From an uncultured delta proteobacterium (GTDB taxonomy: Bacteria; Myxococcota; UBA727; VGSZ01), in NCBI GenBank assembly GCA_963775425.1, contig CAVZJB010000011.1, forward strand, positions 640,001 to 704,000: DNA of 64,000 nucleotides, written 5' to 3'. A program made the position numbers and the translations under genes. The notes under the pieces are model-generated. The model worked only from the letters and a program-made list of their open reading frames with translations, did no database searches and was not told where the DNA came from. Positions 1-64,000 of the stretch are shown here, piece after piece. Within the stretch, counting starts at the first letter, position 1. Each line of letters begins with the position of its first letter.

Positions 1-1017
1 GCCGACGTCGAGCTGTGGACGCTCCCCGGGCGCGACGCCGTCGTCATGCTCCCCAAGGGCACCACCTGGTCCGCCTACGTCGCCGCGCTTGAAAAGAGCG
101 GCGCCTTCGCCGACCAGGCCGAGCAGCTCGAGGCGCTGAGCAAGCTCACCGCCAAGAAGGCCGCGCCCGACGCGCGCCCCGCGGTGGGCGTCATCCTCTC
201 GGAGGCGCGGATGCTCGTTCGTGACTTCCACGAGAACACCGAGAACGTCATCCGGCTCGTCGAGGAGATGGGGTGCCGTCCGGTCATCGTCCCTCCCTGC
301 GCCGACATCTGCGTCGCCGGCGGCGCCGACGCTCGCGCCCGCGCCGTCGCGTCCATGGCGTCCACGCTCGACGGGCTCGTCGGCCCCGGTGGCGCCGACG
401 TCAATCCTGCCGTCTACGGCGAGCAGAACACCGGCTCGCTGCAGACCAACCCCTTCCGCGACGCCTTCGAGACCGCCTTCGTCAAGGTCGCCCTCGACTG
501 CGACCTCTTCGCGTTCGGCATCTGCCGCAGCCACCAACTGTGGAACGCGGCCGCCGGCGGGAAGCTCGTGCAGGACATCCAGGACGAGGGCCTCACCTCC
601 GTGAGCCACCGCGACGGGCACCACCCGATGATGGTCAAGCGCGGCTCGATGATCTTCGAGGCCACGCGCCAGCAGGCGTTGCGCGTGAACAGCCTGCACC
701 ACCAGGCCGTCGACTTCGCCGGCTGGGGCTTTCGCGTCGTCGCCAAGGTGAAGGACGAGGGCACGGGCAAGGACATGATCGAGGCCACCGAGCGCTGGAA
801 CGGCATCACCACGCAGTGGCACCCGGAGCTCATGCAGGACGACCCCGCCATGCGCGCGCTCTTTTCCACCCTCGGACGCCGCGCCCACGCCTTCGCCCTC
901 ATGAAGGAGATGGGGCGCCCGTCGGCCGCCGCGCTCCTCGAGCGCATGCGGAGCGATCCCCGCTTCGACGCCACCGACGTCGCCTGGGTCAAGCGCGAGC
1001 TGTCGCGCCGGCTGTGA
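1..1017 (+). CDS. Peptidase C26 / gamma-glutamyl-gamma-aminobutyrate hydrolase (PuuD-like glutamine amidotransferase), 5' partial
   Basis: GPGGADV, FGICRSHQ (catalytic Cys), VNSLHHQAV and QWHPE motifs; the frame is open from base 1, so the start probably lies upstream. Confidence 0.85.
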   Translation, partial: ADVELWTLPGRDAVVMLPKGTTWSAYVAALEKSGAFADQAEQLEALSKLTAKKAAPDARPAVGVILSEARMLVRDFHENTENVIRLVEEMGCRPVIVPPCADICVAGGADARARAVASMASTLDGLVGPGGADVNPAVYGEQNTGSLQTNPFRDAFETAFVKVALDCDLFAFGICRSHQLWNAAAGGKLVQDIQDEGLTSVSHRDGHHPMMVKRGSMIFEATRQQALRVNSLHHQAVDFAGWGFRVVAKVKDEGTGKDMIEATERWNGITTQWHPELMQDDPAMRALFSTLGRRAHAFALMKEMGRPSAAALLERMRSDPRFDATDVAWVKRELSRRL

Positions 1018-1075
1018 GTGGAGCCGGCGGGCCGGTCCTCGATGCGCAGGGGGTCGACGCAGTAGGATGCGGCAC

Positions 1076-1345
1076 ATGAAGACCGTCCTCACGCTCTCCC
1101 TCCTCGCGCTCCTCGCCGGCGCTTGTCACAGCTCGACGCCGGCCGCCCCCGCGCCCGCCTCCGCGCCCGCCGCCGCGCCCGCCGCCGCGCCCGCCGCCGG
1201 CGCCTGCCAGCACACGACGTGCGGCGAATGTGTCGCCGAGGGCGGCTGCTGGTGGCACACGGACAAGAACGCGTGCACCGAGGGCATGCAGGGCTGCACC
1301 GACGGCAAGGACTGCGTGAACAACAACGAGCACCCCTGCCCATGA
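1076..1345 (+). CDS. Small Cys-rich lipoprotein (Pro/Ala linker plus an 8-Cys domain)
   Basis: MKTVLTLSLLALLAGAC lipobox; APAAA repeats; ATGA overlap with the next gene. Confidence 0.75.
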   Translation: MKTVLTLSLLALLAGACHSSTPAAPAPASAPAAAPAAAPAAGACQHTTCGECVAEGGCWWHTDKNACTEGMQGCTDGKDCVNNNEHPCP

Positions 1346-1875
1346 TCACGCCTGCCGCCCTCGTCCTGGCGGTCGCGGTGGCCGGAGGCGGTGGGACGAC
1401 GCCGCCGCCGGCCCCTACCGCCGACGGCGTACAGCCGCGCGCCTACGCCGTCGGCGCCGGCACCGCCATCGGCACCGTCGCCGGCGGCCTCGTCGGCGGC
1501 GTCGCCGGCATCGCGTTGTTCGGCTACGGCTTCCACCTGTGCCTCGAGAGCTGCCCGCCGCCGACGCCCCTCCAGTCCGCGGCGCTGTACGCGTCGCCCT
1601 TCGTCGCCGCCGCCGCCGTCGTCGCCGGGGCCGCCGGCGGCGCCACCGCGGGCGCGAGCGTCGTCGACGGTGACACCGGCGTGGCCTTGCTCGCCGGCAG
1701 CGGCGCGGGCGTTTTCGCGGTCGGCGGCTCCCTGCTGACGGCCCTCGGCGTCATCGCGCTGCGCGTCCCGGACCCCGTCGGCTATGGCCTCCTCGCGCTC
1801 GGGGCCGGCGCGAGCGTCGCCGTGGGCGCGATCGGTGCGCAGGAGGCCTACGAGAGCTTCGCGCCGGGGATGTAG
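1342..1875 (+). CDS. Hypothetical Gly/Ala-rich membrane protein
   Basis: ATG overlaps the previous stop; signal-like N-terminus and several GxxxG-rich hydrophobic segments. Confidence 0.65.
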   Translation: MITPAALVLAVAVAGGGGTTPPPAPTADGVQPRAYAVGAGTAIGTVAGGLVGGVAGIALFGYGFHLCLESCPPPTPLQSAALYASPFVAAAAVVAGAAGGATAGASVVDGDTGVALLAGSGAGVFAVGGSLLTALGVIALRVPDPVGYGLLALGAGASVAVGAIGAQEAYESFAPGM

Positions 1876-1879
1876 CGAA

Positions 1880-1966
1880 CGGAGCGGGAGGGATTCGAAC
1901 CCTCGATACCCTCGCGGGTATGCCGGATTTCAAGTCCGGTGCCTTCAACCACTCGACCACCGCTCC
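1880..1966 (-). tRNA. tRNA-Ser (anticodon TGA)
   Basis: Minus strand reads GGAGCGGTGGTCGAGTGGTTGAAGGCACCGGACTTGAAATCCGG...GGGTTCGAATCCCTCCCGCTCCG: acceptor stem, anticodon loop CTTGAAA, long variable arm, TTCGAA T-loop; CCA not encoded. Confidence 0.95.
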
Positions 1967-2012
1967 GTCGACGGAGATAGCGGATCGAGGACGCGCCTGC
2001 TACCCGTGCCGC

Positions 2013-4460
2013 ATGAGCGAGGTGCAGCTTCGAGGGGGCGCGCGCGCGTTCGGCCGAGCCGGTGTCGCGCGCGCCGGTGCCGCTTCCTTCGTCGCAATCA
2101 TGGCCGCCTGCGCTCCCGCGTCCGTCGACGTCGGAGAGCGCGTGCGCGTGGAGACCGATCCGTTGCGCGTGGTCATCGCCACCGCCGACGGCGGCGAGCT
2201 CGTGCTCCAGGGCGTCCACCGCGGCGCCGACTTCTACTACGAGGAGCCGCAGATCCTGCCCGGGTGGGACGGCTACCGCGAGTCCGTCAAGACGTGGCAG
2301 CTCGTCGAGGGCGCCGACGTCGTCGAGGCCGACGACGCCCACGCCGTCGTCGAGACCGACGGCGGCACGCTCACGGTGCGCGAGGACGGGCCGCGCGTTC
2401 GTTTGTCGTTCGCGCTCGAGCCCGAGACCGCCGGCGTCCCCGCCAAGACGTCGCTCACCTTCGGCATGAGCGGCGACGAGGGCTTCTTCGGCCTCGGCGA
2501 GCGCTTCGCCGAGGTGAACCACCGCGGCAAGGGCTTGTACACCTGGGCCGAGGAGGGCGGGCTCGGCGGCGGCGAGGATCCCGTCGGCGCCGCGGGCAGC
2601 CCGTTCCCCAACGGGCCGTCGATGACGTACTTCCCGGTGCCGTTCTTCCTCTCGAGCGCCGGCTACGCCGTCCACCTCGACACCACCGTGCGCACCGAGG
2701 TCCACCTCGGCGACGAGAGCCCCCGCCACTGGCGCGCCGCCGTCTCCGCCGCCGACTTCGACGTCGTCGTCTACGCGGCGCCGCCGCTGCAGGCGCTCGA
2801 CATGTACACCGAGGACACGGGCCGGCCGATGATCCCGGCGCCGTGGGTCTGGGGCCCGCGCCGCCGCGTCGACGCGCTCGACGACGACGAGTGGCATCGC
2901 TTGCGCGACTCCCACGTGCCCACCACCGGCATCGACGACGCCGTTCACTTCCTGCCGCACCTCTCCCAGGCCGGACGCGAGGACGAGCTGCGCGCGTGGA
3001 CCAGCCGGCTGCACGACGCCGGCTTCAAGGTCATGGCCTACAACAACCCGTACGTGTCGATGTCGGAGGCCTCCGCCGCCGCCGACTTCGGCTTCGGGCG
3101 CGACCACGGGTTCTTCCTCACCGACGACAGCGGCGCGCCCGCGCAGACGTTCTTCATCTCGGGCACGCCCCAGACCCTCGCCACCGTCGACCTCACCGAC
3201 GACGACGCCGTCGCCTGGTTCCAGTCGCTTTTGAAGCGCACGCTCGACATCGGCTACGACGGGTGGATGCACGACTTCGGCGAATACACGGGGCGCGCCT
3301 GGCACGCGCACGACGGCTCCACCGGCGAGAGCCTGCACAACCGCTTCCCGGTGCTGTCGGCCAAGGCCGCCCACGACCTGCTCGAGCGCGAGCGCCCCGA
3401 CGACTACCTCTTCTTCGTGCGCTCCGGCGGCTCCGGCACGCAGGCGTTCGTGCCCGCCGTCTGGGGCGGCGACGCCGAGGCCACGTTCGACGACACGCAG
3501 GGCATCCCGAGCGCGCTGCGCTCCGGCTTGAGCCTCGGGATGTCGGGCGTGCCCTATTGGGGCAGCGACGGCACGGGCTTCAAGTGCCTCACCAACTACC
3601 CGCGCGACAAAGAGGTCTACCTGCGCTGGGCGGAGCTCATGGCGGTGAGCCCCATCATGATGGAGCAGAACGCGTGCAGCAATCCGCTCGACCCCGGCCG
3701 CACCAAGTGGACCCTGTGGAGCGACGAGGAGACCACCGAGACGTACGCCAAGATGGCGCGGCTGCACACGCGGCTGCAGCCGTACTTCGAGGTGCTCGCG
3801 CGCCAGGCGCACGAGACCGGCGTGCCGGTGATGCGCCACCCGTTCCTCGTGCACCCCGACGCCGTCCTCGCGCGCGACGTCGACGACGCGTTCTACCTGG
3901 GGCCCTCCCTGTACGCGCTGCCGATCGTTCGCCGCGGAGAGACCGCCAAGAGCGCGTGGCTGCCGCCCGGCCGGTTCGTCGACCTCGACGACGGCGCGGT
4001 CTACGAGGGCGACGGCCTGCGTGACGTCGTCATCCCCGCGCCGCTCACCAAGCTCCCCTTGCTCGTCGTGGAGAACCAGCTCGTGCCCATGCTCGACGCG
4101 TCCATCGAGACGCTCGGGGCGACGGACGATCCCGCCATCGTCACGCCGGACAAGGTCGCGGACCGGCTCGACGTCGTCGTCGCCCTCGGGCCCGGCGGCG
4201 CCGCCGAGATGACGCTCACCGACGGCACGCTCTTGAGCGCCCACGCGACGGCATCGAAGGTGACGGGGCCGCTCGCCCCCGCGGGCGACGACCTCGAGGG
4301 CTGCGCGCGCTGCTTCGCCGTGGACCGCTTCGGCGACGTCGAGCGCATCCGGGCCAACGGCGCGCTCGCCGCCGACGACACGGTCCTCGTCGACGGCGTC
4401 GAGCTGCGTGCCACGGGCCCGGTGCGGCGCGTGCGCTGGACCGTGCTGCGCATGCCGTAG
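2013..4460 (+). CDS. Glycoside hydrolase family 31 (alpha-glycosidase), probable lipoprotein
   Basis: FFGLGERF, PVPFFLSS, GWMHDFGEY (nucleophile), WGGD, WGSD (acid/base), YLRWAEL and PVMRHPFL motifs. Confidence 0.9.
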   Translation: MSEVQLRGGARAFGRAGVARAGAASFVAIMAACAPASVDVGERVRVETDPLRVVIATADGGELVLQGVHRGADFYYEEPQILPGWDGYRESVKTWQLVEGADVVEADDAHAVVETDGGTLTVREDGPRVRLSFALEPETAGVPAKTSLTFGMSGDEGFFGLGERFAEVNHRGKGLYTWAEEGGLGGGEDPVGAAGSPFPNGPSMTYFPVPFFLSSAGYAVHLDTTVRTEVHLGDESPRHWRAAVSAADFDVVVYAAPPLQALDMYTEDTGRPMIPAPWVWGPRRRVDALDDDEWHRLRDSHVPTTGIDDAVHFLPHLSQAGREDELRAWTSRLHDAGFKVMAYNNPYVSMSEASAAADFGFGRDHGFFLTDDSGAPAQTFFISGTPQTLATVDLTDDDAVAWFQSLLKRTLDIGYDGWMHDFGEYTGRAWHAHDGSTGESLHNRFPVLSAKAAHDLLERERPDDYLFFVRSGGSGTQAFVPAVWGGDAEATFDDTQGIPSALRSGLSLGMSGVPYWGSDGTGFKCLTNYPRDKEVYLRWAELMAVSPIMMEQNACSNPLDPGRTKWTLWSDEETTETYAKMARLHTRLQPYFEVLARQAHETGVPVMRHPFLVHPDAVLARDVDDAFYLGPSLYALPIVRRGETAKSAWLPPGRFVDLDDGAVYEGDGLRDVVIPAPLTKLPLLVVENQLVPMLDASIETLGATDDPAIVTPDKVADRLDVVVALGPGGAAEMTLTDGTLLSAHATASKVTGPLAPAGDDLEGCARCFAVDRFGDVERIRANGALAADDTVLVDGVELRATGPVRRVRWTVLRMP

Positions 4461-4530
4461 CGGGTCGCCGCGGGCCGAGGCCGCCCGCGACGAGGCCGCG
4501 CGCACCGACGGCGCGTGGTACGGTCGCGTC

Positions 4531-5715
4531 GTGGCCAGGAGCGCGCTCGCGTCCCTCGGGACGTCGATCTTTTCGGAGATGACCCGGCTCGCCGAGGAGC
4601 GGGGCGCGGTGAACCTGTCGCAGGGCTTCCCCGACTTCGAGGGCCCGAAGGAGGTCGTCGACGCCGCCGTCGAGGCGCTGCGCTCCGGGAAGAACCAATA
4701 CGGGCGCAGCATGGGCCTGCCCGCGCTCGTGCAGCAGATCGCCGCCCAGCGCGAGCGCGACTACGGCCTCGTCTACGATCCCATGACGGAGGTGTGCGCC
4801 TTCGCCGGCGCCACCGAGGGCATCGCCGCCGCCATGCTCGGCCTGCTCGAGCCCGGTGACGAGGTCATCCTGCTCGAGCCGTTCTACGACGGCTACCCCG
4901 CCACCGTGGCCATGGCGGGCGCCACCGCGAGGATCGTCACGCTGCGGTTCCCGGAGTTCGCCGTCGACGCCGCCGCGCTCGCGTGCGCGGTCACCGACAA
5001 GACGCGCATGATCGTCGTCAACGCGCCGCACAACCCGAGCGGCCGCGTGCTGACGGAGGCGGAGCTGGACGCCGTCGCCCGCGTCTGCAGCGAGAACGAC
5101 CTCGTGGCCCTCACCGACGAGGTCTACGAGCACCTCACCTTCGACGGCCGGAAGCACGTGCCGCTCGCCACGCGCCCCGGGATGCGCGAGCGCACGGTGT
5201 CGTTGTCGTCGACGGGCAAGACCTTTTCCTTCACCGGCTGGAAGGTCGGCTGGTGCACGGGCCCCAAGGACCTCGTGGCCTGCGTGCAGCGGGCCCACCA
5301 GTTCCTCACCTTCTGCGCGGCCACGCCGCTGCACGCGGCCATGGCCACGGCGCTGTCGGCGTTTCAGCGGCCGTTCCTCGACGAGCTGGTGCGCGAGTAC
5401 ACGGGGCGCCGCGACTTCCTCGTGGCCGCGCTGCGCGAGGTGGGCTTCGACGTCAGCGTCCCACAGGGCGCCTACTTCGTCCTCGCCGGCATCCGCGGCC
5501 TCACCGCCGAGGACGACGTCGCCTTCGCGCGCCGCCTCATCGACGAGGCCGGCGTCGCCGCCATCCCCCCGAGCGCCTTCTACGCCGCCGACGTCGACGA
5601 GGGGCGGCGCCTGTTGCGCTTCGCGTTCTGCAAGAGGCCCGAGACCCTCGAGCGCGCGGCGGAGCGCCTGCGCGCGTGGCGCCGCCGCCGGCCGGCGGAG
5701 CGGAGCGCGACGTGA
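4531..5715 (+). CDS. PLP-dependent class I/II aminotransferase (YbdL/DapC-like)
   Basis: AVNLSQGFPDF, GATEG, NAPHNPSG, DEVYEHL and SSTGKTFSFTGWKVGW (PLP lysine). Confidence 0.92.
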   Translation: MARSALASLGTSIFSEMTRLAEERGAVNLSQGFPDFEGPKEVVDAAVEALRSGKNQYGRSMGLPALVQQIAAQRERDYGLVYDPMTEVCAFAGATEGIAAAMLGLLEPGDEVILLEPFYDGYPATVAMAGATARIVTLRFPEFAVDAAALACAVTDKTRMIVVNAPHNPSGRVLTEAELDAVARVCSENDLVALTDEVYEHLTFDGRKHVPLATRPGMRERTVSLSSTGKTFSFTGWKVGWCTGPKDLVACVQRAHQFLTFCAATPLHAAMATALSAFQRPFLDELVREYTGRRDFLVAALREVGFDVSVPQGAYFVLAGIRGLTAEDDVAFARRLIDEAGVAAIPPSAFYAADVDEGRRLLRFAFCKRPETLERAAERLRAWRRRRPAERSAT

Positions 5716-6404
5716 TCGTCGGGAAGGCGCGCATCGAGCGGCTGTGGATGTTCGGCCGGCTCAACAACTTCGGCGAGCAGGTGCTCATCGTGTCGATGCG
5801 GGCGGACGTCCAGGGCGACGCGCTCCTCGTGCTGCCGCTGCCCCTCAAGGCCGGCGGTCGCTGCGCCTTCACCGACCTCTCCGCCTACGACACGCTGTTC
5901 GGCGAGCTCGATCTGTGCTGGGAGCCTTCGCTCGTCATCTCCGACAACCCGCGCCTGCAGGCGGACCTCGAGGGGTCGCTGTTGAACGCGGGGGCGTCGG
6001 CTTCGACGGGGGCGCTGTGGAAGACGCGCGCCGAGCTCACGCGCGCCGATCCCGCGTTGCCCGCCGACGCCTGGGCCGACTACGCCTTCGCTGCCTTTCG
6101 CTTGCCGCCGGGCAACAACGACGTGAAGCCGCTCGCGCTCGTGTTCGAGACGCGGGTGCCCGAGAAGATCTTCTTTCCCACCGCGGACCCGCACAAGCCG
6201 GAGAAGGTGCACGTACACCAGCGCCTCTACGCGCAGGGCTGGATGGCCAAGCGCCTCGAGGGATGGCTCGAGAGCGACAGCGTCGCCGGCGAGCACGTCG
6301 ACGTCGCCGCGACCAGGAGGCTCGTCACCGGGGGGCTGCGGGTGTACCGCTCCGATCGCCGCGGCGAGCGCAAGAACGAGGACGTATGGGTGAAGGTCAC
6401 GTGA
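5712..6404 (+). CDS. Hypothetical protein
   Basis: GTGA overlaps at both ends; natural-looking composition (LVLPLPL, KIFFPT). Confidence 0.7.
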   Translation: MIVGKARIERLWMFGRLNNFGEQVLIVSMRADVQGDALLVLPLPLKAGGRCAFTDLSAYDTLFGELDLCWEPSLVISDNPRLQADLEGSLLNAGASASTGALWKTRAELTRADPALPADAWADYAFAAFRLPPGNNDVKPLALVFETRVPEKIFFPTADPHKPEKVHVHQRLYAQGWMAKRLEGWLESDSVAGEHVDVAATRRLVTGGLRVYRSDRRGERKNEDVWVKVT

Positions 6405-7477
6405 CGCGCAGGCGCCTGTCGACGGCGCGGGCCGGCCTCGCGCTGCTCCTGGCGGCGTGGGTCGGGGCCGGGTGCGATTGCGTGCGGGGCCGCCCGCTGT
6501 CGATGGACTGCATCGACGTCGACGGTCACCGCGTGTGCCGCACGGCGCTCACGCCGTCGGAGAGCGGCGCCGGCATCGACGACGTCTTCACGCTGTTCAG
6601 CGGCCGCGGCGACGACTACGCCTGCCGCCCCGAGAAGGCCGCCGACCTCAAGCACGGCTTGCTCGTGCACCTCGTCGGGACCGGCGACGACCCCTCCGCC
6701 GCCGACGGCTTCGCCGAGCGCGCCTGCGCCGCCGGCTTCGCCGCGGTGGCGCCCATGTACGAAAACAGGAAGGCGTCGCGGCAGGTCTGCGGCGCCCTCG
6801 ACGGCGCCGACGCCGACGCGTGCTTCGAGGCGTTCCACCGTGAGATCCTGTTCGGCGACGGCGCCGTCGACGTCGCCGGCGTGAGCGTCGACGACAACAA
6901 CGCGGTGAGGAACCGCACGCAGAAGCTCCTCGACGCCCTGGCCGGCGACGACGGCGACGCCTTCCCGCCGTGGAAGGACCTCGACAAGGCCTTCGCCGAC
7001 GGCGACATGAGCGCGATGACGCTCTCCGGCCACTCGCAGGGCAACGGCCACGCGCTGTTCTGGGCGCGCGAGCAAGAGGTGGCGCGCGTGGTGCTCCTCT
7101 CCGGCGTCGCCGACGCCATCGGGCTCGGGACGCCTTCGAGCGTGCCGCCGGCCTGGATCGCCGGGTTCCAGGACCTCACCGCCACCGATCCGCAGCGGTT
7201 CTTCTCGTTCGTGCACCAGGATGAGGACGGCCTCACGCCCGTCGACACCGGCAACGAAAACGCCGACGACGCCGGCGTCCCCCCGGTGGAGTGCCTGTGG
7301 CCGGCGAGCCCGCTGCCCGCAGGGTGCCATCGCGTCGTCGTGCGCCCCATGGGCTGCGGCCCCGTCGACGCCCACATCTCCGTCGTCACGCGCACGTGGG
7401 GCGACAAATGCCAGCTCGGCGGCGACGGCCACGACAACGGCCCCACGTGGGAGAGCCTGCTCACCGGCCCCGGCTAA
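6401..7477 (+). CDS. Secreted/lipoprotein alpha/beta-hydrolase (BPSS1187-like)
   Basis: Lipoprotein-like signal (WVGAGC); GHSQG nucleophile elbow; CFEAFHREILFG segment. Confidence 0.7.
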   Translation: MTRRRLSTARAGLALLLAAWVGAGCDCVRGRPLSMDCIDVDGHRVCRTALTPSESGAGIDDVFTLFSGRGDDYACRPEKAADLKHGLLVHLVGTGDDPSAADGFAERACAAGFAAVAPMYENRKASRQVCGALDGADADACFEAFHREILFGDGAVDVAGVSVDDNNAVRNRTQKLLDALAGDDGDAFPPWKDLDKAFADGDMSAMTLSGHSQGNGHALFWAREQEVARVVLLSGVADAIGLGTPSSVPPAWIAGFQDLTATDPQRFFSFVHQDEDGLTPVDTGNENADDAGVPPVECLWPASPLPAGCHRVVVRPMGCGPVDAHISVVTRTWGDKCQLGGDGHDNGPTWESLLTGPG

Positions 7478-7537
7478 TCCCGGCGGACGGCCGCCGAAGG
7501 GAGTGCACGGGCGGCGCGGTTCGTTGTAGACCGCGGC

Positions 7538-8512
7538 ATGGTCGAGGTCGTCGACGTCAACGATCTGTCTCACACCGAGGCCCGCCGCGCGGTGTCGACG
7601 GGTGCGCCGGTGTACCTCTTCGTGAACCCCGTGGAGTTCCACGGGCCGCACCTCCCGCTGCACAACGACGAGCTCGTGGCCCGCGGGCTCGCGCGCGACC
7701 TGCACGCGCGCGCGTTCGACGACGCCGGCCCGCTCCTTGTCGGCGGCCGCCTCGAGATGGGCGTCGACCCGTGTCCGGGTCCGGGGACGCGCGCGTTCTC
7801 GTTCGACGTCGTGAGGGACGCGGTCACGGACGCCTGCGACAGCCTGGTCGACCTCGGCGCGAGGAAGATCGTGGCCATGACGTTTCACGGGTCGCCGCTG
7901 CACGAGCACGCCATCGACGTCGGGCTCGCCGCCGCCCGCAAACGGGGGGCGCGCGCGCTCAACCCGATGAACCTCCTGCTGGATCTCCTCGTCACGGTGG
8001 ACGGGCGCCGCTTCGCGCCTGCGGTCGATCACATCGACGACGCCGCCGAGCGCGCGCGGCTGTTGGAGCTGATGCCCGTGGACTTCCACGCCGGCTTCTT
8101 CGAGACGAGCATGACGCTGCACTACGCGCCGGCGTCGGTGTCGCCGGCGCACGCGGAGCTGCCGCCGTGTGCCGGGCTGCCGCTGGACCCGGTGCTCGCG
8201 CGCCTCGAGCGCGCCGCCCGCGCCATCGGCCGCACCCGTCTCGCCGACGAATTCCTGCTGGCCGCGCGCTCGCAAGGGTGGGGATCCCTGCGGCCGTTCC
8301 CGGGCTACACGTCGTCGCCGCACCGGGCGACGGCGTCCACGGGCGCCTACTTCGCCGGCCAGATCATCGACCTGTACGCGCCCGTGGTGCGCGGGGTCCT
8401 CGACGGCGTGCGCGACGCGCCGCCGCCGGTGATGCCGTGGGTGCTGTGGGCGACGCTCGGCGGCCGCGTCGAGGCGGCGAAGAAGGTGGAGCTTCACGAG
8501 GTGCGGGCATGA
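7538..8512 (+). CDS. Creatininase-family amidohydrolase
   Basis: PVEFHGPHLPLHND, FHG and DFHAGFFETS metal-binding motifs. Confidence 0.85.
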   Translation: MVEVVDVNDLSHTEARRAVSTGAPVYLFVNPVEFHGPHLPLHNDELVARGLARDLHARAFDDAGPLLVGGRLEMGVDPCPGPGTRAFSFDVVRDAVTDACDSLVDLGARKIVAMTFHGSPLHEHAIDVGLAAARKRGARALNPMNLLLDLLVTVDGRRFAPAVDHIDDAAERARLLELMPVDFHAGFFETSMTLHYAPASVSPAHAELPPCAGLPLDPVLARLERAARAIGRTRLADEFLLAARSQGWGSLRPFPGYTSSPHRATASTGAYFAGQIIDLYAPVVRGVLDGVRDAPPPVMPWVLWATLGGRVEAAKKVELHEVRA

Positions 8513-9522
8513 CGCAGGAAGCAGCGAACAAGTCCGCGGCCAAGGCCGTCAAGCCCGATCCGCTCGAGCACGTCGCCATGTTGAGCGGGGTGCCGGCGGC
8601 GTTGCGCCGCGAGCTGGCCAAGACGGCGGTGCCGAAGAACCTCGAGGGCGGCGAGGTGCTCATCAGGCAGGGCGAGCCCGGCGTGCGCATGTACTTCCTG
8701 CTGCAGGGGGAGCTGTACGTCACGCTCGGCGATCCCTCGGCGGAGCCCATCGCGCGCATCCACGCGGGAGAGACCGTCGGCGAGCTCGGCGTCCTCGAGG
8801 GCGGGTTGGCGTCGGCGCACGTGGTGGCCCACGGCCCCTGCGAGCTGCTCGCGCTCGACGAGGAGGCCTTCTGGTCGCTGACGCACAAGTCGCACGCGTT
8901 CGCCATCAACCTCATCGTCAAGCTCGCCGAGCGCTTGCGCGCCAACAACGCCACCGTGTCGGGCAACATCGAAAAGCGCAGGCTCTACGAGCGCGCCGCC
9001 ATGTTCGACGGCCTCACCGGCATCCACAACCGCCGCTGGCTCGACGAGAACCTCACGCGCCTCGTGGAGCGCCACCACCTCGGCGACACGGACGACGACG
9101 GTCGCACGGTGCGCTCGCCCATGGCCGTCGCCCTCATCGACATCGACCACTTCAAGCGCTTCAACGACGGCCACGGGCACGAGGCCGGCGACGTCGTGCT
9201 GAGCGGCGTGGCGTCGGTGCTCGCGCAGAACCTCCGCCCCACGGACCTCGTGGCGCGCTTCGGCGGCGAGGAGTTCGTCATCCTCTTCCCCGACACCGTC
9301 CTCGACGAAGCCAAGGTCGCGTGCGAGCGCGTGCGCCAAGCGGTGGCGGCGGCCACGGTGACGATGCCCGACGGCGCCGCGCTCCCGGCGGTGACCATCT
9401 CGCTCGGCGTGGCGGAGCTTCAGGACAAGGAGGAGCCCCCGGGCATCCTCAAGCGCGCCGACGCAGCCATGTACGAGGCGAAGCGCGGCGGGCGAAACCG
9501 CGTGGTGGCGGCCCCCCGCTGA
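8509..9522 (+). CDS. cNMP-binding domain + GGDEF diguanylate cyclase
   Basis: LIRQGEPG..MYFLLQG..GETVGELG cNMP fold; DGLTGIHNRR, DIDHFKRFND, RPTD I-site, RFGGEEF. Confidence 0.92.
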   Translation: MTQEAANKSAAKAVKPDPLEHVAMLSGVPAALRRELAKTAVPKNLEGGEVLIRQGEPGVRMYFLLQGELYVTLGDPSAEPIARIHAGETVGELGVLEGGLASAHVVAHGPCELLALDEEAFWSLTHKSHAFAINLIVKLAERLRANNATVSGNIEKRRLYERAAMFDGLTGIHNRRWLDENLTRLVERHHLGDTDDDGRTVRSPMAVALIDIDHFKRFNDGHGHEAGDVVLSGVASVLAQNLRPTDLVARFGGEEFVILFPDTVLDEAKVACERVRQAVAAATVTMPDGAALPAVTISLGVAELQDKEEPPGILKRADAAMYEAKRGGRNRVVAAPR

Positions 9523-9528
9523 GCGGCG

Positions 9529-9551
9529 GCCCGCCGGGCAATCCGGCGGGC
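9529..9551 (+). terminator. GC-rich hairpin after the GGDEF gene (possible terminator)
   Basis: GCCCGCCGG-GCAAT-CCGGCGGGC, 9-bp perfect stem; no U-tract. Confidence 0.4.
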
Positions 9552-9581
9552 GTGACGACGACAGGAACGCCCTCCGGGTCG

Positions 9582-9609
9582 TTGACCGGATCCCGCGATC
9601 TGCTAACTC
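9582..9609 (+). promoter_or_regulatory. Putative sigma70 promoter of gyrA
   Basis: TTGACC-16 nt-TAACTC with an extended TG, ending 6 nt before the ATG. Confidence 0.45.
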
Positions 9610-9615
9610 CGGGCC

Positions 9616-12402
9616 ATGAGCGACACCCCGGAAAAGCCCCCCGAAAACGGTGACGGTGACGGCGGCGGCCGCCGCGACGTGAGCGAGATCTCCATCGTCG
9701 ACGAGATGCGGGACAGCTACCGCGACTACTCGATGAGCGTCATCATCGGGCGCGCGCTCCCCGACGTGCGCGACGGGCTCAAGCCGGTGCACCGGCGCAT
9801 CCTCTACGCCATGTACGACGAGGGCCTGCTCCCCTCGCGCAAGTACTCCAAGTGCGCCGGCGTCGTCGGCGAGGTCTTGAAGAAGTACCACCCCCACGGC
9901 GACGCCTCGGTCTACGACGCGCTCGTCCGCCTGGCGCAACCCTGGAACATGGGCGCCCTGCTCGTCGACGGGCAGGGGAACTTCGGTTCCGTCGACGGCG
10001 ACCCGCCCGCCGCCTACCGCTACACCGAGTCGCGCCTGGCCAAGCTCGCCGAAGAGCTGCTGCGTGACATCGAGAAGAACACCGTAGACTTCCTCCCCAA
10101 CTTCGACGGCACCCACGAAGAGCCCACGGTGCTCCCGTCGCGCGTGCCCAACCTCCTCGTGAACGGCTCCGAGGGCATCGCCGTGGCCATGGCCACGCGT
10201 TGCCCGCCGCACAACCTCAACGAGGTCATCCACTGCCTGGTCGCGCTCATCGAGGAGCGCTACGAGGGCAAGGAGAAGCTCACCACCCGCCGCCTCGTCG
10301 AGCTCATGCCGGGGCCGGACTTCCCCACCGGCGGCCAGCTCTGCGGCCAGGCGGGCGTCTACAACTACTACGAGACCGGCAAGGGCGCGCTCAAGCTGCG
10401 CGGCGTCGCGCGCATCGAGGACAACGCCCGGACCAAGAAGACGCAGATCATCATCGACGAGATCCCGTTCCAGGTGAACAAGGCCAAGCTCGTCGAGCGC
10501 ATCGCCGAGCTCGTGCGCGACAAGAAGGTCGACGGCATCAGCGAGCTGCGAGACGAGAGCGACCGCACCGGCATGCGCATCGCCATCGACCTCAAGCGCG
10601 ACGCCATCGGCGACATCGTGCTCAACCAGCTCTACAAGCACACGCCGCTCGAGATCACCTACCCGGTCACCATGCTGTCCATCGTCGACGGGCAGCCCAA
10701 GACGCTCGGCATGCGCGCGCTGCTCGAGACGTTCATCGACTTCCGCCGCGAAGTGGTCACGCGCCGTACGCGCTTCGAGCTCGACGAGGCCGAGCGCCGC
10801 TTCCACACCGTCGCCGGCCTGGTCACCGCGCTCGACGACATCGACCGCGTCATCACCATCATTCGCTCCAGCCGCGACACGGACGAGGCCAAGCAGAAGC
10901 TCTGCGCCGAGAAGTTCATGGGCGCGGTGAAGCTCGGCCTGTTCGCGTCGGCGCCCACGCCGCAGATCGCGGGCTGGTTGCAGCAGGGCTACGCCCAGCT
11001 CGACGAGGCGCAGGCGCAGGCCATCCTCGAGATGCGCCTCTCCCGCCTCGTCGGCCTCGAGCGGGACAAGCTCCTCGAGGAGGGTGAGGACCTGCTGCGC
11101 GAGATCGATCGCTTGAAGGAGATCCTCGCGGACCTGAAGGTCCTGATGCAGGTCATCAAGAACGAGCTCAAGGACATCCAGACGCGCTTCGCCGTCGACC
11201 GGCGCACGCGCATCGTGGCCGACGTCGACGAGATCAACGTCGAGGACCTCATCGCCGAGGAGGAGATGGTCGTCACCATCTCCCACGCCGGCTACATCAA
11301 GAGGTCTCCGCTGTCCGCCTACCGCGCGCAAAAGCGCGGCGGGAAGGGCAAGTCCGCGGCAAAGACCAAGGACGAGGACTTCATCCAGGACGCGTTCGTG
11401 GCCTCCACCCACGCGTACCTCCTCACCTTCACCAACAAGGGCAAGGTGTACTGGGTGAAGGTGCACCAGGTGCCCGAGGCGGGCGGCCAGTCGCGCGGCC
11501 GGCCCATCATCAACCTCGTGCAGCTCGAGCAGGGTGCGGACGGCACCGGCGAGAAGGTGTGCGCGGTGCTGCCGGTGCGCAAGTTCCCAGAGAAGGAAGG
11601 CGAGGGCTACGTCGTCTTCTGCAGCAAGAACGGCACCGTCAAGAAGACGGACCTCACGCAGTACTCCAACCCGCGCTCCACCGGCCTCATCGCCTGCGGC
11701 ATCGACACTGACGACGAGCTCATCGCCGTCGTCATCACCGATGACCAGAGCGACCTCTTCCTCACCACCGCCGACGGCATGTCCATCCGCTTCAAGGCGA
11801 GCGACGTGCGGCCCATGGGGCGCTCGGCGGTGGGCGTCATCGGCATCAAGCTGACGCAGCAGGACAGCGGCGCCAAGGACGCGGTCGTGGCCATGGAGGC
11901 GCTGCCGGCCGGCGGCGGCGCCGAGGTCGAGCCGTCGGTGATGACGGTGACCGAGCGCGGCTACGGCAAGCGCACGCAGGCCAAGGAGTACCCGCAACAA
12001 AACCGCGCGGGCATGGGCGTCATCACCATCAAGACCACGGAGCGGAACGGCCGCGTCGCCGGCGCCATCGTCGTCACCCCCGGTGACCAGGCCATGGTGG
12101 TCACCGACGGCGGCACCCTCATCCGCATCGCCACGGACGACGTGAGCGAGATGGGGCGCAACACGCAGGGCGTTCGCATCCTCAACGTCGACGAGAGCGA
12201 GCGCGTCGTCACCGTCGTGCGCATCGACGAGCCGGCGGTGAAGGGCGGCTCGCAGGTGGACGGCTCGCCGGTCACCGAGTCGGAGGAGGGCGCGCCGGTG
12301 GAGGCCGGCTCCGCCGACGCCGACGACGATGGCGACACCGAGCCGCCCACGCCCACCATGTCCGACGCCGACGACGACGACACCGACGAAGGCGACGCGT
12401 GA
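9616..12402 (+). CDS. gyrA: DNA gyrase subunit A
   Basis: [21 protein letters not shown], catalytic AAYRYTE, GyrA-box QKRGGKG, C-terminal pinwheel repeats, acidic tail. Confidence 0.97.
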
Positions 12403-13595
12403 CGCTGGCGGCGCGAGCGGCGCGCGGCGCGCCCAAGTGGAGCGCCTGCCTGGCGGCCTTGGTCGCAGCGGCGCTCACCGGCTGCGTGCCGGCCACCGGC
12501 GCCGGCGAGGCCGTGGGCAAGGAGGGCAAGGTGGTCTTCGACGCCGAGACCAACCTGGCCTTCTCCACGCGCCTCGTCGTCGGGAGCGCGTTCGTGGTGG
12601 GGTTCAAGGCTCGCAGCGACGAGGACAAGGGGGCCGTGGCCAAGGCCCTGCTCGAGAGCAGCGACGACAAGGTGCTCACGGTCGACGCCGGCGGGCGCGT
12701 CGAGATCACCGGCCCCGGCGCCGCCGAGCTCCAGGTGAACGGCCCCGACGGCACGGTCGACAGCATCGACATCCACGCGGGCAAGGCCGGCGCGACCACC
12801 CTCGTGGACCCGGTGCTCCTCGCGGCGGCGCCCGAGGTGGACGCGCGGCTCCCGGACGCCTTCGCCATCCACAAGGACCTCGACACGGGCCTCGAGGTCT
12901 CCGCTCTCGACACCTGCGGCGGCGAGCTCCTCGACCTGCACGCGTCGTCCCTCGAGGTGGGCGGGGCCACGTCCACGGCGGCGGCGGCGGGCCCGGCCTC
13001 GTTCGTGGTGCACGCCGTCGACGCCGGCGACGTCACCCTCACGCTCCACACGCCCGGCCTCGACGACCTCGCGTACACCGTGCACTCCATCGACCCCGCG
13101 CAGGTGGACGAGGTCGACGTCGCGGTGACGTCCGCCGACGACCAGGGGAACGTCACGCTGTGGGGCCGCGCGTTCGAAAACGACGTCGAGCTCATCGGCG
13201 ACCTGAATTTCTCGTGGAGCTCCGACGAGCGCGTCACGCTCAACGGCCTCCAGGGGATGGTGGTCGACGGCAGCGTCTCGTTCCCCGCCGACGGCGAGCC
13301 GCCCGACGATCGCCCGGCCGAGGTGAGCGCGGAGGTGTTCGGCGAGACGGGCACCCTCGACCTCCTTCAGGCCGGGCTCACCACCACCACCTCCCGCGGC
13401 GACCCCGCCCGCGTCCTCGACGACGCGAGCAGCGGCGCTGGCGGCGGCTGCGGCGGCAGCAGCGCGCCCTGCGATCCCGAGGCCGCGCTCGTCGCCGTTC
13501 TGGGGTTGCGCGGCCTCGTCCGGCTCCGCCGCCACGCCGCCGCGCCCCGAAGGGGCGGGCAGGGCTCCCTTCCGCGCGGCGGCCGGCCGGCATGA
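12399..13595 (+). CDS. Surface lipoprotein, beta-rich, with a MYXO-CTERM-like C-terminus
   Basis: ALTGC lipobox; C-terminal [11 protein letters not shown]..hydrophobic..RLRR; translationally coupled to gyrA and the ABC ATPase. Confidence 0.7.
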
Positions 13596-14332
13596 GCGAG
13601 GCGCTCGTCGACGCCCGCTCGTTGTCGCGGCGCTTCGGCGACACCGCCGCCGTCAGCGACGTCAGCTTCTCGCTCGCCCGCGGCGAGGTGGCCGGCTTCC
13701 TCGGCCACAACGGCGCCGGCAAGTCCACGACGCTGCGCATCCTCGCCGGCGCGCTGTCGCCCACGGGCGGGCAGGCCCTCATCGATGGTCATGGTTCATC
13801 AACGATGGAAGCGAGGAGGAACGTCGGCTTCCTCCCGGAGACGCCTCCCCTGACGGCGGAGCTCACCGTCGAGGAGCAGCTCGGCTTCGCGGCCGGGATC
13901 CGCGTGGGCGGCCCGCGCGCCCGGCGCAAGGCGGCGGTCGCGGCGGTGGTGGAGCGCTGCGGCCTGGGCGACGTCCGGCGGAAGCTGAATTCCACACTTT
14001 CGAAAGGAACGAAGCAGCGGGTGGGCCTCGCCCAGGCGCTCCTCGGCGACCCTCCGGTGCTGCTCCTCGATGAGCCCACGGCGGGCCTCGATCCCAAGCA
14101 GGCCGCGGCGGTGCGGGAGCTCATCCGCGACCTCGGCGCCGGCCACGCGGTGCTGCTGTCCACGCACCTGCTCCACGAGGTGACGGCGCTGTGCTCGCGC
14201 GCCCTGCTCTTGCGCCGCGGCCGCCTGGTGGTGGACGACAGCCTCGACGGCCTCCGCGCCCGCGGCGGCTCCCTCGAACAGACTGTGCTCGCCGCCCTCG
14301 ACGACGAGCCCGCGGCCGAGGCGACACCGTGA
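13592..14332 (+). CDS. ABC transporter ATP-binding protein (GldA-like)
   Basis: Walker A GHNGAGKST, LSKG signature, LLLDEPT, LSTH. Confidence 0.92.
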   Translation: MSEALVDARSLSRRFGDTAAVSDVSFSLARGEVAGFLGHNGAGKSTTLRILAGALSPTGGQALIDGHGSSTMEARRNVGFLPETPPLTAELTVEEQLGFAAGIRVGGPRARRKAAVAAVVERCGLGDVRRKLNSTLSKGTKQRVGLAQALLGDPPVLLLDEPTAGLDPKQAAAVRELIRDLGAGHAVLLSTHLLHEVTALCSRALLLRRGRLVVDDSLDGLRARGGSLEQTVLAALDDEPAAEATP

Positions 14333-14378
14333 CGCCCTCGTCGTGCGGCGGGCCCTCGTGGCGCGCGCGGGAGGCGTC

Positions 14379-15176
14379 GTGAGCGCCGCGCGGGCGGTGC
14401 TCGGGCGCGAGCTGCGCGTGGTGTTCACCACGCCGCTGGCGTGGGCGGCGCTGGGGGCGTTCTCCCTCGTCACCGCGCTGCTGTTCTGGCTCGAGCTGCT
14501 GAGCTTCGAGGTCGCCCAGCAGCGGGCGCTGGCCGTCAACGATCCCCAGCTCCTGGCGCTCCTCGACTTCAACGACCTGCTCATCGGCAGCGTGCTCAAC
14601 CACGCTCAGGTGCTTTTGATCTTCGTGGTCCCGCTCCTCACCATGCGGCTGTTCGCCGACGAGGCGCGCCAGGGGACGCTCGACTTCCTCCTCGCCGCGC
14701 CCATGCGCACCTGGTCCCTGGTGCTCGGCAAGATCGGCAGCGTCGTGGTCGTGGTCGTCGCCGCCGCGGCGGTGTTGCTCGTGTACCCGGCGCTCCTCCA
14801 GGTCTTCGGCCGCGCCGTGGTGCAAGGCGACGGCATCGTCGACTGGGCCCAGGTCGCGAGCGGCCTGCTCGGCGTCATCCTGTGCGGCACGCTCTACGCC
14901 GCGCTCGGCGCCGCCCTGTCAGCCGCCACCAACAGCCCGTCCGCCGCCGCGCTCGTCACCGCGCTCGCCCTGGTGGCCCTCTGGTTCGGCGGCAGCGCCG
15001 CCCCGGGGCTGGCGGGCTCGGCGGGCAACGTCGTCGCCTGGGTGGCGCCGGCGTCGCACCTCGAGCGGCTCGCGCGTGGCGTCGTCGCCGTCCCGGACCT
15101 CGTGTACTTCCTGGGCGGCACGGCGGCCCTGGCCTTCATCACCACGCGTCTCGTCGACGCGAGGAGGCGCGCATGA
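14379..15176 (+). CDS. ABC-2 permease (GldF-like)
   Basis: RELRVVFTTPLAW, PLLTMRLFADEARQGTLDFLL, VLGK; about 6 TM segments; GGAGG before the GTG. Confidence 0.88.
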   Translation: MSAARAVLGRELRVVFTTPLAWAALGAFSLVTALLFWLELLSFEVAQQRALAVNDPQLLALLDFNDLLIGSVLNHAQVLLIFVVPLLTMRLFADEARQGTLDFLLAAPMRTWSLVLGKIGSVVVVVVAAAAVLLVYPALLQVFGRAVVQGDGIVDWAQVASGLLGVILCGTLYAALGAALSAATNSPSAAALVTALALVALWFGGSAAPGLAGSAGNVVAWVAPASHLERLARGVVAVPDLVYFLGGTAALAFITTRLVDARRRA

Positions 15177-16705
15177 CGACGCTCACGGGCTCGCTCGCGC
15201 GCGTCGTCTTCGTCTGCGGCCTCGCCGTCGCCCTCACGGCGGCCACCGTGGGCAGCGCGTTCTTCGGCGTGACCACGTGGCTCACGCTCGTGCCCCTCGG
15301 GGCCGGCCTGGTCGCCGCTGCCGCCGGCGGCGTCGCGTCCTTGCGCGGCGCCCGCGTCGACGGGCGCGGTGCGCGCGCCGTGGTCGAGTGCGCCGTCGTC
15401 GTCGTGCTCGCCGTCGCCGCCAACGTCGTGGCGCTGCGCTTCCCCGCGGCCGTCGACGTCACCCGCAGCAAGCGCAACACGCTCGCCGAGCAGAGCGTCC
15501 AGGTCGCGCGCGCCCTGAAGGAGCCGGTGGTGGTCCGCGCGGTGCTCGACGCGGACGACCGCGCCTTCGCCGACCTGCGCGACCTCGTCGAGCGCTACCG
15601 CCGCGAGACCTCGGAGCTCACGCTCGAGCGCGTCCAACCCGCGGCGGGCGCGGCCAACGGCGACGACAAGGTGGTCCTCGTCGCGGGCGATCGGCGACAG
15701 AAGGTGCACTTCGAGGCGGGGGCGCCCGATCAGGAGGCGCAGCTCACCCGCGCGTTGAAGGCCATCGAGACGCGAACGCGTGCGCGCGTCTACGTGCTCG
15801 CGGGCCACGGCGAGGCCGCCGTCGACGACGACGGGCCCCCGGGCCTGCGCCGCCTCGGCCAGGCGCTCGTGGACGAGGGCTTCGAGGTCGTCCCGCTGCC
15901 GCTGGCCGCGGTGGGCCGCGTGCCGGAGGACGCGGCGGCCGTGATCGTGGCGGGGGCCAGGCCGTTTTTGGCGCCGCCCTCCGGGGACGGCGACGCGGGG
16001 GCGCCGTCGAGCGCCCGCGGCGACGGCGCGGCGTTGCAGCGCTACCTCGACGGCGGCGGCCGGCTGCTGCTGCTCCTCGAGCCCGGCGGCGAGGACTTCG
16101 CGAGCCTGCTCGGCTCCGTCGGGGTCCAGCCGAACGGCGACGTCGTCATCGACAACTCGAGCTTCTCGGGGCTCCTCGGCGGGCCGGACACGGCGACGGG
16201 CGTGGCGTACGCGACGCACCCGGTGACGGCGAAGCTCGGCGGCGCGCTCACGCACTTCCTCCACGCGCGCTCGTTGGCGGAGAACCCCGGGACGCCGGCG
16301 ACGGTCACCGCGCTCGTGCAGACCGGCGCCGACACCTGGGGCGAGACGCACCTCGTGCCGGGGACGCCGCCGCAAAAGGACGACGCCGACATCGCCGGCC
16401 CGCTGACGATGATGATGGCAGTGACGGCGCCGGGCGGCGCGCGGGTCGCGGTCGCAGGCGACGCCACCTTCGCGGAGAACCGAGGCATCGGCCTGGGCGC
16501 CAACCGCGACCTCGCCGTCAACGCCGTGCTCTGGCTCGCCGACAAGCAGAGCGACATCGCCGTGCGCGCCCGCGGCCGCGGCGGTAACCTCCTGCTGCTC
16601 ACCCCCACGGCGCGCGAGCGCATCGCGTTCGTCTTGCTCTACGGCATGCCGGTGCTGCTGTTGTGCGCCGGCCTCGCCATCAGCGCGGTGCGACGGCGTC
16701 GGTGA
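15173..16705 (+). CDS. GldG-family ABC auxiliary periplasmic component
   Basis: Three N-terminal TMs, DVTRSKRNTL, YVLAGHGE, YLDGGGRLL, GANRDLAVNAVLWL, C-terminal TM + RRRR. Confidence 0.85.
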   Translation: MTTLTGSLARVVFVCGLAVALTAATVGSAFFGVTTWLTLVPLGAGLVAAAAGGVASLRGARVDGRGARAVVECAVVVVLAVAANVVALRFPAAVDVTRSKRNTLAEQSVQVARALKEPVVVRAVLDADDRAFADLRDLVERYRRETSELTLERVQPAAGAANGDDKVVLVAGDRRQKVHFEAGAPDQEAQLTRALKAIETRTRARVYVLAGHGEAAVDDDGPPGLRRLGQALVDEGFEVVPLPLAAVGRVPEDAAAVIVAGARPFLAPPSGDGDAGAPSSARGDGAALQRYLDGGGRLLLLLEPGGEDFASLLGSVGVQPNGDVVIDNSSFSGLLGGPDTATGVAYATHPVTAKLGGALTHFLHARSLAENPGTPATVTALVQTGADTWGETHLVPGTPPQKDDADIAGPLTMMMAVTAPGGARVAVAGDATFAENRGIGLGANRDLAVNAVLWLADKQSDIAVRARGRGGNLLLLTPTARERIAFVLLYGMPVLLLCAGLAISAVRRRR

Positions 16706-16713
16706 TCCGTGCG

Positions 16714-19479
16714 TCAGCTCGGCGGCGGTTTGTTCAGCGCGCTCACACGGGCGTTCTTGCGCAGGGCGATGACGCTACCGACGACGCCGAGGGTGGCGCT
16801 GTCGAGGGCGTCGCCGCCGGCGATGCGGCCGGCGCGGGCGATGCTGCCGAGGCCGAGGTCGCCGGCGCCGACCTCGGCGAGGCCGGAGAAGTTGCCGGCG
16901 AACGAGAAGCCCGCCTTGATGCTCTGCGTGTACACGGAGGAGAGGCCGAGGCCGTGGCTCGCCAGCGTCGCCGTCACCGTGCCGATGATCTGATCGGGCT
17001 CGAGGCGCTTCGGCTTTTTGCCGGGCGCCGTGTCCTGGAGCTCCGACAGCGCGCCGACGAGGGCGCGCTTGGCCTCCTTCGCTTTTCCGCGGTCGGTGAC
17101 CGTCGACATGGTCAGGGCGGCGTCGGCCATGCCGTCGAGGTCCTTGCGGAACCAATTCCAGGCGAGCGACAGCGGCGCCATGAGGTGCTTCTTCTTCAGG
17201 TCGATCATCTTGCCGAAGTCGAGCATCACGATGGTCTGGCCGTCGGCGAGCACGCCCCAGTTGCCCTTGTGGGGATCGCCGTGCACGCGCCCGTGCACGA
17301 CGGCCTGTGACAGCACGCTCGCGAGGAAGCGGTCGCGCATCAAGCGGACGTCGTCGTCCTTGAGGATCGGCGGGACCTGTACGTGGGTGATGACGCCGTC
17401 GTCGGCGATGCGCAGCTTCAACGCGGGGTACAGCGGGTGATCGGTGGCGACCGTCGCCAGCCAACCGCCGGGCTTCTTCGCGTCCTTGGGCGGCGGCGCC
17501 CGCTCCACGGTGACGCGCTCGGCGCCGGTGGCGATGCCGAACGCGCGCGCCGTGTGGTCCACCGCGCGCTTCGTCACATCGCCGACCGCGTCCCCCGCGA
17601 GCGGACCGGTGGGCGCGGGCGTGGCCTTGGTGGCCCGCGCGAGCTGCGCGCGCTCGATCAGGCTGCCGACCTTCTCGAGGCGCATGAGCTCCATGGTGAT
17701 GACGGTCTTGCTGCTCCAGCGCCGGAACACGTACGGCGCCGTGACGTGCCCGTGGGCGCGCATGTCGCGGCGGAACTTCTTGAGGTTCACGCGCTCCTTG
17801 TCGAAGTCCGTCTCGACCTCGAAGGACTGCACGAACGACGAGACCGTCTCCTCGACGAGCTTCATCATCTTGAGCGGGTCTACGCCCTCGGGCAGGTCCA
17901 GCTTCTTGCCCTGATCACCGAGGACGCGCATGAGCTCGCTCGCGAACTGAAGCCCGATGCGCGTCACGCGCGTGGCGCGCGTGAACTGCTCTGCGAGGTG
18001 CGGTCGCTGCACCTTCACCACCACCTCGTGCTCGCGGCCGAAGCAATCCTTGACGCGCGCGCGGTGCGCCTGCCCGATGCTCGCCGACGCCAGCGGCTTC
18101 ATCTCGAAAGAGCCGGGCACGAACGCCTCGTCGATGGTCGTGCCGAGCCCCGCCTCCACCTGGGCGCGCACCTCGGCCTCGCTCATCTCCGGCACCCGCT
18201 CCTGCAGCTCCAACAGCGCGCGGTGGGTGACGCCGTCGACGGCGCCGCCGTCCGCCGCGGCCTGGTTGGCGAAGGTTTGCAGGAGCTTCACCACCACCGG
18301 CCCGGCGTCCTTGGCCGCGTTCTTGACCAGGGGGATGCGCTGCTCCTCGGGGATCTTGTCGTTCTTGGCGGCGCCGAACAGGCGGAAGAGGTGCGCGGCC
18401 GTGACGAGCACCGCGGACATGTCCGCGCACAGCTCCTTCACCGCGCCCGCGGCCTCCTCGCTGAGCGCGCCCGTCCCGCGGAGGTCCGAGAGCAGCCGCT
18501 CCTCCGCGGCGTCCAACGTCTCCGGCAGCGCCCGCGCCGACCGCTCCGTCTCGGCGAGGGCCGCGGCCGCATCGTTGGTGGCGGAGCGTGTGACGTCGCC
18601 GCTGCCGCCCGCGAGGCGCTCGACCACCGCGCGGAAGAGGTCGCCGTCGCCCGCGGCGGCGTCGCCGTCGGCCGCGCGCCGCCGCACGGCGGCGAGGGAG
18701 ACCAGGTCGCGCGCGAGGACGGCGAGCTCGCCGTCCTTGGGCAACGACGACACGATGGCCCCCTCGGCCACCGTGGTGAGGTAGCGCGACACGGCGTCCT
18801 TGACGGTGCCTGCGCCCGCGGCGTCGACGTCGAGCGCGATCTTCTCCAGGTTGTGCGCTTCGAGCCTGCCGAGCACGCGCACCACGTCGAGCGCGCGCGC
18901 GAGCTCGTCGCGAAACTCCGGCGTCTGCAGGCGCGCACGCAGCTTCTCGAGGTTGTCGCCGACGGACGCGACGCCGTCGGCGGAGGGGACGAACGTCGCG
19001 TACCACTTGGCCTCGACGTTTTGTTGAACGCTCGCGTCGCCCATGGTCTTCGACAGCGCGGTCGCGCCCTTCTTCAGCGCGCCGGCGGGGACGATGCGGG
19101 CGAGGTCGACGACGACCTCGAGCACCGCGTCGGTGAGGGGGTCGCCGGCGGCGGCAGCGAGCTTCTTGCGACGCTCGTCGGGCGTGAGCGATGCATCGGT
19201 GAAGCTCCTCGCGGCGTCCTTGAGCGCGAGGGCCGCGGGGGAGCTCTGGGGCGGCACTTCGAAGCCGGTCCAGAGGCTGTCGAAGAGGTCGTGGACGCCG
19301 GTGCGCAGCGCCTCGGCGTCACCGCCCTCGAGCCCGACGGCCGGCAGCACGTCGCCGAGGAGCGCGGCGCCCTCGTCGAGGTGCGCGAGGCCCTTGTCGA
19401 CGCGCTCCTTGAGCGCGTCGCGCAGGGTCCCCTGCGCGGTGGCGCGGAGGCGGCGGGAGACGGGTCCCTCGACGGGCAT
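16714..19479 (-). CDS. AarF/UbiB/ABC1-family atypical kinase with a long N-terminal extension
   Basis: GPVVVKLLQ, LASASIGQAHRA, VVVKVQRP, ETDF, ITME, HGDPHKGN, LDFG. Confidence 0.88.
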   Translation of the reverse strand: MPVEGPVSRRLRATAQGTLRDALKERVDKGLAHLDEGAALLGDVLPAVGLEGGDAEALRTGVHDLFDSLWTGFEVPPQSSPAALALKDAARSFTDASLTPDERRKKLAAAAGDPLTDAVLEVVVDLARIVPAGALKKGATALSKTMGDASVQQNVEAKWYATFVPSADGVASVGDNLEKLRARLQTPEFRDELARALDVVRVLGRLEAHNLEKIALDVDAAGAGTVKDAVSRYLTTVAEGAIVSSLPKDGELAVLARDLVSLAAVRRRAADGDAAAGDGDLFRAVVERLAGGSGDVTRSATNDAAAALAETERSARALPETLDAAEERLLSDLRGTGALSEEAAGAVKELCADMSAVLVTAAHLFRLFGAAKNDKIPEEQRIPLVKNAAKDAGPVVVKLLQTFANQAAADGGAVDGVTHRALLELQERVPEMSEAEVRAQVEAGLGTTIDEAFVPGSFEMKPLASASIGQAHRARVKDCFGREHEVVVKVQRPHLAEQFTRATRVTRIGLQFASELMRVLGDQGKKLDLPEGVDPLKMMKLVEETVSSFVQSFEVETDFDKERVNLKKFRRDMRAHGHVTAPYVFRRWSSKTVITMELMRLEKVGSLIERAQLARATKATPAPTGPLAGDAVGDVTKRAVDHTARAFGIATGAERVTVERAPPPKDAKKPGGWLATVATDHPLYPALKLRIADDGVITHVQVPPILKDDDVRLMRDRFLASVLSQAVVHGRVHGDPHKGNWGVLADGQTIVMLDFGKMIDLKKKHLMAPLSLAWNWFRKDLDGMADAALTMSTVTDRGKAKEAKRALVGALSELQDTAPGKKPKRLEPDQIIGTVTATLASHGLGLSSVYTQSIKAGFSFAGNFSGLAEVGAGDLGLGSIARAGRIAGGDALDSATLGVVGSVIALRKNARVSALNKPPPS

Positions 19480-19581
19480 CCAGCGACGCTACCACGGGGT
19501 CCGACATGGCTCCCGTACGGGCGGCACACCGTCGCTTGATGAGCGACCGGGGGGAGCGGCCGCGCTTGGGTCAGCGCGGGG

Positions 19582-20016
19582 TCAAAGCGGGAGCGACGCG
19601 CCGAACGCCGAGGGATCGTCGATGGGGCGCACGGCGCCGTCGGGATCGCGCCACAGGCTGAAGCTGTCCTGGCCCTCGACGAAGCCGAGCTTCACCCGCC
19701 GGCCGGCGCGCAGCGCGGGGACCTCGACCACGAACGGATCGAGCACCTCGGGCTGGGCCGCGACCCGGGCGAGCGCGCGCATGGCTTCGGCCGCGTCGGC
19801 TTCGTGCCGGGCGAGCGCGTCCTTGAGCTCCGGCGGCATCTCGGGCGTCTGGTGGCCTCCGTCGGTGCTGGCGACGCCGGCGCCCTTGTGCTCCTCGGCG
19901 GCCACGTAGGTCGCCCGAGCGCCGCTGAGCGCCTCGCGGAGGCGGTCGATCTGCTCGCCGAGGTACGGCACCAAAGCGTTGGCCTCGTCGAGGGTGTAGG
20001 GGCGAAGGAACATCAT
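19582..20016 (-). CDS. DUF2203-like hypothetical protein
   Basis: YTLDEANALVPYL N-terminal motif and coiled coil. Confidence 0.6.
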   Translation of the reverse strand: MMFLRPYTLDEANALVPYLGEQIDRLREALSGARATYVAAEEHKGAGVASTDGGHQTPEMPPELKDALARHEADAAEAMRALARVAAQPEVLDPFVVEVPALRAGRRVKLGFVEGQDSFSLWRDPDGAVRPIDDPSAFGASLPL

Positions 20017-20073
20017 GCACTATTCATACGCGCTCGCGGCCGTTCGACAAGTCGCGCGGGCACGCGGGCGATT

Positions 20074-20535
20074 TCACACCCGTGCGAACGGATCGCGGCC
20101 TTCACGCATGGCGTCGAGGACGCGGGCGGCGTCGGCGGGCGGGATCAGCTCCACGTTGCTCGCCCCCGCCACGCGCATGACGCTCTTGATGACGAAGCTC
20201 CCCTGCACGTTGCCGACGAGGGCGATGCGCTTCATGCGCTCGGCGCTCCTGCGCATGAACGCGGCCGAACGCATCTTCCCCTGGAGCGAGCCGACGGAGC
20301 GGCCGCCGGTGGTGTGCACGAAGCCGAACGCGGGTGTGCCGTCCCGGTCGTAGCTCGCCTGCGTCGCCGTGCGCCAGGCGTCGCTGACGGCGTCGGTGAC
20401 GTCACCCCACAGGTGAACGACGATCACGTGCTCGTTGCGGGCGACCGCGTACGCGGCCCCGGCGTCGACGAGGTCGAGCCCCGCCGTCACCGACTCGTCC
20501 CGCTCGATCACGATCTCCGCGTCGCGCGCGCCCAT
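20074..20535 (-). CDS. Hypothetical protein (possible STAS/SEC14-like fold)
   Basis: Coding-like ORF downstream of the TPR protein; fold inferred only from the alternating beta/alpha pattern. Confidence 0.6.
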   Translation of the reverse strand: MGARDAEIVIERDESVTAGLDLVDAGAAYAVARNEHVIVVHLWGDVTDAVSDAWRTATQASYDRDGTPAFGFVHTTGGRSVGSLQGKMRSAAFMRRSAERMKRIALVGNVQGSFVIKSVMRVAGASNVELIPPADAARVLDAMREGRDPFARV

Positions 20536-20555
20536 CGTCCCCCCCGTACGCCGTC

Positions 20556-22172
20556 TCAGTGCGGCAGCGGTTTACCGAACCTCTTTTGGTACTCGGCCTC
20601 GATCCTGGCCTGCTCCGCGTGCTTGCCCACCTGATGGTAGAGGGGCCACAGCGACGTGTACGCATCGGGGTTGTCGGGATCGAGCGCGATGGTCTTCTCC
20701 AGGTGCGGGATGGCCTTGCTCACGAGATCGTCTTGCGCATACGCGATGCCGAGGACGAGGTGGGCGACGCTGCCGCCGTCGAACTTCTTGACGGCCTCTT
20801 CGCACGATGCCTCGGCGTCGCGGTAGCGCTCCTTGTCGGTCTGCCAGTCGCAGCGCTCGACGAGCAAGCCGGGCACCTCGCCGTAGCGGCGCACGGCGCG
20901 GTCGATGGCGTCGCCCTTGTCGGCGCGCGGCGTGCGCGAGATGACGGAGAGCGCGTCGAGCACGCCGGCTTCGTCCTCGTACGACAGCAGGCCCTTGGGT
21001 ACGCCGCTGCGCATGCGCTCCACGGCGAGCGTGTGGCGACGCTCCTTGACGTCGGGGGCCGTGGACTTGTCGAGCGCCTCTTCGGCGAGCGCGAGCCGGC
21101 CGGTGCCCTGGGCGAGCGCGGCGAGCTCGTCGACGTCGGCGCCGGGCTGGCGCACGCGCTGCAGCCGCGCGCGGCCCTCGGCGAAGGCGCGCTTGGTGGC
21201 GGCGGCGTCCTTGATCCTGAGCGCCCAGCGGATGGCGGCGTTGGCCGAGTCGAGGTCGGTGCTCTTGGCGACGGCGCGGTCGCACAGCCTGCGGTCGAGG
21301 TCCGTGACCTTGGGGCTCGACATGATCCGGCACCCGACGGAGAGCGCCTGCATCGGCGCGTCCTTCTTCTCGGCGAGCGGCTTGAGCAACTTCCAGGCGC
21401 GGACGGTGTCGCCGGCGTTCATGGCGGCGACGGCGTCGTTGACGACGCGCGCCTGGTCCGGCGGCAGGACGAGGTCCGCGCGGGCCTTGCCGGCGAGCTC
21501 GTCGAGGGCGGCCTGCACGGCGTCGCCCCCGGCGGAGTCGAGCTTGGCGCGGCGGTGCTGGAGCTCGCGGGTGACCTGGGCGGCGGCGCTCGCGCGCGCG
21601 ACGTCGTTGCCGGCGTGCTTGAAGGCGATGCCGGGCTTGAGGAGCGCGAGCTGGTCCTCGGTGAAGCTCTTCTGGCCCTTGTCGTACGACGCCGACAGGA
21701 TGGAGCTCGCATCCGCGACGTGGACGCCGCCGAGGGCGTGCGCCACCTGATGCACGAGGACGACGGCCTCCTCGTGGGCGTCGGCGGCGGCCCGTACGAC
21801 GACCTCTTTTCCGAGCGGGTGCGCGTTGCCGAGCTGCTTGTAGTCGTCGGTCTTTCGCGGCGGCTCGCGGATGAAGGCGGCGACGATGTCCGCGTCCGGG
21901 AACTTCTCGCCGTGCTCGAGCTCGCTGAGCGCGGCGCGCACGTTCACGGACGCGGCCTTCGACGGCTTCCACGGCTTGACGTCGGCGATCTCGAGGCCGA
22001 CGCCGAGCTGCGACGAAAGGATCGACGAGGCCTCGCGGAAGACGGCCTTGAGCTCCTGCTTGTGTCCATAGCTGCCGTCGAGGAGCACCTGGACGCGCAA
22101 GGGCGTCGCCGGCGACGCGGGCGCGGCGCCGGCGGAGAGGGCGATCACGAGGGAGAAGGCGGGGGTGAGCAT
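20556..22172 (-). CDS. Secreted reprolysin/M12-like zincin domain (HQxxH variant) + TPR repeats
   Basis: Signal peptide; LVHQVAHALGGVH...SIL zincin-like motif; C-terminal TPRs (AHLVLGIAY..AIPHLEKTIALDPDNPDAY). Confidence 0.75.
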   Translation of the reverse strand: MLTPAFSLVIALSAGAAPASPATPLRVQVLLDGSYGHKQELKAVFREASSILSSQLGVGLEIADVKPWKPSKAASVNVRAALSELEHGEKFPDADIVAAFIREPPRKTDDYKQLGNAHPLGKEVVVRAAADAHEEAVVLVHQVAHALGGVHVADASSILSASYDKGQKSFTEDQLALLKPGIAFKHAGNDVARASAAAQVTRELQHRRAKLDSAGGDAVQAALDELAGKARADLVLPPDQARVVNDAVAAMNAGDTVRAWKLLKPLAEKKDAPMQALSVGCRIMSSPKVTDLDRRLCDRAVAKSTDLDSANAAIRWALRIKDAAATKRAFAEGRARLQRVRQPGADVDELAALAQGTGRLALAEEALDKSTAPDVKERRHTLAVERMRSGVPKGLLSYEDEAGVLDALSVISRTPRADKGDAIDRAVRRYGEVPGLLVERCDWQTDKERYRDAEASCEEAVKKFDGGSVAHLVLGIAYAQDDLVSKAIPHLEKTIALDPDNPDAYTSLWPLYHQVGKHAEQARIEAEYQKRFGKPLPH

Positions 22173-22174
22173 GG

Positions 22175-22570
22175 TCAGCGCTCCGAGCAGTTGACGGGGG
22201 CGGTGATGTCGTCGGCGGTGAGGAGCTGGCCGTCGGGGCCGGCGGAGATGAACGCGGTGGTGGGGTTTTCGGGGCCGGCGGGCATGAACGCGATGGGGTT
22301 GCCCCACGGATCATTCGGCGCCGGTTGCGCGACGTCCTCGACGCCGCCGGGGCAGTGCCCGTTTTGCATCTCGAACGCCGACGCCGCGTGGGCGAGGTCC
22401 CCGAGCTGCGCCTTGGCGGCCGCGCGCAGGTCGGGCCCGCCGGCGGCGGCGGCGCTCGCGTCGGCGGCGGTGACGGTGGTGGGCGCGCTCGCGCAGGACA
22501 GCGCGGCGGCGCCTGCGACGGCGACGGCCGCGGCGGCGAGGCGCGTGAGGGGGAGCGGGGGGAGGGTCAT
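22175..22570 (-). CDS. Lipoprotein with a GspG-like pseudopilin C-terminal domain
   Basis: AALSC lipobox; PNDPWGNP and FISAGPDGQLLTADDI motifs typical of T2SS-G domains. Confidence 0.7.
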   Translation of the reverse strand: MTLPPLPLTRLAAAAVAVAGAAALSCASAPTTVTAADASAAAAGGPDLRAAAKAQLGDLAHAASAFEMQNGHCPGGVEDVAQPAPNDPWGNPIAFMPAGPENPTTAFISAGPDGQLLTADDITAPVNCSER

Positions 22571-24123
22571 CCGTGATCTCCTTTGCTCTCGACGGTCACC
22601 CACGGGGCCACCAGCAGGAGCGCGCCGACGATGGCGTACCCCGCGGCGAAGGGCCAGGCGGGGGTGAAGATGGCGCCGGTGGTGTCGGCGAAGGTCCACG
22701 CGTAGCTGTGCATCAAGCCGAGCATCGACAGCGCCGCCGCCACGAAGCACCACGCAGCCGCCCAGCGAAAGCGCCGCTCGATGATGCCGACGGTGACGGC
22801 GGCGAGGATCATCGACGTGAAGATGAAGCCCTGCTCGAGGGAGAACGCGCCCTCGATCCACGTGTCCCCCTTGTGGAACGCGTCGACGAGCGCGGGGGCG
22901 AACGGGGTCTGCGAGCCCACGCCTGCCGCGCGCAGCCCGGCCTTGGCCATGAGCGCGCCCCACGCGGCGATGCCAGGCAACAGGCCGACGACGACGGCGG
23001 GCGCGTGCTCGCGCGGCGTGGACGCGAACGCCTGCGCCGTGATGACGATGCCGATCCACAACACGATGGCCATGCCTGCGTCGACGGGGACGGCCCACGT
23101 GATGAACGCGAGCGTGCCGGTGAGGCAGATGACGGTGACGAAGGCGCCGTTCAAGATGGAGTAGCCGGCGCGCGCGCCGAGCGACTTCCACCCCGGGTGA
23201 CCGATGTAGATGGTGGTCGGGAACGCCGAGCCGAACAGCGCCGCGAGGATGCTGCCGAGCCCGTTGACGGCGAGCGACGGCGCGGTGGGGTAGCGGTCGC
23301 CGGCGGCCTCGGCGCTCTCGATGTTCTGGAGCGAGCCGATGACGTTGAAGATTCCCATGGGCACGATGACGGCGAGGTACGGGAGGAGGTGCTTGAACGA
23401 GCGCGCGACGTCGACGATCACGGGGAGCGGAAAGTGCATCCCGGTCCACGCCGGCGCGGGCCCCGCCGGCGGCGCGATGCCGGTGGCCCAGCAGAGGGCG
23501 GCGCCGACGACGACGGCGACGGCGCCGCCGGGGATGCCGCCCTTGAAGCGCACGCGTCCGAAGTACGTGACGAGGACGATACCGAGCGTGGTGATCCCGA
23601 CGATGGGGTGCGCGAAGGTCCGGAACAGGAAGCCGATGGCGATGAAGGTGACGGCGATGCCCGCGAGCGTGGACAAGAGCGCGGCGCGGGGCGTGGCCTT
23701 GCGGATGCGCTCGGCGACGACGGAGCCGCACAGCTCGATGACGCCGCTGCCGAAGCACGCGCACAGGCCCGCATGCCACGCGGTGGTGACGGGATCGGGG
23801 TCGCCGGCGGCCTGCGCCGCGAGCTTGGCCGGGAGCATGACGAGGAAGACGTGGCCGAAGAGCGAGACGGTGTTGATGCCGTAGGGCAGGGCGCACACGT
23901 CGTCGCGCCCGGTGGCCCTGGCGAGGCGGTGCGCCTGCCAGGCGTAGAAGGCGTTTCCGACCAGGAGCGAGACGGCGGCGCCCGGGAGCACGCGGCCGTA
24001 GAGCAGCTCCGGGGGGAAGCCGAGGACGAACCGGCACAGCGTGTCGATGAGCAGGAGCTGCACCAGGTTGTCGAGGGCGAGGCCAAAGAAGCCGTCGATG
24101 TCGCCCCGCACGATCCACTTCAT
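22567..24123 (-). CDS. NCS2/AzgA-like nucleobase permease
   Basis: GDIDGFFGLALDN, ALPYGINTVS, NIESAEAAGD and FPTTIYIGHPGWK; many TM segments. Confidence 0.88.
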   Translation of the reverse strand: MKWIVRGDIDGFFGLALDNLVQLLLIDTLCRFVLGFPPELLYGRVLPGAAVSLLVGNAFYAWQAHRLARATGRDDVCALPYGINTVSLFGHVFLVMLPAKLAAQAAGDPDPVTTAWHAGLCACFGSGVIELCGSVVAERIRKATPRAALLSTLAGIAVTFIAIGFLFRTFAHPIVGITTLGIVLVTYFGRVRFKGGIPGGAVAVVVGAALCWATGIAPPAGPAPAWTGMHFPLPVIVDVARSFKHLLPYLAVIVPMGIFNVIGSLQNIESAEAAGDRYPTAPSLAVNGLGSILAALFGSAFPTTIYIGHPGWKSLGARAGYSILNGAFVTVICLTGTLAFITWAVPVDAGMAIVLWIGIVITAQAFASTPREHAPAVVVGLLPGIAAWGALMAKAGLRAAGVGSQTPFAPALVDAFHKGDTWIEGAFSLEQGFIFTSMILAAVTVGIIERRFRWAAAWCFVAAALSMLGLMHSYAWTFADTTGAIFTPAWPFAAGYAIVGALLLVAPWVTVESKGDHG

Positions 24124-24149
24124 GCGCGCTCGTTTATCACGCGCCGGCG

Positions 24150-25619
24150 CTACGCGGGCACCTCCGCGGCGAGGAGCCGCCGGACGCGATCGTCGTCGAC
24201 GCGCAGGTGGAGCACGGACTCGCGCGTGATGAAGACGAGGCCGGGGGCGGGGCCCTTCTTCAGATCCTTCACGCGCGCGTGCTGGACGTCGACGCGCGGC
24301 TCGCCGCGCGCGGCCGAGAAGTGCGCCGCGAGGTGGGCGGCGTCGAGCATGAGCTCGGGGTCGACGTCGCCGCCCGTGGAGGGGATGACGACGTGGGCGC
24401 CCCGTTGGTCGCGCGCGTGCAGCCAGAGGTCGTTGCCGCGCGCGCTCTTGACGAGGGCGTCGTTGTCGCGGGCGCCGCGGCCGACGCGGACGACGATGTC
24501 GCGCGCGCAGCGGAAGCAGCGCCAGGGCATGCGCTTGCCCGCCTTGGCGGCCCGCCTGCGCGCGGAGCCGCCGACGTCGGTGCGCGCGAGCAACGCGCGC
24601 GCTTCGTCGAGGACCGCCGCCGGGGCGTCGCGCTCGGCGACGCGCGCGCGGGCCTCTTCGAGGAGGGCGAGCCGGGCGCGCGCCTCCTCGAGCCGCGGCG
24701 TCGCGCGCGCGAGGCCCGCGCGGGCCTTCTTCGCCCGTTGAAAGAAGCGCTCGAGGTTCTGCTTGCCGTCGAGCGCCGGGTCGAGGTCGATGCGCGTGGG
24801 GTTGCCTTCCCAGTCCATGGTGTCGACGTGGTCGGTGCCGCGGCGCACGGTGCCGAGCAGCGGCTTCAACAGCTCGCCGTGCCGCTCGTGCGCCGCGGGG
24901 TCGCCGTGCTTGTCGACGTCGCCGGCGAGCGCGGCGACGAGCCGCTTCACGCGCTTGTGCTCCGCCTTGAGCCGCGCGCGCAGCTCCGCTGTGCCGGCGT
25001 CACCGGGGCGCGGGGGCGTGCCCCCCGCCCGGGGTCCATCGCGGCGCAGGGGCGCTCCCCCCCCGAGGGCGGCCTCCGGCTCCCCGTGGCTTGCTTCACC
25101 GTGGCGCCGGGGCTCGTCGCCGGCGGGGGCGACGTACAGCCGGCCGCGGCGCAGGTCGCGGCCGTCCCGCGGGCGGGCGTCGCCGAGGACGGCGAGGATG
25201 CGCCGGCCCTCGTCGACGACGGCGGTCAAGACGGCGCGCTCCCGCTCGACGAGGAGCACGCGCCGCTTTCCGTCCGCGCGGGCGAAGACCAGGGTGGCGA
25301 CGCCGGGGCCCGGGTGGGCAAGGCCCCCGCCCACGTCGGCGACGGCCTCGCCCGGCGGCTCGTCGTCGTCGACGGCCACCAGGGTCGACGGCGTCAGCTC
25401 CTTGCGGAACAGCCCCTGGACCGCCGGCGGCGGCGCCTCGTCGTCACGCCCCGGCCGGTCGACGTCGAGGCGGACCGCCCCGCCGTCGACGACGACGAAG
25501 CGCTTCTCGCCCGCGCCTGCGACGTGGACGTACACCTCGAAGACGGCGCGACCGGTACGTCCCACACTCACCTTCTGCAGCCGGGCGGGCAGGACAAGGC
25601 GAATGTCCGTTGCATTCAT
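24150..25619 (-). CDS. NFACT-family (RqcH/Rqc2-like) RNA-binding protein
   Basis: Coiled coil with IDLDPALDGKQNLERFFQRAKK; NFACT-R motif VGRGARDNDAL..WLHARDQRGAHVVI..AAHLAAHFS. Confidence 0.85.
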   Translation of the reverse strand: MNATDIRLVLPARLQKVSVGRTGRAVFEVYVHVAGAGEKRFVVVDGGAVRLDVDRPGRDDEAPPPAVQGLFRKELTPSTLVAVDDDEPPGEAVADVGGGLAHPGPGVATLVFARADGKRRVLLVERERAVLTAVVDEGRRILAVLGDARPRDGRDLRRGRLYVAPAGDEPRRHGEASHGEPEAALGGGAPLRRDGPRAGGTPPRPGDAGTAELRARLKAEHKRVKRLVAALAGDVDKHGDPAAHERHGELLKPLLGTVRRGTDHVDTMDWEGNPTRIDLDPALDGKQNLERFFQRAKKARAGLARATPRLEEARARLALLEEARARVAERDAPAAVLDEARALLARTDVGGSARRRAAKAGKRMPWRCFRCARDIVVRVGRGARDNDALVKSARGNDLWLHARDQRGAHVVIPSTGGDVDPELMLDAAHLAAHFSAARGEPRVDVQHARVKDLKKGPAPGLVFITRESVLHLRVDDDRVRRLLAAEVPA

Positions 25620-25649
25620 CGGCCCCATCGTAGAAGCCTCGGGGAAAAG

Positions 25650-26807
25650 ATGGACCTGCAGCTTCCGCTCTTCGACGACATCCACCGCACCCTCGCCGCA
25701 AAAGTCAAACGGCTCTGCGATGACAGGCTCGCGGCGCTCACCATGACCGAGCTCGAGGACCACGACAGCGCGGCGGTCGAGTACGTCGCGCTCCTCGGGC
25801 AAGAGGGGCTCTTCAATCCTGCGCTCGGCAAGGCGCTCGAGGGCGAGGCGCCCCGGCCCGAGCTGCGCTCCCTGTGCATCGTGCGCACGCTGCTCGGGCG
25901 CACCTCCGGGCTGTGCGACGGCGTCTATGGCGCCCAGGTCCAGGGCATGTACCCGCTCGCCCTCTGCGGCAACGAAGACCAGCGGGCCATCTTCCTGCCC
26001 GGCATGGCCGCCGGGCAGACGCTCGTCGGCCTCGCGCTCCTCGACGGCAGCAATCCCCTCGTCGCCACGACCAAGCCGGGGGGCTACGCCCTCAGCGGCA
26101 ACAAGACCCTCGTCCCCCTCGCGCCCATCGCGGACCAGTTCGTGGTCCTCGCGCGTCACCGCCAAAACGTGCCCAACGAGCCGCCGCGCTTTTCGATGTT
26201 CGTCGTCGACGGCGACCTCGTCACCGTGCAGGCCGAGGGCTTCGTGTCGCCGCTCCCCGTGGGCGCCGTCTCCTTCGACAACGTCGAGATCGAGGCCGAG
26301 CACCGCCTCGGCGGCGAGGGCCAGGGCCTCATGATCGCCCAGACCTCCCTCGACATGATGCGCCTCCCCGCCGCCGCCGGCTGCCTCGGCATCTCCCGGC
26401 AGGCGCTGCAGCGCGGCGTCGAGGCCCTCCTCAAGCGCGGCGTGGGCGGCAAGCCCCTGCGCGAGCAACAGGGCTCCCTGTGGACCCTCGGCGACGCCTG
26501 TACGCAGGTCGAGGCGGCGGAGGGCCTCGTCGCCAGCGCCGCGTTCCGGCGGGACACCACGACGTCACGTGAGTCCAAGGGCACCACCATGGCGCGCCAG
26601 CTCGCCCAGGACGCGGCCGAGTTCGCCTGCAGCGCCGTCGCGGACCTCATGGGGCTGCGCGGCTTGTCGGCGGGCGACCCCTGGACCCGCTACCTCGCCG
26701 AGGTGCGCGCGCTGCGCCTCGAGACCGAGTTCCTCGAGAACGCGCGCTCCACGGTGGCGATGAGCTTCATCAACGCCGTCGAGGCCGAGCTCAAAAAAGC
26801 GAACTGA
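25650..26807 (+). CDS. Acyl-CoA dehydrogenase-fold protein (degenerate active-site motifs)
   Basis: GNEDQRAIFLPGMAAG, YALSGNKT, FDNVEI..HRLGGEGQG. Confidence 0.82.
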   Translation: MDLQLPLFDDIHRTLAAKVKRLCDDRLAALTMTELEDHDSAAVEYVALLGQEGLFNPALGKALEGEAPRPELRSLCIVRTLLGRTSGLCDGVYGAQVQGMYPLALCGNEDQRAIFLPGMAAGQTLVGLALLDGSNPLVATTKPGGYALSGNKTLVPLAPIADQFVVLARHRQNVPNEPPRFSMFVVDGDLVTVQAEGFVSPLPVGAVSFDNVEIEAEHRLGGEGQGLMIAQTSLDMMRLPAAAGCLGISRQALQRGVEALLKRGVGGKPLREQQGSLWTLGDACTQVEAAEGLVASAAFRRDTTTSRESKGTTMARQLAQDAAEFACSAVADLMGLRGLSAGDPWTRYLAEVRALRLETEFLENARSTVAMSFINAVEAELKKAN

Positions 26808-26815
26808 GCGCGCGC

Positions 26816-27109
26816 TCAGTGCACAGGCGCTTTTGCGTCGCTGACGTCGACGACGCCCCAGCGCTCTTCGTAGCGTCGGACGTTGTCGGACAGCGCGTTG
26901 AGGAGCCGTTTGGCGTGCTTGGGCGACGAGATGATGCGGGCGCGCACGGTGGCGCGCGGCTCGAGCGGCTGCACGAAGATGAAGTCGAAGACGAACTCCG
27001 TCTCGGTGTGGTTGACGAGCGTCAGGTTCACATAGGCGCCGTTTTGCACCTCCGGGGGGAGCTGGATTTGGAGCTGCGGCTTCTCGGGCGGCTTGTTCGA
27101 GGTCGTCAT
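26816..27109 (-). CDS. DUF3467-family protein
   Basis: GAYVNLTLVNHTETEFVFDF..ARIISSPKHAKRLLNAL..NVRRYEERWG. Confidence 0.85.
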   Translation of the reverse strand: MTTSNKPPEKPQLQIQLPPEVQNGAYVNLTLVNHTETEFVFDFIFVQPLEPRATVRARIISSPKHAKRLLNALSDNVRRYEERWGVVDVSDAKAPVH

Positions 27110-27156
27110 GGGGCGCAGTTTGCAACGGAACCCCCGCGTTTGCGACTCTCACGACA

Positions 27157-29049
27157 ATGGCGAGGCAGCCCACCGCCCGGGCCGGCAAACGGCTCGGCCG
27201 CTACCGCATCGAGCGCGAGCTCGGGCGCGGCGGCATGGGCGTTGTGTACATCGCGGAGGACGTGAACACCGGGCGTCGCATCGCCCTCAAGACGACGGCC
27301 GTCGCGGGCCTCGGCGGGCGGGAGCAGAGCCGCAACCAGCGCCGCCAGCGCTTCGTGCGCGAGGTGCAGGCGCTCACGCAGGTCAACCACGACAACGTCG
27401 TCCACGTGATCGATGCCGGCGAGGCCGACGATCCCGATCTCGGGTGGCTGCTCTTCTATTCGATGGAGTACGTCGAGGGCGAGACGCTCGCGCAGCTCGT
27501 GCAGCGCAAGGGCGCGCTCGCGCCCGGCGCCGCCGCCGCCGTCTGCATGCAGGTCGCCGCCGGCCTCGGCGCGGCCCACGCCGCCGGCATCGTCCACCGG
27601 GATGTCAAGCCCGCCAACATCTTCATCTCCCTCGACGCGCGCGCGCTCATCGGCGACTTCGGCATCTGCAAGATCGAGGGGCAGACGCAGATCACCCGGC
27701 GCGACCAGCTCGTCGGAACGCCCAACTACCTCGCGCCCGAGCAGATCCTCGGCGATCCCGTCAGCCCCGCCACCGACGTGTTCGCCCTCGGCGCGCTGTT
27801 CTACGTCATCACCATGAACCGGCCGCTGCGCTCGCACGTCGACGCTGCGGCGCTGTTGGCGTCGGCGCAGTCCAACGAGCCGCGCGATCGCATGATGCAG
27901 GAGCGCAGCGTCCCCGACGGCATCCGCAAGGTCATCGCGCGCTGCCTCGAGCGCGATCCCAAGAAGCGCTGGAAGGGCGGGACCGAGCTCGCGGACGCGC
28001 TCTCCGACCTCGCCACCCGCATTCCCTCGCTGCGCGACGAGACGCTCCCCGACCCGCGCAAAGAGGCCACCAGCACGCAAGATCGCTCGAACCCGTTCGC
28101 GTCGGTGCCGTCCGCGCCGTCGGGCGACGTGCTCGAGGTTCCCAAGTTCGCCGACCCGAACGACGTCGAGGCCGCGGCCCGCGCGCTGCTCGGCGAAGTG
28201 GAGATGCGGGAGAGCGCGAACAAGAAGGTCGAGGAGGAGCAAAAGCCGCTGCCGGTGGCGCGCACCGAGTCCACGGTGATGTTCAACCTGCGCGCCATGG
28301 AGCAGGAGCAGCAGGAGAAGCAGAAGCCGCTGCCCGTGGCGCGCACCGAGTCCACCGCCATCTTCAAGATGCGCGGCGGCGACGACGACAACGGGCCGTC
28401 ACTGGTGCGCGACGAGACCACGTCTACGGCGTCGCGCCTCGAAAACACGTCCATGGGGGTGTCCGACGATCCCACGCCCGTCGGCGGGGAGACGTCGGCG
28501 GAGCTCGTGCAGCCGCGCGTGCGCAGCTTCGACGCCGAGGTGCGTCGGCCGCGCAAGCCCATCAAGCTCCCCAAGATCAACCTGCCCGCTCTGCCGCGGC
28601 CCGCGTGGGTCGGCATCTCCGGCGCCGGCGGCGCGCTCCTCGGCATCATCCTCGTCGCCGCGCTGGCGCCGCCGTCGTACTCGACGGAGCAGCCCGACAC
28701 GTCCGCGCCGGCGGAGGCGCCGGCGGCCTCCATCGCGAGCCGTCCGCGGCCCGAGCTGTGTCCCAAGGAGAAAGACGACGTCGCCGTGAGCGCCGAAGGC
28801 AAGCAGAAGGCCAAGGGCTTCATCGAGCAATCGCGCGCGGCGGGGCTGCTCGAGTCCAAGAAGGAGCTGTTGCTCGGCGAGGCCATCAAGGTGAACCCGC
28901 TCGACGCCGAGGCCTTCTTCGAGCTCAGCAAGGTCTACGCGTCCGAGGGCAAGTCCGGCCTGCGCGATCAGGCCTACGTCTGCGTCTGCGTCCTCGCCGA
29001 GTCGAGCGACGCCTGCCACAAGGCCTTGCGCTTCCTGAACAACAAGTGA
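27157..29049 (+). CDS. Hanks-type transmembrane Ser/Thr protein kinase
   Basis: LGRGGMGVVY, ALK, HRDVKPAN, DFG, GTPNYLAPEQ; single TM and a C-terminal TPR-like domain. Confidence 0.95.
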   Translation: MARQPTARAGKRLGRYRIERELGRGGMGVVYIAEDVNTGRRIALKTTAVAGLGGREQSRNQRRQRFVREVQALTQVNHDNVVHVIDAGEADDPDLGWLLFYSMEYVEGETLAQLVQRKGALAPGAAAAVCMQVAAGLGAAHAAGIVHRDVKPANIFISLDARALIGDFGICKIEGQTQITRRDQLVGTPNYLAPEQILGDPVSPATDVFALGALFYVITMNRPLRSHVDAAALLASAQSNEPRDRMMQERSVPDGIRKVIARCLERDPKKRWKGGTELADALSDLATRIPSLRDETLPDPRKEATSTQDRSNPFASVPSAPSGDVLEVPKFADPNDVEAAARALLGEVEMRESANKKVEEEQKPLPVARTESTVMFNLRAMEQEQQEKQKPLPVARTESTAIFKMRGGDDDNGPSLVRDETTSTASRLENTSMGVSDDPTPVGGETSAELVQPRVRSFDAEVRRPRKPIKLPKINLPALPRPAWVGISGAGGALLGIILVAALAPPSYSTEQPDTSAPAEAPAASIASRPRPELCPKEKDDVAVSAEGKQKAKGFIEQSRAAGLLESKKELLLGEAIKVNPLDAEAFFELSKVYASEGKSGLRDQAYVCVCVLAESSDACHKALRFLNNK

Positions 29050-29054
29050 TCCCG

Positions 29055-29072
29055 CGCGCCCCGTGGGGCGCG
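29055..29072. terminator. Hairpin between the convergent kinase and malQ genes
   Basis: CGCGCCCC-GT-GGGGCGCG inverted repeat in the short convergent gap. Confidence 0.4.
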
Positions 29073-29086
29073 GGCCTGGTCGATCC

Positions 29087-30686
29087 TCATCGCGCGAGGC
29101 GCGCCGCGAGCGCGCCGTCGAGGCCGCGGGCGCGCAAGGCGAGGGCGAGCGCACGCCCGAGGTGCGGCGCGCGGCCGGCGGCGACGGCGTCGTCGAAGGC
29201 GCGCGCGAAGTCGCGGGGCACGCGCAACGTCCAGTTGTCGGCGTGGACGACGCCGGGGCGGTTGTAGATCTCGGTGAGGCCGAACAGGTCCACCCAGAAG
29301 ACGGCGACGTTGTTCGCGGGCCCGGCGAACAGCTCGGCGAGCATGGCGTCGAAAAGCGGGGCGCCGCCGCCGGCGAGGCGCGCGCGCATCGCGTCGCGGT
29401 CGGCGGCGGACGCGCCGCGCGCGGCGAGGCGGAACGTGAGCCAGGCCGCGCGGCGCGCGCGCTCGGCGTCGTCCCAGCGCTCGACGACCAGGCGCAACGG
29501 GGGCGTGTCGTGGTTGCCGACGAGGATCCAGTCGGCGGGCTCGGCGTTGTCGCTGCGGTAGACGTCGTGCGGATCTTCGACCTTGGCCTTCTGCGTGACG
29601 CGAAAGCGGCCGAGGCCGAAGCGCTCGAGCACGGCGAGCAGCGGCCGCGGGCAGGTGCTCAGCACCTCGACCATCAAGCCCGCGCCGTCCACTCCGTGGG
29701 CGGCGGCGCGCGCGAGGATGACGTCGAGGATCGCGGCGTAGCGATCGATCTGCGCCTGGTCGAGCGCGCGCACCCAGCGGTCGTCGTAGCGCGGGCGCGC
29801 ACGATCGATCTGCGCCGGGGTCACGCGCGCGAACGCGGCCAGCGCCGGGTGGTCGGGCAGGTCGGGGGACTCGTACAGCCTCGCGCCGTGCTGAACGGCG
29901 AAGAGCGCGTCGTCGACGTCGGTGCGGTAGACCCAAGGGCAGACCCAGCCGTGTGGGTGATCGATGCGCACGCCGTCGTGCATGGCGAACAGCGCATCGA
30001 AGCGGCGCTCGACGAACGCGCGCGCGGCGCCGCCCTCGTCGAGCGCACGCGGGTCGAGCACGGGATAGCCCCAAGGCTGTCCGTCGGGGTTGGTGCGCGA
30101 AGGCGGCGCGCCCATGGCGTAGCCCGGCAGAAACAGCGCCGCGTCCTGGAGGCGCTCGGCGTACGACACGCCGATGTGCGCGTCCGCGTAGACGCGCAAG
30201 CCGTGCGCCCGCGCCCGCATGCGCGCGTGTTGCGACCGCAGCACCTGCTGCACGTCGCCGCCGCTCCGTTCGAGCGCGGCGGCGAGGGCGCGCGACGCGT
30301 CCCAGGCCCGCACGACGTCGACGCGTTCGACGCCGCCGGGGTCGCGCCCGTCGGCGTCGCGCGCGCGGGCGGTGGCGTCACCGGCCGCGTCGCCGCGCAC
30401 GCCGGGCGGGAGGGCGCCGGCGTCGAGGAACATCGGGTTCAGGCCGGACCACGTGGCGTCGTAGGGCGACGGATCGTCGCGCGCCGTGACGCCGCCGGGG
30501 CCGAGGGCGACCCCCGTGAAGCCGAGCCCGCGCGCGAACGAGAGGAACGCGGCGCCGGCGTCGGAGTAGGGCGTACCGCAGCCGATGTCGCCGTCGCCGG
30601 CGGGGAAGCTCGTCTGGTGGATCTGCAGGACGAGGCGATCGACGCCGAGCGAGGCGAGAGCCGCGCGCACGTCGTCGGCGAAGGCG

Positions 30687-30700
<14 letters not shown>
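29087..30700 (-). CDS. malQ: 4-alpha-glucanotransferase (GH77, divergent)
   Basis: [44 protein letters not shown]; last gene of the glycogen operon. Confidence 0.85.
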
Positions 30701-32591
<1,891 letters not shown>

Positions 32592-32644
32592 TCCGCTCCC
32601 TTCGCCTTCGCCTGCGTCACCGCCGGATCGGGCGGCTCCGCACT

Positions 32645-34638
32645 TCACAAGTAGTAGTCGAAGTCGCGCTCGCTGCGCACCTTGCGCAGCAGCCGAAAGA
32701 TCTGTGCGGGCGCCGTCTGCGGATCGATCTCCACGTAGTTGCGCGCGCCGCTCCACAGGTAGCGCCCGCCGCCGAGGAGGTCCCAGGCCTGAAGCGGCGC
32801 GTGCTCGTCGAGGCCAAGCAGCTCCGCCGGCAGATGAAGGAAGCCCGACTGCACGTGGTCGGGGTCGAGGTTCACGGCGACGAGCACGACGTTGTCACCG
32901 CTGTGCTTCACGTACGCGAGGAGCTGTTCATTGTCGGTGGGGACGAAGGAGAGCGTGTCGTCGCGTTGCAGCGCGGGGTTGTCGCGGCGGATCCTGTTGA
33001 TGCGTGCGACGACGTCGCGGATGGAGTGCGGCGCGTCCAGATCCCAGTGCTTGATCTCGTACTTCTCGGAGCGCGCGTACTCCTCGGCACCCGGCTCGCG
33101 CGGCGTCGACTCGCACAGCTCGAACGCAGGGCCGTAGATGCCGTAGGACGCGCCGAGCGTGGCGGCGAGCACGAGGCGCTGTACGAAGACCGCGCGCCCA
33201 CCCATCTGCAGGCGCTCGGGGAGGATGTCCGGTGTGTTGGGCCAGAGGTTCGGCCGGAAGTACTCGCGCACGGGTGGCCGCGTGACCTCCTCGAAATACG
33301 AGACGAGCTGCTCCTTGGTGTTGCGCCAGGGAAAGTAGTTGTAGCTCTGCGAGAAGCCGAGCTTGGCCAGGCGGTACAGGGGCTTCGGCCGGGTGAAGGC
33401 CTCGGCGAGGAAGAACACGTCGGGGTGCTCCTTCTTCACCTCGGCGATGAGCCACTGCCAGAACGCGAAGGGCTTGGTGTGCGGGTTGTCGACGCGGAAG
33501 ATGCGCACACCGCGGTCGACCCAGAGGAGCACCACGCGCAACAGCTCCTGCCACAGCGCCTGCCAGTCGTCGCCGTCGAGCTCGAGCGGGTAGATGTCCT
33601 GGTACTTCTTGGGCGGGTTCTCCGCGTACTGCACGGTGCCGTCCGGGCGCCGGCGGAACCACTGCGGGTGCTCCTTCACCCACGGGTGGTCCGGCGCGCA
33701 CTGGAAGGCGAGGTCGAGCGCGACCTCGAGGCCCAGGCCCTTGGCCGTCGCGAGGAGCGCGCGCAGATCGTCGACGGTGCCGAGCTGGGGGTGGACGGCG
33801 TCGTGGCCGCCCTCGGCGGCGCCGATGGCCCAGGGGCTGCCGACGTCGCCGGGCTCCGCCTTCTCTGCGTTGTCCTTGCCCTTGCGCGCGGTGACGCCGA
33901 TGGGGTGGATGGGCGGGAGGTACACGACGTCGAAGCCGAGCTCCTTGACGTACGGGAGGCGGGCGGCGCAGTCCTTGAGCGTGCCGTGGCCTCCGCTCGG
34001 CGACGTCGAGCGCGGGAACAGCTCGTACCACGAGGAAAAGCGCGCACGCACCCGCTCCACGTCGACACCGAGCTCGCGCGCATAGCGCACGACGCGCCGG
34101 GGATCGGGCCAGGCGCGCGCCGCCGCGAGCATCGCGTCGCTGATCTTGTCCGGGCTCTTCACGACATCGCGCGCGGCGAAGGACAACATCGCGGCGTCGG
34201 CGGAGGCGGCGGCGACGCCGTCGGGGGGCGCACCGGGCGTAGCGCCGTGCGCCGCGGCGCGGGCGGCGGCGCCCTCGAACAGGGCGGCGCCGATCTGGAG
34301 ATCGACGGTGACGTCCTGGCCGGCCGCGATCTTCTTGGCGAGGTCGCGGTGCCAGGTGCCCGCTTCGTCGATGAACGCCTCGACGGTGTACGCGTGCGGC
34401 GCGAGCGCGTCGACGGGAAACCACGCCGTGAACACGTCGTTGCCGCGGGGCTCCATCGCGATGCGCCACCACGCGCCGCCGGCGGCGCGGGCGAGGAGCG
34501 TCACGCACAGCGCGTCGTGGCCGTCGGCAAACACGTGGGCCTCGACGTCGACCCTCTCTCCCACCACGCGCTTGATCGGGAAGGCGCCGCAGTCGACCTC
34601 GGGGCGCACGGCGTCGATGATGACGCGCTGTGGGAGCG

Positions 34639-34642
<4 letters not shown>
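32645..34642 (-). CDS. glgE: Alpha-1,4-glucan:maltose-1-phosphate maltosyltransferase
   Basis: [60 protein letters not shown]. Confidence 0.97.
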
Positions 34643-37908
<3,266 letters not shown>

Positions 37909-38099
37909 TTCCGTCTCTTCTCCGACGAGCGGTGGGTCTGCCGCCGGCATGCGTGACGCCCGCTCTCGACCGGGCGTTTGCGATTCGGCTCCATAGTCTC
38001 TCGAGTATGGCGTCTACCGCTCGATCGTCAACTTTGGCGACGACGGCCCGCGGGGAGATTCTCCTCGTGCCCTCCGGTCATGCCGCAGTGCGTCTCTCC

Positions 38100-39725
<1,626 letters not shown>

Positions 39726-39764
39726 CGGTCGCGCGCGCTCCCGCCGGCGCTGTAACGTGCGCTC

Positions 39765-40586
39765 GTGTGGCGCATCTTCCTCGCCGCGGCGGCGGCGTCG
39801 CTGTCGCTCGGCGTCCTGGCTCACCCCGGCACCGAGCCCGTCGTCGCCGCGTTCGCGCTGGTCTGCGCGGCGTTGGCGGCGGCGCCGGTGTTGTCGCCGC
39901 GGGTGCCGCTCACGTTGAGCACCGGGGCCGCGCTGGTGGCCGGGCTCTGTCTCGGGCGTGCGGGCCCCATGACCGCCGCCGACTTGTTCCAGCCGCTGCA
40001 GGCACAGGTGCACGGGCAGGGGCCGCTCGTCTTCGCGCGCCTCGCCCTCGTCCTCGAGGCGGCGCTTTGCCTTCCCCGCGTCCCGCGTCGACGCCGCGCG
40101 CTGCTCGCCGCGCTCCTCGCGGCGGCGTTCGTGGCGTCGTGGGCGGCCGAGCTCGCGCTCGTCGCGCTCGCCCTCGCCGTCGTCGCGGTCGCGCTCCAGG
40201 CGCGCGCGCGCCCGGCGCCGCCGGCGTGGCCGCGGCCGCTCCTCGCCGGCGTCGTCGTCGCCGCCGCCGCCGCCGCCGTCGCCCTCGCCGCCCGCCCGCC
40301 GCCGCCGGCGCCGCCCGTCGATGCGCGCGGCGCCGCCCTCGCCTGGCTCGCGCGCGACAACCCCTGGCGCGCTTTGCCCGCGGCGCGCGCGTGGGCCGGC
40401 GCCGAGAAGACGCCGGGCGCCGGCACCGTGTGTCTCGCCCGCGTGGCCGCGCGCCTCGGGGACGGCGACGTCGCGCGCGGGCTCCTCGGCCGCGTGCTCA
40501 AAGACGGCTCCGACGCCGCCGCCCGCGAGGACGCCAAGCGGGTCCTCGCCACGCTCGTCGCCGCTCCCACGGGGAACCCGGAGTGA
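39765..40586 (+). CDS. Hypothetical integral membrane protein
   Basis: GTG preceded by TAACGT; multiple hydrophobic segments; GTGA overlap with the next gene. Confidence 0.65.
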   Translation: MWRIFLAAAAASLSLGVLAHPGTEPVVAAFALVCAALAAAPVLSPRVPLTLSTGAALVAGLCLGRAGPMTAADLFQPLQAQVHGQGPLVFARLALVLEAALCLPRVPRRRRALLAALLAAAFVASWAAELALVALALAVVAVALQARARPAPPAWPRPLLAGVVVAAAAAAVALAARPPPPAPPVDARGAALAWLARDNPWRALPAARAWAGAEKTPGAGTVCLARVAARLGDGDVARGLLGRVLKDGSDAAAREDAKRVLATLVAAPTGNPE

Positions 40587-42022
40587 GCGCCGCCGCCCCC
40601 AACGACGCCGAGCCTGGCCGCGTCTCTTCCTGGGCGCGCGGCGGAGGAGCGCCCTGGTGGGCGGCGCTCCTCGCGCTCACGTTCGTCGTGGCGTTGCGCC
40701 TCGCGTACATCAACGGCGACGGCCTGCTCTACATCGCCCACGGCCGCTTCATCCTCGACGGCGGCGCGCTGCCGGCGGTGGACCCGTTCAGCGAGATGTC
40801 GGTGCGAACGCCCCTGGTGCTCCACCTCCTGCTGCCGATGATCGGCTTCGCCGTCGTCGAGCGCGCCGGCGGGCTGTGCGCGCTCGTGCTCCTCGCCGCC
40901 GTCGCGGGCGTCGCCGTGCTCGCCGGGTTCCTCCTCCCCGCGCGCCGCTCGTTCGTCGCCACGCTCGCCGGCGCCGGCGTGCTCGCGTCGCTCCTCGGCG
41001 TCGACCACCAGTTCTTCGAGGCGCGCGCCCAGGTGCTCGCCTTCCTCCCGTTCGTCGCCTGGCTCGCCCTGTGCCGGCGCGCCCTCGACAGCGATCGCGC
41101 GCCGCTCTCCGCCGCGCACCTCGCCGCCGCGTTCGTCGTCGCGGCCCTCTGGGCAAACACCCATCCCTCGTTCCTGGTGGCGGTGGCGTTGCCGCTGTTG
41201 TTCGCGGGCGGCGTCGCGCTCGAGCCGCGGCCTGCGCGCGCGGCGTTGCGGCCCCTGCTGCTCCTGTCGGCGGTGGGGCTGTGCGCCTCGTGGGTATCGC
41301 CGTACGGCGGTCACCTCGACGCCGACGTCGTGCGCCTCCTCTTCGACGAGACCACGAGCCGCATCGAGCACATGCGCTCTCCCGGCGTCACGGCGGGCTG
41401 GCTCTTGTTCTTCGCGCTCACGGTGTCCATCGCCGTGGCGCGCGCGGTGACGGGCGAGCGGCGGCAGCGGCGGGTCGACCTCGTCGTCGCGTTCGTATGG
41501 ATCGCCATGACCCTCATCTCGCGGCGCTACGCAGCGTTCGTCGCTGCGTGGAGCATCGTGCTTCTGCCGAAGGTCCTCGCGGGTGTGCGGCTGCCGCCCA
41601 GGGTCGCGCGCGCGGCGGTGCTGGCGTCGGGTGTCGCCGCCGTTGTGGCCATCCCGCTCGTGCCGGCGCCGCTCGACGTCGACAGATCGCTCCCCGTCGC
41701 GGCTGCGTCCGTGCTCGACACGCTGCACCCGCCCCCGCGGCTCCTCAACGAGTTCGCCTGGGGCGGCTACCTGATGTATCGCTTCGGCACCCGCGCCGGC
41801 GTGTTCGTCGACGGGAGGAACAACCTCTACCACAATGGCGTCTTCGACGATTACCTGCACATGGCGTACGCCGGCCCTCGCCTCGACGAGCTCCTCGACA
41901 CCTACGACATCCGGACGGTGTTCTGGACCGCCGGCTGGCGGCTCGATCGTGCGCTCGCTTCGCGCCCTGCGTGGCGCCAGGTGTACCGGGACGAGAAAGC
42001 CGTGATCTATGTCCGGCGCTGA
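40583..42022 (+). CDS. Polytopic membrane protein, probable GT-C-fold glycosyltransferase
   Basis: D..YIAHGRFIL..PAVDPFS, LWANTHPSF, LLNEFAWGGYLMY..VFVDGRNNLY, WRQVYRD motifs; many TMs. Confidence 0.7.
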   Translation: MSAAAPNDAEPGRVSSWARGGGAPWWAALLALTFVVALRLAYINGDGLLYIAHGRFILDGGALPAVDPFSEMSVRTPLVLHLLLPMIGFAVVERAGGLCALVLLAAVAGVAVLAGFLLPARRSFVATLAGAGVLASLLGVDHQFFEARAQVLAFLPFVAWLALCRRALDSDRAPLSAAHLAAAFVVAALWANTHPSFLVAVALPLLFAGGVALEPRPARAALRPLLLLSAVGLCASWVSPYGGHLDADVVRLLFDETTSRIEHMRSPGVTAGWLLFFALTVSIAVARAVTGERRQRRVDLVVAFVWIAMTLISRRYAAFVAAWSIVLLPKVLAGVRLPPRVARAAVLASGVAAVVAIPLVPAPLDVDRSLPVAAASVLDTLHPPPRLLNEFAWGGYLMYRFGTRAGVFVDGRNNLYHNGVFDDYLHMAYAGPRLDELLDTYDIRTVFWTAGWRLDRALASRPAWRQVYRDEKAVIYVRR

Positions 42023-42965
42023 TGAGGCGCTGCCCCACGCCCCGGTGTCCGGCGACGGCGCGCAGAGCTGCCCGGTGTGCGGCGCGCCGACGCGCGCGCG
42101 CTTCTCCCTCGACGAACGAGAGGTGCTCGTCTGCACGGCGTGTGGGCACGGCGTGCTCTCTCCGCCGCCGAGCGACGAGGAGCTCGCGTCGAGCTACGCC
42201 ACCGCCTACGGCGTGGAGGGCGAGAAGTTCCGCTTGCCGGTCGAGAGCGTGGTCACGGCGCTGGCGCGGCGCGCGGCGCGCGAGCTCGCGGCGGGCTTGC
42301 CGCCGGAGTGCCGGCGGGTCCTCGACGTCGGGTGCGGGCGCGGCCTCGTGCTGAACGCGCTCGCCGAGGAGGGCGTCGCGTGCACCGGCGTCGAGCGCGA
42401 GCGCGACGCGGCCATGGGCATCGACCCGCGCGTGGAGCTCGTCGTCGTAGATGACCTCGTGGACGCCAAGCTCCCGGCCGCGTCGTTCGGCGCGGTGATG
42501 TTCCGTCACGTGCTCGAGCACCTGCGCGCGCCGGCGGCCGCGCTGCGGGAGGCGCGGCGCCTGCTTCACCCGAGGGGGCGGCTCTACGCGGAGGTGCCCG
42601 ACTTCGGCAGCACCCAGGCGCGCGTGCTCGGGCGCTTCTGGTTCCACCTCGATCCTCCGCGCCACCTGCACCAGTTCACGCGCGCGAGCGTGACGCGCAT
42701 GATCGAAGACGCGGGCTTCGTCGTCGAGGACGTCCACGTCGGTGGGCCGCTGCACGACGTCATGGGGTGGCTGCAGAGCGGCTTGAACGCGGCGGGGCGT
42801 CCGTCCATGGCGCTCTACGACGGGTTGCACGCGGGCGCGCGGCTGGCGCTGCGCGACATCGCCGGCACCGCGCTCCTCGGCCCCGGGGCGCTCGCCCTCG
42901 GCTTGCTCGAGCGCGCCACCGGGGGCGGCGCCGCGGTGGCGGTGCGCGCGCGCCCGGGTCCCTGA
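42009..42965 (+). CDS. Class I SAM-dependent methyltransferase with an N-terminal CxxC..CxxC
   Basis: CPVC..CTAC, VLDVGCGRG, HVLEHL, EVPD, PPRHLHQF. Confidence 0.9.
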   Translation: MSGADEALPHAPVSGDGAQSCPVCGAPTRARFSLDEREVLVCTACGHGVLSPPPSDEELASSYATAYGVEGEKFRLPVESVVTALARRAARELAAGLPPECRRVLDVGCGRGLVLNALAEEGVACTGVERERDAAMGIDPRVELVVVDDLVDAKLPAASFGAVMFRHVLEHLRAPAAALREARRLLHPRGRLYAEVPDFGSTQARVLGRFWFHLDPPRHLHQFTRASVTRMIEDAGFVVEDVHVGGPLHDVMGWLQSGLNAAGRPSMALYDGLHAGARLALRDIAGTALLGPGALALGLLERATGGGAAVAVRARPGP

Positions 42966-42968
42966 GCG

Positions 42969-45900
42969 CTACTCGGCGGGCGTGCTCACGACCTTCTTGC
43001 GCAAAGCGAGGCGGTCGATCCACGTGTACGCCACGGGTACGACGACGAGGGTCAGCATCGTCGACGTGATCACACCGCCGATGACCGCCACCGCCATGGG
43101 ACCGTTGAATTCCGAGCCCTCCGCCGACGACATCGCAGTCGGCAGCTCACCGAGGACGATGGCCGCGGACGTCATCAAGATCGGACGCAGGCGCGTGGGG
43201 CCGGCCTCGAGGATCGCCTCGGTCATGCCCTTCCCCTGCGCGCGCAGTTGGTTGGTGAGGTCGACGAGGAGAATGCCGTTCTTCGTGACGAGCCCCATCA
43301 ACAGGATGATGCCGATCATCGCGGGCATGCCGATGGACAACCCCGTCAAGAACAGCCCGAGCAGCGCGCCGATCACCGCCAGCGGCAACGCCAGCATGAT
43401 GGTGAACGGATGCACGAAGCTCTCGAACTGCGACGCGAGCACGAAATAGATGAACAGGATGGCCAACGCCAACGCGACGAGCATGTTGGTGAAGGTGTCC
43501 TTCATGTTCTGGGCGTCGCCCTCGAGCTTGTAGCCGTAGCCGGGCTTGAGGAGGGCGTCGATCTTGGGCGTGATCTCGCCGAGCGCCTCACCCAAGGAGC
43601 GGTTGTCGAGGTTGGCGGTGACGGAGATGGAGCGCTGGCGGTTGTTGTGCTCCACCACCGCCGGCGACGCCGACTCCTCCACGCGCACGATCTCGTCGAG
43701 ATGGATGAGCCCGTTACGCCCGGGGACGAGGATGCGCCCGAGGTCCGCCACGGTGGCACGGTCCTCCTCTCGAAGCCGGACGCGGACGTCGATGTCGTCA
43801 CCGCGGTCGGGCATGGTGGCCACGACGTCACCCTCCACCGCGGTGCGCAAGGCGGTGGCCGCCACCGCGAAGGGGACGCCCTTGTCCGCCGCCTTGGTGC
43901 GGTCGACGACGAAGCGCTGCTCGGGCGGCCCGGGCCGCACCGAGATGCCGACGTCGACGACGCCCTTGGTGTCGCGCACGATCTCGTAGACCTGCTCCGC
44001 GGTGCGTTGCAGCTCGGTGAAGTCGGGGCCGGTGACGAGGAGCGAGATGGTCGCGGGAACGCCGTTGTTGGCGAGGTCGGGGATGCGCAGCGTGACCTTG
44101 GCGCCCGGCAGGTGCGACAGCTTCTCGCGCGCCTCCGCCATGATGGTGTCGATGTCCCGCTCGCGCTCGCCCTTGCGCGAGCACACGAGCTGGACCGCGG
44201 CCTTGGAGACGTCGCGATCGACGCCGACGCGGGTGAAGCGGGTGGGGCACTCGGGGATGCCCTTCAGGAGATCCTCGGCCTGCGTGGCCACCCGCGAGGT
44301 CTCTTCGAGCGCGGTGCCCGGCTGCAGCTCGATGACGGCTTCGAACTTGCCCTGATCACCGCGCTTGAAGAACTCGGTGCCCATGAACTTGAGGAGGCCG
44401 CAACTGCCGAAGAGCATGGCGAGCGCGAGCCCCACGACGGTCTTTTTGTGGCGGAGCGCGAAGTGAAGGATGAAGCGGTAGAAGTCGTCGAGCCACTCGA
44501 AGAAGCGCGTGGGCGGCCCGTAGAACCAGTGCGTGCGCATCTTGGTGTGGCGATCGGGATCGATGCGCTGCGCGACGCGCGCGGACAGCATGGGATCCAC
44601 GGTGAGCGACACCCCGAGCGAGACGAGGACGGCGGCGGCGACGGTGAGGCCGAACTGCTGGAAGAACTTGCCGACGAGGCCGCCCATGAACGCGATGGGG
44701 ATGAACACGGCCACGATGGTCATGGTGGTGGCGAGCACGGCCAGGCCGATCTCGCTCACGCCCTTTCTCGCCGCGGTGAGCGGATCTTCCCCCCGTTCCA
44801 GGTGTCGGAAAATGTTCTCTCGGACCACCACGCTGTCGTCGATGAGCAGGCCGATGGAGAGCGTGAGCGCCAGCATGGTCATGATGTTGAGCGAGAAGCC
44901 GAGGCGCCACACGACGAAGAAGGTGCCGACCACGCTCAACGGCAACGACACCGCGGAGATGAGGGTGGAGCGCACGTCGAGCATGAAGAAGAAGATGACG
45001 ACGATGGCGAGCAGGCCGCCGAGCACGAGGTGCTCGCGCAGGCGGTGGATGTTGTTCTCGATGAAGTGCGCCTGGTCCGCGATGAGCGTGAACTCGGTGT
45101 CCTTCGGGAGGCGCGCCTCGAGCTTCTTGACCGCGTCCTGGACGCCTTTGGTGACGGCGACCGTGTTGCTGCCCGACTGTTTCATCACCGTGAAGGTGAC
45201 GGCGTCCTTGCCGTTCACGCGCGCGAGCTCGCGAACCTCTTTGACGGAGTCGACCACCTGGCCGACATCCGCGACGCGGATCTGCGTGCCGTTGGGCATG
45301 GCGAACAGCACCGTGCGCGCGACCTCGTCGGGGGACTTGAAGCGCCCCGCCGCCTTCAGCGACAGCTCGCGTCCGCCCTGCGTGATGCGGCCGCCGGGCA
45401 GGTCGAAGCTCTCGGCGCGGAGCGCCTGCGCGACCTGCGTGACGGTGAGGCCGAGCGCCTGCAGCTTGGTCTGGTTGAGGTCGACGTGGATCTCGCGCTC
45501 CGTGCCGCCGTGGATGTCGATGCTGCCGGCGCCGGGCACCGTCTCGAGCGCGGGCGCGATGGTGTCCTCGACGAGCCGGCGGGTCTCGGTGGCGGACTGG
45601 TCGGAGCGCACCGTGTAGATCAAGACCGGCTGCGCGGACGGGTCGAGCTTGGAGATCTGCGGATCGTCGGCGTCCTTGGGCAGCGTGTTCTTCACCGCCT
45701 GCACCTTGTCGCGCACGTCGCTGGACGCGCGCAGCAGGTCGACGTCGAGCTTGAAGAGGACGACCACCACGGATACCGACTCGCGCGAGTAGCTGCGGAT
45801 GGTGTCGATGCCGTTGATGGTGGAGAGCGCCTCCTCGATGGGCTTGGTGACCTGCTCCTCGATCTCCGTGGGCGAAGCGCCCGGGTAGACGGTGGAGATG

Positions 45901-46037
45901 GAGACGACGGGGAAGCTCACGTCCGGGAAGAGATCGACGCCGAGGCGGAACAAGGCGAGCGCGCCGAGCGTGAGCACGGCGAGCGCGACCATGGTGGTGA
46001 ACACCGGGCGATCGATGGCGACGTGGGAGACCTTCAT
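42969..46037 (-). CDS. RND efflux permease (AcrB/AcrD/AcrF family)
   Basis: IDRPVF, VYPGASP, proton-relay motifs GLLIDDSVVVREN, LVTKNGILL, RLRPILMT. Confidence 0.96.
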   Translation of the reverse strand: MKVSHVAIDRPVFTTMVALAVLTLGALALFRLGVDLFPDVSFPVVSISTVYPGASPTEIEEQVTKPIEEALSTINGIDTIRSYSRESVSVVVVLFKLDVDLLRASSDVRDKVQAVKNTLPKDADDPQISKLDPSAQPVLIYTVRSDQSATETRRLVEDTIAPALETVPGAGSIDIHGGTEREIHVDLNQTKLQALGLTVTQVAQALRAESFDLPGGRITQGGRELSLKAAGRFKSPDEVARTVLFAMPNGTQIRVADVGQVVDSVKEVRELARVNGKDAVTFTVMKQSGSNTVAVTKGVQDAVKKLEARLPKDTEFTLIADQAHFIENNIHRLREHLVLGGLLAIVVIFFFMLDVRSTLISAVSLPLSVVGTFFVVWRLGFSLNIMTMLALTLSIGLLIDDSVVVRENIFRHLERGEDPLTAARKGVSEIGLAVLATTMTIVAVFIPIAFMGGLVGKFFQQFGLTVAAAVLVSLGVSLTVDPMLSARVAQRIDPDRHTKMRTHWFYGPPTRFFEWLDDFYRFILHFALRHKKTVVGLALAMLFGSCGLLKFMGTEFFKRGDQGKFEAVIELQPGTALEETSRVATQAEDLLKGIPECPTRFTRVGVDRDVSKAAVQLVCSRKGERERDIDTIMAEAREKLSHLPGAKVTLRIPDLANNGVPATISLLVTGPDFTELQRTAEQVYEIVRDTKGVVDVGISVRPGPPEQRFVVDRTKAADKGVPFAVAATALRTAVEGDVVATMPDRGDDIDVRVRLREEDRATVADLGRILVPGRNGLIHLDEIVRVEESASPAVVEHNNRQRSISVTANLDNRSLGEALGEITPKIDALLKPGYGYKLEGDAQNMKDTFTNMLVALALAILFIYFVLASQFESFVHPFTIMLALPLAVIGALLGLFLTGLSIGMPAMIGIILLMGLVTKNGILLVDLTNQLRAQGKGMTEAILEAGPTRLRPILMTSAAIVLGELPTAMSSAEGSEFNGPMAVAVIGGVITSTMLTLVVVPVAYTWIDRLALRKKVVSTPAE

Positions 46038-47497
46038 GGCGTCCTCGCACAGAGGGAAGCGGGGCCGGCGTCGACGATGACGCTGACGCCCGGAGGGAGC
46101 TCGAAAGAGCGCAGCGCCCGGCTGAGCGCGGCGGCCGAAGGGGCCGGCGGCGCTCGATCGCGCGCGCCGGTGTCGTCCGCGTCGCCGGCGCCCGCGGCGC
46201 ACAGCGCAACGGCAGGGGCGCGCCCGCTGCGGAGGAGCGCGGCGGGCGTGGCGGCGAGGCGCTCGGTGGCGACGCTCGCGAGCGGCACGGCGGCGCCGGT
46301 GCTCGCCGTGACGAAGACCTGCCGGCCGAGCGGCGCGTGCACGTCGACGGGCTGGCTCACCCGAACGGGGACGGCGGCGCCGCCCTCGTCGACGTGGGTG
46401 ACGACCTCGCCGGTGAGGGCGAAGCGCACGGCGTCGGCGACGGCGGCGGCGGAGACGCCGAGGCTCGCGGCGACGCCGCGATCGACCTCGACGCTCGCCC
46501 GGGGCTCCGTTCGCGCGCCACGCATCGTGTACGTGGCGCCGTGGAGGGCCGGGGAGGAGGCGGCGCGGCGCGCGACCTCCTCGAGCGCGTCGTGGTCGGG
46601 GCCGGTGAAGACGACGGCGACCGGCGCGCTGTCGTCGACCGGCACGCGCGCGAGCGTCACGGAGGGCGATATGACGGCGCCGAGCTTTTCGAGCACGGCC
46701 TTTTGCACCGCCGCGGTCGACGCGCCCCCCTGCTTCACCACCTCGAGGACGACCGCCCCCGGGGCGGGCCGCGCCCGGGCGTCGTCGATGCTGTCCTCGG
46801 CGATGCTGTCCTCGGCGATGCTGTCCTCGGCGATCGTGGCGACGTCGGAGACGTGCACCTGGGGCGCGCGCACGACCTCGACCGCGGCGAGGTCGAGGAT
46901 GCTCCGGGCGGGCACGTCGCGCAGCACGTCCGCGACCGCCGCGGCGCTCACGTGCATCGCCCGCGCGCGCTGCCCGTCGACGCGCACCTCGACCTCGCGA
47001 TGCGCGCCGTTGTACACGGCGACACGCGCGACGCCCGGGACGGTTTCGAGCGCAGGGACGACGCTCTCCTCGACGACGCGCGTGGTCTCCACCCGCGCGA
47101 GCGACGGCGAGGTCACCGCGAAGCGAAGCACCGCCGCCTCGCCGGGTGACGCGACCGTCACCAGAGGCGCGACAGCGTCCGCCGGCAGCCGCGGGGCGAT
47201 AGACGAGACGGCACGGCGCACGCCATTGGCGGCATGAAGGAGGCTCGCCCGGGGCGCGACGACGCCGACCACCACGGCGCGTCCCTCCTGCGAGGTCGCG
47301 TGCGTGGACGCGATGCCTGCGGCCGTGGCGACCGCGTCCTCGACCACGGTGGTGACGTCGTGGTCGACGACGGCGGCCGCGGCCCCCGGCCACTCGACGA
47401 CGACGGTCACGGCGCCGGCCGGGTGCGCAGACTTGCACCCGGCGGCAGCCAGCGCTCCCGCGGCGAGCACGAGGGTGGCCGCGCGGGGGGCGGACAC
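46034..47497 (-). CDS. Lipoprotein made of AcrB-like periplasmic subdomains only (no TM helices)
   Basis: LAAAGC lipobox; VEWPGA..VTTVVEDAV, LPADA..P, PALETVPG..REVEVRVD, VVKQGGAST, FTGPD, VDRGVAASLGV segments parallel the neighbouring RND. Confidence 0.75.
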   Translation of the reverse strand: MSAPRAATLVLAAGALAAAGCKSAHPAGAVTVVVEWPGAAAAVVDHDVTTVVEDAVATAAGIASTHATSQEGRAVVVGVVAPRASLLHAANGVRRAVSSIAPRLPADAVAPLVTVASPGEAAVLRFAVTSPSLARVETTRVVEESVVPALETVPGVARVAVYNGAHREVEVRVDGQRARAMHVSAAAVADVLRDVPARSILDLAAVEVVRAPQVHVSDVATIAEDSIAEDSIAEDSIDDARARPAPGAVVLEVVKQGGASTAAVQKAVLEKLGAVISPSVTLARVPVDDSAPVAVVFTGPDHDALEEVARRAASSPALHGATYTMRGARTEPRASVEVDRGVAASLGVSAAAVADAVRFALTGEVVTHVDEGGAAVPVRVSQPVDVHAPLGRQVFVTASTGAAVPLASVATERLAATPAALLRSGRAPAVALCAAGAGDADDTGARDRAPPAPSAAALSRALRSFELPPGVSVIVDAGPASLCARTP

Positions 47498-47498
47498 G

Positions 47499-48644
47499 TC
47501 AGCTCTCGCCTGCCACCGCGACGGCGATGCCGTCGCGCAGGCCGGTGTCGCCCGAGATGATCACCTTGTCGCCGGGCTTGACGCCGTCCTCGATGACGAG
47601 CTCGTTTTCCACGCGGCTGCCGAGCTTGGGCTTCACCATCACGGCCTTGCCGTCGCGCACCAGGTACAGCACGGGGCCGTCGGCGGTGGCGACGACGGCC
47701 GACGCCGGCACCACCATGACGCCCTCCTGCTTGCCGAAGTCAATCTCCGCGCGGCCGAACATGTACGGCAGCAGGCCCTCCGCCGGCTTCAGCGAGACCT
47801 CGACGAGGGCGCGGCGCGTCTCGCTCTCGAGCGTGGGCGCGATGCTCGACAGCTCGCCGGCGAGGACGCGCCCGGGGAGCTCGTCGACGGTCACGCGCAC
47901 CGTCTGCCCCTTCTCGAGGCGCCCGACGTCGGAGGCGGGGACCGTGCCCTGCACCTTGAGGCCGGACTGATCCTGCACCACGAACGCCGGCTGCGCGGGG
48001 CTCGTCTGCGCGCCCACGTCGACGTTCTTCTTGGCCACCACGCCGGCGATGGGCGCGGTGACGCGGCTGTCGGCCCAGGCCTGGTTGGCGAGCCCGACCG
48101 CGGCTTCGGCCAGCGCCACTTGCGCCTCGGCCGCCTGCACGCCGACGCCCGCGAGGTGAAAGCCCGCCTCGGCCTGCTCGAAGTCGGCCTGGCTCATCGC
48201 GCCCTTGCCGTGCAGCGCCTGCGCGCGGTTCCACGACAGCGACGCCGTCTGCTGTTGCACCTTGGCGTTGTCGAGGCCGGCCTGCGCCGCCTTCTTCTGC
48301 GCTTCGGCCTGCTTCACGCGCCAGGCGAGATCGTTGGCCTCGAGGACGGCGAGCGTCTCGCCCGCCTTCACCGTCTGGCCCACCTCGGCGAGCACGCGCG
48401 TGATGCGCCCCGGCATTTTGGCGAACACCACGGCTTCGTTCCTCGCGCGCACGGTGCCCGTGATGGCGACGACGAGCGGGAGGTCCTTCTTCTCCACCAC
48501 CGCGACCGCCACCGACGGCGGCTTCTGGGCGCCCTTGTCATCGGATGCGTTGCGCTCGAGCGAGGACTTCACCCGGTAGCCGGCGACGGAGATGAACGCG
48601 GCGCAAAGCGCGACGACGATCGCCGCGATGACCAGCTTCTTCAC
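47499..48644 (-). CDS. RND membrane fusion protein (periplasmic adaptor)
   Basis: N-terminal TM; PGRITRVLAEVGQTVKAGETL lipoyl half, helical hairpin, VTAPIAGVV, LLPYMFG, DGVKPGDKVI. Confidence 0.93.
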   Translation of the reverse strand: MKKLVIAAIVVALCAAFISVAGYRVKSSLERNASDDKGAQKPPSVAVAVVEKKDLPLVVAITGTVRARNEAVVFAKMPGRITRVLAEVGQTVKAGETLAVLEANDLAWRVKQAEAQKKAAQAGLDNAKVQQQTASLSWNRAQALHGKGAMSQADFEQAEAGFHLAGVGVQAAEAQVALAEAAVGLANQAWADSRVTAPIAGVVAKKNVDVGAQTSPAQPAFVVQDQSGLKVQGTVPASDVGRLEKGQTVRVTVDELPGRVLAGELSSIAPTLESETRRALVEVSLKPAEGLLPYMFGRAEIDFGKQEGVMVVPASAVVATADGPVLYLVRDGKAVMVKPKLGSRVENELVIEDGVKPGDKVIISGDTGLRDGIAVAVAGES

Positions 48645-49297
48645 GGGTTGGCCCCGGCGGCCGCCTGGGCGCAAGAGAAGGAAGGAACGTCCTGACCCGT
48701 GCGGCACACGGGGTTCGGCGCGACCACCGCGCAGGTGTCGCTGGACGGCGCCGTGACGAGGCAGCCGTTGCACACGTCGAGGGCGAAGGTGGAGGCGGCG
48801 CCCGTGACGCCGGCGTCCACCACGAGCGGCGAGATCTGGACCACGAGCGTGGCGAACTCGAGGTCGGTGATCTTGCTGTCGTCCGCGAGCTTCTTGGTGA
48901 CGTCGCGCGGCACGAGCTCCACGTTCTCGACCACGCCCTTGCGCACGTCGTCATCCTTGCCGACGAGGAGGACGTCACCGGTGGGCACGTCGCTGAGGAC
49001 CGCGAGCTCCTTGCCGTCGCGCGTGATCTTGACGTCGACGCCGTCGACGCGGGCGTCGGCGCCGGAGATCACCATGCGCAGATCGGCGAGGTAGCCGCCG
49101 TGGGAGTTGTCGGTGGCCTTGGCGTCCATCAAGCCCGTGCCGAGCGCGGCGTCGTCGACCGTGGGCGCGGCGCAGGTGATCGACGTCCGGGGCGGCAGCA
49201 CCTCGACCGTGAGCACGGGCTCGGCGCAGCCCGCCGCCACGACGACGAGAGAGGTAGAGGCGCAGGCGAGGAGAACGGCGAACGGGCGACGGGACAT
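48641..49297 (-). CDS. Hypothetical Cys-containing lipoprotein, first gene of the RND operon
   Basis: AGAAAAGAAAGA before the ATG; VAAGC lipobox; CNGC..C..C..C C-terminus; GTGA overlap with the MFP. Confidence 0.75.
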   Translation of the reverse strand: MSRRPFAVLLACASTSLVVVAAGCAEPVLTVEVLPPRTSITCAAPTVDDAALGTGLMDAKATDNSHGGYLADLRMVISGADARVDGVDVKITRDGKELAVLSDVPTGDVLLVGKDDDVRKGVVENVELVPRDVTKKLADDSKITDLEFATLVVQISPLVVDAGVTGAASTFALDVCNGCLVTAPSSDTCAVVAPNPVCRTGQDVPSFSCAQAAAGANP

Positions 49298-49351
49298 TCT
49301 TTCTTTTCTCCGCAGTTGACGCACGCTAGTTCGAAAGGGTAATCGTTGCAA

Positions 49352-49993
49352 ATGACAAAGTTTCGCAATGCGAAACAAGCCGGGTCGAAAGAAGCCCGGT
49401 CGAGACAAGCCCGGCCGAAACAAGCCCGGCCGAGGCGCCTGAGGCCGACAGAAGTCGCGCCTGCGCCGCTGAAGAGGCCGGCGCCGCGCGCCCGGAAAAA
49501 GGCCGCCGGGCCGCCGCTGTTGGATGCATCGATCGCTGATTCGGTGCAGGACCTCAAGCACCTCGTGCAGGAGCTCGGCCGCATGCGTCCCCTGCGGGAT
49601 CCCATCGCCACCATCGAGCACCCCCTGACCCCCGCCCAGGTCCACAGCCTGCTGTGGCTCGGCGCCGACGGAGCGCTCCCCGCGAGCGTCCTGTCCCACC
49701 GGGTGGGGTGCGGGCAACCCACCATCACCGGCGTGATCGATCGCCTGGAAAAACTGGGCTTCGCCGAGCGCGAGCGGGACACGGGCGATCGCCGCGTGGT
49801 GCGCGTGCAGCTCACGGCGAAGGGACGCACCCTCTACGCGCAGCTCGACGAGCGCATCACCGAGAAGCTCGGCCGCTTCTTCAAGGTGATGCCGCCCGCC
49901 GATCGCGCCCACCTGCTTCGCATCATCAAAGACGTCGTCGAGACATTGCGTCTGGGGGCGTCGTCGCCGTCGCCTGCCTCGGAGGAACCGTGA
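49352..49993 (+). CDS. MarR-family transcriptional regulator (start uncertain)
   Basis: LTPAQVHSL..L, TITGVIDRLEKLGFAER..DRRVVRVQLTAKG winged HTH. Confidence 0.9.
   Translation: MTKFRNAKQAGSKEARSRQARPKQARPRRLRPTEVAPAPLKRPAPRARKKAAGPPLLDASIADSVQDLKHLVQELGRMRPLRDPIATIEHPLTPAQVHSLLWLGADGALPASVLSHRVGCGQPTITGVIDRLEKLGFAERERDTGDRRVVRVQLTAKGRTLYAQLDERITEKLGRFFKVMPPADRAHLLRIIKDVVETLRLGASSPSPASEEP
49372..49431 (+). repeat. Four tandem 15-bp repeats (GAAACAAGCCCGGYC)
   Basis: gaaacaagccgggtc/gaaagaagcccggtc/gagacaagcccggcc/gaaacaagcccggcc. Confidence 0.85.
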
Positions 49994-51603
49994 CATCCAC
50001 ACCCTTGCGTCAGCCGGCCGCCCGGGGGCTTCTCGCCCCGGCGCTCCTCGCTGCCGTCGTCGCGAGCGGCGCGGCCCAGGCCCAGAACAACGGCGCCCAG
50101 CCGGGCACCACGGGGCTGCGGGGGTTGCGCCCGACCACGGCGCCGAAGGTGATCACGCTCGACGAGGCCTTCGCCGACGCCATCCAGCACAGCTACGACC
50201 TGCGCATCGCCGCCGCCCGCCTCGACGAGTCCGAGGCCCAGGTGAAGAAGGCGTGGTCGGCGGTGATGCCGCAGATCTCCTTGAGCGGCCAGTACAACCA
50301 CAACTTCCCCGAGCAGAAGTTCGCCTTCGGCGACCCCAAGCAGTTCAAGCAGCAGGCGCTGCTCTTCAACTCCATCGCGGATCTCACCGCGGCCGCGGCC
50401 GCCGCCAACCCCGATCCGCTCCAGCAGCGCGCGGCGCTCGAGCAGGCGGACACGCTCCGGCAGACCGCCAAGGACATCGCCAACACCAAGGTCACCGACA
50501 TCATCATCACGCCGGCGGACGAGGTGAACGGGCAGCTCCAGATCACGGTGCCGCTGTTCAACGGGCGCGCGCTCCCTCTCCTGCAAAACGCGTATGCCGG
50601 CGTCGACATCACCAAGATCGCGGCGCGGGAGGCGCGCGCTGCGGTGATCTACGGCGTGGCGCGCGCCTACTTCCAGGTCGTCGCGGCCAAGCGCATCGTC
50701 GCCATCACCGATCAGCAGGTGGAGAGCTCCACTGCGCACAAGAAGCTCGCGCAGCAGCAGCTCGACGAGGGCCTCGGCACGCACCTCTCGGTGCAGCGCG
50801 CTGAGCTCGATCTCGCGCGCGCGGAGCAGCACAAAGAGGCGGCTGAGGGCGGCGTAAAGCTCGCCAAGGGCGCGCTCGGCTCGCTCATCGGCGTGGTCGA
50901 GGACTTCGACGTCGCGGAGCCGCCGCCGGTGCCCGCCCTCGAGCAGGGCAAGTCCGCCGACGAGCTGCTGGCGCGCGCGGTCCAGTCGCGCGACGACCTG
51001 CGGCTCGAGAAGCAGGCGCTCGCCGTGGCCGACCACAACAAGCTCGACGCGTGGATGCGCTTCCTGCCGAGCGTGGGCCTGGTGGCCACGGGGCGGGGCA
51101 CGTCCAACACCGGCGGCCTCGTGAGCCAGCCCTTCACCGGCGTCGTCGGCGTGCAGGCGAGCCTGCCCATCTTCGACGGCGGCCTCACGTACGGGACCAT
51201 CGACGAAGCGAACGCCAAGCTGCGCCAAGAGGTGCTGAAGGTGAGGCAGCTCGAGCAGACCATCGAGGAGGAGGTGCGGGGAACGCTCGACGACCTCACG
51301 CTCAAGCGCACCGCCGTGGAGACCGCGGACCGCGTCGCGGCGCTGGCGCACGCGCAGAAGAAGAACGTCGACGACCTGTTCGCCGCAGGCGCCGCGACGG
51401 GCCTCGACGTCACCGACGCCAGCCTCGCCGCGTTCTCCGCCGACGTCGACGCCGCTCGCGCGCGCTTCGACCTGGAGACGGCGCGGCTCGGGCTCGCGTA
51501 CGCCATCGGCGAGCTCCGCCCCGACCCCGACCTGGGCCCCAAGCCGGTGACGGGCAAGGAGGAGGAGCAGGCGCGCTCCTATCTCGACACAGCGAGCGAG
51601 TGA
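49990..51603 (+). CDS. TolC-family outer membrane efflux protein
   Basis: Signal peptide; ITLDEAF, PQISLSGQY, VPLFNG, VARAYFQVV, FLPSVGL, LPIFDGG, FAAGAAT duplicated OEP motifs. Confidence 0.92.
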   Translation: MTSTPLRQPAARGLLAPALLAAVVASGAAQAQNNGAQPGTTGLRGLRPTTAPKVITLDEAFADAIQHSYDLRIAAARLDESEAQVKKAWSAVMPQISLSGQYNHNFPEQKFAFGDPKQFKQQALLFNSIADLTAAAAAANPDPLQQRAALEQADTLRQTAKDIANTKVTDIIITPADEVNGQLQITVPLFNGRALPLLQNAYAGVDITKIAAREARAAVIYGVARAYFQVVAAKRIVAITDQQVESSTAHKKLAQQQLDEGLGTHLSVQRAELDLARAEQHKEAAEGGVKLAKGALGSLIGVVEDFDVAEPPPVPALEQGKSADELLARAVQSRDDLRLEKQALAVADHNKLDAWMRFLPSVGLVATGRGTSNTGGLVSQPFTGVVGVQASLPIFDGGLTYGTIDEANAKLRQEVLKVRQLEQTIEEEVRGTLDDLTLKRTAVETADRVAALAHAQKKNVDDLFAAGAATGLDVTDASLAAFSADVDAARARFDLETARLGLAYAIGELRPDPDLGPKPVTGKEEEQARSYLDTASE

Positions 51604-51635
51604 AACGCTGACGAAAAACAAGGCTCGTAGCAGCA

Positions 51636-51669
51636 CGCGGCGAAGCCGCCCACAAGGTGGCTCGCCGCG
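51636..51669 (+). terminator. Hairpin downstream of tolC (terminator or REP-like)
   Basis: CGCGGCGA...TCGCCGCG stem with an inner GCC/GGC pairing. Confidence 0.45.
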
Positions 51670-51828
51670 CGGAGTACGTGGCGAGGCACGTCGGCGCGCA
51701 AGAACCGCTGCAGGTTGTGAGGAAACGGCGGGTCCGAGCGGTGTTGTGATCCCGCTATCAGCGCAGGTGGCGGGTTCGTGCGGGTCGTGTGCGCGCCGAC
51801 GTGCCTCGATGCGACGTCGGCGCGGACT

Positions 51829-52092
51829 TCAGGCGGTGAGCTTCGCGAGCTTCTGCAGCAGGTTGAAGGCCACGGCTGCCATCAGGGCGACCGTCGTCAC
51901 CCTCGCTAGCCCCCGTACGTAGAGCGTGTCGACGGCGTTGGCGTGCTTGGCGAGACCAGGGCGCGTGCGGTATCGCGCCTTCGCTGCGGCGCTCTTCATC
52001 CACGCCCCGTACGGGTCCAGCCGTGGATCAGGCTTCTGGTGCTTGCGGCGATCGCCGGCCCCGCGCGGCCGCGCTTGAGCTTCACCATGCAA
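51829..52092 (-). pseudogene. Transposase C-terminal remnant (IS1182/IS5-like)
   Basis: WMKSAAAKARYRTR..HANA..YVRGLARVTTVALMAAVAFNL resembles the IS1182-family C-terminal motif; no N-terminal DDE region nearby. Confidence 0.65.
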
Positions 52093-52631
52093 GGTGGATC
52101 AGCTCGAGCCGCACTTTTGGTGCGCAAATCTCGGTGAGTTGCGAGTGCTTGGGCGCTCGGAATCAGCGAAGGCTAGACAACGTCGCCACCGCGGGAGCGG
52201 AAAGGAGCGGAGAGCACGGCGCCCCGGCGCTCAACTCGGCGCGCGTCTTCGTCGCCGAGCTCGGAGCTCCTTTCCGCTCCGCCGTGTGGCCGTAGCACCG
52301 TCCCCTTCCGGGTGGCTCGGATCAACGGTCCATCGGGCCAGCCCTCGTCGCCACTCGCGGCGCTCTCGATGACGCGGATCCCGATGGATCACGTTCCGTC
52401 GGTCGGGTGGCGAGGTATTTGCCGACGAGGACGAGGTAGCCGCCTTTGTCGACGGTCTCCGCGTAGTCCGCCGAGCTCGGGCCCCTGGGAAGCGGACGCG
52501 ACGACGGCGACGCGGTGGTCGGTGAGACGCCGGCGGGGCGAGCCCGATGCGACCGACGGCGGGTGGACAGGCGCGGCGGGGCGCGACGTCGTCAGCGACG
52601 AACGTCGTCCCGCCGCGCATGTCGTGACGCC

Positions 52632-55514
52632 TCAGCGGCGGCGGCGGCGGAGGAGGAGGAGGAGCGCCGCCGGGCCGAGCGACGAGAGCGCTCCGCCCTG
52701 GGCGCAACCGACGGCGCCGTTCGTGCCGTTGGCTCCGGGCGCGCCGTCGGCGCCGGGCGCTCCATCGAGGCCGTCTGCGCCGTCGGCTCCGGGCGCGCCG
52801 TCGGCTCCGGGCGCGCCGTCGAGGCCGTCCGCGCCGTCTGCGCCGTCTGCGCCGTTCGCGCCGTCTGCGCCGTTCGCGCCGTCTGCGCCGTCTGCGCCGT
52901 TCGCGCCGTCTGCGCCGTCTGCCCCGGGCGCGCCGTCTGCGCCGTTGGCCCCGCTGGCGCCGTCGGCCCCGTCGGCGCCGTTGCAGATCGGCGTGGCGAC
53001 GTCGACCTCGGTGTCGCCGAGGACGCCGTCGTCGGCGGTGTCGCCGTCGCCGCCGTCGTCGACGCCGCTTTCGACGAGCACGCCGCCGGCCGGGCACTGC
53101 GCGTCGCCCGCGGCCAGGAGGACGACGGCCACCAGGGCGTCGTGGCCGTTCGCGCCGTCTGCGCCGTCGGCCCCGTTCGCGCCGTCGGCCCCGTTCGCGC
53201 CGTCGGCCCCGTTCGCCCCGTCGGCGCCGTTCGCGCCGTCGGCCCCGTCGGCGCCGTCGGCCCCGTTCGCGCCGTCGGCCCCGTTGCACACCACCGTCGA
53301 CGCGTCGACCTCGCCGGCGCCGAGGAAGCCGTCGTCCGCGGTCTCGCCGCCGCTGCCGTCGTCGACGCCGCTCTCGATGAAGGAGCCGCCGCTGGCGCAC
53401 AGCGCGTCGCCCACGGGCAGCGTGGTGACGGAGAGGAGCGCGCTGTGTCCGTCGGCGCCGTTCGTGCCGTCGACGCCGTCGGTACCGTTCGTGCCGTCGA
53501 CGCCGTTCGTGCCGTCGACGCCGTCGGTGCCGTCGGTGCCGTTCGTGCCGTCGACGCCGTCCGTGCCGTTGCAGATCGGCGTCGCGACATCGACCTCGCC
53601 GGCGCCGAGGACGCCGTCGTCGGCGATCTCGCCGCCGCTGCCGTCGTCGACGCCGCCCTCGACGAGAGAGCCGCCGTTCGGGCACAGCGCGTCGCCGACG
53701 GCCAGGGCGGTGATCGAGACGAGCGCGCTGTGTCCGTCGGTGCCGTCGGTGCCGTTGGTGCCGTTGGTGCCGTCGGTGCCGTTGCTGCCGTCGGCCCCGT
53801 TGCACACGACCGTCGACGCGTCGACCTCGCCGGCGCCGAGGACGCCGTCGTTCGCTGTCTCGCCGCCGCTGCCGTCGTCGACGCCGCTCTCGATGAAGGA
53901 GCCGCCGGTGGGGCACAGCGCGTCGCCCACGGGCAGCGCGGTGACGGAGAGGAGCGTGCTGTGGCCGTCGACGCCATCGGAGCCGTTCGTGCCGTCGACG
54001 CCGTTCGTGCCGTCGACGCCGTCCGTGCCGTCGACGCCGGCCGTGCCGTCGACGCCGTTCGTGCCGTCGACGCCATCGACGCCGTTGCACACCACCGTCG
54101 CCGCCTCGACCTCGCCGGCGCCGAGGACGCCGTCGTCCGCGGTCTCGCCGCCGCTGCCGTCGTCGACGCCGCTCTCGATCAAGGAGCCGCCGTTGGCGCA
54201 CAGCGCGTCGCCCACGGGCAGCGCGGTGACGGAGAGGAGCACGCCGTGGCCGTCGGCGCCGTTCGCGCCATCGACGCCATCGCTGCCGTTCGCCCCGTTG
54301 CAGATCGGGGTCGTCACGTCGACCTCGCCCGCGCCGAGGACGCCGTCGTCCGCGGTCTCGCCGCCGCCGCCGTCGTCGACGCCGCTCTCCACGAGTGAAC
54401 CGCCATCGGGGCACCGCTCGTCGTCGACGGGCAGAGGGGTGATGGAGACGAGCGCGTCGTGGCCGTCGACGCCGGCCGCGCCGGCCGCGCCGTCCGCGCC
54501 GTCCGCGCCGTTCGCGCCGTCGACGCCATCGGTGCCGTTGCAGATCGGGGTCGTGACGTCGACCTCGCCGGCGCCGAGGACGCCATCGTCGGCGGTCTCG
54601 CCGCCGCTGCCGTCGTCGACGCCGCTCGCGATGAGCGAGCCGCCGTTTTGGCAGAGCTCGTCGCCCACGGGGAGGGAGAGCGCGACGAGCAGCGTATTGT
54701 GGCCGTCGGTTCCGGCGGTGCCGTTGTTGCCATCGAGGCCGTCGCTGCCGTTGCAGAGGTTCGCGGTGGTGTCGATCTCGGCGGCCTGCAGCACGCCGTC
54801 ACCGGCGACGCCGCCGTCATCCATGATGGTCTGGAAGTAGTAGTCCTGGCTCGCGTGCGCCGTGAACGGGGGGCCGCTGCCGCCGTGGTCGAACGCGGTC
54901 CCGTCGACGTAGGGGTCCGGGAGGCTGTTGCCGAAGTCCGGGCCGAAGGTGAAAGAGTGCGTGTTGTAGCCGCCCGGGCTGAAGTCGAAGCACCCCGGAT
55001 CCGACGACGCCGCCGTGCCGAGGACGATCGCGTACACCGTCCCCGCCTCGAGCGCCGCGCCCGACGTGAACGTGTAGAGCTGGATGCCCGTCGCCGGCGA
55101 GAAGGTCTGCGTCGCGAGGACGGTGCCGTTCGGGGCGCCGCCCGTCGTGGCTTCGATGCTCACGATCAGGCTCGGCGCGGGGACGGTGGTGAAGTCGTCG
55201 AAGCAGAAGCCGCCGGTCGCGTCGACGTCGAGCTCCACCTGCGTCAGCACGCCGCTGAGCCCGGCCTTGAAGGTCTGTGCAATCTCCTGGTTGTTCCCGA
55301 GGGACGTCCCGCCGTTGTTCACCGACGTCATCGCCTGGTCGGGCCCGTCGAGCGTCCCGCCGTCGTCGAGGCCGGTGTCGATCCGGGTGCCACCGGCGGG
55401 GCACACCTCGCCCGCGGGGATGGGCGTGAGCTCGAGGAGGGACGTTGCCGGGACCGCGGACGCCGCCTGCGCAGCGCCGAGGACGAGGAGTGTGACCAGA
55501 GACGGGTGCTTCAT
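52632..55514 (-). CDS. Large surface protein with 8 Cys-bracketed acidic repeats (DUF7151-like), collagen-like Gly-X-Y linkers and a MYXO-CTERM-like anchor
   Basis: Signal peptide; repeats C.xGG..ESGVDDG..DDGVLGAGEVD...CNG; (GAD/GAN/GTD)n runs; GCAQGG..LLLLLRRRRR end. Confidence 0.9.
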   Translation of the reverse strand: MKHPSLVTLLVLGAAQAASAVPATSLLELTPIPAGEVCPAGGTRIDTGLDDGGTLDGPDQAMTSVNNGGTSLGNNQEIAQTFKAGLSGVLTQVELDVDATGGFCFDDFTTVPAPSLIVSIEATTGGAPNGTVLATQTFSPATGIQLYTFTSGAALEAGTVYAIVLGTAASSDPGCFDFSPGGYNTHSFTFGPDFGNSLPDPYVDGTAFDHGGSGPPFTAHASQDYYFQTIMDDGGVAGDGVLQAAEIDTTANLCNGSDGLDGNNGTAGTDGHNTLLVALSLPVGDELCQNGGSLIASGVDDGSGGETADDGVLGAGEVDVTTPICNGTDGVDGANGADGADGAAGAAGVDGHDALVSITPLPVDDERCPDGGSLVESGVDDGGGGETADDGVLGAGEVDVTTPICNGANGSDGVDGANGADGHGVLLSVTALPVGDALCANGGSLIESGVDDGSGGETADDGVLGAGEVEAATVVCNGVDGVDGTNGVDGTAGVDGTDGVDGTNGVDGTNGSDGVDGHSTLLSVTALPVGDALCPTGGSFIESGVDDGSGGETANDGVLGAGEVDASTVVCNGADGSNGTDGTNGTNGTDGTDGHSALVSITALAVGDALCPNGGSLVEGGVDDGSGGEIADDGVLGAGEVDVATPICNGTDGVDGTNGTDGTDGVDGTNGVDGTNGTDGVDGTNGADGHSALLSVTTLPVGDALCASGGSFIESGVDDGSGGETADDGFLGAGEVDASTVVCNGADGANGADGADGADGANGADGANGADGANGADGANGADGADGANGHDALVAVVLLAAGDAQCPAGGVLVESGVDDGGDGDTADDGVLGDTEVDVATPICNGADGADGASGANGADGAPGADGADGANGADGADGANGADGANGADGADGADGLDGAPGADGAPGADGADGLDGAPGADGAPGANGTNGAVGCAQGGALSSLGPAALLLLLRRRRR

Positions 55515-55611
55515 CGCAGAGCTCCATGGAGGTCCGCGGCGATCTGCGGCGGAGTACCGTGGAGAGACATCGCCCGCTTCGGCCGAGAGTTGAGCGACTC
55601 GCCGCGGAGGA

Positions 55612-56463
55612 TCAGCGGCGCCGATGTCGGTCGAACGCGGACATCAGCCACGCCAGCGCAGAGCGGCGGCGGCGGCGCGTGCGCACGACCCCGGCCAGGA
55701 GCACGAGCGCGGCCGCCGGCGAGCCCGACGCGGAGCACGACTCCGGCGGAGGCTGCGCCGCGTCCTCGAAGCGAGCCACGGTGTCGTCGACGAACGGCTC
55801 GGCGGAGTCCACGCGCGCGTCCCAGCCGTCCTCGTGACAGTTCGGCCCGTCCGAGACCACCGCGATGATCCGCTCGACCCCGTCGTCGTCGACGAACAGG
55901 GCGGGGCCGCCGGAGTCGCCGTCGCAGGTCTGCTCGCCCGCGGCGCCGGAGAAGACGAGCGTCGGCGTCACCTGCGTGATCGGGTACGTCACCGTGCGCT
56001 TGGTGCCGCGCCCGTCGCCGCTCGCTTCGTCGGCGACGCCGAAGCCGACGTGACGGAGGGCGGCGCCGACGTCGGCGTCGGCGAGCGCGTGGCGCGAGAG
56101 CGAGAGCGGCGCCGGGTCCGCGTCGCGGTCGAGCCGCGCCAGCGCGACGTCGAAGTCGTTGCCTTCTCCGGAGTAGTCCGGGTGCCGCGCCCACTCCACC
56201 ACGTCGAAGACGTCGCCGTGGTCGACGTCGGCGCCGACGACGGCGGTCACGCGCACGCCGAGCTCGATGTCGCAGTGGCCGGCCGTGAGCACGGTGCGCT
56301 TGCCGATGAGCGTCCCGCTGCACGTCGGGAACCCGCCGAGCAGCAGCGCCACCACCGCGGGGTCGCCGGGATCGTCCTCGCCGCCGACCACGGCGTGCGC
56401 GGGCGCCGCACAGCAGAGCGCGAGCAGGAGCCCCGCCGATCGGCTCGGGGCGCGACGGCTCAA
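55612..56463 (-). CDS. Secreted trypsin-like (S1) serine protease with a MYXO-CTERM-like tail
   Basis: AHA|VVGG, CSGTLI, VLTAGHC, DVALARL, CDGDSGGP; TTG start overlapping the upstream stop is inferred. Confidence 0.9.
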   Translation of the reverse strand: MSRRAPSRSAGLLLALCCAAPAHAVVGGEDDPGDPAVVALLLGGFPTCSGTLIGKRTVLTAGHCDIELGVRVTAVVGADVDHGDVFDVVEWARHPDYSGEGNDFDVALARLDRDADPAPLSLSRHALADADVGAALRHVGFGVADEASGDGRGTKRTVTYPITQVTPTLVFSGAAGEQTCDGDSGGPALFVDDDGVERIIAVVSDGPNCHEDGWDARVDSAEPFVDDTVARFEDAAQPPPESCSASGSPAAALVLLAGVVRTRRRRRSALAWLMSAFDRHRRR

Positions 56464-56924
56464 CCCGGCGGCGCCGTCGCGGGCAGCGCCTCCGTCGCGG
56501 GCGCCGCCTCCGCCGCGGGCGCCGTCTCCGCCGCGGGCGCCGTCTCCGCCGCGGGCGCCGTCTCCGCCGCGGGCGCCGCGCCCTTGCCGCCGGGGAGCTC
56601 CTTGCGCAGCCACGCGACCAGCGTGTGGATCTGCGCTTCGGTGAGCGCGTCCTTGTACCCCTCCATGATGGTCTTCGGCTTCCCGTTGGCGATCACATCG
56701 AAGATCTCGGCGTCCGTCATCTCCGGCACCCGCTTTTTCAGGTCGGGACCGAGCATGGTCCCCTCGCCGTTGCCGTTGTGGCAGTGAAAGCAGTTCGCCT
56801 TCGGGTTCGTGTAGCCGTTGAACAGGAGGCCGCCCGGGTCGTCGCCGAGCGTGTCCTTCACCAGGGGAGCGCCGCCGCAGCCCGCGGCGCCGACGAGAAC
56901 GAGAGCGAGAAATACGCGCGTCAT
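56460..56924 (-). CDS. Monoheme c-type cytochrome lipoprotein
   Basis: GAAGC lipobox; CFHCH heme motif; distal Met (TIMEGY); C-terminal APAAET repeats. Confidence 0.9.
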   Translation of the reverse strand: MTRVFLALVLVGAAGCGGAPLVKDTLGDDPGGLLFNGYTNPKANCFHCHNGNGEGTMLGPDLKKRVPEMTDAEIFDVIANGKPKTIMEGYKDALTEAQIHTLVAWLRKELPGGKGAAPAAETAPAAETAPAAETAPAAEAAPATEALPATAPPG

Positions 56925-56989
56925 GCGCGCGACGTTAGCCGACGCCGCCCGCGCTCGAAACGAAGAAACCGCGCGGGCTCCGAGGCGCG

Positions 56990-58366
56990 TCAGCTCTGGC
57001 CCACAGGCGCCATCAAGGCGTCCCAGCGCAGATCGATCTGGTGGTTCACCTGCGTCTGCAGGTTGTCGTGCACCTGCTGGATCTCCGAGACGCGCTGGTC
57101 GAGCGCCCCGCGCAGCTCGACCGCCTTGTCGTGCGCCTGGCTCACGTCGGAGGAGTCGAAGCTCCAGATGAGGAAGCTCGGCTGGCCGAAGAAGTCGAGC
57201 GCGCCGATGAGGTCGGCATTGATGTCGCCCTGTTGCGCGAGCCCGAGCTCGGCGGCCGCGCTCTTCACGTCCTGGTTGAGCTGGTGGATCCCGGACTCGG
57301 CGTCGGCCTTGGCGGCGATGGCCATGGTGTTCCACATGGCCCACGTCGGGTTCAACTCCTCGTGCGAGCCGACCTTCACGCGCTCGCTGTGGGCGTCCTT
57401 GCCGGTGCCGACCGTCCGGGTCTCGTAGTCGTCGACGGAGACGGTCCTCGGCGTCACGTTGCGCATGGTGATGGCGTTGCTCGCGCGATTGAGCGCGGAG
57501 ATGGCGCCGTCGGCCACCGCGAGCAGTTGCTTGCCGGTCTGCAGCCGCGCGGTCTCCTGTTCGTAGTGCGTGTGGAGCGACGCGTAGGCGGGGTTCTCGG
57601 CGGCAAGCAGCTTGCTCACCTCCTCGCGTGCGCCCGCGTGCGCGAGCTGCGTCGCTTGATCCATCGCGCCCACGAAGCCGTCGAGCGTTTTGGTGTCCGT
57701 GGCGCCCGCGTGGTAGGCGGCGTTGCTCGCGGGAACGCCGAACCAGTACCAGTCCACGGCGTAGCCCATCCTTGCGTCGAGGCCGACGGTCTGCTTCAAC
57801 TGATCGAGCGTCTGGTGCGCCTTGCCGTCGAGCGCGTGCGCCTTGGCGGTCTTTCCCTGCGCGTCCTGGAAGACGTGGATGACGTTTCTCACGGCGTCGG
57901 CGCGGTCGGCGCCGGCGCCGCCGGGGACGCGGCTGCGCGCGACGTCGACGTTGTGCTTGATGGCGTCGGCTCCGGGCAGCGCGCTCTTTTGCTGCATCTG
58001 CATCGCGATGGGTGACGCCGCCGACGGCATGCCCGGGTGCATCATCTGGCCGACGCCGGGCGGGAGGAGCAAGGTGAAGCCGATGGCGGCGGCGACGAGG
58101 CCGCGCTTGGCCTTGCTCGACATCTTGCTCAGGCGCTCCATCAGCGCAAAGCCCGAGGCGCTCTCCTCGGTGCCGCGGTGGCCCGACAGGCGCGAGAAGC
58201 CCGCCGTCGACGAGGAGGCGCGGGTGCCGTCGAACCGCGAATCGAAGCGGTTGTGGGGCCGCACGTCGACCGGGTCCAGCCGCTTGGTCCCGACCTTCTT
58301 GTCCTCGTTGGTGCCTCGCGCGGCGACGTGCGGTTGGGGGCGGACGTTCAGGTCGAGCTTCGGCAT
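56990..58366 (-). CDS. Hypothetical protein (disordered N-terminus, one hydrophobic segment, helical body)
   Basis: ATG overlaps the upstream TGA; strong GC3 coding bias. Confidence 0.75.
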   Translation of the reverse strand: MPKLDLNVRPQPHVAARGTNEDKKVGTKRLDPVDVRPHNRFDSRFDGTRASSSTAGFSRLSGHRGTEESASGFALMERLSKMSSKAKRGLVAAAIGFTLLLPPGVGQMMHPGMPSAASPIAMQMQQKSALPGADAIKHNVDVARSRVPGGAGADRADAVRNVIHVFQDAQGKTAKAHALDGKAHQTLDQLKQTVGLDARMGYAVDWYWFGVPASNAAYHAGATDTKTLDGFVGAMDQATQLAHAGAREEVSKLLAAENPAYASLHTHYEQETARLQTGKQLLAVADGAISALNRASNAITMRNVTPRTVSVDDYETRTVGTGKDAHSERVKVGSHEELNPTWAMWNTMAIAAKADAESGIHQLNQDVKSAAAELGLAQQGDINADLIGALDFFGQPSFLIWSFDSSDVSQAHDKAVELRGALDQRVSEIQQVHDNLQTQVNHQIDLRWDALMAPVGQS

Positions 58367-58776
58367 CAAGCCTCCGGGGACAGCGTGGCGAGGACGCGAT
58401 CGAAAGCGGCGCGCGCGGTGGCGTCGGCGGCCGCGCGCGCGGTCATGGTGACGACGACGACGACGTCGCCGCCGACGAGGACGAACGCCTGGCGCTGTCG
58501 CAGCACACCGGCGCTGCTCTGCGCCATGACGCGGACGAAGACGAAGCCCGGGCCGCCGGCGACGGTCACGGGCGTCTTGCCCTCGAGCGTGGCGCCGGGC
58601 GGCGACTCCTGTCCGTCGACGTACGCCCCGAACGCGGCGGCGCCGCCGGGCAGCTCGTCGACGCGCACCGTGAGGTTCCACGCCGGAGGATCGGCCTTGT
58701 CGACGAGGAGGATGGTGCTGTCGTCGCGACCCTCGGGCGCGTCGAAGCGCAGCGCGCGCCACCGGTACTGCGTCAT
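58366..58776 (-). CDS. DcrB/PsbP/DUF1795-like small protein
   Basis: FDAPEG.D..T, NLTVRVD, VTVAGGPG, LRQRQAFV, VVVTMTA, AFDRVLATL pattern. Confidence 0.7.
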   Translation of the reverse strand: MTQYRWRALRFDAPEGRDDSTILLVDKADPPAWNLTVRVDELPGGAAAFGAYVDGQESPPGATLEGKTPVTVAGGPGFVFVRVMAQSSAGVLRQRQAFVLVGGDVVVVVTMTARAAADATARAAFDRVLATLSPEA

Positions 58777-58881
58777 GGCCGGAGCATTGGCCGCCCCGCG
58801 CGGGGAGGTCAATGCATCGGCGTCACGCGTCACGCAGACCGGCGGCGCGCCGTCACCCGGTCGGCGCTTGGGATCCCATCG

Positions 58882-59134
58882 CTACGCCGACTGCTCCTTG
58901 CGGCGGAACGTGAGGTAGGTGTCGACGGCGAAGCCGGTGTTCATGATCAAGACGGCGGCGAACATGAGCTTGAACGCGTCGGGCAGCGCCGCTTGAAGCC
59001 CCATGCCCTGCTCCACCGCCGTGAGCCCGAGCACGCCGAGCAACCACAGGGCGCCGGCGAGCCGCTTCGGGCACGCCGATGAGGTAGCCGAGCCCGGGGA
59101 GGAAGAAGTTGAGGACGATGCTTGGCCATTTCAC
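58882..59134 (-). pseudogene. Small membrane protein with one frameshift near 59068 (possible sequencing error)
   Basis: VKWPSIVLNFFLPGLGYLIGVP continues in another frame as KRLAGALWLLGVLGLTAVEQ...FRRKEQSA*. Confidence 0.6.
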
Positions 59135-59330
59135 GTGAGCCTCCGGTCTGTTGGCGTCATGACCGGAGCGCGGCGCCGAATTCATCGGCGACCCGGATCC
59201 GCCCGAGCCGCGCGATCCGTTCGCACGATTGCGGCCGCGGGCGCCCGCGTGAGCATCTCGTCCCCACGACGTGCGCCGGGCAGCGCCGCGGCACGACGAC
59301 GTCGCGGCGCGCGGATGTTATCTTGGCGGC

Positions 59331-60581
59331 GTGAGCGTCTCCCACGCAGTCCTCAACCTCCGTTCCACCCTCGTGCGCGGCCTCGCGGTGTGCCTTGTCG
59401 TCGGCGTCGCGGGCGCCGTCGCGCTGGTGGCAACGCACGGGACCCCGTCTGCCCGCGCGGCGATCCGCGTGGATTGCGGCGATGGCTCGGTCTGCACGCT
59501 CGCAGAGGAGCTCGCCGCCGACGTGTGGAGCGAGGAGCGGGCGCCGGGCGATCCGCTCGATGTCGTCGTCGACAAGCAGGCGCTCGACCGACTCGCGGCG
59601 GCGGGGGCGCATTGGACGGTGATCGATCCCGACATCGACGCGACCGCACGCGCAGAGGCCGAGCGCCTTCGCGCGCATTCGCTCAGCGACGGCAGCGACT
59701 GGTTCGCCGAGTTCCGTGACTACACGGCGATCGAAGCACATATGGGCGAGCTCGCCGAGCTCGCGCCGCAGCGCGCCTCCGTTCAAGGCATCGGCGCCAC
59801 GCTCGACGGGCGCACCATCTGGGCGCTTCACGTGGGCGGAAAGAGCGACGACGCCATGCCGATGCTCATCAACGGCACCCAGCACGCGCGCGAGTGGATC
59901 TCGGCGATGGCCGCCACATGCGTCGCGGACCGCCTCGTGCGCGACTACGACAAAGACCCGGCGATCCGCGCGTTCGTCGACACCACGGAGGCGTGGATCG
60001 TGCCCGTCGTGAACCCCGACGGCTACCAATACTCCTGGGGCCAGGATCGCTATTGGCGCAAGAACCGGCGCGGGGGCTACGGCGTCGATTTGAATCGGAA
60101 CTTCTCGGTCGCGTGGGGCGGCGCGGGCTCGAGCGGCCTCAAGCGCTCGCAGACGTACCGTGGGGAGAGGCCGTTTTCGGAGCCCGAGACCGCTGCGCTG
60201 CGCTCCCTCGCGAAGCGAGAGGGCATCCGGCTCCACATCGACCTCCACGCATACGGGCAGCTCGTCTTGTTCCCGTGGACGCACGGCGACAAGCCGACGG
60301 GCGATCACGCTCGCTTTGCCGGCATCGGCGACGACGTCTCGTCCGCGATCTACGCGACGCACCAGAACAAGTATCGCTTGATGCGCGGCGTGGAGCTGTA
60401 TCCCGCCGCCGGCACGATGACGGACTGGATGTACGGCGAGGCCGGAGCGATCTCATTCACGATCGAGCTGCGACCGCGATCGGGCACCGGCTTCGTCCTG
60501 CCGCCGACGGAGATCCGGCCAACGTGCGATGAGGCTCTCGCGGCCGTGCTCGCGCTTCGTGCATCACGGCACGTCCGCTGA
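59331..60581 (+). CDS. M14 zinc carboxypeptidase (carboxypeptidase T-like)
   Basis: QHAREW, NPDG, WRKNR, GVDLNRNF, FSEPET, DLHAYG, FTIELR. Confidence 0.93.
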   Translation: MSVSHAVLNLRSTLVRGLAVCLVVGVAGAVALVATHGTPSARAAIRVDCGDGSVCTLAEELAADVWSEERAPGDPLDVVVDKQALDRLAAAGAHWTVIDPDIDATARAEAERLRAHSLSDGSDWFAEFRDYTAIEAHMGELAELAPQRASVQGIGATLDGRTIWALHVGGKSDDAMPMLINGTQHAREWISAMAATCVADRLVRDYDKDPAIRAFVDTTEAWIVPVVNPDGYQYSWGQDRYWRKNRRGGYGVDLNRNFSVAWGGAGSSGLKRSQTYRGERPFSEPETAALRSLAKREGIRLHIDLHAYGQLVLFPWTHGDKPTGDHARFAGIGDDVSSAIYATHQNKYRLMRGVELYPAAGTMTDWMYGEAGAISFTIELRPRSGTGFVLPPTEIRPTCDEALAAVLALRASRHVR

Positions 60582-60930
60582 CGACACGAGCTCGTCGCTC
60601 CCCACCCTGAGATCGCGAAGATCAAGACGTGTCCGAAGCCCGACGGTGAACACGTGGGTGCGCGAGTGCCACGTCACGTCGCTGTTCATGGCGCTCATAG
60701 ACACGCAGTTGCACACCGAAGAGGCGTTCGTCGAATACGCCTACGCGAAGAACCGGAAGCTCATCGACGGCATTGCGTACCGCGTGCTCTTCCGGGTGCT
60801 TCGTCCCCGGATCGCGAGAACGCGGTCTTCAAGAGCGCGTGGCGTTGAGCACGCCGGAGGCGGGGGGCGAAGTCGTCGCGGTCCGGTTGTTGCAGTGCGT
60901 TCTGCGCGTCGGTCAAACCCGGAGGCAACC

Positions 60931-61992
60931 GTGCAGTTTCACACCTCGTTGAAGCTCATCTCCCTCGTCGTGGCCCTTCTCGGCGCTGGCGCCTGCGAGC
61001 GGGCGCCGGCGCCGTCGCCCGCACCTCCGCCTGGTCCCGACCCGCATGCGACGCTCACCACCGAGCACGCCGCCGAGCACGCGGTGAACGCCGGACTGAA
61101 GCCGCTCCCGGCGGTGCTGGGCGATGCGCCGGACATCACAGAGGCGAAGGTCGAGCTCGGCAAGATGCTCTTCTTCGACAAGCGCCTCAGCGTGAACGGC
61201 ACGCAGAGCTGCAACACGTGCCACGCCCTCGGTCACTTCGGCGTCGACAGCCAGCCGACGTCGCTCGGCGCCACCGGGACGCGTGGGACGCGCAACTCCC
61301 CAACCGTGTTGAACGCCGCCGGTCACTTCGCCCAGTTCTGGGACGCGCGATCGCCGAACGTCGAGGAACAAGCCAAGGGTCCGATCCTCAACCCGATCGA
61401 GATGGGCATGAAGGACGACAAGGCGGTGGTCGACGTCGTGAGCTCCATCGCGGGCTACCGCCCGAAGTTCGAGGCGGCGTTTCCCGGCGAAGAGGACCCG
61501 ATCACCTTCGACAACTACGCCAACGCCGTGGGTGCGTTCGAGCGCAAGCTGGTGACGCCCGCGCGGCTCGACGCATTCTTGAACGGCGACGCGAGCGCGC
61601 TCAGCGACGAGGAGAAGAAGGGCCTGGTGACGTTCATGCAAGCCGGTTGCATCGGCTGCCACTCGGGCGCCTTCCTGGGCGGCGCGATGGCGCAAAAGCT
61701 CGGCATCTCGGTGGCGTGGCCCAACCAAAAGGACGTGGGCCGCGCCTCGATCACGAAGGCCGACGCCGACAAGATGTTCTTCAAGGTGCCGAGCCTTCGC
61801 AACGTGGACAAGACCGGTCCCTACTTCCACGACGGCTCCGTGAAGGGCATCGATGACGCGGTCCGGCTGATGGCGAAGCACCAGCTCGGTGCCGCCCTCA
61901 CGGATGAGCAGGTGGCGTCCATCGTCGCGTTCTTGAAGAGCACGACCGCGCCTCCCCCGCCCGAGCTCGCCGCCGAGCCCGTCCTGCCCTAG
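60931..61992 (+). CDS. Diheme cytochrome c peroxidase
   Basis: GGAGG RBS; LGKMLFFDKRLS, CNTCH, RNSPTVLN, QFWDAR, CIGCH, FKVPSLRNV..GPYFHDGS. Confidence 0.93.
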   Translation: MQFHTSLKLISLVVALLGAGACERAPAPSPAPPPGPDPHATLTTEHAAEHAVNAGLKPLPAVLGDAPDITEAKVELGKMLFFDKRLSVNGTQSCNTCHALGHFGVDSQPTSLGATGTRGTRNSPTVLNAAGHFAQFWDARSPNVEEQAKGPILNPIEMGMKDDKAVVDVVSSIAGYRPKFEAAFPGEEDPITFDNYANAVGAFERKLVTPARLDAFLNGDASALSDEEKKGLVTFMQAGCIGCHSGAFLGGAMAQKLGISVAWPNQKDVGRASITKADADKMFFKVPSLRNVDKTGPYFHDGSVKGIDDAVRLMAKHQLGAALTDEQVASIVAFLKSTTAPPPPELAAEPVLP

Positions 61993-62121
61993 CGGCGTTC
62001 GACGGGCCCCCGAACGAGGTGTGGGCGCCGCAACACCGCGTGCGGATTCGCACGGCGCGGCGCGCCCGCCGGCAGCGCGTCGACGCGCACCGTGGGGCTC
62101 CGCTCCCGAGGATCGGCCTGG

Positions 62122-63838
62122 TCACAGACCGGCGGCGAGCCCCTCGCCGCGGGGGTCGGCGCCGCCCTCGAGGGCGCCGTCCTTGCGCTCCACGATGCAC
62201 ATCGCGTCGCCCCAGCCGCCGTCGCGCCACTTGAGGGTGTCGCCGCGGCTCTCGAGCTCCTTGGCCGTGGCCTCGTCGAGGCCGAAGCGCTCGACGTTCA
62301 CGATGTCGGGCAGCCATTGGTGGTGGATGCGCGGCGCGCTCACCGCCGCCTGGGCGTCCATGCCGTAGTCGACGACGTGGATGACCGTCTGCAGCACCGT
62401 GGTGATGATGGTGCTCCCGCCCGGCGAGCCCGCGGCCATGAAGAAGTGTCCGTTCCTGGTCGCCACGAGCGGCGTCATCGATGACAGCGGGATCTTGTGC
62501 GGCTGGATGCTGTTGGCCTCGCCGCCGACGAGGCCGTACTTGTTGGGCACGCCGGGGGACGCGGAGAAGTCATCCATCTCGTCGTTCAACAACACGCCCG
62601 TCCCCGGAACGATGACGCCTGACCCGAAGCCGTAGTTCACGGTGAACGTGATGCTCACGGCGTTTCAATCCTTGTCGACGACGCTCAGGTGGCTCGTGTC
62701 CTTGGACTCCGGTTTCTTGCCGGCGAGCTGCGCCATGATGCGCGCCAACTGCTCCGGCGGCGCCGCCTTCACGTCGGCGCTCTTGCGCGCGTGCTTGGGA
62801 TCGAATCTCCTTCTTGCGCTCGTCCGCGTACGCCTTGGACACGAGGGCCGCGACGGGCACCTTCGTGAACGCAGGATCGCCGAGGTGCACGGCGCGGTCG
62901 GCGTAGGCGATGCGCATGGCCTCGATCATGGTCTGCAGCACGTCGGCGTTGTGCCAGCCGAGCCCCTTCCAGTCCGTACCCGACAGGAGGTTCAGCATCT
63001 CGAGCAGGTGCACGCCGCCGGAGGACGGCGGCGGCATGGTGCACAGCACCACGTCCTCGTAGGGCCCGCAGAGCGGGTCGCGCCACGTGGGTTGGTAGCC
63101 CTCGAGGTCGGCGAGCGTGAGCACGCCGCCGCCCGCCTTCATCTCGGCGTCGATGGCCCTGGCGACGCGTCCCGTGTAGAAGCTGCGCGGATCGCGCGCG
63201 ATCTCCCTGAGCGTGCGCGCGAGGTCGCGCTGCTTGAGGCGATCGCCCGCGGCAAGCGGCGCGCCGTTCTTCTTCCACAACAGCGCCTTGGTGGCGGGGA
63301 AGCGCGAGAGCACCTCCTTGCGCCAAGCAAGCTCGCCCGCGAAGTGGTCGCTCACGATGTAGCCGTCGCGCGCGATGTCGATGGCGGGGCGGATGACCTT
63401 GCGCCAGGGGAGCTTGCCGTACGCCTTGTGCAGCGCGTAGAGCCCGGCGACGGTGCCCGGCACCGCCACCGACAAGAGCCCGTTCACGCTGGCCCCGTCG
63501 ACGACCTTGCCGTCCTTGTCGAGATACATGTCGCGCGAGGCGCCGGCGGGCGCGGTCTCCCGGAAGTCGAGCGCCTTCTCCGCGCCGGGCTTGTCGCCGT
63601 GAGGCTCCAGGTGGATGACCGCGAAGCCGCCGCCGCCGAGGCCGGCCGACATGGGCTTCACGACGGAGATGGCGAAGGCGGCGGCGACGGCGGCGTCGAC
63701 GGCGTTGCCGCCGTCCTTCAGCATCTCGAGCGCGGCCGCCGTGGCGAGCGGGTGCGCGGTGGCCGCCATGGCCTCTTTGGCCGTGGCCGGCGACGGGAAC
63801 GCGCCGGCGAGAGAGACGACGAGGAGCGCGGCGATCAC
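62122..63838 (-). pseudogene. ggt: Gamma-glutamyltransferase, disrupted by a +1 frameshift (~62804) and an in-frame TGA (62665-62667)
   Basis: GGNAVDAAVA, GLGGGGF, DFRETAP, PPPSSGG; after the frameshift DTSHLSVVDKD*NAVSITFTVN, LNDEMDDF, PLSSMTP, GSPGG, PRIHHQ, GADPR. Confidence 0.9.
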
Positions 63839-64000
63839 TTCGACGACCGGCGCGCGAGCCCGGCGTCGCAGGCTTCACGGATGGCGGCGACGGCGGCCTT
63901 GCGGTCGGGCTTTCCGAAGATGGAGGAGCCCGCGACCATCGCGGAGGCGCCCGCCTCTCCGACGATGCCGGCGTTGTCGGGGTTGATGCCGCCGTCGACC
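63835..64000 (-). CDS. rpe: Ribulose-phosphate 3-epimerase, 3' end (partial)
   Basis: Minus strand reads VDGGINPDNAGIVGEAGASAMVAGSSIFG...K*; its stop overlaps the ggt GTG. Confidence 0.88.
   Translation of the reverse strand, partial: VDGGINPDNAGIVGEAGASAMVAGSSIFGKPDRKAAVAAIREACDAGLARRSSK

What the first reader, a model, noticed from the sequence alone, without database searches (positions are those of the whole stretch)
46034..47497. Transmembrane-less 'RND headpiece' lipoprotein inside an RND efflux operon
Seen: a 487-aa uninterrupted ORF sits between the MFP and the full RND permease, 1 bp from the MFP stop and overlapping the RND ATG. It starts with a lipobox (LAAAGC) and then tracks the RND first periplasmic loop: VEWPGA vs TVYPGAS, LPADAVAP vs LPKDADDP, PALETVPG in both, VVKQGGAST vs VMKQSGSNT. 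It then jumps to the second loop (FTGPD vs VTGPD, VDRGVAASLGV vs VDRTKAADKGV) and ends where the next TM would begin. All TM helices and the proton-relay residues are absent. Established: AcrB-family pumps are 12-TM trimers working with an MFP and TolC. Inference: clean removal of the TMs plus a lipoprotein signal looks selected rather than decayed. It could be an extra subunit, such as a periplasmic substrate-capture protein, an assembly chaperone or a decoy regulator.
Basis: partly seen in the sequence, partly recalled or inferred. Interest (0 to 1): 0.8.

Follow-up and report, generated by a model that had tools for sequence, protein, structure and literature searches.

The report
Lipoprotein made from RND pump loops
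Between the adaptor gene and the pump gene of an efflux operon lies a real, conserved gene for a membrane-helix-free, lipid-anchored copy of part of the pump's periplasmic head, a rare and undescribed kind of protein whose role is still unknown.

Summary
Window 46034-47497 (-) encodes a 487-aa protein (X). It has a lipoprotein signal (LAAAGC) and matches Pfam ACR_tran (E 6e-36). It has no TM helix.

It sits 1 nt after the MFP stop, and its TGA overlaps the RND ATG (ATGA).

X keeps RND positions ~44-320, minus a ~30-residue docking hairpin, and ~663-846. It lacks TM1-12 and also the first half of loop 2 (PC1). So it is three of four porter subdomains plus the docking parts, not a whole headpiece.

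It is not decay or mis-assembly:
- A search of 1.84 billion representatives found four collinear homologs (445-494 aa, 33-43% pairwise identity).
- All share the same deletions, the lipobox Cys and two further Cys that RNDs lack.
- An AlphaFold model reaches pLDDT 89. It best matches the engineered loops-only AcrB constructs.
- One homolog shares its contig fingerprint with an MFP 74% identical to this one.

Ten family relatives carry the same OEP/MFP-RND locus; in the six examined there is no X.

The function is inferred only: most likely an inner-membrane-tethered accessory of this pump. No paper or curated family for it was found.

The parts
46034..47497 (-). Gene X: 487-aa TM-less lipoprotein paralog of RND periplasmic loops (P0001)
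   Evidence: ORF. Pfam ACR_tran E 6.4e-36. GC3 0.93 in this frame. Four collinear homologs. AF2 pLDDT 89.4.
47435..47497 (-). Signal peptide with lipobox, aa 1-21 (MSAPR-AATLVLAAGALAAAG-C21); Lys at +2
   Evidence: Read from the translation. The Cys is invariant in 5 of 5 family members. The segment aligns with the N-terminal half of RND TM1 (X 1-23 = RND 6-28).
46646..47413 (-). Loop-1-derived part, aa 29-284: PN1, PN2 and a shortened DN docking subdomain (RND ~220-237 hairpin missing)
   Evidence: RND-profile mapping: X 29-194 = 44-208 and 203-273 = 239-303. Block map. Subdomain names are recalled from the AcrB literature, not computed.
46782..46834 (-). 15-bp tandem repeat x3.5 encoding (IAEDS)n, in the only low-confidence loop of the model
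   Evidence: TRF: period 15, 3.5 copies, 97% matches. Absent from the four homologs. pLDDT <50 at aa 232-241.
46070..46636 (-). Loop-2-derived part, aa 288-476: PC2 and DC only (RND ~659-839); PC1 absent
   Evidence: Mapping: X 287-440 = profile 663-820, and P0005 extends to 846.. PDB profile alignment 318-452 = 729-865 of 7wlv.
46199..46201 (-). Cys433 codon: family-specific invariant Cys
   Evidence: 5 of 5 in the X family. 0 of 47 RND rows have Cys in this column.
46049..46051 (-). Cys483 codon: C-terminal Cys present in all five members; likely disulfide partner of Cys433 (inference)
   Evidence: Cys positions per protein. Four of five mature proteins have exactly these two Cys.
46034..46037 (-). 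ATGA overlap: stop of X overlaps start of the RND gene
   Evidence: Sequence read.
47499..48644 (-). MFP (periplasmic adaptor) gene; likely start is the GTG at 48644 (VKKLVIAAIV...)
   Evidence: Pfam HlyD_D23 / HlyD_3. Codon-position G+C turns coding-like near 48640. Exact 381-aa match in the protein collection (P0273).
42969..46037 (-). Complete 12-TM RND permease, 1022 aa
   Evidence: ACR_tran E 1.7e-269 over profile positions 2-1020. Orthologs at 61-71% identity in 10 of 10 family genomes.
49654..51603 (+). Outer-membrane factor (OEP/TolC-like) gene, divergently oriented; true start not fixed
   Evidence: Pfam OEP E 8.9e-54. Same divergent position in 5 relatives.

Best explanation
X is a real, expressed-by-design gene, not a wreck. 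It encodes a lipid-anchored periplasmic protein that descends from an RND permease. TM1 became a lipoprotein signal peptide. TM2-7 plus PC1 and TM8-12 were lost, and so was the trimer-locking docking hairpin. What remains (PN1, PN2, PC2 and the DN/DC docking parts) still folds like one RND protomer head.

X cannot pump. It has no proton relay, no TM domain and no complete entry cleft. It is translated in series with the MFP and the RND, through a 1-nt gap and an ATGA overlap.

Most likely X acts as a non-essential, fast-evolving accessory of this particular pump. It would be tethered to the periplasmic face of the inner membrane. There it would offer RND-like docking and porter surfaces to the adaptor (or to the pump head), and so tune assembly or activity.

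Shown here: homology, architecture, conservation, operon position. Inferred: lipidation, inner-membrane location, a Cys433-Cys483 disulfide, and any binding partner.
For: Homology and architecture
- ACR_tran E 6.4e-36. Mapping onto RND positions. No TM segment.

Conservation
- Among 1.84 billion representatives, 4 proteins score E<=1e-30. All four are 445-494 aa single-stretch matches (145-242 bits). Next come full-length RNDs at <=109 bits.
- The five members are 33-43% identical pairwise yet collinear. The lipobox Cys and Cys433 are invariant, and all have a C-terminal Cys.
- Of 47 columns invariant in X, most carry the RND consensus residue (for example G38, E53, L104-P105, G155, G347, G401, R423). 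C433, P389 and E412 are family-specific.

Fold
- AF2 with 55 rows: pLDDT 89.4, pTM 0.84.
- The best Foldseek hits are the engineered loops-only AcrB chains (5ent_B, E 2.4e-28). TMq is 0.63-0.72 to those chains and to RND protomers.

Coding frame and coupling
- GC3 is 0.93. The junctions are tight.

Linkage elsewhere
- MFP homolog P0275 is 74% identical to the window MFP. It is from ENA, seen on 2 contigs, the longest 8503 nt. X homolog P0005 has exactly this fingerprint.
- MFP homolog P0276 (70%, accession HEY4220406.1) and X homolog P0004 (HEY4222842.1) carry accessions of one block.

Constraint
- Where the MFP pair keeps 74% identity, the X pair keeps 43-45%. That is faster than the MFP but far from neutral.

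Location
- X has Lys at +2. In M. xanthus, 8 of 12 inner-membrane lipoproteins have +2 Lys (PMC3222651, passages read).
Against: - No expression, lipidation or binding data exist.
- X is absent from the same operon in the 6 family relatives examined. No full-length match was found in any of 40 relatives, 400 other genomes of the phylum or 37 of the class. So the pump works without it, and the family is very rare.
- Gene order in other organisms rests on a contig-length fingerprint for one homolog, not on sequence seen. For P0006 and P0007 no matching MFP contig appeared among the 120 MFP hits listed.
- X has long branches and an Ala/Val/Arg-rich composition (23% Ala). GC1 and GC2 are 0.81 and 0.58, against 0.65 and 0.41 in the RND gene. 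This fits relaxed constraint.
- The deep AF2 alignment is mostly RNDs, so the RND-like packing of the subdomains is partly imposed.
- The +2 rule is known for Lys only. The homologs have H, H, R, R at +2.
Confidence: 0.6

Rival explanations
1. Periplasmic substrate-capture protein. X binds pump substrates with its porter subdomains and hands them to the RND, as the chaperone CusF does for CusCBA.
For: X retains three porter subdomains with RND-like fold. It lies in the operon.
Against: PC1 is missing. From recalled AcrB literature, PC1 forms half of the entry cleft and carries the switch loop and much of the deep pocket. The family-specific conserved residues cluster in the DC/PC2 part (QPVDEHAPLG, E412, C433), not in pocket-lining PN2.
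Confidence: 0.12
2. Decaying remnant of a duplicated RND gene. The frame is open only because stop codons are rare at 77% G+C.
For: Two other frames are open across the same 1.4 kb. X is absent from all close relatives. It has long branches and a drifted composition. It carries a recent tandem-repeat expansion.
Against: Four homologs at 33-43% identity keep the same frame, length, deletions, lipobox Cys and a new Cys pair. Fold-consensus residues are invariant. The GC3 periodicity is intact. The model is confident. A neutral sequence would be randomised and frameshifted at a divergence where the linked MFP is 26% different.
Confidence: 0.05
3. A lipoprotein with a job unrelated to the neighbouring pump, for example an outer-membrane or cell-surface protein that merely landed in the operon.
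For: The AU test rejects X as a recent duplicate of the neighbour RND (p 0.011). So X is older than this family's radiation of the pump and may have moved in. Its distribution is patchy.
Against: It is translationally coupled on both sides. The same MFP type appears linked to X in a second organism. In 10 of 10 family genomes the best match to X is the ortholog of the neighbour RND. The AU test does not reject X as sister of that orthogroup (p 0.175).
Confidence: 0.13
4. Assembly artefact that removed the TM-coding segments of a normal RND gene.
For: None found. No sequencing run could be listed to check reads.
Against: The same architecture occurs in four independent assemblies. A complete RND gene lies directly downstream. 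The lipobox and the new Cys pair cannot arise by mis-joining.
Confidence: 0.01

Closest known systems
RND permeases of the HAE1 / AcrB type (Pfam PF00873 ACR_tran); closest are the operon's own RND and its orthologs
   Same: The two periplasmic-loop parts are homologous (31-33% identity to the neighbour). The fold is the same (TMq up to 0.72). The fold-consensus residues are the same.
   Different: X has no TM helices and no proton relay, so no transport is possible. PC1 and the DN hairpin are absent. X has a lipoprotein signal in place of TM1 and a new Cys pair. It scores 107 bits against NCBIfam RND_permease_2, whose cut-off is 1250.
Engineered soluble AcrB periplasmic-domain constructs (PDB 5EN5, 5ENO-5ENT, 7B8R-7B8T; chains of 609-613 aa)
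   Same: The two loops are joined without the membrane domain. These chains are the best structural matches (E 2.4e-28) and are also found by sequence profile.
   Different: They are man-made and keep the whole of loop 2 including PC1. X is natural, lipid-anchored, and lacks PC1 and the hairpin.
Other natural TM-poor RND heads seen here: P0122 (614 aa, one N-terminal TM), P0154 (672 aa), P0052 (571 aa, N-terminally cut)
   Same: They are ACR_tran loops without the 12-TM domain (E 1.3e-84; no internal TM).
   Different: They keep the whole of loop 2 (profile 561-845) and an uncleaved TM1-like anchor. They do not group with X in the trees. Their gene context was not seen.
Accessory partners of tripartite pumps: AcrZ, YajC, CusF, MmpS5, and the TolC-binding lipoprotein YbjP
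   Same: The concept is the same: a small extra component, sometimes a lipoprotein, that is not needed for the core pump. YbjP is known to me from the listings and abstracts of PMC13082787 and PMC13095208. The others are recalled.
   Different: There is no sequence or fold relation. None of them is derived from the pump's own permease.

Membership tests
RND permease (PF00873 / TC 2.A.6) | Pfam ACR_tran score above the gathering cut-off | tested here: met
   123.9 bits against a cut-off of 28; two stretches.
RND permease (PF00873 / TC 2.A.6) | Twelve transmembrane helices | tested here: not met
   No hydrophobic 19-mer >=1.6. Profile positions 321-662 and 847-1020 are unmatched.
RND permease (PF00873 / TC 2.A.6) | Proton-relay residues in TM4 / TM10 (the DD pair, seen as LLIDDSVVV in the neighbour) | tested here: not met
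   The segments that carry them are deleted.
RND permease (PF00873 / TC 2.A.6) | Two complete periplasmic loops (PN1, PN2, DN / PC1, PC2, DC) | tested here: not met
   Loop 1 lacks ~220-237. Loop 2 starts only at ~659, so PC1 is absent.
RND permease (NCBIfam RND_permease_2, NF033617) | Score above the curated cut-off | tested here: not met
   106.9 bits against a cut-off of 1250.
Bacterial lipoprotein (signal peptidase II substrate) | N-terminal basic residue, hydrophobic stretch, lipobox [LVI..][ASG..][GAS]-Cys within about the first 35 residues | tested here: met
   MSAPR / AATLVLAAGALAAAG / C21, read. The Cys is invariant in 5 of 5. The pattern rule is recalled. No SignalP or LipoP tool was available.
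Bacterial lipoprotein (signal peptidase II substrate) | Actual acylation and cleavage | not testable with these tools
   Needs globomycin or palmitate labelling, or mass spectrometry.
Inner-membrane-retained lipoprotein (Myxococcus rule) | Lys at +2 | tested here: inconclusive
   X has K22. The homologs have H, H, R, R. The rule rests on 8 of 12 M. xanthus proteins (PMC3222651), and that organism is not this one.
X family (proposed here) | 445-494 aa; lipobox Cys; loop 1 without hairpin + PC2/DC; Cys433 and a C-terminal Cys; motif PVRVSQPVDEHAPLG | tested here: met
   5 of 5 members.
X family (proposed here) | Gene order MFP-X-RND | tested here: inconclusive
   Seen in the window. For P0005 it is inferred only from an identical contig fingerprint with an MFP. 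The others were not seen.

The most novel reading that the evidence does not exclude
X is a fourth structural component of a tripartite RND pump. It is a lipid-anchored 'pump-head mimic' that evolved from the permease itself. It docks to the adaptor (or to the RND head), either to pre-assemble and stabilise the adaptor/outer-membrane-channel subcomplex or to hold it inactive. If so, bacteria can regulate efflux with a decoy copy of the pump's own periplasmic surface. Together with the PC1-containing TM-poor heads (P0122, P0154, P0052), this would define an overlooked class of soluble or tethered RND-head proteins.
Probability: 0.3. Interest if true: 0.8.

Novelty: new variant of a known kind. 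Interest (0 to 1): 0.62.

Why it matters
RND pumps are the main drug and toxin exporters of Gram-negative bacteria. How adaptor, pump and outer channel find each other is still debated.

A natural protein that presents only part of the pump head, anchored by lipid and made together with adaptor and pump, would be a ready-made probe of which head surfaces matter for assembly.

It is also a natural counterpart of the soluble AcrB head that crystallographers had to engineer.

In evolutionary terms it shows a clean route from a 12-helix transporter to a periplasmic lipoprotein: TM1 turned into a signal peptide, and a new Cys pair was gained.

The limits are that the family is very rare (five members found), comes from uncultured or environmental Myxococcota-like bacteria, and has no functional data.

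Tried and rejected
- Complex prediction of MFP (residues 30-381, 7-row alignment) with mature X (5-row alignment): score 0.00, 'no answer'. This is neither for nor against binding.
- Sequencing runs for 45800-47700: none was listed and no RNA holder was listed. So there is no read-level or expression check.
- Context of homologs: a genome-contig scan with the 3-row alignment and another with P0004 found nothing. The JGI metagenome scan gave 5 loci, all partial 24-30% matches to loop 1. None is X-like.
- ESM Atlas: only ACR_tran fragment clusters at 0.87-0.89.
- Earlier findings of this scan: nothing by sequence, words or place.
- First AF2 run with only 5 rows: pLDDT 71, pTM 0.54. Superseded.
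- First tree used an hmmalign alignment that covered only loop 1 of X. FastTree on the better alignment joined X to long-branch paralogs. I treat that as long-branch attraction, because the site-mixture tree dissolves it.
- MYXO-CTERM sorting tag was considered for the C-terminal Cys and rejected: no hydrophobic tail follows it (motif from the abstract of PMC11980579).
- Frameshift fusion of X to the RND was rejected: the RND frame upstream of its ATG reads as Arg-rich nonsense.
- Literature: four full-text searches and a term search in the held part of the review PMC8277102 (first 300,000 characters) found no TM-less RND paralog. Supplements were not available.
Full report
WHAT IS THERE

The window is about 70% G+C, and long open frames occur in several frames at once. 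In the region of interest three frames are open: 46034..47497 (-), 42969..47438 (-) and 43248..47237 (+). Openness alone is therefore weak evidence.

Its codon-position G+C is 0.81/0.58/0.93, with the third position highest, as in the flanking genes. Its product (P0001) matches Pfam ACR_tran at E 6.4e-36. The RND-gene frame, read upstream of the RND ATG, gives Arg-rich nonsense.

The genes on the minus strand are:
- MFP: 47499-48644 (HlyD_D23 and HlyD_3).
- X: 46034-47497.
- A complete RND permease: 42969-46037 (ACR_tran E 1.7e-269 over profile positions 2-1020).

An OEP/TolC-type gene lies divergently at about 49654-51603.

The junctions are tight. The MFP stop TGA is followed by one base and then the GTG of X. 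X ends ...TGT GCG AGG ACG CCA TGA, where ATGA holds the RND start and AGGA is a plausible ribosome-binding site for it.

ANATOMY OF X

Residues 1-21 read MSAPR-AATLVLAAGALAAAG-C. This is a basic residue, a hydrophobic run and a lipobox. In the 55-row alignment this segment lines up with the N-terminal half of RND TM1 (X 1-23 = RND 6-28). So the signal peptide looks like a converted TM1.

I built a profile from the neighbour RND and 80 other full-length RNDs. It maps X 29-194 to positions 44-208, X 203-273 to 239-303, and X 287-440 to 663-820. Homolog P0005 extends to 846. The alignment blocks agree.

Missing from X are:
- TM1 as a helix;
- about 220-237, the long docking hairpin;
- about 320-658, which is TM2-TM7 and the first half of loop 2 (PC1 in AcrB nomenclature, names recalled);
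- everything after about 846, which is TM8-TM12.

The DD pair of the proton relay, visible in the neighbour as LLIDDSVVV, lies in a deleted part. No 19-residue window of X reaches Kyte-Doolittle 1.6.

X is PN1 + PN2 + a short DN + PC2 + DC.

A 15-bp tandem repeat (3.5 copies, 97% matches) encodes IAEDS repeats in the place where the hairpin used to be. It is absent from the homologs. It is also the only stretch of the model with pLDDT below 50.

IS IT SELECTED?

An exhaustive HMMER search of 1.84 billion cluster representatives found 4230 proteins at E<=0.001 but only four at E<=1e-30. They are P0005 (494 aa, 242 bits), P0004 (473 aa, 217 bits), P0006 (489 aa, 148 bits) and P0007 (445 aa, 146 bits). 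Each matches in one stretch over nearly the whole length. The next hit is a 1027-aa RND at 109 bits.

The word-indexed search found only P0004. The four come from ENA, NCBI and Logan assemblies. NCBI names P0004 a 'partial' RND permease of a Myxococcota MAG.

The five proteins are 33-43% identical pairwise yet collinear, with the same deletions.
- The lipobox Cys is invariant. So is Cys433, a position where 0 of 47 RND rows have Cys.
- All five have one more Cys 38-50 residues later, near the C-terminus. In four of the five these are the only Cys of the mature protein. A periplasmic disulfide that staples the free C-terminal tail is the obvious inference.
- Of the columns invariant in X, most hold the RND consensus residue. 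The fold is therefore under purifying selection.
- P389, E412 and the motif PVRVSQPVDEHAPLG in the DC part are family-specific.

These facts exclude mis-assembly and make a decaying duplicate very unlikely.

FOLD

With five rows AlphaFold2 gave pLDDT 71 and pTM 0.54. With 55 rows it gave pLDDT 89.4 and pTM 0.84. The 55 rows were X, three TM-poor heads and 47 RNDs, and I checked that loop 2 was aligned correctly.

The best Foldseek matches are the engineered loops-only AcrB chains (5ent_B, E 2.4e-28, TMq 0.65). Next come RND protomers, with TMq up to 0.72. The same PDB entries appear in the profile-sequence search.

One caveat applies. The deep alignment is mostly RNDs, so the RND-like packing of the subdomains is partly imposed.

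DISTRIBUTION AND ORIGIN

No full-length match to X was found in:
- 40 relatives;
- 400 other genomes drawn evenly from the phylum (one of them, G195, is unpublished);
- the 37 other genomes of the class;
- the GTDB contig collection;
- JGI metagenome contigs.

All 10 genomes of the same family have an ortholog of the neighbour RND at 61-71% identity. In the six I fetched, the order is OEP (divergent), MFP, RND, with only 4-70 nt between the MFP stop and the RND ATG. In G001 only the MFP end and the RND are on the contig. The pump exists without X.

In 10 of 10 family genomes the best match to X is that RND ortholog. In G000 it is the neighbour RND, at 81 bits against 40 or fewer for the other paralogs.

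The trees give this picture:
- The X family is monophyletic (SH-aLRT 100) on a long stem. It sits in an unresolved fork under a site-mixture model.
- FastTree joins X to long-branch paralogs. I read that as an artefact.
- The AU test does not reject X as sister of the neighbour's orthogroup (p 0.175).
- The AU test does reject X as sister of the G000 neighbour alone (p 0.011).

So X is not a recent local duplicate. It is at least as old as this family's radiation of the pump. It was then either lost repeatedly or moved into the operon.

LINKAGE ELSEWHERE

The closest MFP homologs in the 5.8-billion-protein collection fall in a 61-79% tier, above the 50-57% tier that holds the GTDB family relatives.
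- P0275 is 74% identical. It is from ENA, seen on 2 contigs, the longest 8503 nt. This is the same source, contig count and length as X homolog P0005. The two almost certainly share a contig.
- P0276 is 70% identical (HEY4220406.1). X homolog P0004 is HEY4222842.1. The two accessions fall in one block, which suggests one fragmented MAG.
- No such match appeared for P0006 or P0007 among the 120 hits listed.

X therefore travels with this particular adaptor type in at least one, and probably two, further organisms. Between G000 and the P0005 organism the MFP keeps 74% identity while X keeps 43-45%. X evolves roughly two to three times faster than the MFP, but far more slowly than neutral sequence would.

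HOW IT PROBABLY WORKS

Shown: X cannot transport anything by itself, and it lacks half of the entry cleft and the hairpin. The hairpin's Pro223 region supports AcrB trimer stability (abstract of PMC4303003).

Inferred: X is exported and acylated at Cys21. It probably stays at the inner membrane. It has Lys at +2, and 8 of 12 inner-membrane lipoproteins of M. xanthus have +2 Lys (PMC3222651, passages read). The homologs have H, H, R, R at that position. This location would put the PN1 end of X at the same height above the membrane as in a real RND.

Because X keeps the docking and outer porter surfaces and is made in series with the adaptor and the pump, I consider an accessory role in assembly or regulation of this pump the most likely (about 0.6 for 'pump accessory' as a whole). 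Binding to the adaptor is the leading specific guess, at about 0.3.

A substrate-capture role is less likely without PC1. An unrelated role cannot be excluded.

The single complex prediction gave no verdict and counts neither way.

COMPARISON AND NOVELTY

X passes the Pfam threshold for ACR_tran but fails every functional hallmark of an RND permease. It scores 107 bits against a cut-off of 1250 for the best NCBIfam model. No curated family fits it.

Its nearest conceptual relatives are the engineered soluble AcrB heads (PDB 5EN5 and related entries) and accessory pump partners such as the TolC lipoprotein YbjP (abstracts only).

Four full-text searches and a look into the held part of a large review found no natural TM-less RND paralog. 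Supplements could not be read.

In passing I found three other TM-poor RND heads: P0122, P0154 and P0052. They keep PC1 and a TM1-like anchor and do not group with X. Loss of the membrane domain has therefore probably happened more than once.

VERDICT

The reading 'selected, not decayed' is supported. The function is open. X is a new, very rare variant within the RND superfamily. It is moderately to highly interesting for pump assembly and for protein evolution.

Noticed in passing
proteins P0122 (614 aa), P0154 (672 aa), P0052 (571 aa); metagenomic, not in the window: A second kind of natural TM-poor RND head. These proteins carry loop 1 plus the whole of loop 2 including PC1 (profile 17/45-328 and 561-845). 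P0122 and P0154 have a single N-terminal TM-like anchor and no lipobox Cys pattern like X. JGI names them 'multidrug efflux pump subunit AcrB'. Their gene context was not seen.
   Followed up: partly
window 46782-46834: A 15-bp tandem repeat, 3.5 copies at 97% identity, encodes IAEDS repeats inside X at the site of the lost docking hairpin. It is absent from all four homologs, so it is a recent in-frame expansion in a disordered loop.
   Followed up: yes
window 42969-47438 (-) and G006:C15 (L030): The RND reading frame stays open about 470 codons upstream of its true ATG. Its stop-to-stop frame in the genome search is 1509 aa here and 1449 aa in relative G006, which has no X. This is a high-G+C artefact. 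It could make gene callers over-extend the RND gene and hide X.
   Followed up: partly
window 49654-51603 (+): The divergent OEP/TolC-like ORF is 649 aa. The Pfam OEP repeats lie in the C-terminal part, the best stretch at 436-619. One relative (L031) matches from residue 22, the others only from about 133-152. The true start and a possible N-terminal extension are unresolved.
   Followed up: no
window 52632-55514 (-): A 960-aa ORF with four DUF7151 stretches and five collagen triple-helix repeat stretches (E 1.6e-39 and 3.7e-32).
   Followed up: no
window 34639-38013 (-): A 1124-aa fusion of an alpha-amylase-family catalytic domain with a maltokinase N-cap and an APH-type kinase. It resembles a TreS-Mak trehalose synthase/maltokinase.
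   Followed up: no
MFP homolog list: MFP homologs fall into two tiers: 61-79% identity (21 proteins, nearly all from metagenomes) and 50-57% (this tier includes the GTDB family relatives). The window's organism therefore has closer uncultured kin than any reference genome. Most of their contigs are too short to say whether X is present.
   Followed up: partly
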